This document shows, one piece after another, positions 1-64,000 of a stretch of 64,000 bases of DNA. How positions within the stretch are numbered: the stretch's first letter is position 1; each line of letters begins with the position of its first letter. Both the position numbers and the translations under genes were made by a program. The notes under the pieces are model-generated. The model did no database searches, was not told where the DNA came from, and saw only the letters and a list, made by a program, of their open reading frames with translations. This stretch comes from Escherichia coli (GTDB taxonomy: Bacteria > Pseudomonadota > Gammaproteobacteria > Enterobacterales > Enterobacteriaceae): assembly GCF_013315695.1 (NCBI RefSeq), contig NZ_CP054353.1; one strand, given 5' to 3'.

Positions 1-41
1 TGCTGATGTGAACACCTGCCCAAATGAACCATCCTGACCCA

Positions 42-284
42 CTAGCGCCTGCCATACCCCACCATAAAGCGAATCATCAAGCCACAAGCCGGGGCAAGAA
101 ACATAAATATCCCCGTCACTAGTTCATTACCGCCAGTTAACCACATGGTGAAGTAGTAAATGAGTGCAGCGAGGATCACCATGCCGAAGAAAGAAGAGAC
201 CGCCGAGACCACGTTCAGGACCTGACCGATGTATCCGCTTACGCAGACAATACACAGGGCGAGAAACATCCATAAATAAATCAT
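42..284 (-). CDS. yfdY: small hydrophobic inner-membrane protein, 80 aa (YfdY-like)
   Basis: 80-codon ORF, almost entirely hydrophobic; lies divergently upstream of lpxP as in K-12 gene order. Confidence 0.7.
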   Translation of the reverse strand: MIYLWMFLALCIVCVSGYIGQVLNVVSAVSSFFGMVILAALIYYFTMWLTGGNELVTGIFMFLAPACGLMIRFMVGYGRR

Positions 285-636
285 AGCTCAACCTCCTGCC
301 GCGCTAAAAAACCTGTAACTTCAGTCACTTTAATAGTAAGACAATCCTTAACCTCTGGCAATTTTTGCTAAGCATCAATGAAAACAGCACGTTAAATGCA
401 ACGCTATTGCGTGCGGAAAACTTTTTACTTTGCACGATTAATAATCAGTAGCTGAAAGCCGTCAGCCAGTGATAAAGTAGAGCCACCGCATTCATGCTCC
501 TCGTGGTTATGTCCTGACTAGTCTTTACACTCTTTACAGGAACCATTGTCGTACATGATGGCCTAATCAATTGAGTGTACCGCTGTCGACATGGAATCTT
601 CTGCGATACAACAATTCGTATCTACAGAAGGTAACT

Positions 637-1557
637 ATGTTTCCAAAATGCAAATTTTCCCGCGAGTTTCTGCATCCTCGCTACTGGCTCACATGGTTTG
701 GGCTTGGTGTACTCTGGCTTTGGGTACAACTTCCTTATCCTGTTCTCTGCTTTCTCGGCACGCGTATTGGCGCAATGGCGCGACCATTCCTGAAACGGCG
801 TGAATCTATCGCCCGTAAAAACCTGGAACTTTGTTTCCCGCAGCATTCTGCGGAAGAACGCGAGAAGATGATTGCCGAAAACTTTCGTTCACTCGGCATG
901 GCGCTGGTAGAAACCGGCATGGCGTGGTTCTGGCCCGACAGTCGCGTACGTAAATGGTTTGATGTTGAAGGGTTGGATAACCTTAAACGCGCACAAATGC
1001 AAAATCGCGGCGTAATGGTTGTCGGCGTCCATTTTATGTCGCTGGAACTGGGCGGCCGCGTGATGGGACTGTGCCAACCAATGATGGCTACCTATCGTCC
1101 ACATAATAATCAGCTGATGGAATGGGTGCAGACCCGTGGGCGCATGCGCTCTAACAAAGCGATGATCGGCAGAAATAATCTGCGCGGCATTGTCGGTGCA
1201 CTGAAGAAAGGTGAAGCGGTATGGTTTGCTCCCGATCAGGATTATGGTCGTAAAGGCAGCTCCTTCGCGCCGTTCTTTGCGGTAGAAAATGTCGCCACAA
1301 CCAATGGCACCTATGTCCTCTCTCGTCTCTCTGGCGCAGCCATGTTGACCGTAACGATGGTAAGAAAAGCGGATTACAGCGGATATCGTTTGTACATCAC
1401 CCCAGAGATGGAAGGCTACCCGGCAGATGAAAATCAAGCCGCTGCCTATATGAACAAGATTATCGAAAAAGAGATCATGCGCGCACCGGAGCAGTACCTA
1501 TGGATCCACCGTCGCTTTAAAACGCGCCCGGTGGGAGAATCGTCGCTATACATTTAA
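637..1557 (+). CDS. lpxP: lipid A biosynthesis palmitoleoyl acyltransferase (LpxL/HtrB family), 306 aa
   Basis: ORF 571-1557; chose ATG at 637 (MFPKCKF...) with AAGG about 9 nt upstream; N-terminal TM segment followed by LpxL-family acyltransferase sequence. Confidence 0.9.
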   Translation: MFPKCKFSREFLHPRYWLTWFGLGVLWLWVQLPYPVLCFLGTRIGAMARPFLKRRESIARKNLELCFPQHSAEEREKMIAENFRSLGMALVETGMAWFWPDSRVRKWFDVEGLDNLKRAQMQNRGVMVVGVHFMSLELGGRVMGLCQPMMATYRPHNNQLMEWVQTRGRMRSNKAMIGRNNLRGIVGALKKGEAVWFAPDQDYGRKGSSFAPFFAVENVATTNGTYVLSRLSGAAMLTVTMVRKADYSGYRLYITPEMEGYPADENQAAAYMNKIIEKEIMRAPEQYLWIHRRFKTRPVGESSLYI

Positions 1558-1590
1558 CAAACTGCTCTTACTCTTTCCCTCCTCAAATCA

Positions 1591-1625
1591 GCCATAATAA
1601 CCTCATGGTTTTTATGGCTTTTTTC
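1591..1625 (+). terminator. rho-independent terminator of lpxP
   Basis: Stem GCCATAATAACC / GGTTTTTATGGC (one mismatch) with TCAT loop, followed by TTTTTTC. Confidence 0.6.
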
Positions 1626-1912
1626 TTAAGGTTTTTTCCTTCGCTGAATCTCTAATTATTACCGTCAGAAATTAAACTGTCGCCGATATGAGACACCTGT
1701 AAGTTACTAAAAGTAAATAAGAAAATGCCTCTTGTCTCGTTTCAGTTTTAGGCGTACATTAGCGCCGTCTGGAGCAGTTTAGCTCAGAATTCTGGGGTGA
1801 TGCCCACGGTAAAATACAGGACTTTTAAGGTCGTTTTGCCCGGTGTCAACTCACTGTATCAGGTGTAATGAAGTCATTCAGGCGTAACAGTAATTACGCG
1901 GAGAGATGTAAA

Positions 1913-1984
1913 GTGAAATATTTCTTTATGGGCATTTCTTTTATGGTCATCGTTTGGGCCGGTACTTTTGCCCTGATGATCTAA
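1913..1984 (+). CDS. ypdK: 23-aa single-TM small protein (YpdK-like), GTG start
   Basis: GTG AAA TAT TTC... encodes (M)KYFFMGISFMVIVWAGTFALMI; purine-rich stretch upstream; matches the K-12 small protein at this position (from memory). Confidence 0.55.
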   Translation: MKYFFMGISFMVIVWAGTFALMI

Positions 1985-2003
1985 AAGCAAACTGTGCAAT
2001 GAA

Positions 2004-2029
2004 AAACAGGAGCCATCTGGCTCCTGTTT
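2004..2029. terminator. bidirectional hairpin terminator between ypdK and alaC
   Basis: AAACAGGAGCC-ATCT-GGCTCCTGTTT perfect inverted repeat with A-run on one side and T-run on the other. Confidence 0.6.
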
Positions 2030-2048
2030 GCATTTCTGGCGATGGTGT

Positions 2049-3287
2049 TTATTCCGCGTTTTCGTGAATATGTTTGCTGCTGGCGGGTAGTAAACCGTCG
2101 GCACGGAACATCGCTTTAATTCCACGAATCGCCTGGCGAATACGATCGCGGTTTTCAATCAGTGCAAAGCGAACATGGGTGTCGCCGTAGTCGCCAAAGC
2201 CAATCCCTGGAGAGACACAGACCTTCGCTTCGTTAAGCAATTTCTTGGCAAATTCCAGTGAACCCATGGCCGCATATGGTTCCGGGATTTTCGCCCAGAC
2301 ATACATCGAAGCCTTCGGCATTTCGACCATCCAGCCCGCTTCATGCAGCCCTTTTACCAGTACATCACGGCGGCGTTTGTACTGTTCGGCAATATCGCGC
2401 ACGCACTGTTGATCGCCCTCCAGTGCCGCAATCGCCGCCACCTGCAACGGCGTAAAGGTGCCGTAATCGTGATAGCTTTTAATACGTGCCAACGCGCTGA
2501 CCAGCGTTTTGTTACCGACCATAAAGCCGATACGCCAGCCCGCCATGTTGTAACTTTTCGACAGCGTAAAGAACTCGACCGCCACATCGCGTGCACCTGG
2601 CACCTGCATGATTGACGGCGCTTTCCAGCCATCGTAGACGATATCGGCATAGGCCAGGTCATGGACCACCAGCACATCGTAGCGTTTCGCCAGCGCCACT
2701 ACTTTTTCGAAGAACTCCAGCTCCACGCATTGCGCAGTTGGGTTCGAGGGGAAGCCGAGGATCATCATCTTCGGTTTCGGATAACTTTCGCGAATGGCAC
2801 GTTCCAGTTCGTTGAAGAAATCGACACCTTCCACCAGCGGCACTGAGCGTACCTGCGCCCCGGCAATCACCGCGCCGTAAATATGAATGGGGTAACTTGG
2901 ATTCGGCACCAGCACTGTGTCACCGTGATCCAGCGTCGCCAGCATCAGATGCGCCAGGCCCTCTTTCGAACCAATAGTGACGATGGCTTCTGATTCCGGG
3001 TCGATTTCAACGTCGTAGCGATCCTGATACCAGCGGGAAATGGCGCGACGTAGCCGCGGAATGCCGCGTGAAGTGGAGTAACCATGCGTGTCCGGGCGCT
3101 GGGCCACCGTACATAATTTTTCGACGATATGCGGCGGAGTCGCACCGTCCGGGTTACCCATACTGAAATCGATAATATCTTCGCCGCGCCGACGCGCAGC
3201 CATTTTCAGTTCAGCGGTAATGTTAAAAACGTAGGGCGGGAGACGATCAATACGCGTAAAGCGACGTTCAGGGCGAGTGTCAGCCAT
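2049..3287 (-). CDS. alaC: PLP-dependent aminotransferase (glutamate-pyruvate aminotransferase AlaC), 412 aa
   Basis: 412-aa ORF with class I aminotransferase features, including the [15 protein letters not shown]-lysine region. Confidence 0.9.
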
Positions 3288-3663
3288 AATGTCCTCAGAT
3301 TAACGTTAGCGCCCGGACCGTCCGAGCGACGTCGCCACGATGGTGGCTGTTTTGAAAATAGCCTGATTAATTTCTGTCTGTCCAGCGTTTTAGAACATTT
3401 TTATCAATGGCTTTAAATGAGGAACTCCACTTCAAAAACAGGAAATTTATCTGCGCTAACAAGAAAATTACCACTCATTTTATTAACATTATAATTTCAA
3501 TAAATTTACCAAGCAGATGTGCATTATCAAGAGATGCATTGCTAATACACCATTTATCCTTCAATCCCCTTTTAAAATTGTGGCTTTTCCTCAAAAACGG
3601 CCTGCTGGTCATCAGCCTTCAGGTTACCTATCATAGAGGTTTAATCCTTATTCAGAGTCACCC

Positions 3664-5361
3664 GTGCACGAAATATTCAACATGCTGCTGGCGGTCTTCG
3701 ATCGGGCAGCGTTAATGCTTATCTGCCTGTTTTTTCTCATCCGTATCCGCCTGTTTCGCGAACTGTTGCACAAGTCGGCACACTCACCGAAAGAGCTGCT
3801 CGCCGTTACCGCCATTTTCTCGCTGTTCGCCCTGTTCAGCACCTGGTCCGGCGTTCCCGTAGAAGGCTCGCTGGTGAACGTACGTATTATCGCGGTGATG
3901 TCAGGCGGAATTCTGTTTGGCCCGTGGGTGGGCATCATTACCGGCGTGATTGCGGGTATTCACCGTTATTTAATTGACATCGGCGGCGTGACGGCGATCC
4001 CCTGCTTTATCACCAGCATTCTGGCGGGTTGTATATCGGGCTGGATCAACCTGAAAATCCCTAAAGCGCAGCGTTGGCGCGTCGGTATTCTCGGCGGCAT
4101 GTTGTGTGAAACGTTGACCATGATTCTGGTGATTGTCTGGGCACCAACTACCGCGTTGGGGATCGATATCGTCTCTAAAATCGGCATTCCAATGATCCTC
4201 GGTAGCGTCTGTATCGGCTTTATTGTGCTTCTGGTGCAAAGCGTTGAGGGCGAAAAAGAGGCCAGCGCCGCGCGGCAGGCCAAGCTGGCGCTGGATATCG
4301 CCAACAAAACGCTGCCGCTGTTTCGCCATGTCAATAGCGAGTCATTACGCAAAGTCTGCGAAATTATCCGCGATGACATTCACGCCGATGCGGTGGCGAT
4401 TACTAATACCGATCATGTGCTGGCCTACGTTGGCGTGGGTGAACATAACTATCAGAATGGCGATGACTTCATTAGCCCGACTACCCGTCAGGCGATGAAT
4501 TATGGAAAAATCATCATTAAAAACAATGATGAAGCCCACCGCACACCAGAGATTCATTCCATGCTGGTGATCCCATTGTGGGAGAAAGGCGTTGTGACCG
4601 GAACGCTGAAAATTTACTACTGCCACGCGCATCAGATCACCTCGTCATTACAGGAAATGGCGGTCGGTCTGTCACAAATCATCTCCACGCAACTGGAGGT
4701 TTCGCGCGCTGAGCAGCTGCGTGAAATGGCAAATAAGGCAGAGCTTCGCGCCCTGCAAAGCAAAATTAATCCCCATTTCCTGTTTAACGCTTTGAACGCT
4801 ATTTCATCGTCAATCCGCCTGAATCCGGATACTGCTCGCCAGCTGATCTTTAATTTGTCGCGCTATCTGCTCTATAACATTGAATTAAAAGATGATGAGC
4901 AAATCGATATCAAAAAAGAGCTGTATCAAATTAAAGACTATATTGCCATTGAGCAGGCCCGCTTTGGCGACAAGCTGACAGTTATCTATGATATTGATGA
5001 AGAGGTGAATTGCTGCATTCCCAGCCTGCTGATCCAGCCGTTGGTGGAAAACGCCATTGTCCACGGTATCCAGCCTTGCAAAGGTAAAGGCGTTGTCACC
5101 ATCAGCGTTGCAGAGTGCGGTAATCGGGTACGTATTGCGGTGCGAGATACCGGGCACGGCATCGATCCAAAGGTGATTGAGCGGGTCGAAGCGAATGAAA
5201 TGCCGGGCAATAAAATTGGCCTGCTGAATGTCCATCATCGTGTGAAGTTATTGTATGGCGAGGGGCTGCATATCCGCCGCCTGGAACCAGGAACGGAAAT
5301 TGCGTTTTACATTCCTAACCAACGCACCCCAGTCGCCTCACAGGCTACGTTATTGCTTTGA
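3664..5361 (+). CDS. ypdA: LytS-type sensor histidine kinase, 565 aa (YpdA; pyruvate-responsive two-component sensor in K-12)
   Basis: GTG start at 3664; N-terminal multi-TM region, central GAF-like region, C-terminal kinase with [10 protein letters not shown] motif and ATPase domain. Confidence 0.9.
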
Positions 5362-5375
5362 GCCGGAGTGATATT

Positions 5376-6110
5376 GTGAAAGTCATCATTGTTGAAGACG
5401 AATTCCTGGCACAACAGGAACTGAGCTGGCTAATTAAAGAGCACAGCCAGATGGAGATTGTCGGCACCTTTGACGACGGTCTGGACGTGTTGAAGTTTTT
5501 GCAGCATAACCGCGTCGACGCCATTTTTCTGGATATCAATATTCCGTCGCTGGATGGTGTGTTGCTGGCGCAAAACATCAGCCAGTTCGCCCATAAACCG
5601 TTTATTGTGTTCATCACCGCGTGGAAAGAACATGCGGTAGAAGCGTTTGAACTGGAAGCGTTTGACTACATTCTCAAACCGTATCAGGAGTCACGCATTA
5701 CCGGGATGCTGCAAAAACTGGAAGCAGCCTGGCAACAACAGCAGACCAGCAGTACGCCTGCCGCGACGGTAACGCGTGAGAATGACACCATTAATCTGGT
5801 GAAAGATGAGCGAATCATCGTCACGCCCATTAACGATATCTATTACGCCGAAGCGCATGAGAAAATGACCTTTGTCTATACGCGGCGTGAATCCTACGTA
5901 ATGCCGATGAACATTACCGAGTTTTGCAGCAAGCTGCCGCCGTCGCATTTTTTCCGCTGCCATCGCTCATTTTGTGTCAATCTGAACAAAATCCGCGAGA
6001 TCGAACCGTGGTTTAATAACACCTATATTCTGCGGCTGAAAGATCTGGATTTTGAAGTGCCGGTCAGCCGCAGCAAAGTTAAAGAATTCCGCCAGTTAAT
6101 GCATCTTTAA
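5376..6110 (+). CDS. ypdB: LytTR-family response regulator, 244 aa (YpdB)
   Basis: Chose GTG at 5376 (VKVIIVEDE) with GGAG upstream; receiver domain plus C-terminal LytTR DNA-binding domain; immediately follows ypdA. Confidence 0.9.
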   Translation: MKVIIVEDEFLAQQELSWLIKEHSQMEIVGTFDDGLDVLKFLQHNRVDAIFLDINIPSLDGVLLAQNISQFAHKPFIVFITAWKEHAVEAFELEAFDYILKPYQESRITGMLQKLEAAWQQQQTSSTPAATVTRENDTINLVKDERIIVTPINDIYYAEAHEKMTFVYTRRESYVMPMNITEFCSKLPPSHFFRCHRSFCVNLNKIREIEPWFNNTYILRLKDLDFEVPVSRSKVKEFRQLMHL

Positions 6111-6122
6111 TCGGGAACTTTC

Positions 6123-6980
6123 ATGAAAGCACCAGGCTTGCCCGCCGATCAACAATTTTTCGCCGATCTGTTCAGCGGCCTGGTGCTTAACCCGCAACTA
6201 CTGGGGCGCGTCTGGTTTGCCAGCCAGCCTGCCTCATTGCCAGTGGGCAGTTTATGTATTGATTTTCCCCGTCTGGATATCGTGCTACGCGGCGAATACG
6301 GCAATCTGCTGGAAGCAAAGCAGCAACGTATGGTGGAAGGAGAAATGCTGTTTATTCCGGCACGCGCGGCTAATTTACCGGTCAACAACAAACCGGTGAT
6401 GCTGTTAAGCCTGGTGTTCGCACCGACCTGGCTTGGGTTATCGTTTTACGATAGCCGCACCACGTCGTTGTTGCATCCTGCCCGCCAGATCCAGCTTCCC
6501 AGCCTGCAACGCGGCGAAGGTGAAGCGATGCTTACCGCCCTCACCCATCTTAGCCGTTCGCCGCTGGAGCAGAATATCATTCAGCCACTGGTGTTAAGTT
6601 TGCTGCATCTTTGCCGCAACGTGGTGAATATGCCACCGGGCAATTCGCAGCCGCGCGGCGATTTTCTCTATCACAGCATTTGTAACTGGGTTCAGGATAA
6701 TTATGCCCAGCAGCTCACCCGCGAGAGCGTGGCTCAGTTTTTTAATATCACGCCCAATCATCTGTCAAAACTGTTTGCTCAGCATGGAACAATGCGTTTT
6801 ATCGAGTATGTTCGCTGGGTACGAATGGCAAAGGCAAGGATGATTTTGCAGAAATATCATCTGTCGATTCATGAAGTGGCACAGCGTTGCGGTTTTCCGG
6901 ACAGCGACTATTTTTGTCGCATTTTCCGGCGTCAGTTTGGCCTGACGCCGGGAGAGTACAGCGCCCGTTTTCAGGGCTAA
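6123..6980 (+). CDS. ypdC: AraC/XylS-family transcriptional regulator, 285 aa
   Basis: C-terminal AraC-type HTH region (HLSKLF...RFIEYVRWVRMAKA...); 13 bp downstream of ypdB. Confidence 0.85.
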   Translation: MKAPGLPADQQFFADLFSGLVLNPQLLGRVWFASQPASLPVGSLCIDFPRLDIVLRGEYGNLLEAKQQRMVEGEMLFIPARAANLPVNNKPVMLLSLVFAPTWLGLSFYDSRTTSLLHPARQIQLPSLQRGEGEAMLTALTHLSRSPLEQNIIQPLVLSLLHLCRNVVNMPPGNSQPRGDFLYHSICNWVQDNYAQQLTRESVAQFFNITPNHLSKLFAQHGTMRFIEYVRWVRMAKARMILQKYHLSIHEVAQRCGFPDSDYFCRIFRRQFGLTPGEYSARFQG

Positions 6981-6982
6981 CG

Positions 6983-9478
6983 TCAGAAGGTTAATTCCGT
7001 TTCCAGCAGCGTCAGGATGCTTTGCGCATCTTGCGCGGCGAACAGCGACTGGCGGAAGTTTTTATTCACCAGTTTGCGCGCCAGCTGCGAGAAGACTTTC
7101 ACATGGCTCATCCCTTCGTTAGCACCTAACGTCAGCATGATCACCAGTTCGACTTCGCCCATTTCTGACTGCCAGTCAACCGGTTTCACCAGCCGGGCAA
7201 TGCTGATACTGGAATGACGGATCCACTGAGATTTGGTGTGCGGGATCGCTACGCCAAAACCAACGCCGGTGGTAACAATCTCTTCCCGCTGCCAGACATC
7301 TTCTTCCAGCTCAAACGGATGTTCAGTACGCCCGTTAACGCCGAGGTTACCGCACAGGAACTGGATCGCCTGCTCTTTATTGCTAAAGGCCTGATCAACG
7401 AAGATATTCTCCAGCGCCAGCAGCGGGCGAACGTCTTCTTCCGGCGTAAACGCGGTGAGTAACGCTTCAATCTCCTGCGCGCTGCGGCATTCACATGCCT
7501 GACGCGCCAGTTCCCGACACGCCTCGCTATCCAGTTGACGAAGCTGGCTTTTCACCGCCGGAATGCGCGGGCTACTCATACTCAGCTCGTCCAGGCCCAG
7601 CCCAAGCAGTAGCGGCAGATAACGACTTTCACCGCCCAGTTCACCGCAAATACCTACCCATTTACCCCGCTGATGCGCAGTGGTAACAATCTGCTGCAAC
7701 ATGCGCAGGAACGATGGCGTAATCGGGTTATACAGCGGCGATACGCGCGGGTTATTACGATCGACCGCATACAGATACTGGGTCATATCGTTGGAGCCGA
7801 TACTGAAGAAATCGACCTCATCGCAGAAGTGATCGATGATGTAGCACACCGACGGCACTTCCACCATGATACCCAGCGTAATCGTCTCTGCATGACGCAG
7901 GCCATCGCGCTTAAGCTCAACGATCGCTTTTTGGATCTCGCCCTTCACCCATAAGATCTGATCGAGGCTGTGAACCATCGGGATCATCAACTGGGCGTTG
8001 CCGAAACAGGCAGCACGCAAAATCGCCCGCAGTTGAGTGCGGAACAGGCCAGCAAATTCCGGGTAAATACGTACCGCGCGATAGCCGAGGAACGGGTTCT
8101 CTTCCTGGGGAATATTCAGATAAGGAATGCTTTTATCGCCGCCGATGTCCATCGTGCGGAAGATAATCGGCTTGTCGCCCGCCGCCAGTAGCACCTGCTG
8201 GTAGGCTTCAAATTGCTCCTGCTCGTCCGGCGCGCTGTCGCGATCCATATAGAGCATTTCGGTACGGAACAGCCCGACACCTTCCGCGCCGTTGGCAAAC
8301 GCGCCTGGCGCTTCCAGCGCGGTGCCGATATTCGCCGCAATATCAATACGCTTGTTATCACGGGAATAGGCCAGCTGCGCGGCGGCCTGCGCCTGTTGTT
8401 TTTGGCGTTTATCCGCCAGCGTCTGCGCAACCTGATAATAACCGCTCACCGCGTCATTCGGGTTAATCGCCAGCACGCCGCACTGGGCGTCAAGCACTGC
8501 AGGTTGCCCGGCATAACGGGCAATCGCATCCAGCGGCAGGCCGCTCAGTACCGGGATCGCCGAAGCGCGGGCCAGGATCAGGGTATGCGAGGTGCGCCCG
8601 GTTTTCTCCAGAATCATGCCCGCAAGATTTTTTAAATCGAGGCTCAAAAACTGGCTTGGGGTTAAATCTTCAGCCACCAGAATAGTCGGTTTTTCAAGCA
8701 CCAGATTATTGCGCGGTTTTAGTTCCGGCCAGGTGATATGCAGCAACTGTTCGCTGATATCGCGAATGTCGCTGACCCGCTCGCGCAGATAATCGCTGGC
8801 AGAAGCAGAAAGTTTGGCACAAACCTGCTCCATATTGCTGATGATCGCCGCCCCCAGCCCCTGATGCTGTTCTGCCATCAGGTGACGGATATTGCCTGCA
8901 AATTCATCATCCTGAATCAGCGACAAATGGGCGCTGAGGATAGTTTTGCTTTCGCCGTCACGCTCACGCAATTGCTGGTTCAGTTGCTCGGCAAGCGTTG
9001 CCAGACTGTGCTCCAGCAGGGTGGAATCTTGCGCACTGGCCGGTATTGCCCGATAACTGTCGAGGCTGTCGCTCTGTAACAGGGTCAGCGTACCCACGCC
9101 GACGCCGCTTGCCAGCACATTGCCGTACAGTAAATCAGGATTCAGACGGCTTAATGAACGCGGCAGCGGATGCGCCGTCAGTTCTGCCTGCGTTGGCTGG
9201 ACGCTGTCGCTGTCGATAAAGCGCGCCTGGATGTACTCTTCCAGCACGCGCCGCGCCTGCTCTTCATCGCTGCCGCTAATGTTCAGGCTGCAACTGTCAT
9301 TAAATAGGGTGCCGGTGCCAATCAGCGCCAGCGAGCTTTTCGCATCTGCCTTTGCGTTCTGGCGATGGTTGATGAAGGTGATTTCGCTTTGCCACTGGCT
9401 GCACTGTTCTTTAAGTTCCCACGCCGGACGAGCATGCAGACCGTTAGGCAGAGGACAGAGAAATTGAATCGTTAGCAT
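6983..9478 (-). CDS. fryA: PTS multiphosphoryl transfer protein (EIIA-HPr-EI fusion), 831 aa
   Basis: N-terminal HPr-like domain (GLHARPA), internal EI core and C-terminal EIIA-like domain; last gene of a minus-strand operon. Confidence 0.9.
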   Translation of the reverse strand: MLTIQFLCPLPNGLHARPAWELKEQCSQWQSEITFINHRQNAKADAKSSLALIGTGTLFNDSCSLNISGSDEEQARRVLEEYIQARFIDSDSVQPTQAELTAHPLPRSLSRLNPDLLYGNVLASGVGVGTLTLLQSDSLDSYRAIPASAQDSTLLEHSLATLAEQLNQQLRERDGESKTILSAHLSLIQDDEFAGNIRHLMAEQHQGLGAAIISNMEQVCAKLSASASDYLRERVSDIRDISEQLLHITWPELKPRNNLVLEKPTILVAEDLTPSQFLSLDLKNLAGMILEKTGRTSHTLILARASAIPVLSGLPLDAIARYAGQPAVLDAQCGVLAINPNDAVSGYYQVAQTLADKRQKQQAQAAAQLAYSRDNKRIDIAANIGTALEAPGAFANGAEGVGLFRTEMLYMDRDSAPDEQEQFEAYQQVLLAAGDKPIIFRTMDIGGDKSIPYLNIPQEENPFLGYRAVRIYPEFAGLFRTQLRAILRAACFGNAQLMIPMVHSLDQILWVKGEIQKAIVELKRDGLRHAETITLGIMVEVPSVCYIIDHFCDEVDFFSIGSNDMTQYLYAVDRNNPRVSPLYNPITPSFLRMLQQIVTTAHQRGKWVGICGELGGESRYLPLLLGLGLDELSMSSPRIPAVKSQLRQLDSEACRELARQACECRSAQEIEALLTAFTPEEDVRPLLALENIFVDQAFSNKEQAIQFLCGNLGVNGRTEHPFELEEDVWQREEIVTTGVGFGVAIPHTKSQWIRHSSISIARLVKPVDWQSEMGEVELVIMLTLGANEGMSHVKVFSQLARKLVNKNFRQSLFAAQDAQSILTLLETELTF

Positions 9479-9568
9479 AACCGCTCCGGGTTAATCAGGA
9501 GATCATCTGAAATCCGTCAGTTGAACAACCGTCTCACGCGTAAGACGTTGAATAAGGGCAGATAAAAG

Positions 9569-10540
9569 TTACTGCATCTGCAAAATGTCGCGGCAATCGG
9601 CAATCGATGCCGCGCAATGTCCGTGGCGGGTGGCAGGCCCCATCACCACTGTGGGTACGCCAGTGCCGGTTAAATGCATCGCTCCACCGTCCGTGCCGCC
9701 GTTGCTGAACATATCTGCCTGTAACGGCACGCCAATTTCTGCCGCCACGGTTTCAATCCACGCGGTAAGTTTTGGCGGCGCAATCAGCGATTTATCGCTT
9801 AACACCAGCATCGGGCCGTTACCAATCTGACGATGGTTAGCCGCGCCATAATCAAAGTTTTTCGCCCAGCAGGCGGTATCAAGCACAATGGCGACGTCCG
9901 GCGACACCGCGCGGGTGGCAGTTTGCCCGCCGCGTAATCCCACCTCTTCGCTGGAACTTGCCACCAGCCACACTTCCGCAGGCAGTTCGGCGTCGTGCAG
10001 CTCACGTAGTAACGTCACCAGCAGATAGCAACCGAGGCGATCATCAAAGGCTTTCCCCATCACCCGCTGGTGCGGGAGAACCTGAAAAGTTGTATCAAAG
10101 GTGACGCGATCGCCTGGACGAATTCCCACCTGCATCACTTCGTCATACGAGCGCGCACCAATGTCCACGCGCATGGTGCTGACGTCATTTCCCTGCCGGT
10201 CGCCGTCAAGCAGGCCAGGTATTTTGCACTCTTCACGGGTGGTGATGCGCACCGGCTGAAGCTGTCGGGCAGCCATGCGTACATTGCCAACCGGCAACAC
10301 ATCGATCGCCCCTTCGCGGGAGATGCTGCGCACCATAAATCCCACTTCATCCATATGCGCACAGATCATCACCTTCGGACCTGTCGATTCATTGAGGCGG
10401 ATCAGCACCGATCCCAGGCCGTCAAATCGCACTTCTTTTTGCAGGCGATCCGCTTCTTCCAGCAGGATCTGCCGTACTTCCTGTTCCGAGGAGGCGATCG
10501 CATCTGCCTCGCTCAACGCTTTTAATAGCGATAAATCCAT
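9569..10540 (-). CDS. ypdE: M42-family aminopeptidase
   Basis: 323-aa ORF; its ATG overlaps the ypdF stop (TAATG), indicating translational coupling. Confidence 0.85.
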
Positions 10541-11625
10541 TATGCCTCTCCCGTGAGCAACACTGTTTTCGGCATGGCGTAGAGCACTTCTGCGCCTTGC
10601 GGGGTGACCAGCACAACATCTTCGATGCGCACGCCCCCTTGCCCTGGCAAATAAATCCCCGGCTCCACGGTCAGTAACATGCCTGGCTGTAGCGTCGTGG
10701 TGTCCCGCGGTGAAAAACGCGGATCTTCATGGACTTCAATGCCGATAGCATGACCGGTGTTATGACCGAAATAGTCGCCAAATCCAGCCTCGGTAATCAC
10801 CCGGCGCGCGGCGTCGTCAACCTGCTGGCAGCGCACGCCGGGGCGAATCGCGGAGATTGCCGCGAGCTGTGCCTGCAAAACAATCTGATAGACGTCAAAC
10901 AGCGGGTGAGATTCGGCGCTCACCCCTTCGCCATTCACCAGCAAGGTGCGCGTCATATCAGAGCAGTAGCCCTGATACAGCGCACCAAAATCAAGAGTGA
11001 CAAACTCGCCCGCTGCAACAATCTTGTCGCTGGCTTTACCGTGCGGCAGCACCCCACGCCAGCCACTGGCGACAATGGTATCGAAAGAGGCTTTTTCTGC
11101 GCCCTGCTGGCGCATAAACCACTCCAGTTCAGCGGCTATCTCGCGCTCGCTCATTCCCGCCTGAATAAAGCGGCGAATATGCTCTGCACCGCGATCGGCA
11201 ATCCCACAGGCGAGGCGGATTTTCTCCACCTCCTCTGGCGTTTTGATTTGCCGCAGCACATCCGGCGTGGCGCTTACCAGTTTCGCATTGAGTTCAGACT
11301 GCCAGCGGTGCGCGGTTTCCCAACTCACCTGCTGGCCTTCAAAACCGAGCGTTTGCAACTGCTCATCGGCAATGATTTGCCTGGCGATGGTTGCAAGCGT
11401 GTGCGTCGCGTCAAGCAAATGCAGCTGGTAACCTTGCGTGCGGGCTTCTACATCCGCGTAATAGCGCGAGTCCACCAGAATGTGCGCACTTTCACGGCTA
11501 ATCAGCACATAGCCTGATCCGGTGGAGATCCCCAGATGCGGCTGTTTGTTCTGCCGTGAGGAGAGAAGCACCGCATCCAGTTGTTGCGCCTTAAGCCAGT
11601 CACGCAGCGAAGCGAGTAATGTCAT
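10540..11625 (-). CDS. ypdF: M24-family Xaa-Pro aminopeptidase, 361 aa
   Basis: Creatinase/prolidase N-terminus plus M24 metal-binding core ([13 protein letters not shown]). Confidence 0.85.
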
Positions 11626-11639
11626 CTGGATTTTCCTTC

Positions 11640-12887
11640 TTACAGGCTATCGATTAACAATTTGCCTTTACGGAACATCATCAGACGCAGGAACACCACC
11701 ATCAGCGCAGTAATGACTGCTCCCAGCGCGATCCCCGCCATATAGACGCCCAGGTTAGTGACCAGTGGCCATGCCCAGATAGCGGACTCCGGGAACCATT
11801 GCACTGCGCCCAGCCAGACTGCAGCGGTTGAGCCGACAATCGCGCCAACCATATAGGACGGAATGGCGGTGATGGGACTTTCCAGTGCAAACGGAATCGC
11901 ACCTTCACTGATCCCCATAAACGCCAGGAACATGGCGGTTTTACCCTGCGGATAAAGCTGAGCACTGAACAGACGTTTGCCGGTTAAACGGCGGTCGATA
12001 ATGGTCGCCAGACCCAGACCAATCGGCGGAATAACAATAGCGATGGAACGCGCGGTAACCGGTAATACGTGGTCAGTGGTAAAGCTGAAGGCAACGAAAC
12101 CAGCTGCTTTGTTGATCGGGCCACCAAGGTCGATTGCTGTCGCCGCGGCGATCCCCATCGCGTACATCAGCGCGCCCTTCTCACCTGCGGCAGTCAGCAC
12201 GGTACGGATACCGCCGTTGATCCAGCCACCAAAGGGGGTGATGACGTAGTACATCGCCAGCATGACAAAAATGGCGGAAAGAATCGGTAGCAAAAATGTG
12301 GTTTTGAACGCTAACAGGAAATCCGGTAACTGGATTTTCTGGTTCATCCACTTCACAAGGTAACCAGCAACGATAGAAATAATCAGGGCACCAATGAAGG
12401 TGGACGGCACCGGCGAAGAGGTCGCCCATTGCATAGTGCTGGGATCGAAGTTCAGCAGTTGCGTCGGCTGGGTAGACATCAAGCCGCCGATAAAACCAGC
12501 CGGGAACGCCAGTTTGCCACCGATGGAGTTCGCCACAAAAGCGGCAAACATCGGTATGGCAAAGCCAAACAGCACGCCACCAAAGGACTGTGACAGCCAG
12601 GCAAACTTCAGTAAGGAGAGGTCGAAACCGGAGAATTTCCCGCTATTAAGAGCATCCATGATGCCGATATCAGCAGGAATTTTAAGCCAGCTATAAGCAA
12701 TCAGCTGGCTGAAAGCGAGGATCACACCGCCCATAATTAAGGTCGGCACCATGCGTGAAATCCCTGACATCACATGCTGCGGGAGTTCACCCCAGAAGCT
12801 GGATTTAGAGGCCTGCGGATTCTTAACTGCCGCTGCCGCACCGGATGCGCCAGGCACAACGGTTGCACTGCGTTTTTTAATGGCCAT
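11640..12887 (-). CDS. fryC: PTS fructose-like EIIC permease, 415 aa
   Basis: Polytopic membrane protein of the PTS EIIC (fructose) family. Confidence 0.85.
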
Positions 12888-12908
12888 AACAATTATCCCT
12901 GTCGAATA

Positions 12909-13235
12909 TTACTGTTGTTCAGAGGCAATCATCTCTTCGATTTCTTTGATGATTCCCGCAGCGTTTTTAATTGTGTCCTGCAAAGTGATTTCATAAACGT
13001 CGCGTGATTCGAAACGTTCGTTATCTTCCGGGGTAACTGCCACGGAGTGGATGATGATGGTCGCTTCGGCGATATCCTGCGCCGTCAGGCGATTCTGGAT
13101 ACCGTCCGCGCCCTGGGTTTCAATTTTCACTTCATAACCGGCTTCTACCGCCGCTTCTTCCAGCGCCTGAGCGGCCATAAAAGTGTGAGCCAGGCCCATT
13201 GGGCAGGCACATAAGGCAATCAGTTTCTTACTCAT
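12909..13235 (-). CDS. fryB: PTS fructose-like EIIB, 108 aa
   Basis: Small soluble protein with active-site cysteine motif (ALCACPMGLAHTFMAA); first gene of the fry operon. Confidence 0.85.
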   Translation of the reverse strand: MSKKLIALCACPMGLAHTFMAAQALEEAAVEAGYEVKIETQGADGIQNRLTAQDIAEATIIIHSVAVTPEDNERFESRDVYEITLQDTIKNAAGIIKEIEEMIASEQQ

Positions 13236-13416
13236 CGTTAATTCCTCGTTCAGTGATAGTTAACGAGTGAAATTATGAACGTGCAAAACAAATCGCCGTT
13301 ACCAGACAAATAATGCATTTACTGGAGAATTAATCCCGCTGTACGGAAGTGTGACGCAGGTCGGCCTTGTGAGGGGACACAAAGAAAAATTGAATTAACT
13401 GTATGATTTAAAAGAT

Positions 13417-13440
13417 TATCGGGAGAGTTACCTCCCGATA
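13417..13440 (-). terminator. hairpin terminator downstream of glk
   Basis: TATCGGGAG-AGTTAC-CTCCCGATA perfect 9-bp stem, 14 bp beyond the glk stop, followed on the minus strand by AATCTTTT. Confidence 0.5.
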
Positions 13441-13453
13441 TAACAGGAAGGAT

Positions 13454-14419
13454 TTAGAGAATGTGACCTAAGGTCTGGCGTAAATGTGCACCGGAACCGA
13501 GAAGACCCGGATTGTCATGGACGATGAGATATACCGGAATATCATGGACATATTCCTTAAAGCGCCCTTTATCTTCAAATGCGGCGCGGAAACCAGAGGC
13601 TTTGAAGAACTCAAGGAAGCGCGGCACGATACCACCCGCAATAAACACGCCGCCAAATGTCCCGAGATTGAGCGCCAGATTGCCGCCAAAACGGCCCATA
13701 ATGACGCAAAACAGCGACAACGCGCGGCGGCAATCGGTGCAGCTGTCAGCCAGCGCGCGTTCGGTAATATCTTTTGGCTTGAGATTTTCTGGCAGGCGGT
13801 TGTCGGCTTTAACAATTGCGCGATACAAATTCACCAGCCCAGGGCCAGAAAGCACGCGCTCTGCCGAAACATGACCAATTTCTGCACGCAGTATTTCGAG
13901 GATAATGCCCTCTTCTTCACTATTCGGCGCAAAATCAACGTGACCGCCTTCGCCTGGCAAGCTTACCCAACGCTTATCGACATGGACCAGATGCGCAACC
14001 CCTAGCCCCGTTCCGGCACCGTAAACCGCAATAGGCTTACCTTCTACCGGTTCTGCGCCACCAAACTGAATCAGATGCTCTTTTTTCAGCATCGGGATCG
14101 CCATCGATACAGCAGTAAAATCGTTAATAATTTCCAGATGGCTAAAACCGAGATTCTTTTTCATTTCGGCAATTGAGAACGCCCAGGTATGGTTGGTCAT
14201 TGCCACCCAGTCACCGGTAATTGGGCAAGCGATGGCAATACAGCCGTCTTTCACCTCGACCTTATGTTCTTCAAGATAAACGCGAATGACCGCTTCGAGG
14301 CTGGGGTAATCAAGCCCTGAATAGGTCTTAGCCTGCGAGATTTCACCACTGGCAATATCACACAGAGCAAGACGTGCGTTGGTGCCGCCCACATCACCGA
14401 CTAATGCATACTTTGTCAT
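13454..14419 (-). CDS. glk: glucokinase, 321 aa
   Basis: N-terminal [12 protein letters not shown]-binding motif; full-length glucokinase. Confidence 0.95.
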
Positions 14420-14622
14420 TCTTCAACTGCTCCGCTAAAGTCAAAATAATTCTTTCTCACACTGTAAATACCTGGGGGCATAACAACAACGCCGGAAAGG
14501 CAGGCTCCCTGTAAATATCGATCTGGGTCACACAATTACTTTATCGTTTCAGCACCAATTGCAGCGATGCCTTTTTGCAAGCTGGGCAAACTAAGTATCT
14601 GACCCCGCATAAGGAATAGAAC

Positions 14623-15879
14623 ATGCTCCATCCGCGAGCCAGAACCATGTTGTTATTATCGCTCCCCGCCGTGGCAATTGGGATTGCGTCCAGTCTTATT
14701 CTGATTGTGGTGATGAAAATCGCCTCGGTATTACAGAATTTGCTCTGGCTACGACTGCCGGGAACTCTGGGGATAGCCCAGGATTCACCTTTCTGGATCA
14801 TCGCCATATTAACGCTAACAGGTATTGCGGTGGGGTTGGTTATCCGTTTCAGCCAGGGGCATGCTGGACCAGACCCCGCCTGTGAACCGCTGATCGGCGC
14901 ACCGGTTCCGCCCTCTGCGCTACCAGGACTTATCGTAGCATTAATTCTCGGTCTTGCTGGCGGCGTCAGCCTGGGGCCGGAACATCCGATCATGACCGTC
15001 AATATCGCCCTTGCGGTTGCGATAGGTGCTCGTCTGTTACCGCGCGTCAACCGGATGGAGTGGACAATTTTAGCCTCTGCTGGAACCATCGGCGCGCTGT
15101 TTGGCACACCTGTTGCGGCGGCGTTGATATTTTCGCAAACCTTAAATGGCAGTAGTGAAGTCCCGCTATGGGATCGTCTCTTTGCGCCGTTAATGGCGGC
15201 GGCGGCTGGTGCGCTAACCACCGGATTGTTTTTCCATCCTCATTTTTCACTGCCCATTGCGCATTATGGGCAGATGGAGATGACCGATATTCTCAGCGGT
15301 GCAATTGTGGCGGCGATTGCCATCGCAGCAGGGATGGTTGCCGTATGGTGTCTGCCACGGTTGCACGCGATGATGCATCAGATTAAAAATCCGGTGCTAA
15401 TGCTGGGAGTGGGCGGATTTATTCTCGGTATTCTGGGGGTTATTGCTGGACCAGTTTCGCTATTTAAAGGGCTGGATGAGATGCAGCAGATGGTGGCAAA
15501 TCAGGCTTTCAGCACCAGCGATTACTTTTTGCTGGCCGTGATTAAACTTGCCGCTCTCGTGGTTGCTGCCGCCAGTGGCTTTCGCGGTGGGCGAATCTTC
15601 CCGGCAGTGTTTGTCGGGGTGGCATTAGGGTTGATGCTGCATGAGCACGTTCCCGCCGTTCCAGCGGCAATAACCGTTTCCTGCGCTATTCTCGGCATCG
15701 TGCTGGTGGTAACACGCGATGGCTGGTTAAGTCTTTTTATGGCGGCAGTCGTTGTACCCAATACCACATTGCTACCGCTGCTCTGTATCGTCATGCTTCC
15801 GGCATGGCTGTTATTAGCAGGTAAGCCGATGATGATGGTCAATCGTCCGAAGCAACAGCCACCCCACGATAACGTTTAG
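14623..15879 (+). CDS. yfeO: ClC-family putative ion channel/transporter, 418 aa
   Basis: Polytopic membrane protein with Gly/Ala-rich helices; divergent from glk. Confidence 0.85.
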
Positions 15880-15993
15880 CAAAAAATGCTCTCCTTTATG
15901 ATTTAAGAGTTATGGCGATGATACGGGGCTTTACCTCCCCGTAATATTGCGTTAACAGGCCGCTGACGGCTTCGATCGTGAAGGAGAATAACA

Positions 15994-16320
15994 ATGTTCA
16001 GGTCACTGTTTCTGGCGGCCGCCCTGATGGCATTTACCCCGCTTGCGGCAAACGCAGGTGAAATCACCCTACTGCCATCAATCAAATTACAAATTGGCGA
16101 TCGCGATCATTACGGTAATTACTGGGACGGTGGTCACTGGCGCGACCGTGACTACTGGCATCGCAATTATGAATGGCGTAAGAACCGCTGGTGGCGTCAT
16201 GATAATGGCTACCACCGTGGCTGGGATAAGCGTAAAGCCTATGAGCGTGGCTATCGTGAAGGCTGGCGCGATCGTGACGATCATCGCGGAAAAGGCCGCG
16301 GACATGGGCATCGCCATTAA
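15994..16320 (+). CDS. ypeC: secreted low-complexity Arg/Asp/Trp/His-rich protein, 108 aa (YpeC-like)
   Basis: Signal peptide [21 protein letters not shown] then repetitive RD(R/H)xYW-type motifs ending GRGHGHRH. Confidence 0.8.
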
Positions 16321-16344
16321 ACACATTTGCCAATGGAGCACAAT

Positions 16345-16380
16345 GCCTGATGCGACGCTAGTGCGTCTTATCAGGCCTAC
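16345..16380. repeat. REP (repetitive extragenic palindrome) element
   Basis: GCCTGATGCGACGCTAGTGCGTCTTATCAGGCCTAC, classic enterobacterial REP palindrome in the ypeC-mntH gap. Confidence 0.8.
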
Positions 16381-16398
16381 AAACCGGCTCTTTAACGC

Positions 16399-16433
16399 GT
16401 AGGGCGGATAAGGCGTTTTACGCCGCATCCGCC
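16399..16433. repeat. second REP element (inverted relative to the first)
   Basis: GTAGGGCGGATAAGGCGTTTTACGCCGCATCCGCC; with the previous repeat forms a BIME-like pair. Confidence 0.7.
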
Positions 16434-16461
16434 AGTGGTGCCTGCTCCGACACCAGTTCCA

Positions 16462-17709
<1,248 letters not shown>

Positions 17710-17712
17710 CTA

Positions 17713-17734
17713 AAACATAGCCTTTGCTATGTTT
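17713..17734 (-). promoter_or_regulatory. MntR operator in the mntH promoter
   Basis: AAACATAGC-N4-GCTATGTTT inverted repeat 13 bp upstream of mntH start; matches the published MntR box AAACATAGCAAAGGCTATGTTT read on the minus strand. Confidence 0.6.
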
Positions 17735-17749
17735 CATGCTATGTCAAAC

Positions 17750-17768
17750 GAGAATGATTATCAAATTC
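17750..17768 (-). promoter_or_regulatory. candidate Fur box in the mntH promoter
   Basis: GAGAATGATTATCAAATTC matches the 19-bp Fur consensus GATAATGATAATCATTATC at 14 of 19 positions by eye. Confidence 0.4.
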
Positions 17769-18035
17769 ATTTAAGTGGATTGTGATGATTTCTTTGATAG
17801 ACCAGAATTATGACGACGAAAAGATTGATGACTTGAATGTTGTGATTATGTTTAATGTTAGCACATTTACATAACTTTCAGCTTCCATACACAACATAGC
17901 AGAAATGTATGACAGCTCACTATTTTTGAAGCTTGTCACAGGACGTCATTATAGTGTGTGTCAGATCTCGTTTTCCTTAACCATGTTACATAGAATGTGC
18001 ACGGAAATTTAACCTGCCTCATATTTGGAGCAAAT

Positions 18036-19238
18036 ATGGACCGCGTCCTTCATTTTGTACTGGCACTTGCCGTTGTTGCGATTCTCGCACTGCTGGTAAG
18101 CAGCGACCGCAAAAAAATTCGTATCCGTTATGTTATTCAACTGCTTGTTATCGAAGTGTTACTGGCGTGGTTCTTCCTGAACTCCGACGTTGGTTTAGGC
18201 TTCGTGAAAGGCTTCTCCGAAATGTTCGAAAAACTGCTCGGATTTGCCAACGAAGGGACTAACTTCGTCTTTGGTAGCATGAATGATCAAGGCCTGGCAT
18301 TCTTCTTTCTGAAAGTGCTGTGCCCAATCGTCTTTATCTCTGCATTGATCGGTATTCTCCAGCACATTCGCGTGTTGCCAGTGATTATCCGCGCAATTGG
18401 TTTCCTGCTTTCCAAAGTCAACGGTATGGGCAAACTGGAATCCTTTAACGCCGTCAGCTCCCTGATTCTGGGTCAGTCTGAAAACTTTATTGCCTATAAA
18501 GATATCCTCGGCAAAATCTCCCGCAATCGTATGTACACCATGGCAGCAACGGCGATGTCCACCGTGTCGATGTCCATCGTTGGTGCATACATGACCATGC
18601 TGGAGCCGAAATATGTCGTTGCGGCGCTGGTACTGAACATGTTCAGCACCTTTATCGTGCTGTCGCTGATCAACCCTTACCGTGTTGATGCCAGTGAAGA
18701 AAACATTCAGATGTCCAACCTGCACGAAGGTCAGAGCTTCTTCGAAATGCTGGGTGAATACATTCTGGCAGGTTTCAAAGTTGCCATTATCGTTGCCGCA
18801 ATGCTGATCGGCTTTATCGCCCTGATCGCCGCGCTGAACGCACTGTTTGCTACCGTGACTGGCTGGTTTGGCTACAGCATCTCCTTCCAGGGCATCCTGG
18901 GCTACATCTTCTATCCGATTGCATGGGTGATGGGTGTTCCTTCCAGTGAAGCACTGCAAGTGGGCAGTATCATGGCGACCAAACTGGTTTCCAACGAGTT
19001 CGTTGCGATGATGGATCTGCAGAAAATTGCTTCCACGCTCTCTCCGCGTGCTGAAGGCATCATCTCTGTGTTCCTGGTTTCCTTCGCTAACTTCTCATCA
19101 ATCGGGATTATCGCAGGTGCAGTTAAAGGCCTGAATGAAGAGCAAGGTAACGTGGTTTCTCGCTTCGGTCTGAAACTGGTTTACGGCTCTACCCTGGTGA
19201 GTGTGCTGTCTGCGTCAATCGCAGCACTGGTGCTGTAA
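18036..19238 (+). CDS. nupC: concentrative nucleoside:H+ symporter (CNT family), 400 aa
   Basis: ORF 17997-19238; chose ATG at 18036 (MDRVLHF) with GGAG upstream. Confidence 0.9.
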
Positions 19239-19257
19239 GACCATACATAAAAAAGCC

Positions 19258-19270
19258 GGGGATAATTCCC
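19258..19270. repeat. left 13-bp target-site duplication of IS4
   Basis: GGGGATAATTCCC immediately outside the IS4 end; identical copy at 20697-20709. Confidence 0.75.
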
Positions 19271-20696
19271 TAATGCCAGTCAGTTAAGCAACTGACTGGC
19301 TCTTTTTCGGGGCTGTGGGGTATTTCCAGGGCCTCTCCTTTACCACTCTCGGGAAGGCCCTTTCCCTTCTTGTCGGTAATTTCACAAGTTGTCCCATACT
19401 TGCAAGATCGCGCATCAGCTCCGGTATACGTCCCGGTGAAGCGCCCTGCAATGTCATCAGCATTCTCATCACCATTCCGCATGATTCTGAGAAACTCAGT
19501 TGATTCGGCCAGTAACCTTTCAGATGTTCCGCCATTTTAATCATCTGATATCTCACCAGATTATAAGCCAGTAAGACACCCCACAGCTCTTGCTCCACAA
19601 GCTCCGGTTTTTTACTTCTCAGCGTCAGCCTGCTCAGTTGCATCGTCTGTTTTATCTCCCTGTATCCCAGTTCGATTTCCCAGCGATGACTGTACAGATC
19701 CGCCATTTCTCCTCCGGGGAAGCGCATGGCGTCCGTCATCGACGTCAGCAGATGGCAGACTTTTCCTTTGCGCGTCACGGTCAGCAGGCGGGCTGTCACT
19801 TCATTTCCCAGTCCCGGCCACTTTTTTCGTGCCTGCGGGCTGGTTTTCAGCTTCACCAGATGATCGCCTTTACCCAGTTTTCTGATCTCTTCATATTGCG
19901 CTCCCTTTCTGAGAGGTATCATCCAGTGGCGGTGTTCTCCCGCCAGGCTCCAGGCATTTAACAGTCCCAGTGAGTAATAACCTTTATCCATTAACGTCAG
20001 AGTGTTATCGCCGGTTTGTTCTATAAGTTGCTCAGCAAGCTCATTTTCGCTGTTCTTCATCGTGCCGAAGGCTGCAGCCGTCAGCAGATGGCTGGTCAGT
20101 TCCATCTGGCAGACCATTTTGACCTGCGGGTAGAGCGCCGGGTTCCCGGCATGTGTCTGGCGGGGGAAGGCTGCATCGTTCTCTGGTGTATCCGGTGTGC
20201 GCCAGAACACACCATCGATGGCCAGCAGGGTCAGGCCGCACCAGTGCGGATGCGGCGTGGCGTTATGCCAGAGCTGCGCTGTTTTCGTGAACACGCGGCG
20301 GACAGCCTCACTTCCCAGGCGCTGGCGGGCCTGAATAACGGCACTGGGGGCAACGAAGGGGCGATTGCCCGGCAGCATGATGTCCAGGCGATTCACAATC
20401 TGGTGAAGAGGTTCTTTACGCTCAAGCGCCATGCCAACAATACACCAGACCATCATTTCGAGGGGAAGACGGCGCTTGCGTAGCGTTACAGTACCTGATT
20501 CGGCAAGGCAACGAGAGATGAGTTCGGGGTCGAGGTAATCCCCCAGAGAAGTCAGTGGGTTACGCAGAGAATCGTAACGGGATACCAGATCAAGAGCCTG
20601 TCCAATGTGCATAAAAAAATCCGGAAACAAGTGAGCGTTTCCGGATTCTTACACAGCCACTGGATCGGTCAACTGATCCTTAACTGATCGGCATTA
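19271..20696 (-). mobile_element. IS4 insertion sequence, complete (1426 bp)
   Basis: Terminal inverted repeats TAATGCCAGTCAGTTAAG (19271-19288) and TAATGCCGATCAGTTAAG (reverse complement of 20679-20696), 16 of 18 identical; length exactly 1426 bp; one 442-aa IS4-family transposase ORF; flanked by a 13-bp direct repeat. Confidence 0.85.
19284..20612 (-). CDS. insG: IS4 transposase (DDE, IS4 family), 442 aa
   Basis: ORF 19284-20630; ATG at 20612 gives MHIGQALDL... (442 aa), with an in-frame TTG 6 codons upstream; contains the IS4-family YREK signature ([15 protein letters not shown]). Confidence 0.85.
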
Positions 20697-20709
20697 GGGG
20701 ATAATTCCC
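20697..20709. repeat. right 13-bp target-site duplication of IS4
   Basis: GGGGATAATTCCC; removing IS4 and one copy restores the palindrome AAAAAAGCCGGGGATAATTCCCCGGTTTTTT. Confidence 0.75.
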
Positions 20710-20725
20710 CGGTTTTTTACGCCTG

Positions 20726-22915
20726 TTAATCAGCTAATGGCTGCGGGCGACCAATCAAATACCCTTGCAGATATTGCACCCCGAGCTTATGCAATAGCGC
20801 CTGCTGCTGTTGCGTCTCGACAAACTCAGCGACCACACTCAATGACTTCGCTTTCGCCAGATCGGTAATTGATCTCACAATCATCGCATCCAGCGTATTC
20901 GTGACGATATCTTTCACAAAGACGCCATCAATTTTGATGATATCAGCCTGCAAACGTTTTAACCGTTCGTAGTTGGCATAGCCGGTGCCAAAGTCATCAA
21001 TCGCAATCCGGAAACCAAACTTATGCAGTTGCTCGATGTTGTACATGCTGCTTTCTGCGTTAGAAAACGCCTGCTCCTCGGTGATCTCAAGAATGACCGC
21101 CTGCGGGGAGATGTAATAACGCTTAAACAGACGAATAATCCGCCCGGCAATATTCTTTTGCAGCAGCGTGAGCGGCATTAAATTGACTGAAAATCGTGGA
21201 CCTTTTTTGTCGCAAGGGTGTGTTGCCAGCCATTTCAACAAGGATTCCAGCACTTGCAAATCAAAACGCGCGCTAAGGTTAAACTGAGCAATAAGGGGCA
21301 GAAACTTATCCGGGGTCATAATGCCGCCGTCATACTTCAGTCGCGCGAGGATCTCATCATAACCTTCACCCTCTTTGTTGCGAATTGGCTGGGCGTAGAG
21401 CAGCAAATCACCTTGATCTAACGCCGTGCGAATGGTATTCAGCAATAGCACCTGTTTAGTGGTTTGCCCGGAAACCATCTCCTCTCTGCTATCCAGCGCC
21501 AGCACATGATGATGTGCGCAGGATTGCTCCGCCAGCCAGCTTAACTGCCCCAACAAGGGTTGCAGGGTTTCCTGATTTCCATCAAAATGCCCCCAGGCAG
21601 CACCATAGCCCATATCCAGCCCGGTATTGTTCCAGTGAATTTGCCGACTATTCAGGATGTTAACCATATGCTGGAGTCGCCCTTCCGTTTCCGGTCCACT
21701 CAGCACTAACAGCAGTTCACTACCCGGCAATTGATACAACTTTTCGTTTTCCTGCATCAACGGCAGCAGCGTACGGTAAATTGAGCTGATACAGTGAACG
21801 CGCATCATTAAGCCGTAATGACGACTCATAAACTCAAGATTATCAATGCGCAGGCAACAAAAACTCTTGCCCGCCTCTTGCTCCGGCGCTTGCTCCAACG
21901 CACGAAAGTTGGGTAGGAGCGTTAACGGATCGGTCAGCGCCTGCAAATGCCAGCGGCGGTTAAGCCATTCACTACGATGATAAATACGCACCATATAGAG
22001 CAGGCAAACACTAAAGGAAATCAGTACTGCGAGAATAAATGCCAGCGAATATTCGGTTAGTACCCCTTGCAAAAAGTTCTGGTTATAATTCAGAAGGCAA
22101 AGCGTTGAAACAGCCCAGGTGAGATTTAAAAACGGATAGCGAAGCTTACCGACACCGAGGGTAAAGATGATAAAGAAAACAGGTACCAGGTAACCGGCAA
22201 TAAAGTCATTTTCATACGGTGTGCACATCAGAAGTAGCAGCACGCTAAGAGCTGCCAGCCAGCTTAAGGTAAATGCGCGTTTCTCTTTGCTCAACGACGG
22301 AGCGATATCCCTACGCCACAATATCTGTGCAAAGTGGGGACTTACAATCATGCGGGTGAGATAGTAAAAAAGCATGTTGTAAATCAGCACTGCGGTGAAA
22401 AGGCTTAGCAAATCAACGACCGTGAAAATGGCATCCGCATCGCCGAAAAAGGTAGATATCTTTAGCGGAAAATCAAAGAAATTTCCCACAAGATACATGC
22501 TGCATTTGATGCCAATCGGCGCCACCAAACCAAGCCAGAACAGACGTTGCCAGACGTATCGGCTGGTCAATCCATAACGCCAACGCGTCCCCAATTGCAA
22601 GCGTAATATTGCACAGGCACACAGGACTGCAAACGCCTGGCTGCCGATCATGACGGCGGTCTGTAAAAAAGTGAGATGAAGGTTCCACAGATTGGTGCAA
22701 AACATCCCGCATAAAATGGGAACGACACCACGCCAGCCAAAGATAAACAAGATTGACAGCATTACGCACAGTGGCATCCACGCCAGAAAGATATAATTGG
22801 AATGGATAACAGCAAGTGGCGAAATTAAACGGGATAGCTGAATAAGTACCACGGTGAGCGTAAACGCTAGTGTGAATATCTTGATATTTTTTATCAGGTT
22901 ATGCTCCACAAACAT
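20726..22915 (-). CDS. pdeA: c-di-GMP phosphodiesterase with N-terminal membrane sensor, degenerate GGDEF and EAL domains, 729 aa
   Basis: ORF 20726-22975; chose ATG at 22915 (MFVEHNLIK); multi-TM N-terminus and C-terminal EAL-type sequence (EITEEQAF..., DDFGTGYA). Confidence 0.8.
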   Translation of the reverse strand: MFVEHNLIKNIKIFTLAFTLTVVLIQLSRLISPLAVIHSNYIFLAWMPLCVMLSILFIFGWRGVVPILCGMFCTNLWNLHLTFLQTAVMIGSQAFAVLCACAILRLQLGTRWRYGLTSRYVWQRLFWLGLVAPIGIKCSMYLVGNFFDFPLKISTFFGDADAIFTVVDLLSLFTAVLIYNMLFYYLTRMIVSPHFAQILWRRDIAPSLSKEKRAFTLSWLAALSVLLLLMCTPYENDFIAGYLVPVFFIIFTLGVGKLRYPFLNLTWAVSTLCLLNYNQNFLQGVLTEYSLAFILAVLISFSVCLLYMVRIYHRSEWLNRRWHLQALTDPLTLLPNFRALEQAPEQEAGKSFCCLRIDNLEFMSRHYGLMMRVHCISSIYRTLLPLMQENEKLYQLPGSELLLVLSGPETEGRLQHMVNILNSRQIHWNNTGLDMGYGAAWGHFDGNQETLQPLLGQLSWLAEQSCAHHHVLALDSREEMVSGQTTKQVLLLNTIRTALDQGDLLLYAQPIRNKEGEGYDEILARLKYDGGIMTPDKFLPLIAQFNLSARFDLQVLESLLKWLATHPCDKKGPRFSVNLMPLTLLQKNIAGRIIRLFKRYYISPQAVILEITEEQAFSNAESSMYNIEQLHKFGFRIAIDDFGTGYANYERLKRLQADIIKIDGVFVKDIVTNTLDAMIVRSITDLAKAKSLSVVAEFVETQQQQALLHKLGVQYLQGYLIGRPQPLAD

Positions 22916-23087
22916 GAGTAAACTACTCTCACTGATCGGGGTTTTCAGGCACACAAATAATAAGTTTATTCGCATCGCGAAGCAAACAGGGGCCAGCCTG
23001 TTGCCGATTTTTCATCCAATGATGCTTTCACCAGGCGGCGCTAACCCGGACGTAGACTGTATTACAAAAGCGGCAAAAAGCAGAGAC

Positions 23088-23118
23088 AAAAAACCCCCGC
23101 TTTACAGCGAGGGTTTGA
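23088..23118 (-). terminator. rho-independent terminator after the tRNA-Ala pair
   Basis: Minus-strand reading AAACCCTCGC-TGTAAA-GCGGGGGTTT followed by TTTTTGTC, directly after the tRNA 3' end. Confidence 0.7.
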
Positions 23119-23122
23119 AATT

Positions 23123-23198
<76 letters not shown>

Positions 23199-23237
23199 AC
23201 GAGTCGTTTACGTACCAATTTTGTTGGGTGCAAAATT

Positions 23238-23313
<76 letters not shown>

Positions 23314-23345
23314 GTCACGTAAAGCTTGTCGAGTTGACGGGCGGC

Positions 23346-23374
23346 ATCATATGAATTCCGCCCGAATGTGTCAA
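23346..23374 (-). promoter_or_regulatory. sigma70 promoter of the alaW-alaX tRNA operon
   Basis: Minus-strand TTGACA (-35), 17-bp spacer, TATGAT (-10), then GC-rich discriminator GCCGCCC typical of stringently controlled stable-RNA promoters. Confidence 0.6.
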
Positions 23375-23548
23375 CGGCAAATTGCAACGTGTAGTTTCAA
23401 TCGCTGAAAAATCAGGCAAATGAACAATTTTGGAAAACCGCTCGCATTCAGTAGTTATTCATGTCACGGTTTCCTGTAAAGTGGTGTTATAAAATGAACT
23501 ACTAATAGACCCACATACATTCAGGGAATTGTTATGTTCAAGGAGAGG

Positions 23549-23893
23549 ATGACGCCAGATGAACTTGCCAGACTGACCGGCTATAGCCGCCAGACCATTA
23601 ATAAATGGGTACGCAAGGAAGGCTGGACAACGTCACCAAAACCAGGCGTCCAGGGTGGCAAAGCTCGACTGGTTCACGTCAATGAACAGGTTCGTGAATA
23701 TATTCGCAATGCTGAACGTCCAGAAGGTCAGGGAGAAGCGCCAGCCCTTTCTGGTGATGCGCCGCTTGAAGTGTTGCTGGTGACACTGGCGAAAGAGATG
23801 ACGCCAGTTGAACAAAAACAGTTTACATCCTTGCTTCTGCGGGAAGGGATTATCGGATTATTACAACGCTTAGGGATTCGCGATAGCAAATAA
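23549..23893 (+). CDS. yfeC: small HTH DNA-binding protein (YfeC), 114 aa
   Basis: ORF 23534-23893; chose ATG at 23549 with AAGGAGAGG upstream; N-terminal HTH-like segment (ELARLTGYSRQTINKWVRKEGW). Confidence 0.8.
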   Translation: MTPDELARLTGYSRQTINKWVRKEGWTTSPKPGVQGGKARLVHVNEQVREYIRNAERPEGQGEAPALSGDAPLEVLLVTLAKEMTPVEQKQFTSLLLREGIIGLLQRLGIRDSK

Positions 23894-23894
23894 T

Positions 23895-24287
23895 ATGAAA
23901 AGATTACGCAATAAAATGACCACCGAAGAACTGGCTGAATGCCTCGGTGTGGCTAAACAAACTGTTAACCGTTGGATCAGAGAAAAAGGCTGGAAAACGG
24001 AAAAATTTCCTGGCGTGAAAGGCGGTCGTGCCAGACTTATTCTGGTCGATACGCAAGTTTGCGATTTTATTCAGAACACGCCAGCCTTCCATAACACGCC
24101 GATGCTTCTGGAAGCCGAAGAACCCCTTGCCGAATACGCACCGGGGATTCGCACTCCTGCTTATCGGCAAATCATCAGCGCAATAGACAACATGACTCAC
24201 AGTGAGCAGGAAAAAGTTGCGCAATTTTTGTCACGCGAAGGAATTCGTAATTTCCTTGCTCGTCTCGACATAGATGAATCAGCTTGA
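23895..24287 (+). CDS. yfeD: small HTH DNA-binding protein, paralog of YfeC (YfeD), 130 aa
   Basis: Shares the motif EELA..LG..KQT.N.W.R.KGW.T...PGV.GG.ARL with yfeC; start is 1 bp after the yfeC stop. Confidence 0.8.
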   Translation: MKRLRNKMTTEELAECLGVAKQTVNRWIREKGWKTEKFPGVKGGRARLILVDTQVCDFIQNTPAFHNTPMLLEAEEPLAEYAPGIRTPAYRQIISAIDNMTHSEQEKVAQFLSREGIRNFLARLDIDESA

Positions 24288-24326
24288 CATCCTCCACGCC
24301 CTGAATGACGAGGATCCCTGCTACGT

Positions 24327-25535
24327 TCAGGCTGTCACCTGAATCATTTCGGTGGGTTCCTGCTTCAACGAGCGGCCTGACTGCACCATCTCTCCACAGG
24401 CAAGAACGGCGTGCCCCGCCGCTAAAATGTTACGAGCGCCATTTACATCAGCGTTCGCTGTATATCCACATGCCTGGCATCTGAATTTACTTTGTGACAG
24501 GCGATTTTCTTTCGCTGTATGACCACAGCACGCGCAACGCTGGCTTGTGTACGCTGGCGGAACAGCAAGCACCTGACCGCCACGCCAGAGCTGCTTGTAC
24601 TCAAGCTGGCGGCGCATTTCATACCAGCCCTGATCCAGTATCGAACGGTTTAAACCTGATTTTGCCCGGACATTGCGCCCCGGCTGGCTGACCGTACCCG
24701 CTGCTGACTTTGACATGTTGCTGACCTTCAAATCCTCAATGACTATCATTGCGTGGTTTTTGCTGACGGTCGTTGTGACTTTGTGAAGGTAGTCCCTGCG
24801 GATATTTGCGATACGGGAATGCAGTCGCTGTATTTTGCGTTTCTGCTTCTGCCAGTTATTGCTGAATTCGACCTTGCGGCTTAACTGTCGCTGAAGTCTC
24901 GCCAGCGTCTTCTGGTTTTTCTGAAAACTGTTTACAGGCTCAAAGACTGTGCCATCTGACAGCGTGGCGAGTTTAGCCACGCCAGCATCCAGCCCGACCA
25001 TTGATGCTGAAGGGTGAACCGGAGTGGATACTTCACTTTCTGTCTGAATACTGATGTACCACTTACCGCAGGACTGGCTGACAGTGACATTTTTCACAAC
25101 ACCCGTGACCTGACGGCTGTTCCGGTAGCGCATCCAGCCAAGTTTCGGCAGAAAAATACGGCTGTTTTCCTGATCGAGCTTAACGCCCTGCGGGTAGCGG
25201 AATGCATCATTCTGTCCCCGCTTTTTGAATCGGGGAAAAGCAGCCCGCTTCTGGAAGAAGTTTTTGTAAGCCCGCTCAAGGTCTTTCAGTGACTGTTGCA
25301 ATGGCTGTGAGGGCGAATCTTTAAGCCATTGCATTTCAGTGGCGTTTTTCCACTCAACCAGCCAGGAAGCCATTTTCCCGTAAGGGATGTATTTATTACC
25401 GGCCTCATGATTCTCATTCTGAAGCGCCAGAGCACGATTGAAAACGAAACGACATGCGCCTGCGAAGCGCCTCATTTCACACTCCTGTTGACCACCTGGT
25501 CTTAACTGGAATTTAAATGCCTGTAATCGTTTCAC
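24327..25535 (-). CDS. tnpB: TnpB (OrfB) RNA-guided endonuclease of IS200/IS605 family, 402 aa
   Basis: Conserved N-terminus ([10 protein letters not shown]...[13 protein letters not shown]), RuvC-I VGLDAGV, Ruv[12 protein letters not shown], zinc finger CACCGH...CQACGY, Ruv[17 protein letters not shown] start at 25535 has no SD, internal ATG at 25475 has strong AGGAG and would give 382 aa. Confidence 0.85.
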
Positions 25536-25542
25536 AGGTCAA

Positions 25543-26030
25543 ATGATACTTTGGTCTGTGAAAAAAGAAACCGATATCCGGCGTGGAAGGCATTGTGTTT
25601 TCCTGATGCATGTTCACCTGGTCTTTGTCCCAAATACCGACGCCAGATTTTTGACCATGACGCGACAGAAAAACTACGCACTTACTATTCAAATGTATGT
25701 GCTGATTTTGAAGCTGAACTGGTTGAAATGGATGGCGAACCAGATCACGTCCATTTGTTAATTAACTATCCTCCCAAACTGGCGATATCCAGTCTGGTAA
25801 ACAGCCTCAAAGGCGTATCGGGTAGGTGACTGCGACGAGATCGACCAGATATTGCAGTCAGGTATTACTACAAAGGCGTTTTGTGGAGTCCTGGCTATTT
25901 TGCCAGTAGCTGCGGAGGTGCGCCAATATCCGTCATCCGCCAATACATTGAACAACAGCAAACACCTGGTCAGGTGGAAAACCGCGCCTTATATCCCCGC
26001 CCTGAAGGACGGGGTTTTACGGCGCACCGG
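25543..26030 (+). pseudogene. tnpA: tnpA (IS200/IS605 Y1 HUH transposase), disrupted
   Basis: TnpA-like sequence is split: ...HCVFLMHVHLVFVP in one frame, KYRRQIF...DHVHLLINYPPK...SLKGVSGR in another (about 1-nt loss near 25628-25631), then an in-frame TGA at 25827-25829, then ...WSPGYFASSCGGAPISVIRQYIEQQ. Confidence 0.65.
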
Positions 26031-26040
26031 ATAAATAAAA

Positions 26041-26067
26041 AACGGCAGGGGTATCTCTCCTGCCGTT
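26041..26067. terminator. gltX rho-independent terminator (bidirectional hairpin)
   Basis: AACGGCAGG-loop-CCTGCCGTT 9-bp stem; on the minus strand followed by TTTTTTATTTAT, 18 bp after the gltX stop. Confidence 0.65.
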
Positions 26068-26084
26068 TATCTTTTATGCGCTAA

Positions 26085-27500
26085 TTACTGCTGATTTTCG
26101 CGTTCAGCAATAAAAGCCAGCGCTTTGTTGATACGCTCGATACTGCGGGTCTTACCGATTGCGTGAACGGTAACATCCAGCGCTGGAGACTGCCCCGCAC
26201 CGGTTACGGCGACACGCAGCGGCATACCAACTTTACCCATACCCACTTCCAGCTCATCCGCCGTCGCCTGAATAGCGTGATGAACGTTTTCAGCGGTCCA
26301 GTCAGTAATCGCAGTCAGTTTGTCACGAACCACTTCCAGCGGCTGACGCGCTACCGGACGCAGATGTTTTTTCGCGGCGTCGGCATCGAACTCAGCAAAA
26401 TCTTCGTAGAAATAACGGCAGCTCTGTGCCATCTCTTTCAGCGTCTTGCAGCGTTCGCCCAGCAGTTTCACCAGATCAGCCAGCTGCGGGCCGTTACGGG
26501 TATCGATATTTTCCTGCTCAATGTGCCACTGTAAGTGAGTAGCAACATACTCCGGCGGCAGCGCGTTAATGTAGTGATGGTTCAGCCACAGCAGCTTGTC
26601 GGTGTTGAACGCACTGGCAGATTTGCTGACGGCATTCAGAGTGAAGTATTTGATCATCTCTTCACGAGTGAAGATTTCCTGATCGCCGTGGGACCAGCCC
26701 AGACGCACCAGATAGTTCAGCAGTGCTTCTGGCAGATAACCATCATCACGATACTGCATTACGCTGACCGCCCCGTGACGTTTGGACAGTTTTTTACCGT
26801 CATCGCCGTTGATCATAGAAACGTGCGCGTAAACCGGTACCGGCGCTTTCAGGGCTTTAAGAATGTTGATCTGGCGCGGCGTGTTGTTGATATGGTCTTC
26901 GCCACGGATAACATGGGTGATTTCCATATCCCAGTCATCAACAACCACACAGAAGTTATAGGTTGGGGAACCATCGGTACGGCGAATGATCAGATCATCC
27001 AGCTCCTGGTTGCTGAACTCAATCGGGCCACGGATCTGATCGTCAAAAACAACAGAACCTTCCTGCGGGTTAGCAAAACGTACAACGCACGGTTCATCAT
27101 CAGCATGATGCTCATGGCTGTGGCGGCAGCGACCGTCATAACGCGGCTTCTCACCTTTCGCCATTTGCTCTTCGCGCAGCGCTTCCAGGCGCTCTTTAGA
27201 GCAATAGCATTTATAAGCTGTGCCCTCTTCCAGCATCTGATCGATCACCGCGTTGTAGCGATCAAAACGTTTGGTCTGGTAGTACGGACCTTCATCCCAC
27301 TCCAGGCTCAGCCAGTTCATGCCATCCATAATGGCTTCGATAGCTTCCGGCGTGGAACGCTCAAGATCGGTGTCTTCAATACGCAGCACGAACTCACCGC
27401 CGTGGTTACGTGCAAAAAGCCAGGAGTAAAGAGCAGTACGCGCGCCGCCAACGTGCAGATAGCCTGTTGGGCTTGGCGCGAAGCGAGTTTTGATTTTCAT
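26085..27500 (-). CDS. gltX: glutamate--tRNA ligase, 471 aa
   Basis: Class I aaRS with HVGG-type motif ([18 protein letters not shown]) and KLSKR (KMSKS-type) motif. Confidence 0.95.
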
Positions 27501-27713
27501 GAAATGGCCTTACGTTTAGAAAGATGCCGACAACCGGCAAATCCTGGAAAAATTGAGTGGGCGATATTCTATCACTCCCGCCTGATTCCTCAATGTAGTT
27601 CGGGTTGCAACCTTACGCATTATTGTTTTCGTTGACAAATTGCGCAACACGGTCTGTTTTGCGATCATCTTGCTTAAATTTACGACGAACGAACAATTTC
27701 TTTAGAAAATGCG

Positions 27714-27741
27714 TTGACTCATTTTGAACTCTCCCTATAAT
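27714..27741 (+). promoter_or_regulatory. sigma70 promoter of the tRNA-Val/Lys operon
   Basis: TTGACT (27714-27719), 16-bp spacer, TATAAT (27736-27741), GC-rich discriminator, AT-rich UP-like region upstream; about 18 bp before the first tRNA. Confidence 0.65.
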
Positions 27742-27759
27742 GCGACTCCACACAGCGGG

Positions 27760-27835
27760 GGGTGATTAGCTCAGCTGGGAGAGCACCTCCCTTACAAGGA
27801 GGGGGTCGGCGGTTCGATCCCGTCATCACCCACCA
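27760..27835 (+). tRNA. valU: tRNA-Val (anticodon UAC)
   Basis: 76 nt GGGUGAUUAGCUCAGCUGGGAGAGCACCUCCCUUACAAGGAGGGGGUCGGCGGUUCGAUCCCGUCAUCACCCACCA; anticodon loop CUUACAA; encoded CCA. Confidence 0.92.
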
Positions 27836-27879
27836 ACTACTTTATGTAGTCTCCGCCGTGTAGCAAGAAATTGAGAAGT

Positions 27880-27955
27880 GGGTGATTAGCTCAGCTGGGA
27901 GAGCACCTCCCTTACAAGGAGGGGGTCGGCGGTTCGATCCCGTCATCACCCACCA
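27880..27955 (+). tRNA. valY: tRNA-Val (anticodon UAC), identical second copy
   Basis: Exact duplicate of the previous tRNA after a 44-bp spacer; which K-12 paralog name applies is uncertain. Confidence 0.9.
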
Positions 27956-27959
27956 CTTC

Positions 27960-28035
27960 GGGTCGTTAGCTCAGTTGGTAGAGCAGTTGACTTTTAATCA
28001 ATTGGTCGCAGGTTCGAATCCTGCACGACCCACCA
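27960..28035 (+). tRNA. lysV: tRNA-Lys (anticodon UUU)
   Basis: 76 nt GGGUCGUUAGCUCAGUUGGUAGAGCAGUUGACUUUUAAUCAAUUGGUCGCAGGUUCGAAUCCUGCACGACCCACCA, 4 bp after the preceding tRNA-Val. Confidence 0.92.
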
Positions 28036-28042
28036 ATGTAAA

Positions 28043-28066
28043 AAAGCGCCCTAAAGGCGATTTTTT
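28043..28066 (+). terminator. terminator of the tRNA operon (short stem plus T-run)
   Basis: CGCC-CTAAA-GGCG short hairpin followed by ATTTTTTG right after lysV. Confidence 0.4.
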
Positions 28067-28145
28067 GCTATCTGCAATTTGCGAAATTGCCTGATGCGCT
28101 TCGCTTATCAGACCAACTATGTCCGGCAGTTCCCGTGCCTCTCAT

Positions 28146-29030
28146 CTACTGCGCCAACGCCGCCAGCAGTTTAACCAGCGCGGGCGTCACCTGCTGCGTT
28201 TCATAAACAATATATAAGTCTGCCGGGATGCGTTCTTTGAGCGGACGGAATATGACACCTGGCCAGTTCATCTGCGCGTAACTGTCCGCTATCAATGTGA
28301 TACCAATACCCATACTGACCATGGCGAGTACCGTTTGCGGTTCATTAACTTCGCAAATAACAACCGGTGAAAATCCCACCTGCTGGCAAACTCGCTGCAA
28401 AAAATCCCAGTCAGTGTACACGGGCGGCATTGTAACGAAATACTCGTCACGTAGCGCTTCCAGCGGGACGGTGGAAAATGATGAGAGATGATGCTCTTCA
28501 GGCATCGCCACCACAAACGCCGATTCATGCAACCGTAAGCTGGTAAAACCAGTCGGTGGTTCTGTCGCCATTCGCCAGATCCCGGCATCAAGTTCGCGGC
28601 GTTCCAGCAAGGCCATTTGCATCGCGGGCATCTTTTCGCGAAACAGAACTTCAACGTTAGGATTTTCTCTAAGGAATCGCCGCATAACCGGGCGCATCCG
28701 TCCCCACATTGCCGTTCCCACAACCCCGAGTTCAATCCGCCCTGCTTCTCCCCGACCTATTTGTTCAACCCGAGCCAATACATTATTTGCATTCACCAGC
28801 AATCGACGCGATTCTTCCATCAAGATTTTGCCCGCGTGTGTCAGTACGACGCTGCGCGAATGGCGAATAAAAAGCTGCGTGCCGAGTTGATTTTCCAGCT
28901 CTTTAATATGAATACTGAGCGGAGGCTGAGACATATTTAAACGCGCTGCTGCGCGACCAAAATGCAACTCTTCCGCTACGGCAAGAAAATAACGGAGCAA
29001 CTTAAGATCTGTTCTATATACGCGTTCCAT
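28146..29030 (-). CDS. xapR: LysR-type transcriptional activator of the xanthosine operon, 294 aa
   Basis: ORF 28146-29045; chose ATG at 29030 (MERVYRTDLKLL); N-terminal LysR HTH. Confidence 0.85.
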   Translation of the reverse strand: MERVYRTDLKLLRYFLAVAEELHFGRAAARLNMSQPPLSIHIKELENQLGTQLFIRHSRSVVLTHAGKILMEESRRLLVNANNVLARVEQIGRGEAGRIELGVVGTAMWGRMRPVMRRFLRENPNVEVLFREKMPAMQMALLERRELDAGIWRMATEPPTGFTSLRLHESAFVVAMPEEHHLSSFSTVPLEALRDEYFVTMPPVYTDWDFLQRVCQQVGFSPVVICEVNEPQTVLAMVSMGIGITLIADSYAQMNWPGVIFRPLKERIPADLYIVYETQQVTPALVKLLAALAQ

Positions 29031-29282
29031 AATTAAGTGCTCCATATAAAAAAATATATCGTATTAAATTATCATGGCATAAAGTATTTCACCACCAGAT
29101 ATCCGACATACATAAACACGATGGATAATATACCCGGCAATACATTTGGAACAGGAATAGGTAATCGCACGATTGTAAACAAAGCACCAATGCCAAAACC
29201 AACGCCAGAAGAAAATAAAATATCTTTCACTAATTAACCTTTATCATAAAAGCAGCCCCAAGGAACAGAGCTGCGAATCCTT

Positions 29283-30539
29283 TTAATGTGTAACTGAACG
29301 ATGCGTTATCTTTTCAGGGTCATGGTTATATTTAAACCCAAAGAAAAATATCACTGCGAGGAAAAGAGCATACCCTGCAAACATCAGCCAAATGGTATGC
29401 CAATCTTTTACGCCATCCACCGAGAAGTAATCCACTGCCATACCGCTCAGAATCGAGCCAACCCATGCGCCGACGCCATTTACCATCGTCATAAAAAGGC
29501 CCTGGGCGCTGGCACGAATGCTGGAATCAACTTCCTGTTCGACAAAGACCGAACCAGAAATATTGAAGAAATCGAATGCACAACCGTAAACAATCATCGA
29601 AAGCAGCAGCAAAATAAACCCGGTTGGTGATGGGTCGCCATAGGCAAAGAAGCCAAAGCGCAGCGTCCACGCCACCATACTCATCAGCATGACGGTTTTA
29701 ATACCGAAACGCTTCAAAAAGAACGGTATCGTCAGAATGAAACCGACTTCAGCCATCTGTGAAACTGACAGTAAAATGGACGGATATTTCACCACGAAGC
29801 TATCAGCAAACTCAGGATTACGGGCGAAATCATGCAGGAACGGGTTGCCAAAAACGTTGGTAATTTGCAGCACCGCGCCCAGCATCATGGCGAAGAGGAA
29901 AAAGATAGCCATGCGTGGATTTTTAAACAGCACGAAGGCATCCAGACCCAGCTTGCTGGCAAGCGATGTAGTCGCTTTTTTCTCCGCAACCGGAATCTTC
30001 GGCAAAGTCAGCGCATAAGCCGACAGCAGCAATGACGCACCGGACGCGATATACAGCTGCAGACTACTCAATTCCAGATGCAGCAGGCTTACTGCCCACA
30101 TGGCGACAATGAACCCCACCGTACCAAAAACGCGAATGGGCGGGAAAGCGGTCACCGGGTCAAGCCCTGCCTGGGCAAGACAGGAATAAGAGACGCTGTT
30201 CGATAACGCAATAGTCGGCATAAACGCCATCGCATTGACTAACATCACCCAAAACATCATATCCGGATCAGTTACGGATGCCGCATAAAAAAGTACGCCC
30301 GCACACACCAGGTGACACAGCATGTATGCACGTTCTGCACGCAGCCATTTGTCTGCGATGATCCCCATTATACCAGGCATAATAATCGCGGCGATCCCTT
30401 TGGAACTGTAAACCATGCCAACATTAGCGCCGGTGAAATGAAGGGTATTAATCATGTAAGAACCGAGGGTAACCAGCCAGCTCCCCCAGATAAAATATTG
30501 CAAAAAGGACATTACCTTTAAGCGCAAAGCGATGCTCAT
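29283..30539 (-). CDS. xapB: xanthosine/nucleoside:H+ symporter (MFS, NHS family), 418 aa
   Basis: 12-TM MFS permease between xapA and xapR. Confidence 0.9.
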   Translation of the reverse strand: MSIALRLKVMSFLQYFIWGSWLVTLGSYMINTLHFTGANVGMVYSSKGIAAIIMPGIMGIIADKWLRAERAYMLCHLVCAGVLFYAASVTDPDMMFWVMLVNAMAFMPTIALSNSVSYSCLAQAGLDPVTAFPPIRVFGTVGFIVAMWAVSLLHLELSSLQLYIASGASLLLSAYALTLPKIPVAEKKATTSLASKLGLDAFVLFKNPRMAIFFLFAMMLGAVLQITNVFGNPFLHDFARNPEFADSFVVKYPSILLSVSQMAEVGFILTIPFFLKRFGIKTVMLMSMVAWTLRFGFFAYGDPSPTGFILLLLSMIVYGCAFDFFNISGSVFVEQEVDSSIRASAQGLFMTMVNGVGAWVGSILSGMAVDYFSVDGVKDWHTIWLMFAGYALFLAVIFFFGFKYNHDPEKITHRSVTH

Positions 30540-30598
30540 AATCGTTTCCTTGTCGCATCATATGGCCTCACCCGCGAGGCCGTTTCTTATTGTTTTTC

Positions 30599-31432
30599 TC
30601 AGGCAATTTTGCGCAGAAAGCCACAAATAAGGTTGATGAAGTTCTGCTTAGAGAGCTCCGCAGCCGCCAGCGTTTGCGCATGTGACAATTTCACATCGCT
30701 TAAACCTTCCGCCATATTGGTAATCGCAGAGACCGCAACGACTTTAAGTTCGCAATGGCGAGCAGAAATAACCTCAGGCACCACAGACATACCAACAACA
30801 TCCCCACCAATAATTTGCATCATGCGAATTTCCGCCGCAGTCTCGAAATTCGGACCCGGATACGAGACGAACACGCCCTCCGTCAGAGGGAACCCCTCTT
30901 CTTTCGCCACTTTTTGTAACAGTGCGCGGTATTCCGCATCGTAGGCATTCGCCAGCGAGAAGAAGCGCTCACCAAAACGTTCATCATTAAGACCCACCAT
31001 CGGCGTTCCCGGCATGGTGTTGATATGATCTTTCAATGCGACCAGACTGCCGGCCCCCACTTCAGGACGCAGTGAGCCAGCCGCATTGGTGCTGAACAGC
31101 AACTCGCAGCCCAGCAACTTAAAGGTACGGATTGCATCCGTCATGATGGTCATCCCACGACCTTCGTAGAAATGTCCGCGACCTTTCATGCACACCACTG
31201 GCACCCCCTGGAGATAACCCAGCACCAGCTCACCCGCATGGCCATGTACGGTACTTACCGGGAACCCAGGCAGCTTTTCGTAGGAAATTGCGACCGCGTT
31301 CTCAATCTGATCGGCCAGCGCGCCCAGCCCGGAACCTAAAATAAAGGCCACTCGTGGCGTGAAATCAGGTTTATAAGTCTTGATAATATCTACGCAATAC
31401 AGTGGGTTATGAGAAAACTGAGCCTGATACAT
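30599..31432 (-). CDS. xapA: purine nucleoside phosphorylase II (xanthosine phosphorylase), 277 aa
   Basis: PNP family (trimeric type) sequence. Confidence 0.9.
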   Translation of the reverse strand: MYQAQFSHNPLYCVDIIKTYKPDFTPRVAFILGSGLGALADQIENAVAISYEKLPGFPVSTVHGHAGELVLGYLQGVPVVCMKGRGHFYEGRGMTIMTDAIRTFKLLGCELLFSTNAAGSLRPEVGAGSLVALKDHINTMPGTPMVGLNDERFGERFFSLANAYDAEYRALLQKVAKEEGFPLTEGVFVSYPGPNFETAAEIRMMQIIGGDVVGMSVVPEVISARHCELKVVAVSAITNMAEGLSDVKLSHAQTLAAAELSKQNFINLICGFLRKIA

Positions 31433-31680
31433 ATATATCCTTTTTTTGTAGGGTGGAATCTAACGCCTTTTTATAACGAGATTGCCCTAACTCATACCAA
31501 TACACTTTTTTCATGTATCCGATAGTTATTCGATATCGATATATTTATATTTTTTCACTATTAATAGACTGAAAAAACTGTATTGGTACTCTCCTTTCCA
31601 TTGCATTAACAATATGCCGCTTTTAATCAACCTTTTTATTAAGCAATCAACTAATAACGATCAGCATAGGGAATTATGCT

Positions 31681-32445
31681 ATGAAAAAACATCTTTTTAC
31701 TCTGACACTCTCTTCTGTATTGGCGATACCAGCAGTATCCCATGCAGAATTTAAAGGCGGTTTTGCTGATATAGGTATTCATTATCTTGACTGGACTAGC
31801 AGAACCACTGAGAAATCGTCGACCAAATCACACAAAGATGATTTTGGATATCTGGAACTGGAAGGCGGCGCTAACTTTAGTTGGGGAGAAATGTACGGGT
31901 TCTTCGACTGGGAAAACTTTTATAATAATCGTCATGATAAACCGGGTAGCGAGCAGCGTTACACATTTAAAAATACCAACCGTATTTACCTGGGTGACAC
32001 CGGATTTAATCTCTACTTGCATGCGTATGGCACCTACGGTTCTGCGAATCGTGTGAATTTCCATGACGATATGTTCCTTTACGGGATCGGCTACAATTTC
32101 ACCGGCAGCGGTTGGTGGTTCAAACCGTTCTTTGCAAAACGCTATACAGACCAAACCTATTATACCGGCGATAACGGTTATGTCGCCGGTTGGGTTGCAG
32201 GTTACAGCTTTATGCTGGGCAGTGAGAAATTCACCCTCACCAACTGGAACGAGTACGAGTTTGATCGTGATGCCACCTACGCGGCAGGTAATGGCGGCAA
32301 AGAAGGTCTGAACGGTGCCGTCGCACTTTGGTGGAATGCAACTTCACACATCACCACAGGGATTCAGTATCGTTATGCGGATGACAAACTGGGCGAAGAT
32401 TTTTACCAGGATGCAATAATCTACTCCATCAAATTTAATTTCTGA
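31681..32445 (+). CDS. yfeN: outer-membrane beta-barrel protein, Tsx-like nucleoside channel family (putative), 254 aa
   Basis: Signal peptide MKKHLFTLTLSSVLAIPAVSHA, aromatic-rich alternating beta-strand pattern, C-terminal Phe (IKFNF); divergent from xapA. Confidence 0.8.
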   Translation: MKKHLFTLTLSSVLAIPAVSHAEFKGGFADIGIHYLDWTSRTTEKSSTKSHKDDFGYLELEGGANFSWGEMYGFFDWENFYNNRHDKPGSEQRYTFKNTNRIYLGDTGFNLYLHAYGTYGSANRVNFHDDMFLYGIGYNFTGSGWWFKPFFAKRYTDQTYYTGDNGYVAGWVAGYSFMLGSEKFTLTNWNEYEFDRDATYAAGNGGKEGLNGAVALWWNATSHITTGIQYRYADDKLGEDFYQDAIIYSIKFNF

Positions 32446-32450
32446 TTGAT

Positions 32451-32473
32451 TACTGCCGGGGCTCCCGGCAGTA
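32451..32473. terminator. hairpin between convergent yfeN and yfeR
   Basis: TACTGCCGGG-GCT-CCCGGCAGTA perfect 10-bp stem; flanking T-runs are weak. Confidence 0.5.
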
Positions 32474-32482
32474 TGAATAGCT

Positions 32483-33409
32483 CTATATCTGATACAGCGG
32501 ATCCCCTTCCCGCCCAGCCATTAGCGCACGGCCCTGGCCTCGTACCACGTCCCATAACGCTTGTGCGGCGGTGAAAAGTGAACGGTTCTTCCTGCGCACC
32601 AGCATCAACTGGCGTTCCACCACCGGCGTAATGCGCTTTACCACCAGCGGGCTACCTTCAGGCAATGGTAGCGCCAGTGCGGGAAGAATACTGATGCCGA
32701 TGCCTGCGGCTACCATCGGGAACAGCGTCGCCGGATGTCCAATCTCCTGCACAATATTCGCCTGAATACCATTGCGCGCCAGAGCTGCGTCAATCAGCGG
32801 TCGGCTGCCTGACGCGTAATCCTGCAACACCAATTTCGCTCCCTGTAATGCCTGCCAGGGGACATAATCTTCCGCGGCCAAAGCGCTATCGCGATGGCAA
32901 AGCAAGAAGAAAGGCTCGGAAAGAATCGCTTCACATTGCAGATCGCTCACTGAGCCTGGATCGATGACGATGCCAAAATCGACATCTCCCTGGCGAATAC
33001 TTTCCATCACCCACTGCTGCGGACGATCGTGCAGGACAAACTGAATATCTGGATAGCGGCGATGGCTTTCAGCAATGCATTGCGGAATAAGATGCGCGGA
33101 AATGGTCTGGCTGGCAGCGACCCGAACTTTTCCGCTCAGTTGTTGCCCCATACGCCCGGTATCGCGCAACGTGCTGTTAAGTTCATCCAGCAGTCGCTCA
33201 AGACGCAAAGCCAACTGCTGCCCTGCATCTGTAAGCACCACTTCACGCGTGGTTCTGTCCAGCAGGCGAACACCAGTATGATTTTCCAGCTCCTTCACAC
33301 TGTGACTCACTGCCGACTGGCTCAGGCCGATACGCTCTCCTGCACGACTAAAACTTTTCTCCTGCGCTACTGTGACGAAAACCTTTAATTGCTTTAAAGA
33401 ATAATTCAT
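32483..33409 (-). CDS. yfeR: LysR-type transcriptional regulator, 308 aa
   Basis: N-terminal LysR HTH ([38 protein letters not shown]). Confidence 0.8.
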
Positions 33410-33498
33410 CTGTTTTCTTCATGAATGGATGCAATAAATCAATTTTATTTCTCAAACTGGAAGAAGCACAATAGAACCATCGATCATCTGGAGTCTTT

Positions 33499-34497
33499 AT
33501 GAAACTTTTTCGTATCCTCGATCCTTTCACCTTAACCCTGATCACGGTGGTGTTGCTGGCCTCTTTCTTTCCGGCCAGAGGCGATTTCGTCCCCTTCTTT
33601 GAAAATCTGACCACTGCAGCTATTGCCCTGCTGTTCTTTATGCACGGCGCGAAGTTGTCGCGTGAGGCGATTATTGCTGGCGGTGGTCATTGGCGACTGC
33701 ATTTGTGGGTAATGTGCAGCACCTTCGTGCTGTTCCCAATTTTGGGCGTGCTGTTTGCCTGGTGGAAACCGGTAAATGTCGACCCGATGCTCTATTCCGG
33801 TTTTCTCTACTTGTGCATTCTTCCTGCTACCGTGCAGTCTGCAATCGCCTTCACGTCAATGGCGGGCGGTAACGTCGCGGCGGCGGTTTGTTCTGCGTCA
33901 GCATCCAGCCTGCTGGGGATTTTCCTTTCACCATTGCTGGTTGGTCTGGTGATGAATGTTCACGGTGCAGGGGGCAGCCTTGAGCAGGTCGGTAAAATTA
34001 TGCTGCAACTGCTGCTGCCGTTTGTGTTGGGGCATCTTTCCCGGCCGTGGATTGGTGACTGGGTGTCGCGCAATAAAAAATGGATTGCGAAAACTGACCA
34101 GACGTCCATTCTGTTGGTGGTTTATACGGCATTCAGCGAAGCCGTCGTTAACGGTATCTGGCACAAAGTTGGCTGGGGATCATTGCTGTTTATCGTGGTG
34201 GTCAGTTGCGTTCTTCTGGCTATCGTGATTGTAGTTAACGTCTTTATGGCACGCCGACTGGGCTTCAATAAGGCAGATGAAATTACTATCGTCTTTTGTG
34301 GTTCGAAAAAGAGTCTGGCAAATGGCATCCCGATGGCAAACATTCTGTTCCCCACATCGGTGATCGGTATGATGGTGCTGCCCCTGATGATTTTTCATCA
34401 GATCCAATTGATGGTCTGTGCGGTGCTGGCGCGTCGATACAAACGCCAGACCGAACAGTTACAGGCGCAGCAGGAAAGCAGCGCCGATAAAGCTTAA
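33499..34497 (+). CDS. yfeH: putative Na+-dependent transporter (bile acid:sodium symporter superfamily), 332 aa
   Basis: Polytopic membrane protein; divergent from yfeR. Confidence 0.8.
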   Translation: MKLFRILDPFTLTLITVVLLASFFPARGDFVPFFENLTTAAIALLFFMHGAKLSREAIIAGGGHWRLHLWVMCSTFVLFPILGVLFAWWKPVNVDPMLYSGFLYLCILPATVQSAIAFTSMAGGNVAAAVCSASASSLLGIFLSPLLVGLVMNVHGAGGSLEQVGKIMLQLLLPFVLGHLSRPWIGDWVSRNKKWIAKTDQTSILLVVYTAFSEAVVNGIWHKVGWGSLLFIVVVSCVLLAIVIVVNVFMARRLGFNKADEITIVFCGSKKSLANGIPMANILFPTSVIGMMVLPLMIFHQIQLMVCAVLARRYKRQTEQLQAQQESSADKA

Positions 34498-34712
34498 AGC
34501 GGACGCTTCAGGGGCTGGACCAGTTGCGTCAGCCCCTCGGTTTTAATCAGCAGCGTGATTTGCATTAGCTCACCGAGCTTCCCTGCCGGGAACTCATCTT
34601 TGCGGGCAAACCACAGCAGATACTCCTCCGGCAGGTCGATTAAGCGACGCCCTTTGTACTTGCCAAACGGCATTATCGTATTGGCTATTTCAATCAGCTG
34701 CTCTTTTTCCAT
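34494..34712 (-). CDS. ypeB: small conserved protein (YpeB-like), 72 aa
   Basis: ORF 34494-34805; chose ATG giving MEKEQLIEIANTIMPFGKYKGRRL...; stop codon overlaps the yfeH stop on the opposite strand (TTAA); start 1 bp after the ligA stop. Confidence 0.7.
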   Translation of the reverse strand: MEKEQLIEIANTIMPFGKYKGRRLIDLPEEYLLWFARKDEFPAGKLGELMQITLLIKTEGLTQLVQPLKRPL

Positions 34713-34713
34713 C

Positions 34714-36738
<2,025 letters not shown>

Positions 36739-36799
36739 TCAATGCTAAAAACCCCCGACAAGCGGGGGTTCGAAGAGGAGTTAATTTGCCTTAAGTGTA

Positions 36800-37798
36800 T
36801 CAGGCGTTGGCGTCTTTGACTTCGCGGATGATGTCCTGGTACTCGCGCAATTTCTGCGGAGTCATCATACGGCGCTGATCGTCAAGCACTACACCGCCCA
36901 CTTCATCGGCAATATGCTGCGCAGATTGCAGCATCAGCTTGAAGTTCTGCAGCTCGTCACCGTAAGACGGTACCTGCATAAAGATAGTGACACCCGGAGT
37001 AGTGAAATCCTTCATTTCAGGATCAAAGGTTCCCGGTTTCACCATATTCGCCAGGCTAAATAACGCCGGGCCGCTGCCATCCGGGCTAAGATGACGATGG
37101 TAAATATTCATATCGCCAAAAATGAAGCCCGCTTGTTGAATGCTGTTAAGAAGCAGTTCACCGTTTAGCTCGCTACCGTGATGCGCCGCGACGTTCATGA
37201 TAATCACCGCTTCTTTGCGCTTCGGTTTATCCATAACTGGAGCCGGTTCCGCTACAGGCTCAGGCTGTGGTGCCGCTACAGGCTCTGCAGGCTGGAAAGC
37301 CTGTTGTGCCGGTTGCGGTGCTGAATGCACTGGCTGCGGCGCTGATGCGACCTGTGGCGAAACTGGCTGCTGCAACGGCTGTTCAGGCTGCGGCTGATAG
37401 GCAGGCTGCTGCACGGGTTGCTGCACCGGCTGCGCTGGACGCGGAGCATGTTGCGGCGGTACCTGAGCTTCAGGCGGCTGCTGGACCGGTTGACGCGGCT
37501 GCGCAGACGCATAAGGCGGTTGGTACTGGTGTTGCGGCGACGGACGAGCAGCCTCATGCTCCTGGGCGTTAGCCGGGGCATGATTCACGCGGTGAACTCG
37601 AACCTCACCAACGCCCTCATCATCTTCGACATCCTCGTCATAAGAATCGTCGTCACGTTTTGACTTCATTCGTTTTAATGGCCGATCGCGGAACATAGAA
37701 GATCGTTCTTTACGGCTGGTCCAGAAACCATGTACCAGTAAAGCGATTATGGCGATCGCGCCAACAATGATTAATATCAGACGCAAATCCTGCATCAT
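36800..37798 (-). CDS. zipA: cell division protein ZipA (FtsZ membrane anchor), 332 aa here
   Basis: ORF 36800-37849; chose tandem ATG ATG at 37798 ([15 protein letters not shown] anchor); charged region, long P/Q-rich linker, C-terminal FtsZ-binding domain. Confidence 0.9.
37200..37560 (-). repeat. low-complexity P/Q-rich coding repeat (ZipA linker)
   Basis: Reiterated CAGCCG/CAGCAG-rich units encoding PQ(P/A)VQQP-type repeats; biased composition visible on both strands. Confidence 0.5.
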
Positions 37799-38027
37799 TA
37801 TATTCTCTGTTGTTCTAACACCTTGCCACCACGGCAAACATTTACTCACTAAGAGTATTTGCCGATTACCTCAAGTGCAAGTGCACTATTAACTTTCACA
37901 GCACAAAGATAGATGAAATCGTGCTTTTTGCTGTTTTTTCGAACATATCCTAACTGTCCATTGCGCAATTACCCGGTAAAATACGCAGAATTTTCCTGGG
38001 ATTGGTCAAAAGGAGCTCATCCTGATT

Positions 38028-38789
38028 ATGGTTTCATCATTCACATCTGCCCCACGCAGCGGTTTTTACTATTTTGCGCAAGGCTGGAAGCTCGTCTCGC
38101 AACCTGGGATTCGGCGTTTCGTTATTTTACCGCTGCTGGTCAATATTTTGTTGATGGGGGGCGCATTCTGGTGGCTATTTACGCAGCTCGATGTCTGGAT
38201 CCCGACGCTCATGAGTTATGTTCCGGACTGGTTACAATGGCTGAGCTATCTGTTGTGGCCTCTGGCAGTCATCTCCGTGCTGTTAGTGTTTGGCTATTTC
38301 TTCTCAACGATTGCTAACTGGATTGCCGCTCCGTTCAACGGTTTATTGGCTGAACAACTGGAAGCAAGATTGACTGGCGCTACACCGCCAGATACCGGGA
38401 TTTTCGGTATCATGAAAGATGTGCCGCGAATCATGAAACGCGAATGGCAAAAATTTGCCTGGTATCTGCCGCGCGCAATTGTATTGCTAATTCTTTACTT
38501 CATCCCTGGTATTGGGCAAACCGTCGCGCCGGTACTATGGTTCCTGTTTAGCGCCTGGATGTTAGCCATCCAGTATTGCGATTACCCCTTCGATAACCAC
38601 AAAGTGCCGTTTAAAGAGATGCGCACCGCCCTGCGCACACGCAAAATCACCAATATGCAGTTTGGTGCTTTAACCAGCCTGTTTACGATGATCCCGCTGC
38701 TTAATCTGTTCATTATGCCCGTTGCCGTTTGTGGCGCGACGGCGATGTGGGTCGATTGCTATCGCGATAAACACGCCATGTGGCGGTAA
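38028..38789 (+). CDS. cysZ: sulfate transporter CysZ, 253 aa
   Basis: Polytopic membrane protein immediately upstream of cysK. Confidence 0.9.
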
Positions 38790-38827
38790 CAATCTACCGG
38801 TTATTTTGTAAACCGTTTGTATGAAAC

Positions 38828-38850
38828 AGGGGTGGCTTATGCCGCCCCTT
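38828..38850 (+). terminator. hairpin after cysZ
   Basis: AGGGGTGGC-TTAT-GCCGCCCCT stem (one G-U pair) followed by a T-rich stretch. Confidence 0.45.
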
Positions 38851-38973
38851 ATTCCATCTTGCATGTCATTATTTCCCTTCTGCATATAGATATGCTAAAT
38901 CCTTACTTCCGCATATTCTCTGAGCGGGTATGCTACCTGTTGTATCCCAATTTCATACAGTTAAGGACAGGCC

Positions 38974-39945
38974 ATGAGTAAGATTTTTGAAGATAACTCG
39001 CTGACTATCGGTCACACGCCGCTGGTTCGCCTGAATCGCATCGGTAACGGACGCATTCTGGCGAAGGTGGAATCTCGTAACCCCAGCTTCAGCGTTAAGT
39101 GCCGTATCGGTGCCAACATGATTTGGGATGCCGAAAAGCGCGGCGTGCTGAAACCAGGCGTTGAACTGGTTGAACCAACCAGCGGTAATACCGGGATTGC
39201 ACTGGCCTATGTCGCTGCCGCTCGCGGTTACAAACTTACCCTGACCATGCCAGAAACCATGAGTATTGAACGCCGCAAGCTGCTGAAAGCGTTAGGTGCA
39301 AACCTGGTGCTGACCGAAGGTGCTAAAGGCATGAAAGGCGCAATCCAAAAAGCAGAAGAAATTGTCGCCAGCAATCCAGAGAAATACCTGCTGCTGCAAC
39401 AATTCAGCAATCCGGCAAACCCTGAAATTCACGAAAAAACCACCGGTCCGGAGATCTGGGAAGATACCGACGGTCAGGTTGATGTATTTATTGCTGGCGT
39501 TGGGACTGGCGGTACGCTGACTGGCGTCAGCCGCTACATTAAAGGCACCAAAGGCAAGACCGATCTTATCTCTGTCGCCGTTGAGCCAACCGATTCTCCA
39601 GTTATCGCCCAGGCGCTGGCAGGTGAAGAGATTAAACCTGGCCCGCATAAAATTCAGGGTATTGGCGCTGGTTTTATCCCGGCTAACCTCGATCTCAAGC
39701 TGGTCGACAAAGTCATTGGCATCACCAATGAAGAAGCCATTTCTACCGCACGTCGTCTGATGGAAGAAGAAGGTATTCTTGCTGGTATCTCTTCTGGAGC
39801 AGCTGTTGCCGCGGCGTTGAAACTACAAGAAGATGAAAGCTTTACCAACAAGAATATTGTGGTTATTCTACCATCATCGGGTGAGCGTTATTTAAGCACC
39901 GCATTGTTTGCCGATCTCTTCACTGAGAAAGAACTGCAACAGTAA
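38974..39945 (+). CDS. cysK: cysteine synthase A (O-acetylserine sulfhydrylase A), 323 aa
   Basis: PLP-lysine motif SVKCRIG and GTGGT loop. Confidence 0.95.
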
Positions 39946-39970
39946 TGCCAGCTTGTTAAAAATGCGTAAA

Positions 39971-39996
39971 AAAGCACCTTTTCAGGTGCTTTTTTG
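39971..39996 (+). terminator. cysK rho-independent terminator
   Basis: AGCACCT-TTTC-AGGTGCT stem followed by TTTTTTG. Confidence 0.65.
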
Positions 39997-40328
39997 TGGC
40001 CTGCTTCAAACTTTCGCCCCTCCTGGCATTGATTCAGCCTGTCGGAACTGGTATTTAACCAGACTAATTATTTTGATGCGCGAAATTAATCGTTACAGGA
40101 AAAGCCAAAGCTGAATCGATTTTATGATTTGGTTCAATTCTTCCTTTAGCGGCATAATGTTTAATGACGTACGAAACGTCAGCGGTCAACACCCGCCAGC
40201 AATGGACTGTATTGCGCTCTTCGTGCGTCGCGTCTGTTAAAAACTGGCGCTAACAATACAGGCTAAAGTCGAACCGCCAGGCTAGACTTTAGTTCCACAA
40301 CACTAAACCTATAAGTTGGGGAAATACA

Positions 40329-40586
40329 ATGTTCCAGCAAGAAGTTACCATTACCGCTCCGAACGGTCTGCACACCCGCCCTGCTGCCCAGTTTGTAAAA
40401 GAAGCTAAGGGCTTCACTTCTGAAATTACTGTGACTTCCAACGGCAAAAGCGCCAGCGCGAAAAGCCTGTTTAAACTGCAGACTCTGGGCCTGACTCAAG
40501 GTACCGTTGTGACTATCTCCGCAGAAGGCGAAGACGAGCAGAAAGCGGTTGAACATCTGGTTAAACTGATGGCGGAACTCGAGTAA
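40329..40586 (+). CDS. ptsH: phosphocarrier protein HPr, 85 aa
   Basis: [23 protein letters not shown] with active-site His15. Confidence 0.97.
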
Positions 40587-40630
40587 TTTCCCGGGTTCTT
40601 TTAAAAATCAGTCACAAGTAAGGTAGGGTT

Positions 40631-42358
40631 ATGATTTCAGGCATTTTAGCATCCCCGGGTATCGCTTTCGGTAAAGCTCTGCTTCTGAAAGAAGACGAAA
40701 TTGTCATTGACCGGAAAAAAATTTCTGCCGACCAGGTTGATCAGGAAGTTGAACGTTTTCTGAGCGGTCGTGCCAAGGCATCAGCCCAGCTGGAAACGAT
40801 CAAAACGAAAGCTGGTGAAACGTTCGGTGAAGAAAAAGAAGCCATCTTTGAAGGGCATATTATGCTGCTCGAAGATGAGGAGCTGGAGCAGGAAATCATA
40901 GCCCTGATTAAAGATAAGCACATGACAGCTGACGCAGCTGCTCATGAAGTTATCGAAGGTCAGGCTTCTGCCTTGGAAGAGCTGGATGATGAATACCTGA
41001 AAGAACGTGCGGCTGACGTACGTGATATCGGTAAGCGCCTGCTGCGCAACATCCTGGGCCTGAAGATTATCGACCTGAGCGCCATTCAGGATGAAGTCAT
41101 TCTGGTTGCCGCTGACCTGACGCCGTCCGAAACCGCACAGCTGAACCTGAAGAAGGTGCTGGGTTTCATCACCGACGCGGGTGGCCGTACTTCCCACACC
41201 TCTATCATGGCGCGTTCTCTGGAACTGCCTGCTATCGTGGGTACCGGTAGCGTCACCTCTCAGGTGAAAAATGACGACTATCTGATTCTGGATGCCGTAA
41301 ATAATCAGGTTTACGTCAATCCAACCAACGAAGTTATTGATAAAATGCGCGCTGTTCAGGAGCAAGTGGCTTCTGAAAAAGCAGAGCTTGCTAAACTGAA
41401 AGATCTGCCAGCTATTACGCTGGACGGTCACCAGGTAGAAGTGTGCGCTAACATTGGTACGGTTCGTGACGTTGAAGGTGCAGAGCGTAACGGCGCTGAA
41501 GGCGTTGGTCTGTATCGTACTGAGTTCCTGTTCATGGACCGCGACGCGCTGCCCACTGAAGAAGAACAGTTTGCTGCTTACAAAGCAGTGGCTGAAGCGT
41601 GTGGCTCGCAGGCGGTTATCGTTCGTACCATGGACATCGGCGGCGACAAAGAGCTGCCATACATGAACTTCCCGAAAGAAGAGAACCCGTTCCTCGGCTG
41701 GCGCGCTATCCGTATCGCGATGGATCGTAAAGAGATCCTGCGCGATCAGCTCCGCGCTATCCTGCGTGCCTCGGCTTTCGGTAAATTGCGCATTATGTTC
41801 CCGATGATCATCTCTGTTGAAGAAGTGCGTGCACTGCGCAAAGAGATCGAAATCTACAAACAGGAACTGCGCGACGAAGGTAAAGCGTTTGACGAGTCAA
41901 TTGAAATCGGCGTAATGGTGGAAACACCGGCTGCCGCAACAATTGCACGTCATTTAGCCAAAGAAGTTGATTTCTTTAGTATCGGCACCAATGATTTAAC
42001 GCAGTACACTCTGGCAGTTGACCGTGGTAATGATATGATTTCACACCTTTACCAGCCAATGTCACCGTCCGTGCTGAACTTGATCAAGCAAGTTATTGAT
42101 GCTTCTCATGCTGAAGGCAAATGGACTGGCATGTGTGGTGAGCTTGCTGGCGATGAACGTGCTACACTTCTGTTGCTGGGGATGGGTCTGGACGAATTCT
42201 CTATGAGCGCCATTTCTATCCCGCGCATTAAGAAGATTATCCGTAACACGAACTTCGAAGATGCGAAGGTGTTAGCAGAGCAGGCTCTTGCTCAACCGAC
42301 AACGGACGAGTTAATGACGCTGGTTAACAAGTTCATTGAAGAAAAAACAATCTGCTAA
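40631..42358 (+). CDS. ptsI: PTS enzyme I, 575 aa
   Basis: Full-length EI with phospho-His region ([21 protein letters not shown]) and PEP-utilising domain. Confidence 0.97.
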
Positions 42359-42398
42359 TCCACGAGATGCGGCCCAATTTACTGCTTAGGAGAAGATC

Positions 42399-42908
42399 AT
42401 GGGTTTGTTCGATAAACTGAAATCTCTGGTTTCCGACGACAAGAAGGATACCGGAACTATTGAGATCATTGCTCCGCTCTCTGGCGAGATCGTCAATATC
42501 GAAGACGTGCCGGATGTCGTTTTTGCGGAAAAAATCGTTGGTGATGGCATTGCTATCAAACCAACGGGTAACAAAATGGTCGCGCCTGTAGACGGCACCA
42601 TTGGTAAAATCTTTGAAACCAACCACGCGTTCTCTATCGAATCTGATAGCGGCGTTGAATTGTTCGTCCACTTCGGTATCGACACCGTTGAACTGAAAGG
42701 CGAAGGCTTCAAGCGTATTGCTGAAGAAGGTCAGCGCGTGAAAGTTGGCGATACCGTGATTGAATTCGATCTGCCGCTGCTGGAAGAGAAAGCCAAGTCT
42801 ACCCTGACTCCGGTTGTTATCTCCAACATGGACGAAATCAAAGAACTGATCAAACTGTCCGGTAGCGTAACCGTGGGTGAAACCCCGGTTATCCGCATCA
42901 AGAAGTAA
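42399..42908 (+). CDS. crr: glucose-specific PTS EIIA (Crr), 169 aa
   Basis: EIIA-Glc sequence [39 protein letters not shown]. Confidence 0.97.
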
Positions 42909-42922
42909 TTCTTGCCGCAGTG

Positions 42923-42950
42923 AAAAATGGCGCCCATCGGCGCCATTTTT
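42923..42950. terminator. bidirectional terminator shared by crr and pdxK
   Basis: AAAAATGGCGCC-CATC-GGCGCCATTTTT perfect 12-bp stem with A-run and T-run arms, abutting the pdxK stop. Confidence 0.75.
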
Positions 42951-43802
42951 TTATGCTTCAGCCAGAGGCGGCAAAATCAATTCATCGCTCTCATGCTGCT
43001 GGGTATAGCGCATCACTTCCAGTACGCGCAACCCCGCGCGGTGCACCGCATCGTTTAACGCCTTCCCTTTCAGCAAACCACTGATAAGCTGAGCACAAAA
43101 CAGGTCGCCAGTCCCTTTCAGGTCGGTTTTTACCCGTGAATGGGAAATGACATTCACGCTGTCGGCACTCACCACCACCACCTGCATCTCCTGATTTTCT
43201 TCATTGCCGGAGGCGCTGGTAATCACCACCCATTTTAATGTGTCTGAAAGCAGACTTTTTGCGGCAGCAATGGCACTGTCGAGATCGCGGCAATCTTTAC
43301 CGGTCAGGATTTCCAGCTCAAAGATATTGGGGGTAATTCCCTGTGCCAGCGGCAGTAAATATTGTCGATACGCCTCGGGAAGGTCAGGTTTGACATAAAT
43401 TCCGCTATCAATATCGCCAATCACCGGATCGACCATGATCAATAGGTCAGGATGGTCTTTGCGTAGCGCAGTCAGCCACTCGGCAAGGATTTTGATTTGC
43501 GATGCCGTTCCCATATAGCCCGTGGTTACAGCACGAAGTTGGCGCAGCGCATCACGCTCCTGAAGCGCACGCAAATAACCGCTAAACCATTCATCCGGAA
43601 TCGCACCACCGTAGAAAGTGTCATAATGCGGCGTATTGCTCAGCAATACCGTCGGCACGGCAAAGACATTCAGGCCGTTCTGTTTGATAGCAGGCACCGC
43701 AATGCTGTTGCCTACGCTGCCGTACACTACCTGCGACTGCACGGCAACGATATCCGCCTGCAGTGCCCTGCTCTTATCGTTAAACAACAACAAACTACTC
43801 AT
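42951..43802 (-). CDS. pdxK: pyridoxal/pyridoxine/pyridoxamine kinase, 283 aa
   Basis: PfkB/ribokinase-like fold with PdxK-type sequence. Confidence 0.9.
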
Positions 43803-43815
43803 TTAATTTTTTCTC

Positions 43816-43881
<66 letters not shown>

Positions 43882-43882
43882 C

Positions 43883-44275
<393 letters not shown>

Positions 44276-44277
44276 TC

Positions 44278-45189
44278 TTAAATCCCCGCCCCCTGGCTAA
44301 AATGCTCTTCCCCAAACACCCCGGTAGAAAGGTAGCGATCGCCACGATCGCAGATGATCGCCACCACCACCGCGCCAGGGTTAGCTTTTGCCACCCGCAG
44401 TGCTCCGGCAACCGCGCCGCCGGAGCTGACGCCACAGAATATTCCTTCCCGCGCCGCCAGTTCGCGCATAGTGTTTTCCGCATCGCGCTGATGAATATCC
44501 AGCACCTCATCCACCAGAGAAGCGTTGAAAATCCCCGGCAGATATTCCGCAGGCCAGCGGCGAATGCCTGGAATACTGCTGCCTTCTTCCGGCTGCAGGC
44601 CAACAATCGTCACCGGTTTGGATTGTTCGCGCATAAAGCGTGACACGCCGGTGATAGTGCCGGTTGTTCCCATGCTGGAGACAAAATGGGTAATGCGCCC
44701 GCCGGTTTGCTGCCAGATTTCCGGTCCGGTAGTGGTGTAATGGGCGTAAGGGTTATCGGGATTATTGAACTGATCGAGCAGCTTTCCTTCACCACGATTG
44801 GCCATCTCCAGCGCCAGATCGCGCGCACCTTCCATGCCCTGCTCTTTGGTGACCAGAATCAGTTCCGCACCGTAGGCACGCATTGCCGCACGGCGTTCCT
44901 GGCTCATGTTGTCGGGCATCAGCAATTTCATGCGATAGCCTTTAAGCGCGGCAATCATTGCCAGCGCAATGCCGGTGTTACCACTGGTGGCTTCGATCAG
45001 CACGTCACCCGGTTTAATTTCCCCGCGCTTTTCCGCCTCGACGATCATCGAAAGTGCCGCACGATCTTTTACCGAACCTGCCGGGTTATTGCCTTCCAGT
45101 TTCAACCAGACTTCACTGCCGTTATTCGGCCCCATTCGCTGCAACTTCACCAGAGGCGTATTGCCAATTGTTTGTTCTAATGTACTCAC
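44278..45189 (-). CDS. cysM: cysteine synthase B (O-acetylserine sulfhydrylase B), 303 aa
   Basis: ORF 44278-45267; chose GTG at 45189 giving (M)STLEQTIGNTPLVKL; PLP-lysine motif SVKDRAA. Confidence 0.9.
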   Translation of the reverse strand: MSTLEQTIGNTPLVKLQRMGPNNGSEVWLKLEGNNPAGSVKDRAALSMIVEAEKRGEIKPGDVLIEATSGNTGIALAMIAALKGYRMKLLMPDNMSQERRAAMRAYGAELILVTKEQGMEGARDLALEMANRGEGKLLDQFNNPDNPYAHYTTTGPEIWQQTGGRITHFVSSMGTTGTITGVSRFMREQSKPVTIVGLQPEEGSSIPGIRRWPAEYLPGIFNASLVDEVLDIHQRDAENTMRELAAREGIFCGVSSGGAVAGALRVAKANPGAVVVAIICDRGDRYLSTGVFGEEHFSQGAGI

Positions 45190-45212
45190 GATCTCTGTCC
45201 ATACGTGGTGTT

Positions 45213-45248
45213 GCCTGATGCGACGCTTGCGCGTCTTATCAGGCCTAC
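45213..45248. repeat. REP element between cysA and cysM
   Basis: GCCTGATGCGACGCTTGCGCGTCTTATCAGGCCTAC, near-identical to the REP at 16345-16380. Confidence 0.8.
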
Positions 45249-45322
45249 AGGTTACAAACCTTGCCATTAAAAAGCCCGGATCGCGGGAAGCGCCTCCGGG
45301 CGTTTAACATTCACTCAACCTA

Positions 45323-46420
45323 TCAGGCGCTTTGTGCGAGAGCAAGTTCCTCATCGCGGGTTTCAATACGCTCGTCGCCGTTATACAGCCGCGCATGTTG
45401 CAGACCAACGAATAAACGCTCGCCACGCTGCGGGGCATCGTCGCCATGCATCACAACCGTCAGCGCTTCGTTGTACCACCCCAGCGGCTGCACGACTAAT
45501 TGGGTGTAGTGGCCTTTCGGGCTGGCTTCCAGTACCTGTACCGGCAGCGGCGAATCGAGGCTGGTACGGCGGCTGATATCCACTTCCCACGGACGCAGGA
45601 AGAGATCCACTGGCCCCTGATACGCAGGTGTATAGCCCAGCGGCCAGCGATGTGCGCCAACATGGAACTGCCCGCCGCGAATGGTTCCCTGCAGGCGGTT
45701 CACTTCGCCCATAAATTCGAGTACAAAACGGGTCGCTGGTTCGCGCCATACCTGGTCCGGTGCATCAGCCTGCTCGATATTGCCCTGGCTCATCACCACC
45801 ACACGATCGGCTACTTCGGTCGCTTCTTCCTGATCATGGGTCACAAACACGCTGGTGAATTTCAGCTCTTCATGTAACTGACGCAGCCAGCGACGCAACT
45901 CTTTACGCACCTGCGCATCCAGCGCGCCAAACGGTTCATCAAGCAGCAGAATTTGCGGTTCTACAGCCAGCGCGCGCGCCAGTGCCACACGCTGTTTCTG
46001 GCCGCCGGAAAGCTGTGCTGGATAACGATCCGCCAGATGCGCAAGCTGCACCATCTCCAGCAAGTTTGTCACTTTCGCTTTGATAGCTGCGGCATTCGGG
46101 CGCTCGCGACGCGGCAGCACCGTCAGGCCGAAAGCGATATTGTCGAACACCGTCATATGGCGGAACAGCGCGTAATGCTGAAACACGAAACCGACTTTAC
46201 GATCGCGCGCATGCAGGCGGCTGACGTCGGTGCCGTGGAAGCGAATATGCCCGCTGGTTTGATGCTCCAGCCCGGCGATAATTCGCAGCAGCGTGGTTTT
46301 CCCGGAACCGGACGGCCCCAGCAACGCGACCATCTGACCAGAAGGAATATCCAGTGAGATATCGTTCAGCACCTGGGTGCGACCAAAAGACTTCTTAATA
46401 TTGGCAATCTCAATGCTCAT
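45323..46420 (-). CDS. cysA: sulfate/thiosulfate ABC transporter ATPase, 365 aa
   Basis: Walker [13 protein letters not shown] signature LSGGQKQR, Walker B LLLDEP. Confidence 0.95.
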
Positions 46421-47285
46421 GATGTTCCTCCTGCTGCGCGCGTTTTTCCTGATTCTCCAGACGCCACTGCAACATACTCTTTAAAAACAGGGTGATAATC
46501 GCCATCAGCGTCAACAACGCGGCAGCGGTAAAGGAGCCGACGGTGTTGTAGTCCTGCTCCAGCAATTCAATCTGTAACGGCAGCGAAAGTGTTTCGCCGC
46601 GAATCGAGCCGGAAACCACCGACACCGCACCAAACTCGCCAATCGCGCGGGCGTTGGTCAGCACCACGCCATAAAGCAGCGCCCAGCGGATGTTCGGCAG
46701 CGTGACGCGACGGAACATCTGCCAGCCAGATGCGCCCAGCAAAATCGCTGCTTCGTCTTCCTGGCTGCCCTGGCTTAACATTACCGGCACCAGCTCGCGC
46801 ACCACAAACGGACAGGTCACGAAGATGGTGACCAGCACCATTCCCGGCCAGGAGAACATAATTTGCAGGTTATGCTCATCCAGCCAGCCACCGAGCGGGC
46901 CGTTAGAGCCGTAAAACAGCAGATACACCAGACCGGCAACCACCGGCGACACGGCAAACGGAATGTCCAGCAGCGTCAGCAGCAACTGGCGTCCGGGGAA
47001 GTTAAAGCGCGTCACCAGCCAGGCCAGCAGAATGCCGAACACCAGGTTCACCGGCACGGCAATCAGCGCAATCATCACCGTCAGCCAGATGGCGTGCAGC
47101 ATGTCCGGATCGGCCAGATTCTGTAAAACTGGCATCAGCCCTTTGCTGAATGCCTGCACGAAGATGTAAATCATCGGCACCAGCAGGATGAACGCCGAAA
47201 CCAGCATCCCGATGCCAATCAGAAACCATTTGCCCCAGTTAATCGGGCGCGCGTCATAACGCTTCAATTGGGTAACTTCCGCCAT
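46410..47285 (-). CDS. cysW: sulfate/thiosulfate ABC transporter permease, 291 aa
   Basis: Membrane permease; 11-nt overlap with cysA start. Confidence 0.9.
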
Positions 47286-48118
47286 TAATGACCTACCACA
47301 CGCCGACCAAAGCGACTTTGCAGAGTGTTAATTGAGAACAGCAGCAGCAGGGATGCCGCGAGGATCACCGAAGCAATCGCGCTCGCCGCCGGGTAATCAA
47401 ACTCCTGTAAGCGAACAAAAATCATCAGCGACGTCACTTCCGTCTTCCAGGCAATGTTCCCGGCGATGAAAATCACCGCGCCAAATTCACCAAGACTACG
47501 GGTAAACGACAGCGCCACGCCCGCCACCAGCGCCGGAGAAAGCTCCGGCAGCACCACTTTGCAGAAACTCTGCCAGCGCGTTGCGCCGAGCGTTTCTGCC
47601 GCTTCTTCATATTCCGGGCCTAACTCTTCCAGCACCGGCTGCACGGTACGCACCACAAACGGAATACTGGTAAAAGCCATCGCCACCGCAATCCCCAGCC
47701 AGGTATAGGTAACTTTGATATCAAACTTCGCCAGCCATTCACCGTAAAAACCGTTCACGGAAAAGAGCGAGGCCAGCGTTAAACCGGCCACTGCCGTTGG
47801 CAGCGCAAAGGGTAAATCCATCAGCGCATCGAGCAGCGTGCGGCCCGGAAAGCGATAGCGGGTTAAGATCCACGCCATCAGCAAACCGAAAACGCCGTTA
47901 AAAATCGACGCGACAAACGCTGACAGCAGCGTCACTTTGTAGGCCGCGACCACCTGCGGGTTGGTGATCACCTCCCAGTACTGCGCCCAGCTCATCTGAG
48001 CCAGCTGCATCACCAGCGCGGAGAGCGGCAGCAGCAAAATCAGGCACACAAACAGCAGACTGGTGCCGAGGCTTAAGGTAAAGCCCGGCAGCACGCGTCT
48101 TGATGAAACTGCAAACAT
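47285..48118 (-). CDS. cysU: sulfate/thiosulfate ABC transporter permease, 277 aa
   Basis: Membrane permease; start/stop overlaps with cysP and cysW. Confidence 0.9.
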   Translation of the reverse strand: MFAVSSRRVLPGFTLSLGTSLLFVCLILLLPLSALVMQLAQMSWAQYWEVITNPQVVAAYKVTLLSAFVASIFNGVFGLLMAWILTRYRFPGRTLLDALMDLPFALPTAVAGLTLASLFSVNGFYGEWLAKFDIKVTYTWLGIAVAMAFTSIPFVVRTVQPVLEELGPEYEEAAETLGATRWQSFCKVVLPELSPALVAGVALSFTRSLGEFGAVIFIAGNIAWKTEVTSLMIFVRLQEFDYPAASAIASVILAASLLLLFSINTLQSRFGRRVVGH

Positions 48119-49134
48119 TAATTACGCCCCGCCGCTAACAGCTTGTCTAACTCGCCGCCGCTGGTGAAGTGGGTTTTCATCACTTCCGGCCAGGAGCCAA
48201 ATTTGTCTTCCACGCGGAACAGTTCGGTCTGCGGGAATTTGTCTTTCAGTTTGTCCATAACTTCCGGGTTATTTACGCGGTAGTAATAGTCGGTGATGAT
48301 GGTTTGCGCCTGCGGGCTGTAGAGCCAGTTCAGGTAAGCTTTTGCTGCTTTTTCCGTACCGTTGGCCTGCACGTTTTTATCGACCCACGCCACCGGGAAT
48401 TCCGCCAGAATATTGGTTTTCGGAATCACCACTTCAAAGCCTTGCGCTTCATACTGTTTGCGAATGTTGTTCACTTCCGATTCAAAGCTAATCAGTACAT
48501 CGCCCAGCCCGCGCTCGGCAAAAGTGGTGGTCGCGCCACGACCGCCGGTATCGAACACTTCAACGTTTTTCAGGAACTGGGTCATAAACTGTTCGGTTTT
48601 GGCTTTGTCGCCACCGTCAGCTTTATCCGCTGCGCCCCATGCCGCCAGATAGGTATAACGCGCGTTACCCGACGTTTTCGGATTCGGGAAAATCAGCTTC
48701 ACGTCGGAGCGCACGAGGTCGTTCCAGTCGTGAATATTCTTCGGGTTGCCCTTACGCACCAGGAAGCCCATGGTGGAGTAGAACGGCGAGCTATTATTCG
48801 GCAGGCGCGACTGCCAGTCGGCCGGGATCAGCTTGCCTTTGTCATGCAGGATTTGTACGTCGGTCACCTGGTTATAAGTGACAACGTCGGCTTTTAAGCC
48901 CTGCAAAATCGCCAGCGCCTGTTTTGATGACCCGGCATGAGATTGTTTTATAGTCAGTTTGTCGCCGCCGTTATCTTTTGCCCATTGTTGCTCAAACGGC
49001 GGGTTCAGGGCGGCAAACAGCTCGCGGGAGACGTCATAAGAACTGTTCAGCAGTTCCGTTGCCTGTACATGGCCCGCCAGCAGCAGAGAAGCGACCAGCG
49101 CGAGTGAGTTCTTTTTCAGTAAGTTAACGGCCAT
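48118..49134 (-). CDS. cysP: thiosulfate/sulfate periplasmic binding protein, 338 aa
   Basis: Signal peptide then periplasmic binding protein fold; first gene of cysPUWA. Confidence 0.9.
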
Positions 49135-49291
49135 TGCGCACCCTTATAAATTTAATGACTTTCTAATAGCCATCATATTTATAACGGACGTGAAAGGAGT
49201 AACGGTTTTATATACCGTTTGGTGATTTGGAAGTTGAAAAGGGAATAAGACGAAATCCTCCCCACAAATGCAGGGAGGAAACAGAGGTGAA

Positions 49292-50083
49292 TCAGATGCC
49301 GACGCTGACCGTCTCCGGCAGTGTGCTGCCGCCATCAATCACATTCTGTGTACCGGTTAAATAACTTGATTCATCCGATGCGAGGAAGGCTGCCAGTTCG
49401 CCGACTTCCAGCGGATCGGCGAGGCGACGCATCGGGATTGCTTTTGCCATTTCAGTCAGCACCGATTCTGGATCTTCCGGGTTCGACTGGCGGGCAATGC
49501 TTTCCGCCATTGGCGTGCGTACGTATCCCGGGCAGATGGCGTTAACGCGAATACCAGACTGCGCGTACTCCACCGCCAGCGATTTAGTCAGGCCAACAAT
49601 CGCCGCTTTCGTTAAGGCGTACGCCGTTTCGCCCGGATCGGCCACCATATCGCCAGTGACTGAAGACATCATCACAATGCGGCCATCTTTGCGGGCAATC
49701 ATCTCCGGCAGCACCGCCTTCGTGACGTTCCATACGCCTTTTATATTGATATCAATATGGAAATCGCGATCTTCATCGCTCATATCGAGGAAACTGCCCA
49801 GACGACAAACGCCTGCGTTATTCACCAGAATATCAATGCGCCCTTCTTTTTCCTTAGCGCGCTTGATAGCTGCGGCGACCGACGCCGGGTCACGCACATC
49901 GGCGACAACCGCCGTACAGCGATGACCACGACCACACAGTTCGTCCGCCAGCTTTTCGATCTCAGGGGAGATATCCAGCAAGATTAGGTTTGCGCCATGA
50001 CGCGCAAAAGTTCTGGCAATTCCTTCGCCAATTCCCTGCAATGCGCCCGTAATCAGTGCTGTCTTGCCCGTGAGTTTACCCAT
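49292..50083 (-). CDS. ucpA: short-chain dehydrogenase/reductase (SDR), 263 aa
   Basis: ORF 49292-50149; chose ATG at 50083 (MGKLTGKTALITGA) with AAGGAGAG upstream; TGxxxGIG Rossmann motif. Confidence 0.85.
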   Translation of the reverse strand: MGKLTGKTALITGALQGIGEGIARTFARHGANLILLDISPEIEKLADELCGRGHRCTAVVADVRDPASVAAAIKRAKEKEGRIDILVNNAGVCRLGSFLDMSDEDRDFHIDINIKGVWNVTKAVLPEMIARKDGRIVMMSSVTGDMVADPGETAYALTKAAIVGLTKSLAVEYAQSGIRVNAICPGYVRTPMAESIARQSNPEDPESVLTEMAKAIPMRRLADPLEVGELAAFLASDESSYLTGTQNVIDGGSTLPETVSVGI

Positions 50084-50211
50084 TTTAATGCTCTCCTTGT
50101 TAATACAGAGCGTTACACTCCATTCCCTCTGAAAATACAGGATAAACAAAATATTGCTGCGGATCAGCTCACTAATTCAGGAAAATCTCAATCCAGTCGC
50201 TGCTTTATGCA

Positions 50212-51069
50212 TCATTTCAGGCGTTGTGTTAGCTCACTGCTGCGCTCAATCATTTTCAATGACTCCACATCATTGAGTTGCACAAGGCCAACAAACAGTA
50301 AGTCGGTAACAGAATTTTGCGCCGTGCGGGTAGACATCGACGAGCTACGCCATTCGGTTTCGCCAGAAACGGTATCGAGGGTGTAATGCGCCAGCCGCCG
50401 CAGCGGGGAATCGGTTAATGAGGTAATGGCAATCACCGTTGCCCCCTGCTTTCGCGCTGCCTCGGCGCACAAGACAATCTCTTTTTTACTGCCGCTGTAA
50501 GAGATAGCGATTTGTACATCGCCTTTTTTTAGCGCCTGAGAAACGGTGGCTTGTACGTGCGTGTCGGCTTCACAGGCCACGCGATAGCCAATTTTCATCA
50601 GTTTGAACGACAGATCGCGCCCCACCAGCGCCGACCCGCCCAGGCCCGTTATCTGGATAAGCGGTGCTTTACTGATGGCCTCAATGATTTTTTGCAGCCG
50701 CGCGTAGTCGAACAACGCGCAGGTTTGCTCCAGCGCCAGCTCTTTTTCGCGATTCAGTTTGCGGGCAATCACTTCCAGCGAATCATCACTGGTAATCGAA
50801 CTGTGCAGGTGCAGCGCCGTGGCATTCGTTTTCTCCCGGCTGGCACTGTATTCGCCAATTAACGCCATACGCAATTCAGTAAATCCTTGCGCGCCGAGCT
50901 TCTGGGCAAACTTCACAATACTCGACTGGCTGATGCCGAGCTGTTTCGCCATCTTGCGCGAAGAGACGGATTTCAGCTCACTCACGTTGGCCCGCAGAAA
51001 GTCAGCAATTTTTTGCTCGTTCCCGGTAAATTCACTTTCCGCATTGCGTATTTTCGTCAGGTACAACAT
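50212..51069 (-). CDS. murR: RpiR/MurR-family repressor (HTH plus SIS domain), 285 aa
   Basis: ORF 50212-51324; chose ATG at 51069 ([14 protein letters not shown]) with AGGAGAG upstream; divergent from murQ. Confidence 0.85.
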
Positions 51070-51232
51070 CTTCCACTCTCCTGGGCTGGCAGCAAAAATT
51101 CCGCTTAAGTTCTTATGACGCTCTTCACACTCTGCGAGTGTAGACTCAATGATTCCTTTAAGTCTGTCAATTCGGGATATATGATTCCATACATCTGCAA
51201 TTATTTGATCGTAAATAGTAAGGTCACCACCG

Positions 51233-52129
51233 ATGCAACTTGAAAAGATGATTACCGAAGGCTCGAACGCCGCTTCGGCTGAAATTGACCGCGTATCAAC
51301 GCTGGAAATGTGCCGGATTATCAACGATGAAGATAAAACCGTACCACTCGCCGTTGAGCGCGTACTGCCGGATATCGCCGCAGCGATCGATGTTATCCAC
51401 GCCCAGGTAAGCGGCGGCGGGCGTCTGATTTATCTCGGTGCGGGAACATCAGGTCGTCTGGGGATTCTGGATGCCAGCGAATGTCCGCCGACCTACGGCG
51501 TGAAACCGGGTCTGGTGGTTGGATTAATTGCTGGCGGCGAATATGCCATTCAGCACGCGGTGGAAGGCGCAGAAGATAGCCGGGAAGGCGGCGTTAACGA
51601 TCTGAAAAATATTAATTTAACGGCACAGGATGTGGTGGTTGGCATTGCTGCCAGCGGTCGCACGCCGTATGTGATTGCCGGACTGGAATATGCACGCCAG
51701 CTCGGCTGCCGTACAGTGGGAATTTCCTGTAATCCGGGGAGTGCCGTTTCCACCACCGCTGAGTTTGCCATTACACCGATTGTAGGTGCCGAAGTGGTTA
51801 CCGGTTCTTCACGAATGAAAGCAGGCACAGCGCAGAAACTGGTGCTCAATATGCTCTCCACCGGGCTGATGATTAAATCCGGCAAAGTGTTCGGCAACCT
51901 GATGGTCGATGTGGTCGCCACCAACGAAAAACTGTATGTGCGCCAGGTCAATATCGTCAAAAACGCTACCGGATGTAATGCCGAACAAGCGGAAGCGGCG
52001 TTAATTGCTTGCGAGCGCAACTGTAAAACGGCCATTGTGATGGTACTGAAAAATCTCGATGCCGATGAAGCTAAAAAATGCCTGGATCAACACGGCGGTT
52101 TTATTCGCAAGGCTCTGGAAAAGGAATAA
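51233..52129 (+). CDS. murQ: N-acetylmuramic acid 6-phosphate etherase, 298 aa
   Basis: SIS-domain etherase (GAGTSGRLG). Confidence 0.9.
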
Positions 52130-52132
52130 CCC

Positions 52133-53557
<1,425 letters not shown>

Positions 53558-53561
53558 TAAT

Positions 53562-54866
53562 ATGAAACGGACAATGCTCTATCTTTCTCTGCTGGCTGTC
53601 AGCTGTAGCGTCAGCGCCGCAAAATACCCTGTTCTGACAGAAAGTTCGCCAGAGAAGGCAGGGTTTAACGTCGAACGGCTTAATCAGATGGATCGCTGGA
53701 TAAGCCAGCAAGTTGATGCCGGTTATCCCGGCGTAAACCTGCTGATTATAAAAGATAATCAGATTGTTTATCGCAAAGCCTGGGGCGCGGCGAAAAAGTA
53801 CGATGGCAGCGCGTTAATGGCGCAGCCTGTAAAAGCCACCACCGGGACGCTGTATGATCTGGCCTCAAACACCAAGATGTACGCCACTAACTTCGCGCTG
53901 CAAAAGCTGATGAGCGAAGGCAAACTGCATCCTGACGATCGGATTGCGAAATATATTCCAGGGTTTGCCGACAGCCCGAACGATGCGATCAAAGGCAAAA
54001 ACACGCTGCGGATTTCTGATCTGCTGCATCACAGCGGCGGTTTCCCGGCAGATCCGCAATACCCGAATAAAGCGGTCGCGGGCGCGTTATATTCCCAGGA
54101 TAAAGGCCAGACGCTGGAGATGATCAAGCGCACGCCGCTGGAGTATCAGCCCGGCAGCAAGCATATCTACAGCGATGTCGATTATATGCTGCTTGGATTT
54201 ATCGTCGAGTCGGTTACCGGTCAGCCACTTGACCACTATGTTGAAGAGTCGATTTATCGCCCGCTCGGCCTGACGCATACGGTGTTTAATCCGCTACTGA
54301 AAGGCTTTAAACCGCAACAAATTGCCGCCACGGAACTCAACGGCAATACCCGCGATGGCGTGATCCATTTCCCGAATATCCGCACCTCCACTCTCTGGGG
54401 TCAGGTGCACGATGAAAAAGCCTTTTATTCGATGGGCGGCGTTTCCGGGCACGCAGGTTTGTTTTCCAATACCGGCGATATTGCGGTGTTAATGCAAACG
54501 ATGCTGAACGGCGGTGGCTATGGTGATGTGCAGCTGTTCAGTGCGGAAACGGTGAAGATGTTCACCACCAGCTCTAAGGAAGATGCCACTTTTGGCCTCG
54601 GCTGGCGCGTGAATGGTAATGCCACCATGACGCCGACGTTTGGCACGCTGGCAAGCCCGCAAACCTACGGTCACACTGGCTGGACCGGGACGGTGACCGT
54701 TATCGATCCGGTGAATCATATGGCGATTGTGATGTTAAGCAATAAGCCGCATTCGCCAGTAGCCGATCCGCAAAAGAATCCCAATATGTTCGAAAGCGGT
54801 CAGTTGCCGATTGCAACTTATGGTTGGGTTGTTGATCAGGTATATGCGGCGTTGAAGCAGAAGTAA
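53562..54866 (+). CDS. yfeW: penicillin-binding protein 4B / beta-lactamase-family DD-carboxypeptidase, 434 aa
   Basis: ORF 53475-54866; chose ATG at 53562 (MKRTMLYLSLLAVS signal peptide), 4 bp after murP stop; SxxK motif (ASNTK). Confidence 0.85.
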   Translation: MKRTMLYLSLLAVSCSVSAAKYPVLTESSPEKAGFNVERLNQMDRWISQQVDAGYPGVNLLIIKDNQIVYRKAWGAAKKYDGSALMAQPVKATTGTLYDLASNTKMYATNFALQKLMSEGKLHPDDRIAKYIPGFADSPNDAIKGKNTLRISDLLHHSGGFPADPQYPNKAVAGALYSQDKGQTLEMIKRTPLEYQPGSKHIYSDVDYMLLGFIVESVTGQPLDHYVEESIYRPLGLTHTVFNPLLKGFKPQQIAATELNGNTRDGVIHFPNIRTSTLWGQVHDEKAFYSMGGVSGHAGLFSNTGDIAVLMQTMLNGGGYGDVQLFSAETVKMFTTSSKEDATFGLGWRVNGNATMTPTFGTLASPQTYGHTGWTGTVTVIDPVNHMAIVMLSNKPHSPVADPQKNPNMFESGQLPIATYGWVVDQVYAALKQK

Positions 54867-54870
54867 TAAA

Positions 54871-54904
54871 AAGGCCAGTCAGTAATGTTACTGCCTGGCC
54901 TTTA
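54871..54904. terminator. bidirectional hairpin between yfeW and yfeX
   Basis: AAAGGCCAGTCAGTAA-TG-TTACTGCCTGGCCTTT long stem with one mismatch. Confidence 0.6.
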
Positions 54905-54923
54905 ATCAATGAATCAGAAACGC

Positions 54924-55907
<984 letters not shown>

Positions 55908-55918
55908 TCAGACGCAAA

Positions 55919-56494
55919 TTAACGCCGCCAGATAATTTTACTGACTTTCCAGTTTTTCAGGGTATCGTCCGAAGGCATTAACCCTTCAGGACCACTCCAT
56001 TCCCCGCTGAACTGGTAGCTAATATGTTGACTGCCTTCGGCTTTACATTCGACGGCACGATTATCATCACCATCAGCTTTTTGGCAATTGCCAAATGCTT
56101 TGCTGTAAAGGTCGCTAAACGGTGTACCGATTTTAACACCGGTGTCAGCAGGAATATCGCTATCCAGCACATCAATGCGGCTGATCGTACCCTGATCGCC
56201 GTTAATCACCATCGCCACGTTGTCGCCTTTCATCACTTCAAAAAAGCGCACCACGTTGCCGTTCGCGGTTTTCATTCCGCTGCGCAGGCGATAATCGCCA
56301 TCAAGCGCATCGGCAATGGCTTGTTCTTGCAGTGGTGTGGACGCCGTTAATTCACCCACGCCCTGCTCGCTCACTTTGGTGGACGACCCAAACCAGTTCC
56401 ACGGGTTAGCGGCAGACCAGTTAACTGACGACATCGTGGAACAGCCGGTCAGCATCAACGGCATAGCGCATAACATTAAACGCAGCGATTTCAT
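55919..56494 (-). CDS. yfeY: lipoprotein of unknown function, 191 aa
   Basis: Lipobox LTGC in MKSLRLMLCAMPLMLTGCS. Confidence 0.8.
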   Translation of the reverse strand: MKSLRLMLCAMPLMLTGCSTMSSVNWSAANPWNWFGSSTKVSEQGVGELTASTPLQEQAIADALDGDYRLRSGMKTANGNVVRFFEVMKGDNVAMVINGDQGTISRIDVLDSDIPADTGVKIGTPFSDLYSKAFGNCQKADGDDNRAVECKAEGSQHISYQFSGEWSGPEGLMPSDDTLKNWKVSKIIWRR

Positions 56495-56554
56495 GTCACT
56501 TCCTTTGGTTATTCAATAACGTTGCTTGGAGTGCAAATTCACCAAAAAGTGCCG

Positions 56555-57004
56555 TTATTCTTTTTCTTCATTAAAACAAGCGCGTAAACGTCGATTGGTC
56601 AGCAGCCAGATTAACGCCACGATATCCGCCACTACCAGCGCCAGACCGATACCGCTAACGGATTCACCGTTCAGCCACAGCCACGGTTGCCAGCAAAGTA
56701 AAACCACCTGCGCCAACAGCAACAGAAAATAGAGCACATGCCAGATACGGGGAAATGAAGCCCGCCGACCACTCAGCAAAAATGCCAGCACCGCCGGAAT
56801 ACCGGGAATCAACCCCAGCCAGAAATTATCGTGATCGGGATAAAACAGATTTAGCAGTGCAGTACCCTGCTCGCGCGACGCACCGGCAATGACAAACAGC
56901 ACCCAGGTTCGCGCCTGAAGCAATAGCACAAGCCAGAAGAGCAAGGGTAAACGCAGGCGACCGTGCGCATCATAATGGACAGGATGAAACTCAGTACTCT
57001 TCAT
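56555..57004 (-). CDS. yfeZ: inner-membrane protein of unknown function, 149 aa
   Basis: ORF 56555-57010; chose ATG at 57004 (MKSTEF); four hydrophobic segments. Confidence 0.75.
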
Positions 57005-57416
57005 CTTCAATCAAACGCTTACCCAGACTCAGTACGTCGGCGTGTTCATATCCCAGGCGTTCATACATTCCGAGCACCATGTCGTTATCTTCCGGCACGT
57101 TGATCTGAATTTTCGGACAGCCGCGAGCAATCAGCTTTTTCTCCAACCGATTAAGCAACGCATTAGCAATCCCACGCCCACGAAACTCTGGATGCACGCC
57201 AAGATAATAAGCAGACCCGCGATGCCCGTCATAACCGCCCATCACCGTTCCGACCACTTCACCGTTTACCTCAGCGACCAGAAACAAACTGACGTCATGG
57301 TTCATCTTACGCTCGATGTCCATTTCCGGATCGTTCCACGGACGCAGCAAGTCGCAACGCTCCCAAAGGGTGATGACCTCTTCGAAATCTTCCTGGCGAA
57401 ATACGCGTATCTCCAT
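56991..57416 (-). CDS. ypeA: GNAT-family N-acetyltransferase, 141 aa
   Basis: ORF 56991-57527; chose ATG at 57416 ([14 protein letters not shown]); acetyl-CoA motif RGRGIANAL; 3' end overlaps yfeZ start by 14 nt. Confidence 0.8.
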
Positions 57417-57629
57417 GGTATTCGTTACCTTTTTGCGGGTTAAAAGGCTGATTATGGCGTGAACGGTCGAATTAGCCAATATCTGACGAAAATCGGTTGA
57501 AAAAGTGGCATAATGGGGAGTTGTCAACTATTGAAATGAAAAGTAAAACAATTCTCAACAGCAAACGGTCGTAACGGATTACGCGATACGATATAACATC
57601 TGGAACTTTATTATTACAACTCAGGCCGT

Positions 57630-58499
57630 ATGAGCACTTTTAAACCACTAAAAACACTCACTTCGCGCCGCCAGGTGCTGAAAGCCGGTTTGGCTGCCCT
57701 GACGTTGTCAGGAATGTCGCAAGCCATCGCCAAAGACGAACCTTTAAAAACCAGCAACGGACACAGCAAGCCGAAAGCCAAAAAATCTGGCGGCAAACGT
57801 GTCGTTGTTCTCGATCCAGGCCACGGCGGGATTGATACCGGAGCGATCGGACGCAACGGTTCGAAAGAAAAACATGTGGTGCTGGCGATTGCTAAAAACG
57901 TCCGTTCCATTTTGCGTAATCATGGCATTGATGCGCGTTTAACGCGTTCTGGCGATACGTTTATCCCACTATACGATCGCGTTGAAATCGCCCATAAACA
58001 TGGCGCAGATCTGTTTATGTCAATTCATGCCGATGGCTTTACCAACCCGAAAGCTGCCGGTGCTTCGGTATTTGCCCTCTCTAACCGCGGTGCTAGTAGC
58101 GCAATGGCGAAATACCTGTCTGAACGCGAAAACCGCGCTGATGAAGTTGCCGGTAAAAAGGCGACTGACAAGGATCACCTATTGCAGCAAGTGCTGTTTG
58201 ATCTGGTGCAAACCGATACTATTAAAAACAGCCTGACGCTCGGCTCGCATATTCTGAAGAAGATTAAGCCGGTGCATAAACTGCACAGCCGCAACACCGA
58301 ACAAGCCGCGTTTGTGGTGTTGAAATCGCCGTCGGTTCCGTCGGTGCTGGTGGAAACCTCGTTTATCACCAACCCGGAAGAAGAGCGGCTGTTAGGCACG
58401 GCGGCGTTTCGCCAGAAAATCGCCACAGCGATTGCCGAAGGCGTGATCAGTTATTTCCACTGGTTTGACAACCAGAAAGCACACTCGAGAAAGCGATAA
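57630..58499 (+). CDS. amiA: N-acetylmuramoyl-L-alanine amidase AmiA, 289 aa
   Basis: Twin-arginine signal peptide (TSRRQVLKAGLAALTLSGMSQA) and Amidase_3 domain. Confidence 0.9.
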   Translation: MSTFKPLKTLTSRRQVLKAGLAALTLSGMSQAIAKDEPLKTSNGHSKPKAKKSGGKRVVVLDPGHGGIDTGAIGRNGSKEKHVVLAIAKNVRSILRNHGIDARLTRSGDTFIPLYDRVEIAHKHGADLFMSIHADGFTNPKAAGASVFALSNRGASSAMAKYLSERENRADEVAGKKATDKDHLLQQVLFDLVQTDTIKNSLTLGSHILKKIKPVHKLHSRNTEQAAFVVLKSPSVPSVLVETSFITNPEEERLLGTAAFRQKIATAIAEGVISYFHWFDNQKAHSRKR

Positions 58500-59402
<903 letters not shown>

Positions 59403-59407
59403 CTCCC

Positions 59408-60460
59408 TCACCCCCACTCCCGCATCCGCTGATGCAGCGTCAGTGACGGCTTCTCGGCAAACAGTTGCTGATAATCCGTAGCAAATTGCCCAAGATGCCA
59501 GAATCCCCACTGCATGGCGGCGTCTTTTACCGTCATACTTTGCGACCACGGGCTTATCAGTTCGCGGCGCACGGCGTTCAGGCGAATGCGTTTCAGCCAC
59601 GCGTTTGGGCCAATGCCTAAAATAGCGTGAAAAGCGTTTTGTAGCGTGCGGCGGCTGACATGTAGTTGATTACACAAGTCCAGCACCGTCACCGGTTCGG
59701 ACATGTTTTCCAGCACATATTCACGGGCGCGGGAAAGCAATCGACGGTAACTCTGATGACTGATGCTTTCCGCCGTCACCATTGGCTGCGCTTCTTCCAG
59801 CATCGCCCCCATCGCCATTAGCAAGTTATCCCCCAGCACTTTTCGCACTGCAGGCTGATGGAGATTTTCCGGGTTCTCGCAAAACGTCGCCAGCGCCTGT
59901 TGGACAAAGCCCCACAGAGCGGCTTTATGCTGCTCTTTCACTTCCAGCGCCGACTGGCTACGCAGCATATGTAATACCCGATCCGGATTATGCAAAAAGT
60001 TAGCCTGACGAGTGATGACATCTTCAGAAAGCACTACGCCCAGGATCGTGTAATCGTCCGGCGTACTTAATTCAAACTCGGTTCCACCCGGGCGCGTCGC
60101 AATTTCTGCGCTTCCCAGACATTGCGAACCGATAAATCCCTGCTCACCGCGCGTCGCCGGAATGCCAAACCAGAACGAGTTCGGCCAGACCAGGCACGAC
60201 TGACGCAGCGCCAGACCGGTGTATTCACGAAAAACCTGAATATCATCGAGTAGAATTTCCGTAAATTCACCATGAAACTTGCCCGGATGCAGCTGATCGT
60301 AAATCTGCTGCCAGGCGGTAATCGTCAAAGCATGTTCATAGACATCCGTTGTCTGTCGTTGATGAACATTATCCACTTCGACCTTCGGCGTGAGCTTCAG
60401 GTTTTCGGGTAAGGGTTCATGATAAAGATGGTGCAAATTGGCTGTACGGGTCTTTTTCAT
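59408..60460 (-). CDS. eutR: AraC-family activator of the ethanolamine operon, 350 aa
   Basis: C-terminal AraC HTH; last gene of the minus-strand eut operon; stop 5 bp from the hemF stop. Confidence 0.9.
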
Positions 60461-60505
60461 GATGTTAATGCCGGGTGTTGTAGGACACCCGGCACCTCCG
60501 ACAGG

Positions 60506-61006
60506 TTAATGGGGCTTGAGACGGTAACGACTACTGCGTTTACGTAACGTCCCGGCAGAAAAGAGCTGTTCGAGCGCATTTCTGGCTTTTTCCAGCGGCC
60601 AGCCAAAGTGGGCAGCCACTTCTCCTGCCGTCATTCCCTGACGTACTGATGTTAACAGCGCCAACAACTCGTCAGCAGATTCCGCGTCGATAACTGGCGC
60701 GTCGGGTTCCTTTACGGGTTGCTTCGGCTGGCGGTTAAAGCCAGTAACCAGCCACTGGGTGTCATCGTCTGGCCGACCGATCTCCTTACGGCTGATGACA
60801 CGCCCGGTACGCATCGCGGCAGCACAACCTGCGTCCAGCGCCGCACGACACGCCGCCAGATCGCCTTCCACCACCAGCGTTAGGCGACCAGGGTCAAGCA
60901 CTTCATGGCTGAGCAGACGAACGTTAGCTGCTTTGAGCATGGCATCCGCTGCATCTATCGCGGCGACCATGCCGTCAACTTCCAGCAATCCCAGTGCATT
61001 GATCAT
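60506..61006 (-). CDS. eutK: ethanolamine microcompartment shell protein EutK, 166 aa
   Basis: ORF 60506-61012; chose ATG at 61006 (MINALGLLEV) with GGAGG upstream; BMC domain plus C-terminal extension. Confidence 0.85.
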   Translation of the reverse strand: MINALGLLEVDGMVAAIDAADAMLKAANVRLLSHEVLDPGRLTLVVEGDLAACRAALDAGCAAAMRTGRVISRKEIGRPDDDTQWLVTGFNRQPKQPVKEPDAPVIDAESADELLALLTSVRQGMTAGEVAAHFGWPLEKARNALEQLFSAGTLRKRSSRYRLKPH

Positions 61007-61018
61007 CGGCAACCTCCG

Positions 61019-61678
61019 TTACGCACGCTGGATTGGATTACGCGCGATTTCCAGCACTGCATCGGTAAAGGCGTTACAGGCTGCTTTACACGCGGCCTGG
61101 CTACCGGTTAAAAATGCTGCCGAGTAGTTGGTTTCAGACGGTGGCGGGACATAGGTCACCAGCTGCACGTCGGCAGATTTCAACGCTGCATCAATGCCGT
61201 AGGTCGCTTCCAGCGGCGGTGCCACCAGATACGCCATCGGATCGCCAAGCGTGATCCCGGCGGTTGATGAGAGATAAGAACCGGTACGCGAAACGACATG
61301 TGCCAGGAAGGCTGTATTTTCTGCGTCATTAGCCCACTGGAAAGCAGCGCCATTTTCAATATGCGCAACCATCGCATCCAGACCAGCACGCACTTCCGCC
61401 GGGTTTGGCCCACCCAGCATAATCAGCACTTCACCGGCAGTCGGTGACGGGCCGTGTGCGGCTCCCGCATACAGCGAGCGGCCATACACCACTTCCACCA
61501 TCGCCTGCTTGGTCGCTTCGTCAGCCGCAATGTAGGTGACGTCATCTGAATCAGCAGAAATCAGCCCGAGGCTACGAATATGCGGCGGCAATTTCAGTTC
61601 ACGTGCAAATTCGGCGTTAACGGAGGCAATCACCCGCATGGCGGTTACCGACGGTCGAATCAAATCTAAAGCTGGCAT
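61019..61678 (-). CDS. eutL: ethanolamine microcompartment shell protein EutL, 219 aa
   Basis: Tandem BMC-domain protein. Confidence 0.9.
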
Positions 61679-61687
61679 GATGCCTCC

Positions 61688-62575
61688 TTATCGGGTCATG
61701 TTGATGCCGGATGCTTTCTGCTCCAGCATACGTTTCGCCAAATCCACAATGACGGCTGCGGCTTCAACCGGCGGCGTGCCGCCCTGGTGAATGTTAGAGA
61801 TACAGGTGCGATCGGCCTCAACGGTGGTCGCCATACGCGGCGAGTAAACGGCGTAGCAGGAGAGGCTTTCTGACTGCCCCAACCCCGGACGTTCGCCCAC
61901 CAGCAGGATCACCACTTTCGCACCGAGGATCTCACCGATCTGATCTTCAATCTTCACGCGACCATAACGAACAAAGAATGGCGTACCAACTTTCAGCCCG
62001 GCCTGTTTCAGGCCCGCCATCAGCGGCGGCAGGATCTCTTCGTAGTTCACGGTGATCGCATCAGTTGACAGGCCATCAGAAATAACGACCTGCACGTCCG
62101 GATTAGCAACACACTGTGCTTTCAGCGCTTCAACAGCTTCTGCACACAGGCGGCGGCCCATATCCGGGCGAGTCAGGTAGAGATTTTTGTCGCTGATTTC
62201 GGAGCGGACTTCCAGCAAGCCCTGCGCTTTCACCCACTCTTCCGGCACTTCTTTCAGTACAGTATCTTTCGAACGAGAGTGATCGGCCAGGAAACGCAGC
62301 AACGCCTGGGTACGCGGACGCGGACCGGCACGACCGGTACAAACGCGGGCCACGGTGCTGCGACGCAGTTCTGTTAATACGTCTGCGCGATGCGGGTTTT
62401 CAACACCAATCCACGCTTTTGCTTCCGCAGAGCCTAAATCCAGCGCGCAGCTTTCCGAGGTCACCGGTGCCGCACAGGTGGTGGTGGCGCACTTTGCTTC
62501 TGACGGCGCGGGGGCCGCTTGTCCCATTGACGCCATCACGCTGCGTACAATTTCTTCAATCTGTTTTTGATCCAT
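61688..62575 (-). CDS. eutC: ethanolamine ammonia-lyase small subunit, 295 aa
   Basis: EutC family, follows eutB. Confidence 0.9.
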
Positions 62576-62595
62576 GATGTGTTATCTCCGCGTCA

Positions 62596-63957
62596 TCAGA
62601 AGAACAGTGACGGATCGCCCGCCCGTTTGGTCAGGCGACCGTTTGCCATAATGCCCATGCTTTCCAGCCAGCGTTCAAACTCCGGTGACGGGCGCAGGTT
62701 GAGTAACTGACGCACAGTGGCAGTGTCGTGGAATGCGGTGGTCTGATAGTTGAGCATGATGTCATCACCCAGCGGCATCCCCATGATGTAGTTGCAGCCT
62801 GCGGTGGCGAGCAGGATCATCAGGTTTTCGTTGAGGTTCTGGTCAGCGTCAGCGTGGTTGGTGTAGCAGCAGTCACAGCCCATAGAGATGCCGCTCAGCT
62901 TGCCCATAAAGTGATCTTCTAAGCCCGCGCGGATAATCTGGCGGTCGTTGTAGAGATACTCCGGCCCAATAAAACCGACCACGGTGTTGACGATAAACGG
63001 ATCGTAATGACGCGCCAGCCCATAGTTACGCGCTTCCATCGTCACCTGGTCAGCGCCGAAGTTAGCGCCAGCAGACAGCGCCGAACCTTGTCCGGTTTCG
63101 AAGTAGAGGCAGTTTTCCCCAGCGATACGGTTAAACTCTGCACCCACTGCGCGCGCTTCGTCGAGCATCGCCAGCTCCACGCCAAACTCTTTCAGCCCTT
63201 TTTCGCTGCCGCAAATACTCTGGAAAATCAGCCCGCCCGGTGCGCCGCGACGAATCGCTTCGATCTGGGTGGTGACGTGCGCCAGTACGCAGCCCTGAGT
63301 TGGGATGTTGAATTTGTCGATCACGCCATAGATGGTATCCAACACGCGGCTTAAGTTTTCCACGTCGTCCGTCACCGGGTTAACGCCGATCACCGCATCG
63401 CCCACCCCGAAGGAAAGCCCTTCGTAGATTTGCGCGGCGATACTTTGCACATCGTCACGGGTATCGTTTGGCTGCAAGCGGGCGCTAAAGGTGCCCGGAA
63501 TACCGATGGTGGTATTGGCCTTTTTGATCACCGGCATTTTCTTCGCGCCGTAGATCAGGTCCGCGTTAGAACTGATCTTCGCCACCGCCGCGACCACTTC
63601 CGAGGTCAGCCCTTTGCGGGTAAAGGCAATGTCGTCAACGCTGGTTTCGTCGCTCAGGACGTATTCACGCAGTTCGCTGATGCTCCAGTTTTTAATCTGG
63701 TTGTAGGCCGTTTCGTTAACATCGTCCTGAATCAGCCGCGTCACGCAGTCATCTTCATAGGCAATCACCGGATTATTGCGGATGTCCGCTACGGTCATTT
63801 CCGACAACACCTGCTTTGCCGCCACGCGCTCCTGTGAACTTGCCGCTGCAACGCCTGCCAGCACATCCCCCGAACGCAGTTCGTTGGCTTTAGCCAGCAC
63901 CTCTTTTACATCCTTAAACTGATATACATTGCCGAACAATGTGGTCTTTAGTTTCAT
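62596..63957 (-). CDS. eutB: ethanolamine ammonia-lyase large subunit, 453 aa
   Basis: Full-length EutB; ATG at 63957 with GAGGGA upstream. Confidence 0.95.
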   Translation of the reverse strand: MKLKTTLFGNVYQFKDVKEVLAKANELRSGDVLAGVAAASSQERVAAKQVLSEMTVADIRNNPVIAYEDDCVTRLIQDDVNETAYNQIKNWSISELREYVLSDETSVDDIAFTRKGLTSEVVAAVAKISSNADLIYGAKKMPVIKKANTTIGIPGTFSARLQPNDTRDDVQSIAAQIYEGLSFGVGDAVIGVNPVTDDVENLSRVLDTIYGVIDKFNIPTQGCVLAHVTTQIEAIRRGAPGGLIFQSICGSEKGLKEFGVELAMLDEARAVGAEFNRIAGENCLYFETGQGSALSAGANFGADQVTMEARNYGLARHYDPFIVNTVVGFIGPEYLYNDRQIIRAGLEDHFMGKLSGISMGCDCCYTNHADADQNLNENLMILLATAGCNYIMGMPLGDDIMLNYQTTAFHDTATVRQLLNLRPSPEFERWLESMGIMANGRLTKRAGDPSLFF

Positions 63958-63969
63958 AAGTCGTTCCCT

Positions 63970-64000
63970 CAGGAAGGAAATGCGAGTGATTTCACCGTCA
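63970..64000 (-). CDS. eutA: 3' end of an upstream minus-strand gene (probably eutA), partial
   Basis: Minus-strand frame open from the window edge to a TGA at 63972-63970, 12 bp before the eutB start; identity inferred only from eut operon order. Confidence 0.3.

Follow-up and report, generated by a model that had tools for sequence, protein, structure and literature searches.

The ethanolamine utilization (eut) operon of Escherichia coli comprises 17 genes, from eutS to eutR, and the stretch of DNA that we analyzed (64,000 nt of contig NZ_CP054353.1, assembly GCF_013315695.1; hereafter the window) ends inside it. Five genes, eutB to eutR, lie within the window, the other 12 genes are located past position 64000 together with the main promoter, and 43 nt separate the eutB start codon from the window edge. 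These 43 nt raise the question of whether eutA and eutB adjoin each other in this strain or are separated by an integrated element. A reading of the sequence alone had proposed that eutA abuts eutB, citing a minus-strand reading frame that is open to the window edge, and had taken the strain to carry an intact eut operon. Our analyses support the first of these proposals: we conclude, with a probability of about 0.97, that the 43 nt represent the eutA-eutB junction of the E. coli eut operon in its native, unoccupied form, and no observation spoke against this reading. The second proposal extends to DNA outside the window and is considered separately below.

Anatomy of the eutA-eutB Junction

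Read along the minus strand from position 64000 to 63958, the 43 nt are TGACGGTGAAATCACTCGCATTTCCTTCCTGAGGGAACGACTT, and the strand continues immediately after 63958 with ATGAAACTAAAG…, the ATG of eutB being at 63957. The frame that begins at 63998 translates as TVKSLAFPS* and terminates in a TGA at 63971-63969. We assign this frame to the 3' end of eutA (table 1) given that all 32 nt are identical to the end of K-12 eutA and that, in relatives that are 100% identical here, the same sequence continues into a full-length eutA. The window thus contains an eutA stop codon, an 11-nt spacer and an eutB start codon in direct succession. The core of the eutB Shine-Dalgarno sequence, GAGG(G)/GAGGG at 63970-63966, overlaps the eutA stop codon. 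This arrangement refines the spacing given in the sequence-only reading, in which the frame was said to end 12 bp before the eutB Shine-Dalgarno sequence and start: counting from the last base of the stop codon to the A of the ATG does give 12 positions, but the Shine-Dalgarno sequence, instead of coming after the stop codon, shares bases with it.

The openness of the frame, in contrast to its identity, is not evidence for eutA. The frame that continues in phase into eutB likewise runs open to the window edge (DGEITRISFLRERL) and the third minus-strand frame contains two stops; with only one frame in three closed, openness over 43 nt carries no information. One could accordingly suppose that the open frame is a meaningless chance feature, but the frame encodes the exact C-terminus of EutA and its DNA is eutA in thousands of genomes, and we give this explanation next to no weight.

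The anatomy of the junction, together with established knowledge of the operon, suggests that eutB, eutC, eutL, eutK, and eutR would be co-transcribed with eutA on a transcript whose promoter precedes eutS. The tight spacing of eutA and eutB and the overlap of the ribosome-binding site with the stop codon further suggest that ribosomes ending eutA could start eutB, that is, that the two genes may be translationally coupled. The five eut genes of the window are all full length with no internal stops, and their products are 97.7-99.8% identical to the K-12 proteins; at the DNA level, eutB is 100% identical to the annotated eutB of five complete genomes.

Table 1. Features of the eut operon located in the window.
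Feature	Position	Strand	Description and basis
eutA, 3' end	63969..64000	-	Last 32 nt: partial codon, nine sense codons (TVKSLAFPS) and stop; runs off the window edge
Single CTTCCTGA copy, 8 bp	63969..63976	-	Unoccupied integration site (predicted attB core) of IntZ-type elements; K-12 and EC291 junctions
eutA-eutB spacer GGGAACGACTT, 11 nt	63958..63968	-	Direct read; identical next to K-12 eutB
eutB	62596..63957	-	Ethanolamine ammonia-lyase large subunit, 453 aa, intact; 452/453 residues identical to K-12 EutB
eutC	61688..62575	-	Ethanolamine ammonia-lyase small subunit, 295 aa, intact; 294/295 identical to K-12
eutL	61019..61678	-	Microcompartment shell protein, 219 aa, intact; 214/219 identical to K-12
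eutK	60506..61006	-	Microcompartment shell protein, 166 aa from ATG, intact; 164/166 identical to K-12
eutR	59408..60460	-	AraC-type activator of the operon, 350 aa, intact, last operon gene; 348/350 identical to K-12

Comparison with the Occupied Site of K-12

The statement in the sequence-only reading that K-12 carries the CPZ-55 prophage between eutA and eutB agrees with the MG1655 annotation, in which eutB occupies 2557318-2558679, CPZ-55 occupies 2558691-2565480, and eutA occupies 2565481-2566884. All the prophage genes, intZ and yffL to yffS, run antisense to eut. A base-by-base comparison shows where the two sequences part. On the eutA side, the first 32 of the 43 nt match the K-12 eutA 3' end (32/32), at which point K-12 enters prophage DNA (ATGCGGTATTC…); on the eutB side, the last 19 nt match the K-12 DNA adjoining eutB (19/19), and the K-12 DNA that precedes it is prophage (…GCCAATCATCGATT). 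The 32-nt and 19-nt stretches overlap by 8 nt, CTTCCTGA, which is present in two copies in K-12, one per CPZ-55 end, and in one copy in the window (63976-63969).

Given that K-12 diverges into CPZ-55 19-20 nt upstream of the eutB ATG whereas the window stays in eutA for 24 more nt, these 24 nt are diagnostic and the short upstream sequence is sufficient to separate the occupied from the empty state. We considered whether the 43 nt might be uninformative because a prophage end copies the end of eutA, and rejected this idea as the K-12 duplication is 8 bp only. The site in the window is therefore an empty integration site: a single CTTCCTGA core is present, the sequence more than 19-20 nt ahead of the eutB ATG is not that of a prophage end, and the position directly upstream of eutB where the end of CPZ-55 or another IntZ-type element would lie holds eutA sequence instead. 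The sequence-only reading had named upstream DNA matching prophage as the observation that would overturn it; in the comparison with K-12, the window matches eutA where K-12 is prophage.

The alternative that this strain carries a CPZ-55-type prophage or island between eutA and eutB, with the 43 nt being its end, derives some prior plausibility from the roughly 8% of E. coli genomes in which the site is occupied and from the fact that the eutB-side junction of such an element retains the 19 nt adjoining eutB. However, the elements in K-12 and in strain EC291 (described below) both diverge 19-20 nt from the ATG, at a distance where the window remains exactly eutA for another 24 nt, and, among the matches listed, the occupied genomes K-12 MG1655 and CPww7 match the junction sequence over 32 of 43 nt on the eutA side and not on the eutB side. 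We regard an occupied site as extremely improbable, and the unoccupied junction is retained.

IntZ-Type Elements and the Nature of the 8-bp Core

CPZ-55 is not the only element to use this site. The pig isolate EC291 carries, between eutB and eutA, a different island of ~10.3 kb (NZ_AP027445.1, 13990-24303), which is likewise flanked by CTTCCTGA next to the eutA stop codon and diverges 19-20 nt from the eutB ATG. Its integrase gene is an intZ with ~86% DNA identity to K-12 intZ, and its cargo consists of gadC, a murI-like gene, a decarboxylase pseudogene, and IS1. The eutA-eutB position has been described as a prophage insertion hot spot, with a "novel prophage" there in the uropathogenic (UPEC) strain U71 (PMC6652756). 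The 8-bp duplication at the CPZ-55 ends has also been published, written as TCAGGAAG (PMC6379469).

Given that two diverged IntZ elements share the exact 8 bp and that excision is precise, we infer that CTTCCTGA is the crossover core of an att site rather than a transposon-type target duplication, as it is worded in the review. The 8 bp, stop codon included, would then be the crossover site for IntZ-type tyrosine-integrase elements such as CPZ-55, empty in the window.

Precise excision of CPZ-55 has been reported for ER2796 (PMC4444293), and the prophage is missing from XL1-Blue (PMC11148124); its absence has also been published for one laboratory's W3110. A record labelled DH5a (NZ_CP076470.1, 3500-3512) has a clean eutA-eutB junction and lacks CPZ-55, which fits the excision published for ER2796 and the absence from XL1-Blue and W3110. 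The consequences of occupancy are known from the K-12 derivative BW25113: in response to ethanolamine and B12 it induces eutS and eutR, whereas eutB stays uninduced and microcompartments are not formed (PMC7617246). Ethanolamine does not serve this strain as a nitrogen source, and its use is regained once the prophage has been removed scarlessly (PMC11334477).

Distribution of the Uninterrupted Junction

We searched a collection of 5426 complete E. coli genomes for the junction and for intZ. The 43-mer is matched at a coverage of at least 80% in 4957 genomes (about 91%), and a 1000-bp probe centered on the junction is contiguous in 4964. Among the matches listed, all full-length 43-mer matches are identical at 43/43 positions (100%), and K-12 MG1655 and CPww7 match only the first 32 nt, on the eutA side; the 43-mer lies under annotated eutA in thousands of genomes, in agreement with the proposal that eutA abuts eutB. 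As a marker of CPZ-55 we used its intZ end; 412 of the 5426 genomes contain similar DNA, which falls into two main bands of identity, with 216 genomes at 99% or above and 194 at 80-90%; among the matches listed, the upper band consists throughout of K-12 or laboratory-derived strains. The count of 412 agrees with the published occupancy of the CPZ-55 site, 8% of 638 strains (PMC6379469).

The Remainder of the Operon in Near-Identical Relatives

The window shows 32 nt of eutA, and everything further upstream can be approached through close relatives. Five genomes (AF3, MSB1_4I, MS 21-1, AF14, and AF10) match the last 25 kb of the window (39001-64000) at ~100% with few mismatches each, AF3 and MSB1_4I having the fewest as judged by bit scores. 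Each of the five extends the 43 nt into a complete eutA of 1404 nt, with 11 nt between its end and the start of eutB. Elsewhere the operon is less uniform: all 17 eut genes are annotated as intact in two of the five (AF14 and AF10), and the other three carry eut lesions.

Two of these lesions involve IS1 in the 3' end of eutS and occur in the two closest genomes (NZ_LR898874.1, about 6656-7417; NZ_OZ547117.1, 10860-11557). In MSB1_4I, IS1A is inserted 12 nt before the eutS stop codon and is accompanied by a 9-bp duplication, CGCTTTGTG. AF3 shares the right-hand junction of this IS1 but lacks ~517 bp to its left, which comprise the promoter region of the operon and the greater part of eutS. This exact junction is found in only these two of the 5426 genomes. 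An IS1 insertion in eutS would be expected to be polar on every gene downstream of it. IS1 also occurs, at other positions in or beside eutS-eutP, in about 18 further genomes of unrelated origin (~20 in the collection overall), which suggests that the promoter-proximal end of the eut operon is a recurrent IS1 target. MS 21-1 has no IS1 there; it carries a nonsense mutation in eutE (EutE Q255*, CAG to TAG) and a frameshift in eutM (NZ_CP146670.1, 2862-4265 and 2162-2443). The latter is an extra A (+1) in an A-run near the end of the gene that changes the last EutM residues, and it could be a sequencing error.

The window strain is identical to none of the five relatives and differs from each in IS content, which is variable within this clone. 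At about 14437-14448 the window lacks a 1.4-kb ISEc45 (IS110-like) that MSB1_4I has next to glk; alignment with MSB1_4I places an IS4 copy in the window at about 19000-20700, next to nupC/pdeA; and AF14 and AF10 have an additional IS4, absent from the window, within the stretch that matches 39001-64000. Given these differences, the state of eutS in the window strain cannot be transferred from its relatives. An apparent rearrangement relative to the clone was rejected on direct comparison, which shows that the window is colinear with MSB1_4I and differs from it by one ISEc45 copy and one unit of a tRNA-Val array. The array, a tRNA-Val/Lys array by gltX at about 27760-27958, appears to be one ~120-nt unit longer in the window than in MSB1_4I, as the BLAST alignments overlap by ~199 nt in the former and by 79 nt in the latter. 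In addition, genomes of the clone encode a glycosyltransferase family 4 protein between maeB and eutS (NZ_LR898874.1, 4901-5971; another clone genome, 5970-7040); no gene is annotated between maeB and eutS in K-12.

These observations bear on the possibility that the junction is intact and the operon is inactivated outside the window by IS1 in eutS, a promoter deletion, or a nonsense mutation in eutE. Such lesions occur in three of the five nearest genomes (MSB1_4I, AF3, and MS 21-1), the two relatives with the fewest mismatches are the two with IS1, and IS content varies within the clone; on the other side stand AF14 and AF10, with every eut gene annotated as intact, and the window strain's lack of both the ISEc45 of MSB1_4I and the extra IS4 of AF14 and AF10, the strain being identical to none of the five. 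We consider inactivation elsewhere in the operon a serious contender, at somewhat less than even odds. The proposal of an intact operon therefore holds in part: the junction is uninterrupted and the five eut genes in the window are full length, but integrity of the whole operon is not established and the relatives disagree. Given that near-identical relatives with the same junction carry other lesions, an intact junction is necessary but insufficient for an intact operon.

The presence of three independent kinds of lesion in five near-identical genomes, together with the ~20 genomes of the collection that have IS1 in or beside eutS-eutP, could also be read as repeated loss of ethanolamine utilization in this tight clone by routes other than the K-12 prophage. 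We view this reading as speculative and rather unlikely. Should it hold, with selection and not IS noise or sequencing error as the cause, the implication would be that selection on eut is relaxed or negative in a lineage of the human gut and bloodstream, and eutS would also be marked as an IS1 target.

Significance and Comparison with Known Systems

The interruption in K-12, the 8-bp duplication, the frequency of ~8%, and the phenotype have all been published, and the finding of an empty site in one more strain matters little in itself. It does carry a caution: an empty CPZ-55 site is not equivalent to a functional eut operon, as close relatives carry promoter-proximal lesions.

The window can be placed among the known configurations of this locus as follows. 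K-12 MG1655 and BW25113 share with it the 32-nt eutA-side and 19-nt eutB-side flanks, and the eutB ribosome-binding site is kept in both states; they differ in having 6.8 kb of DNA with nine antisense genes between two copies of CTTCCTGA, whereas a single copy without any insertion is present in the window. The EC291 island uses the same 8-bp site, and its cargo is absent from the window. For the UPEC U71 prophage, the published description (PMC6652756) gives only the shared eutA-eutB site; its cargo also differs. Wild-type E. coli (e.g., Nissle 1917, most UPEC, O157:H7, and ST131) have the identical 43-mer with the same 11-nt spacing and do not differ from the window at the junction. The uninterrupted junction is the majority and ordinary state of E. 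coli, as was already known, and it is this state that the window shares.
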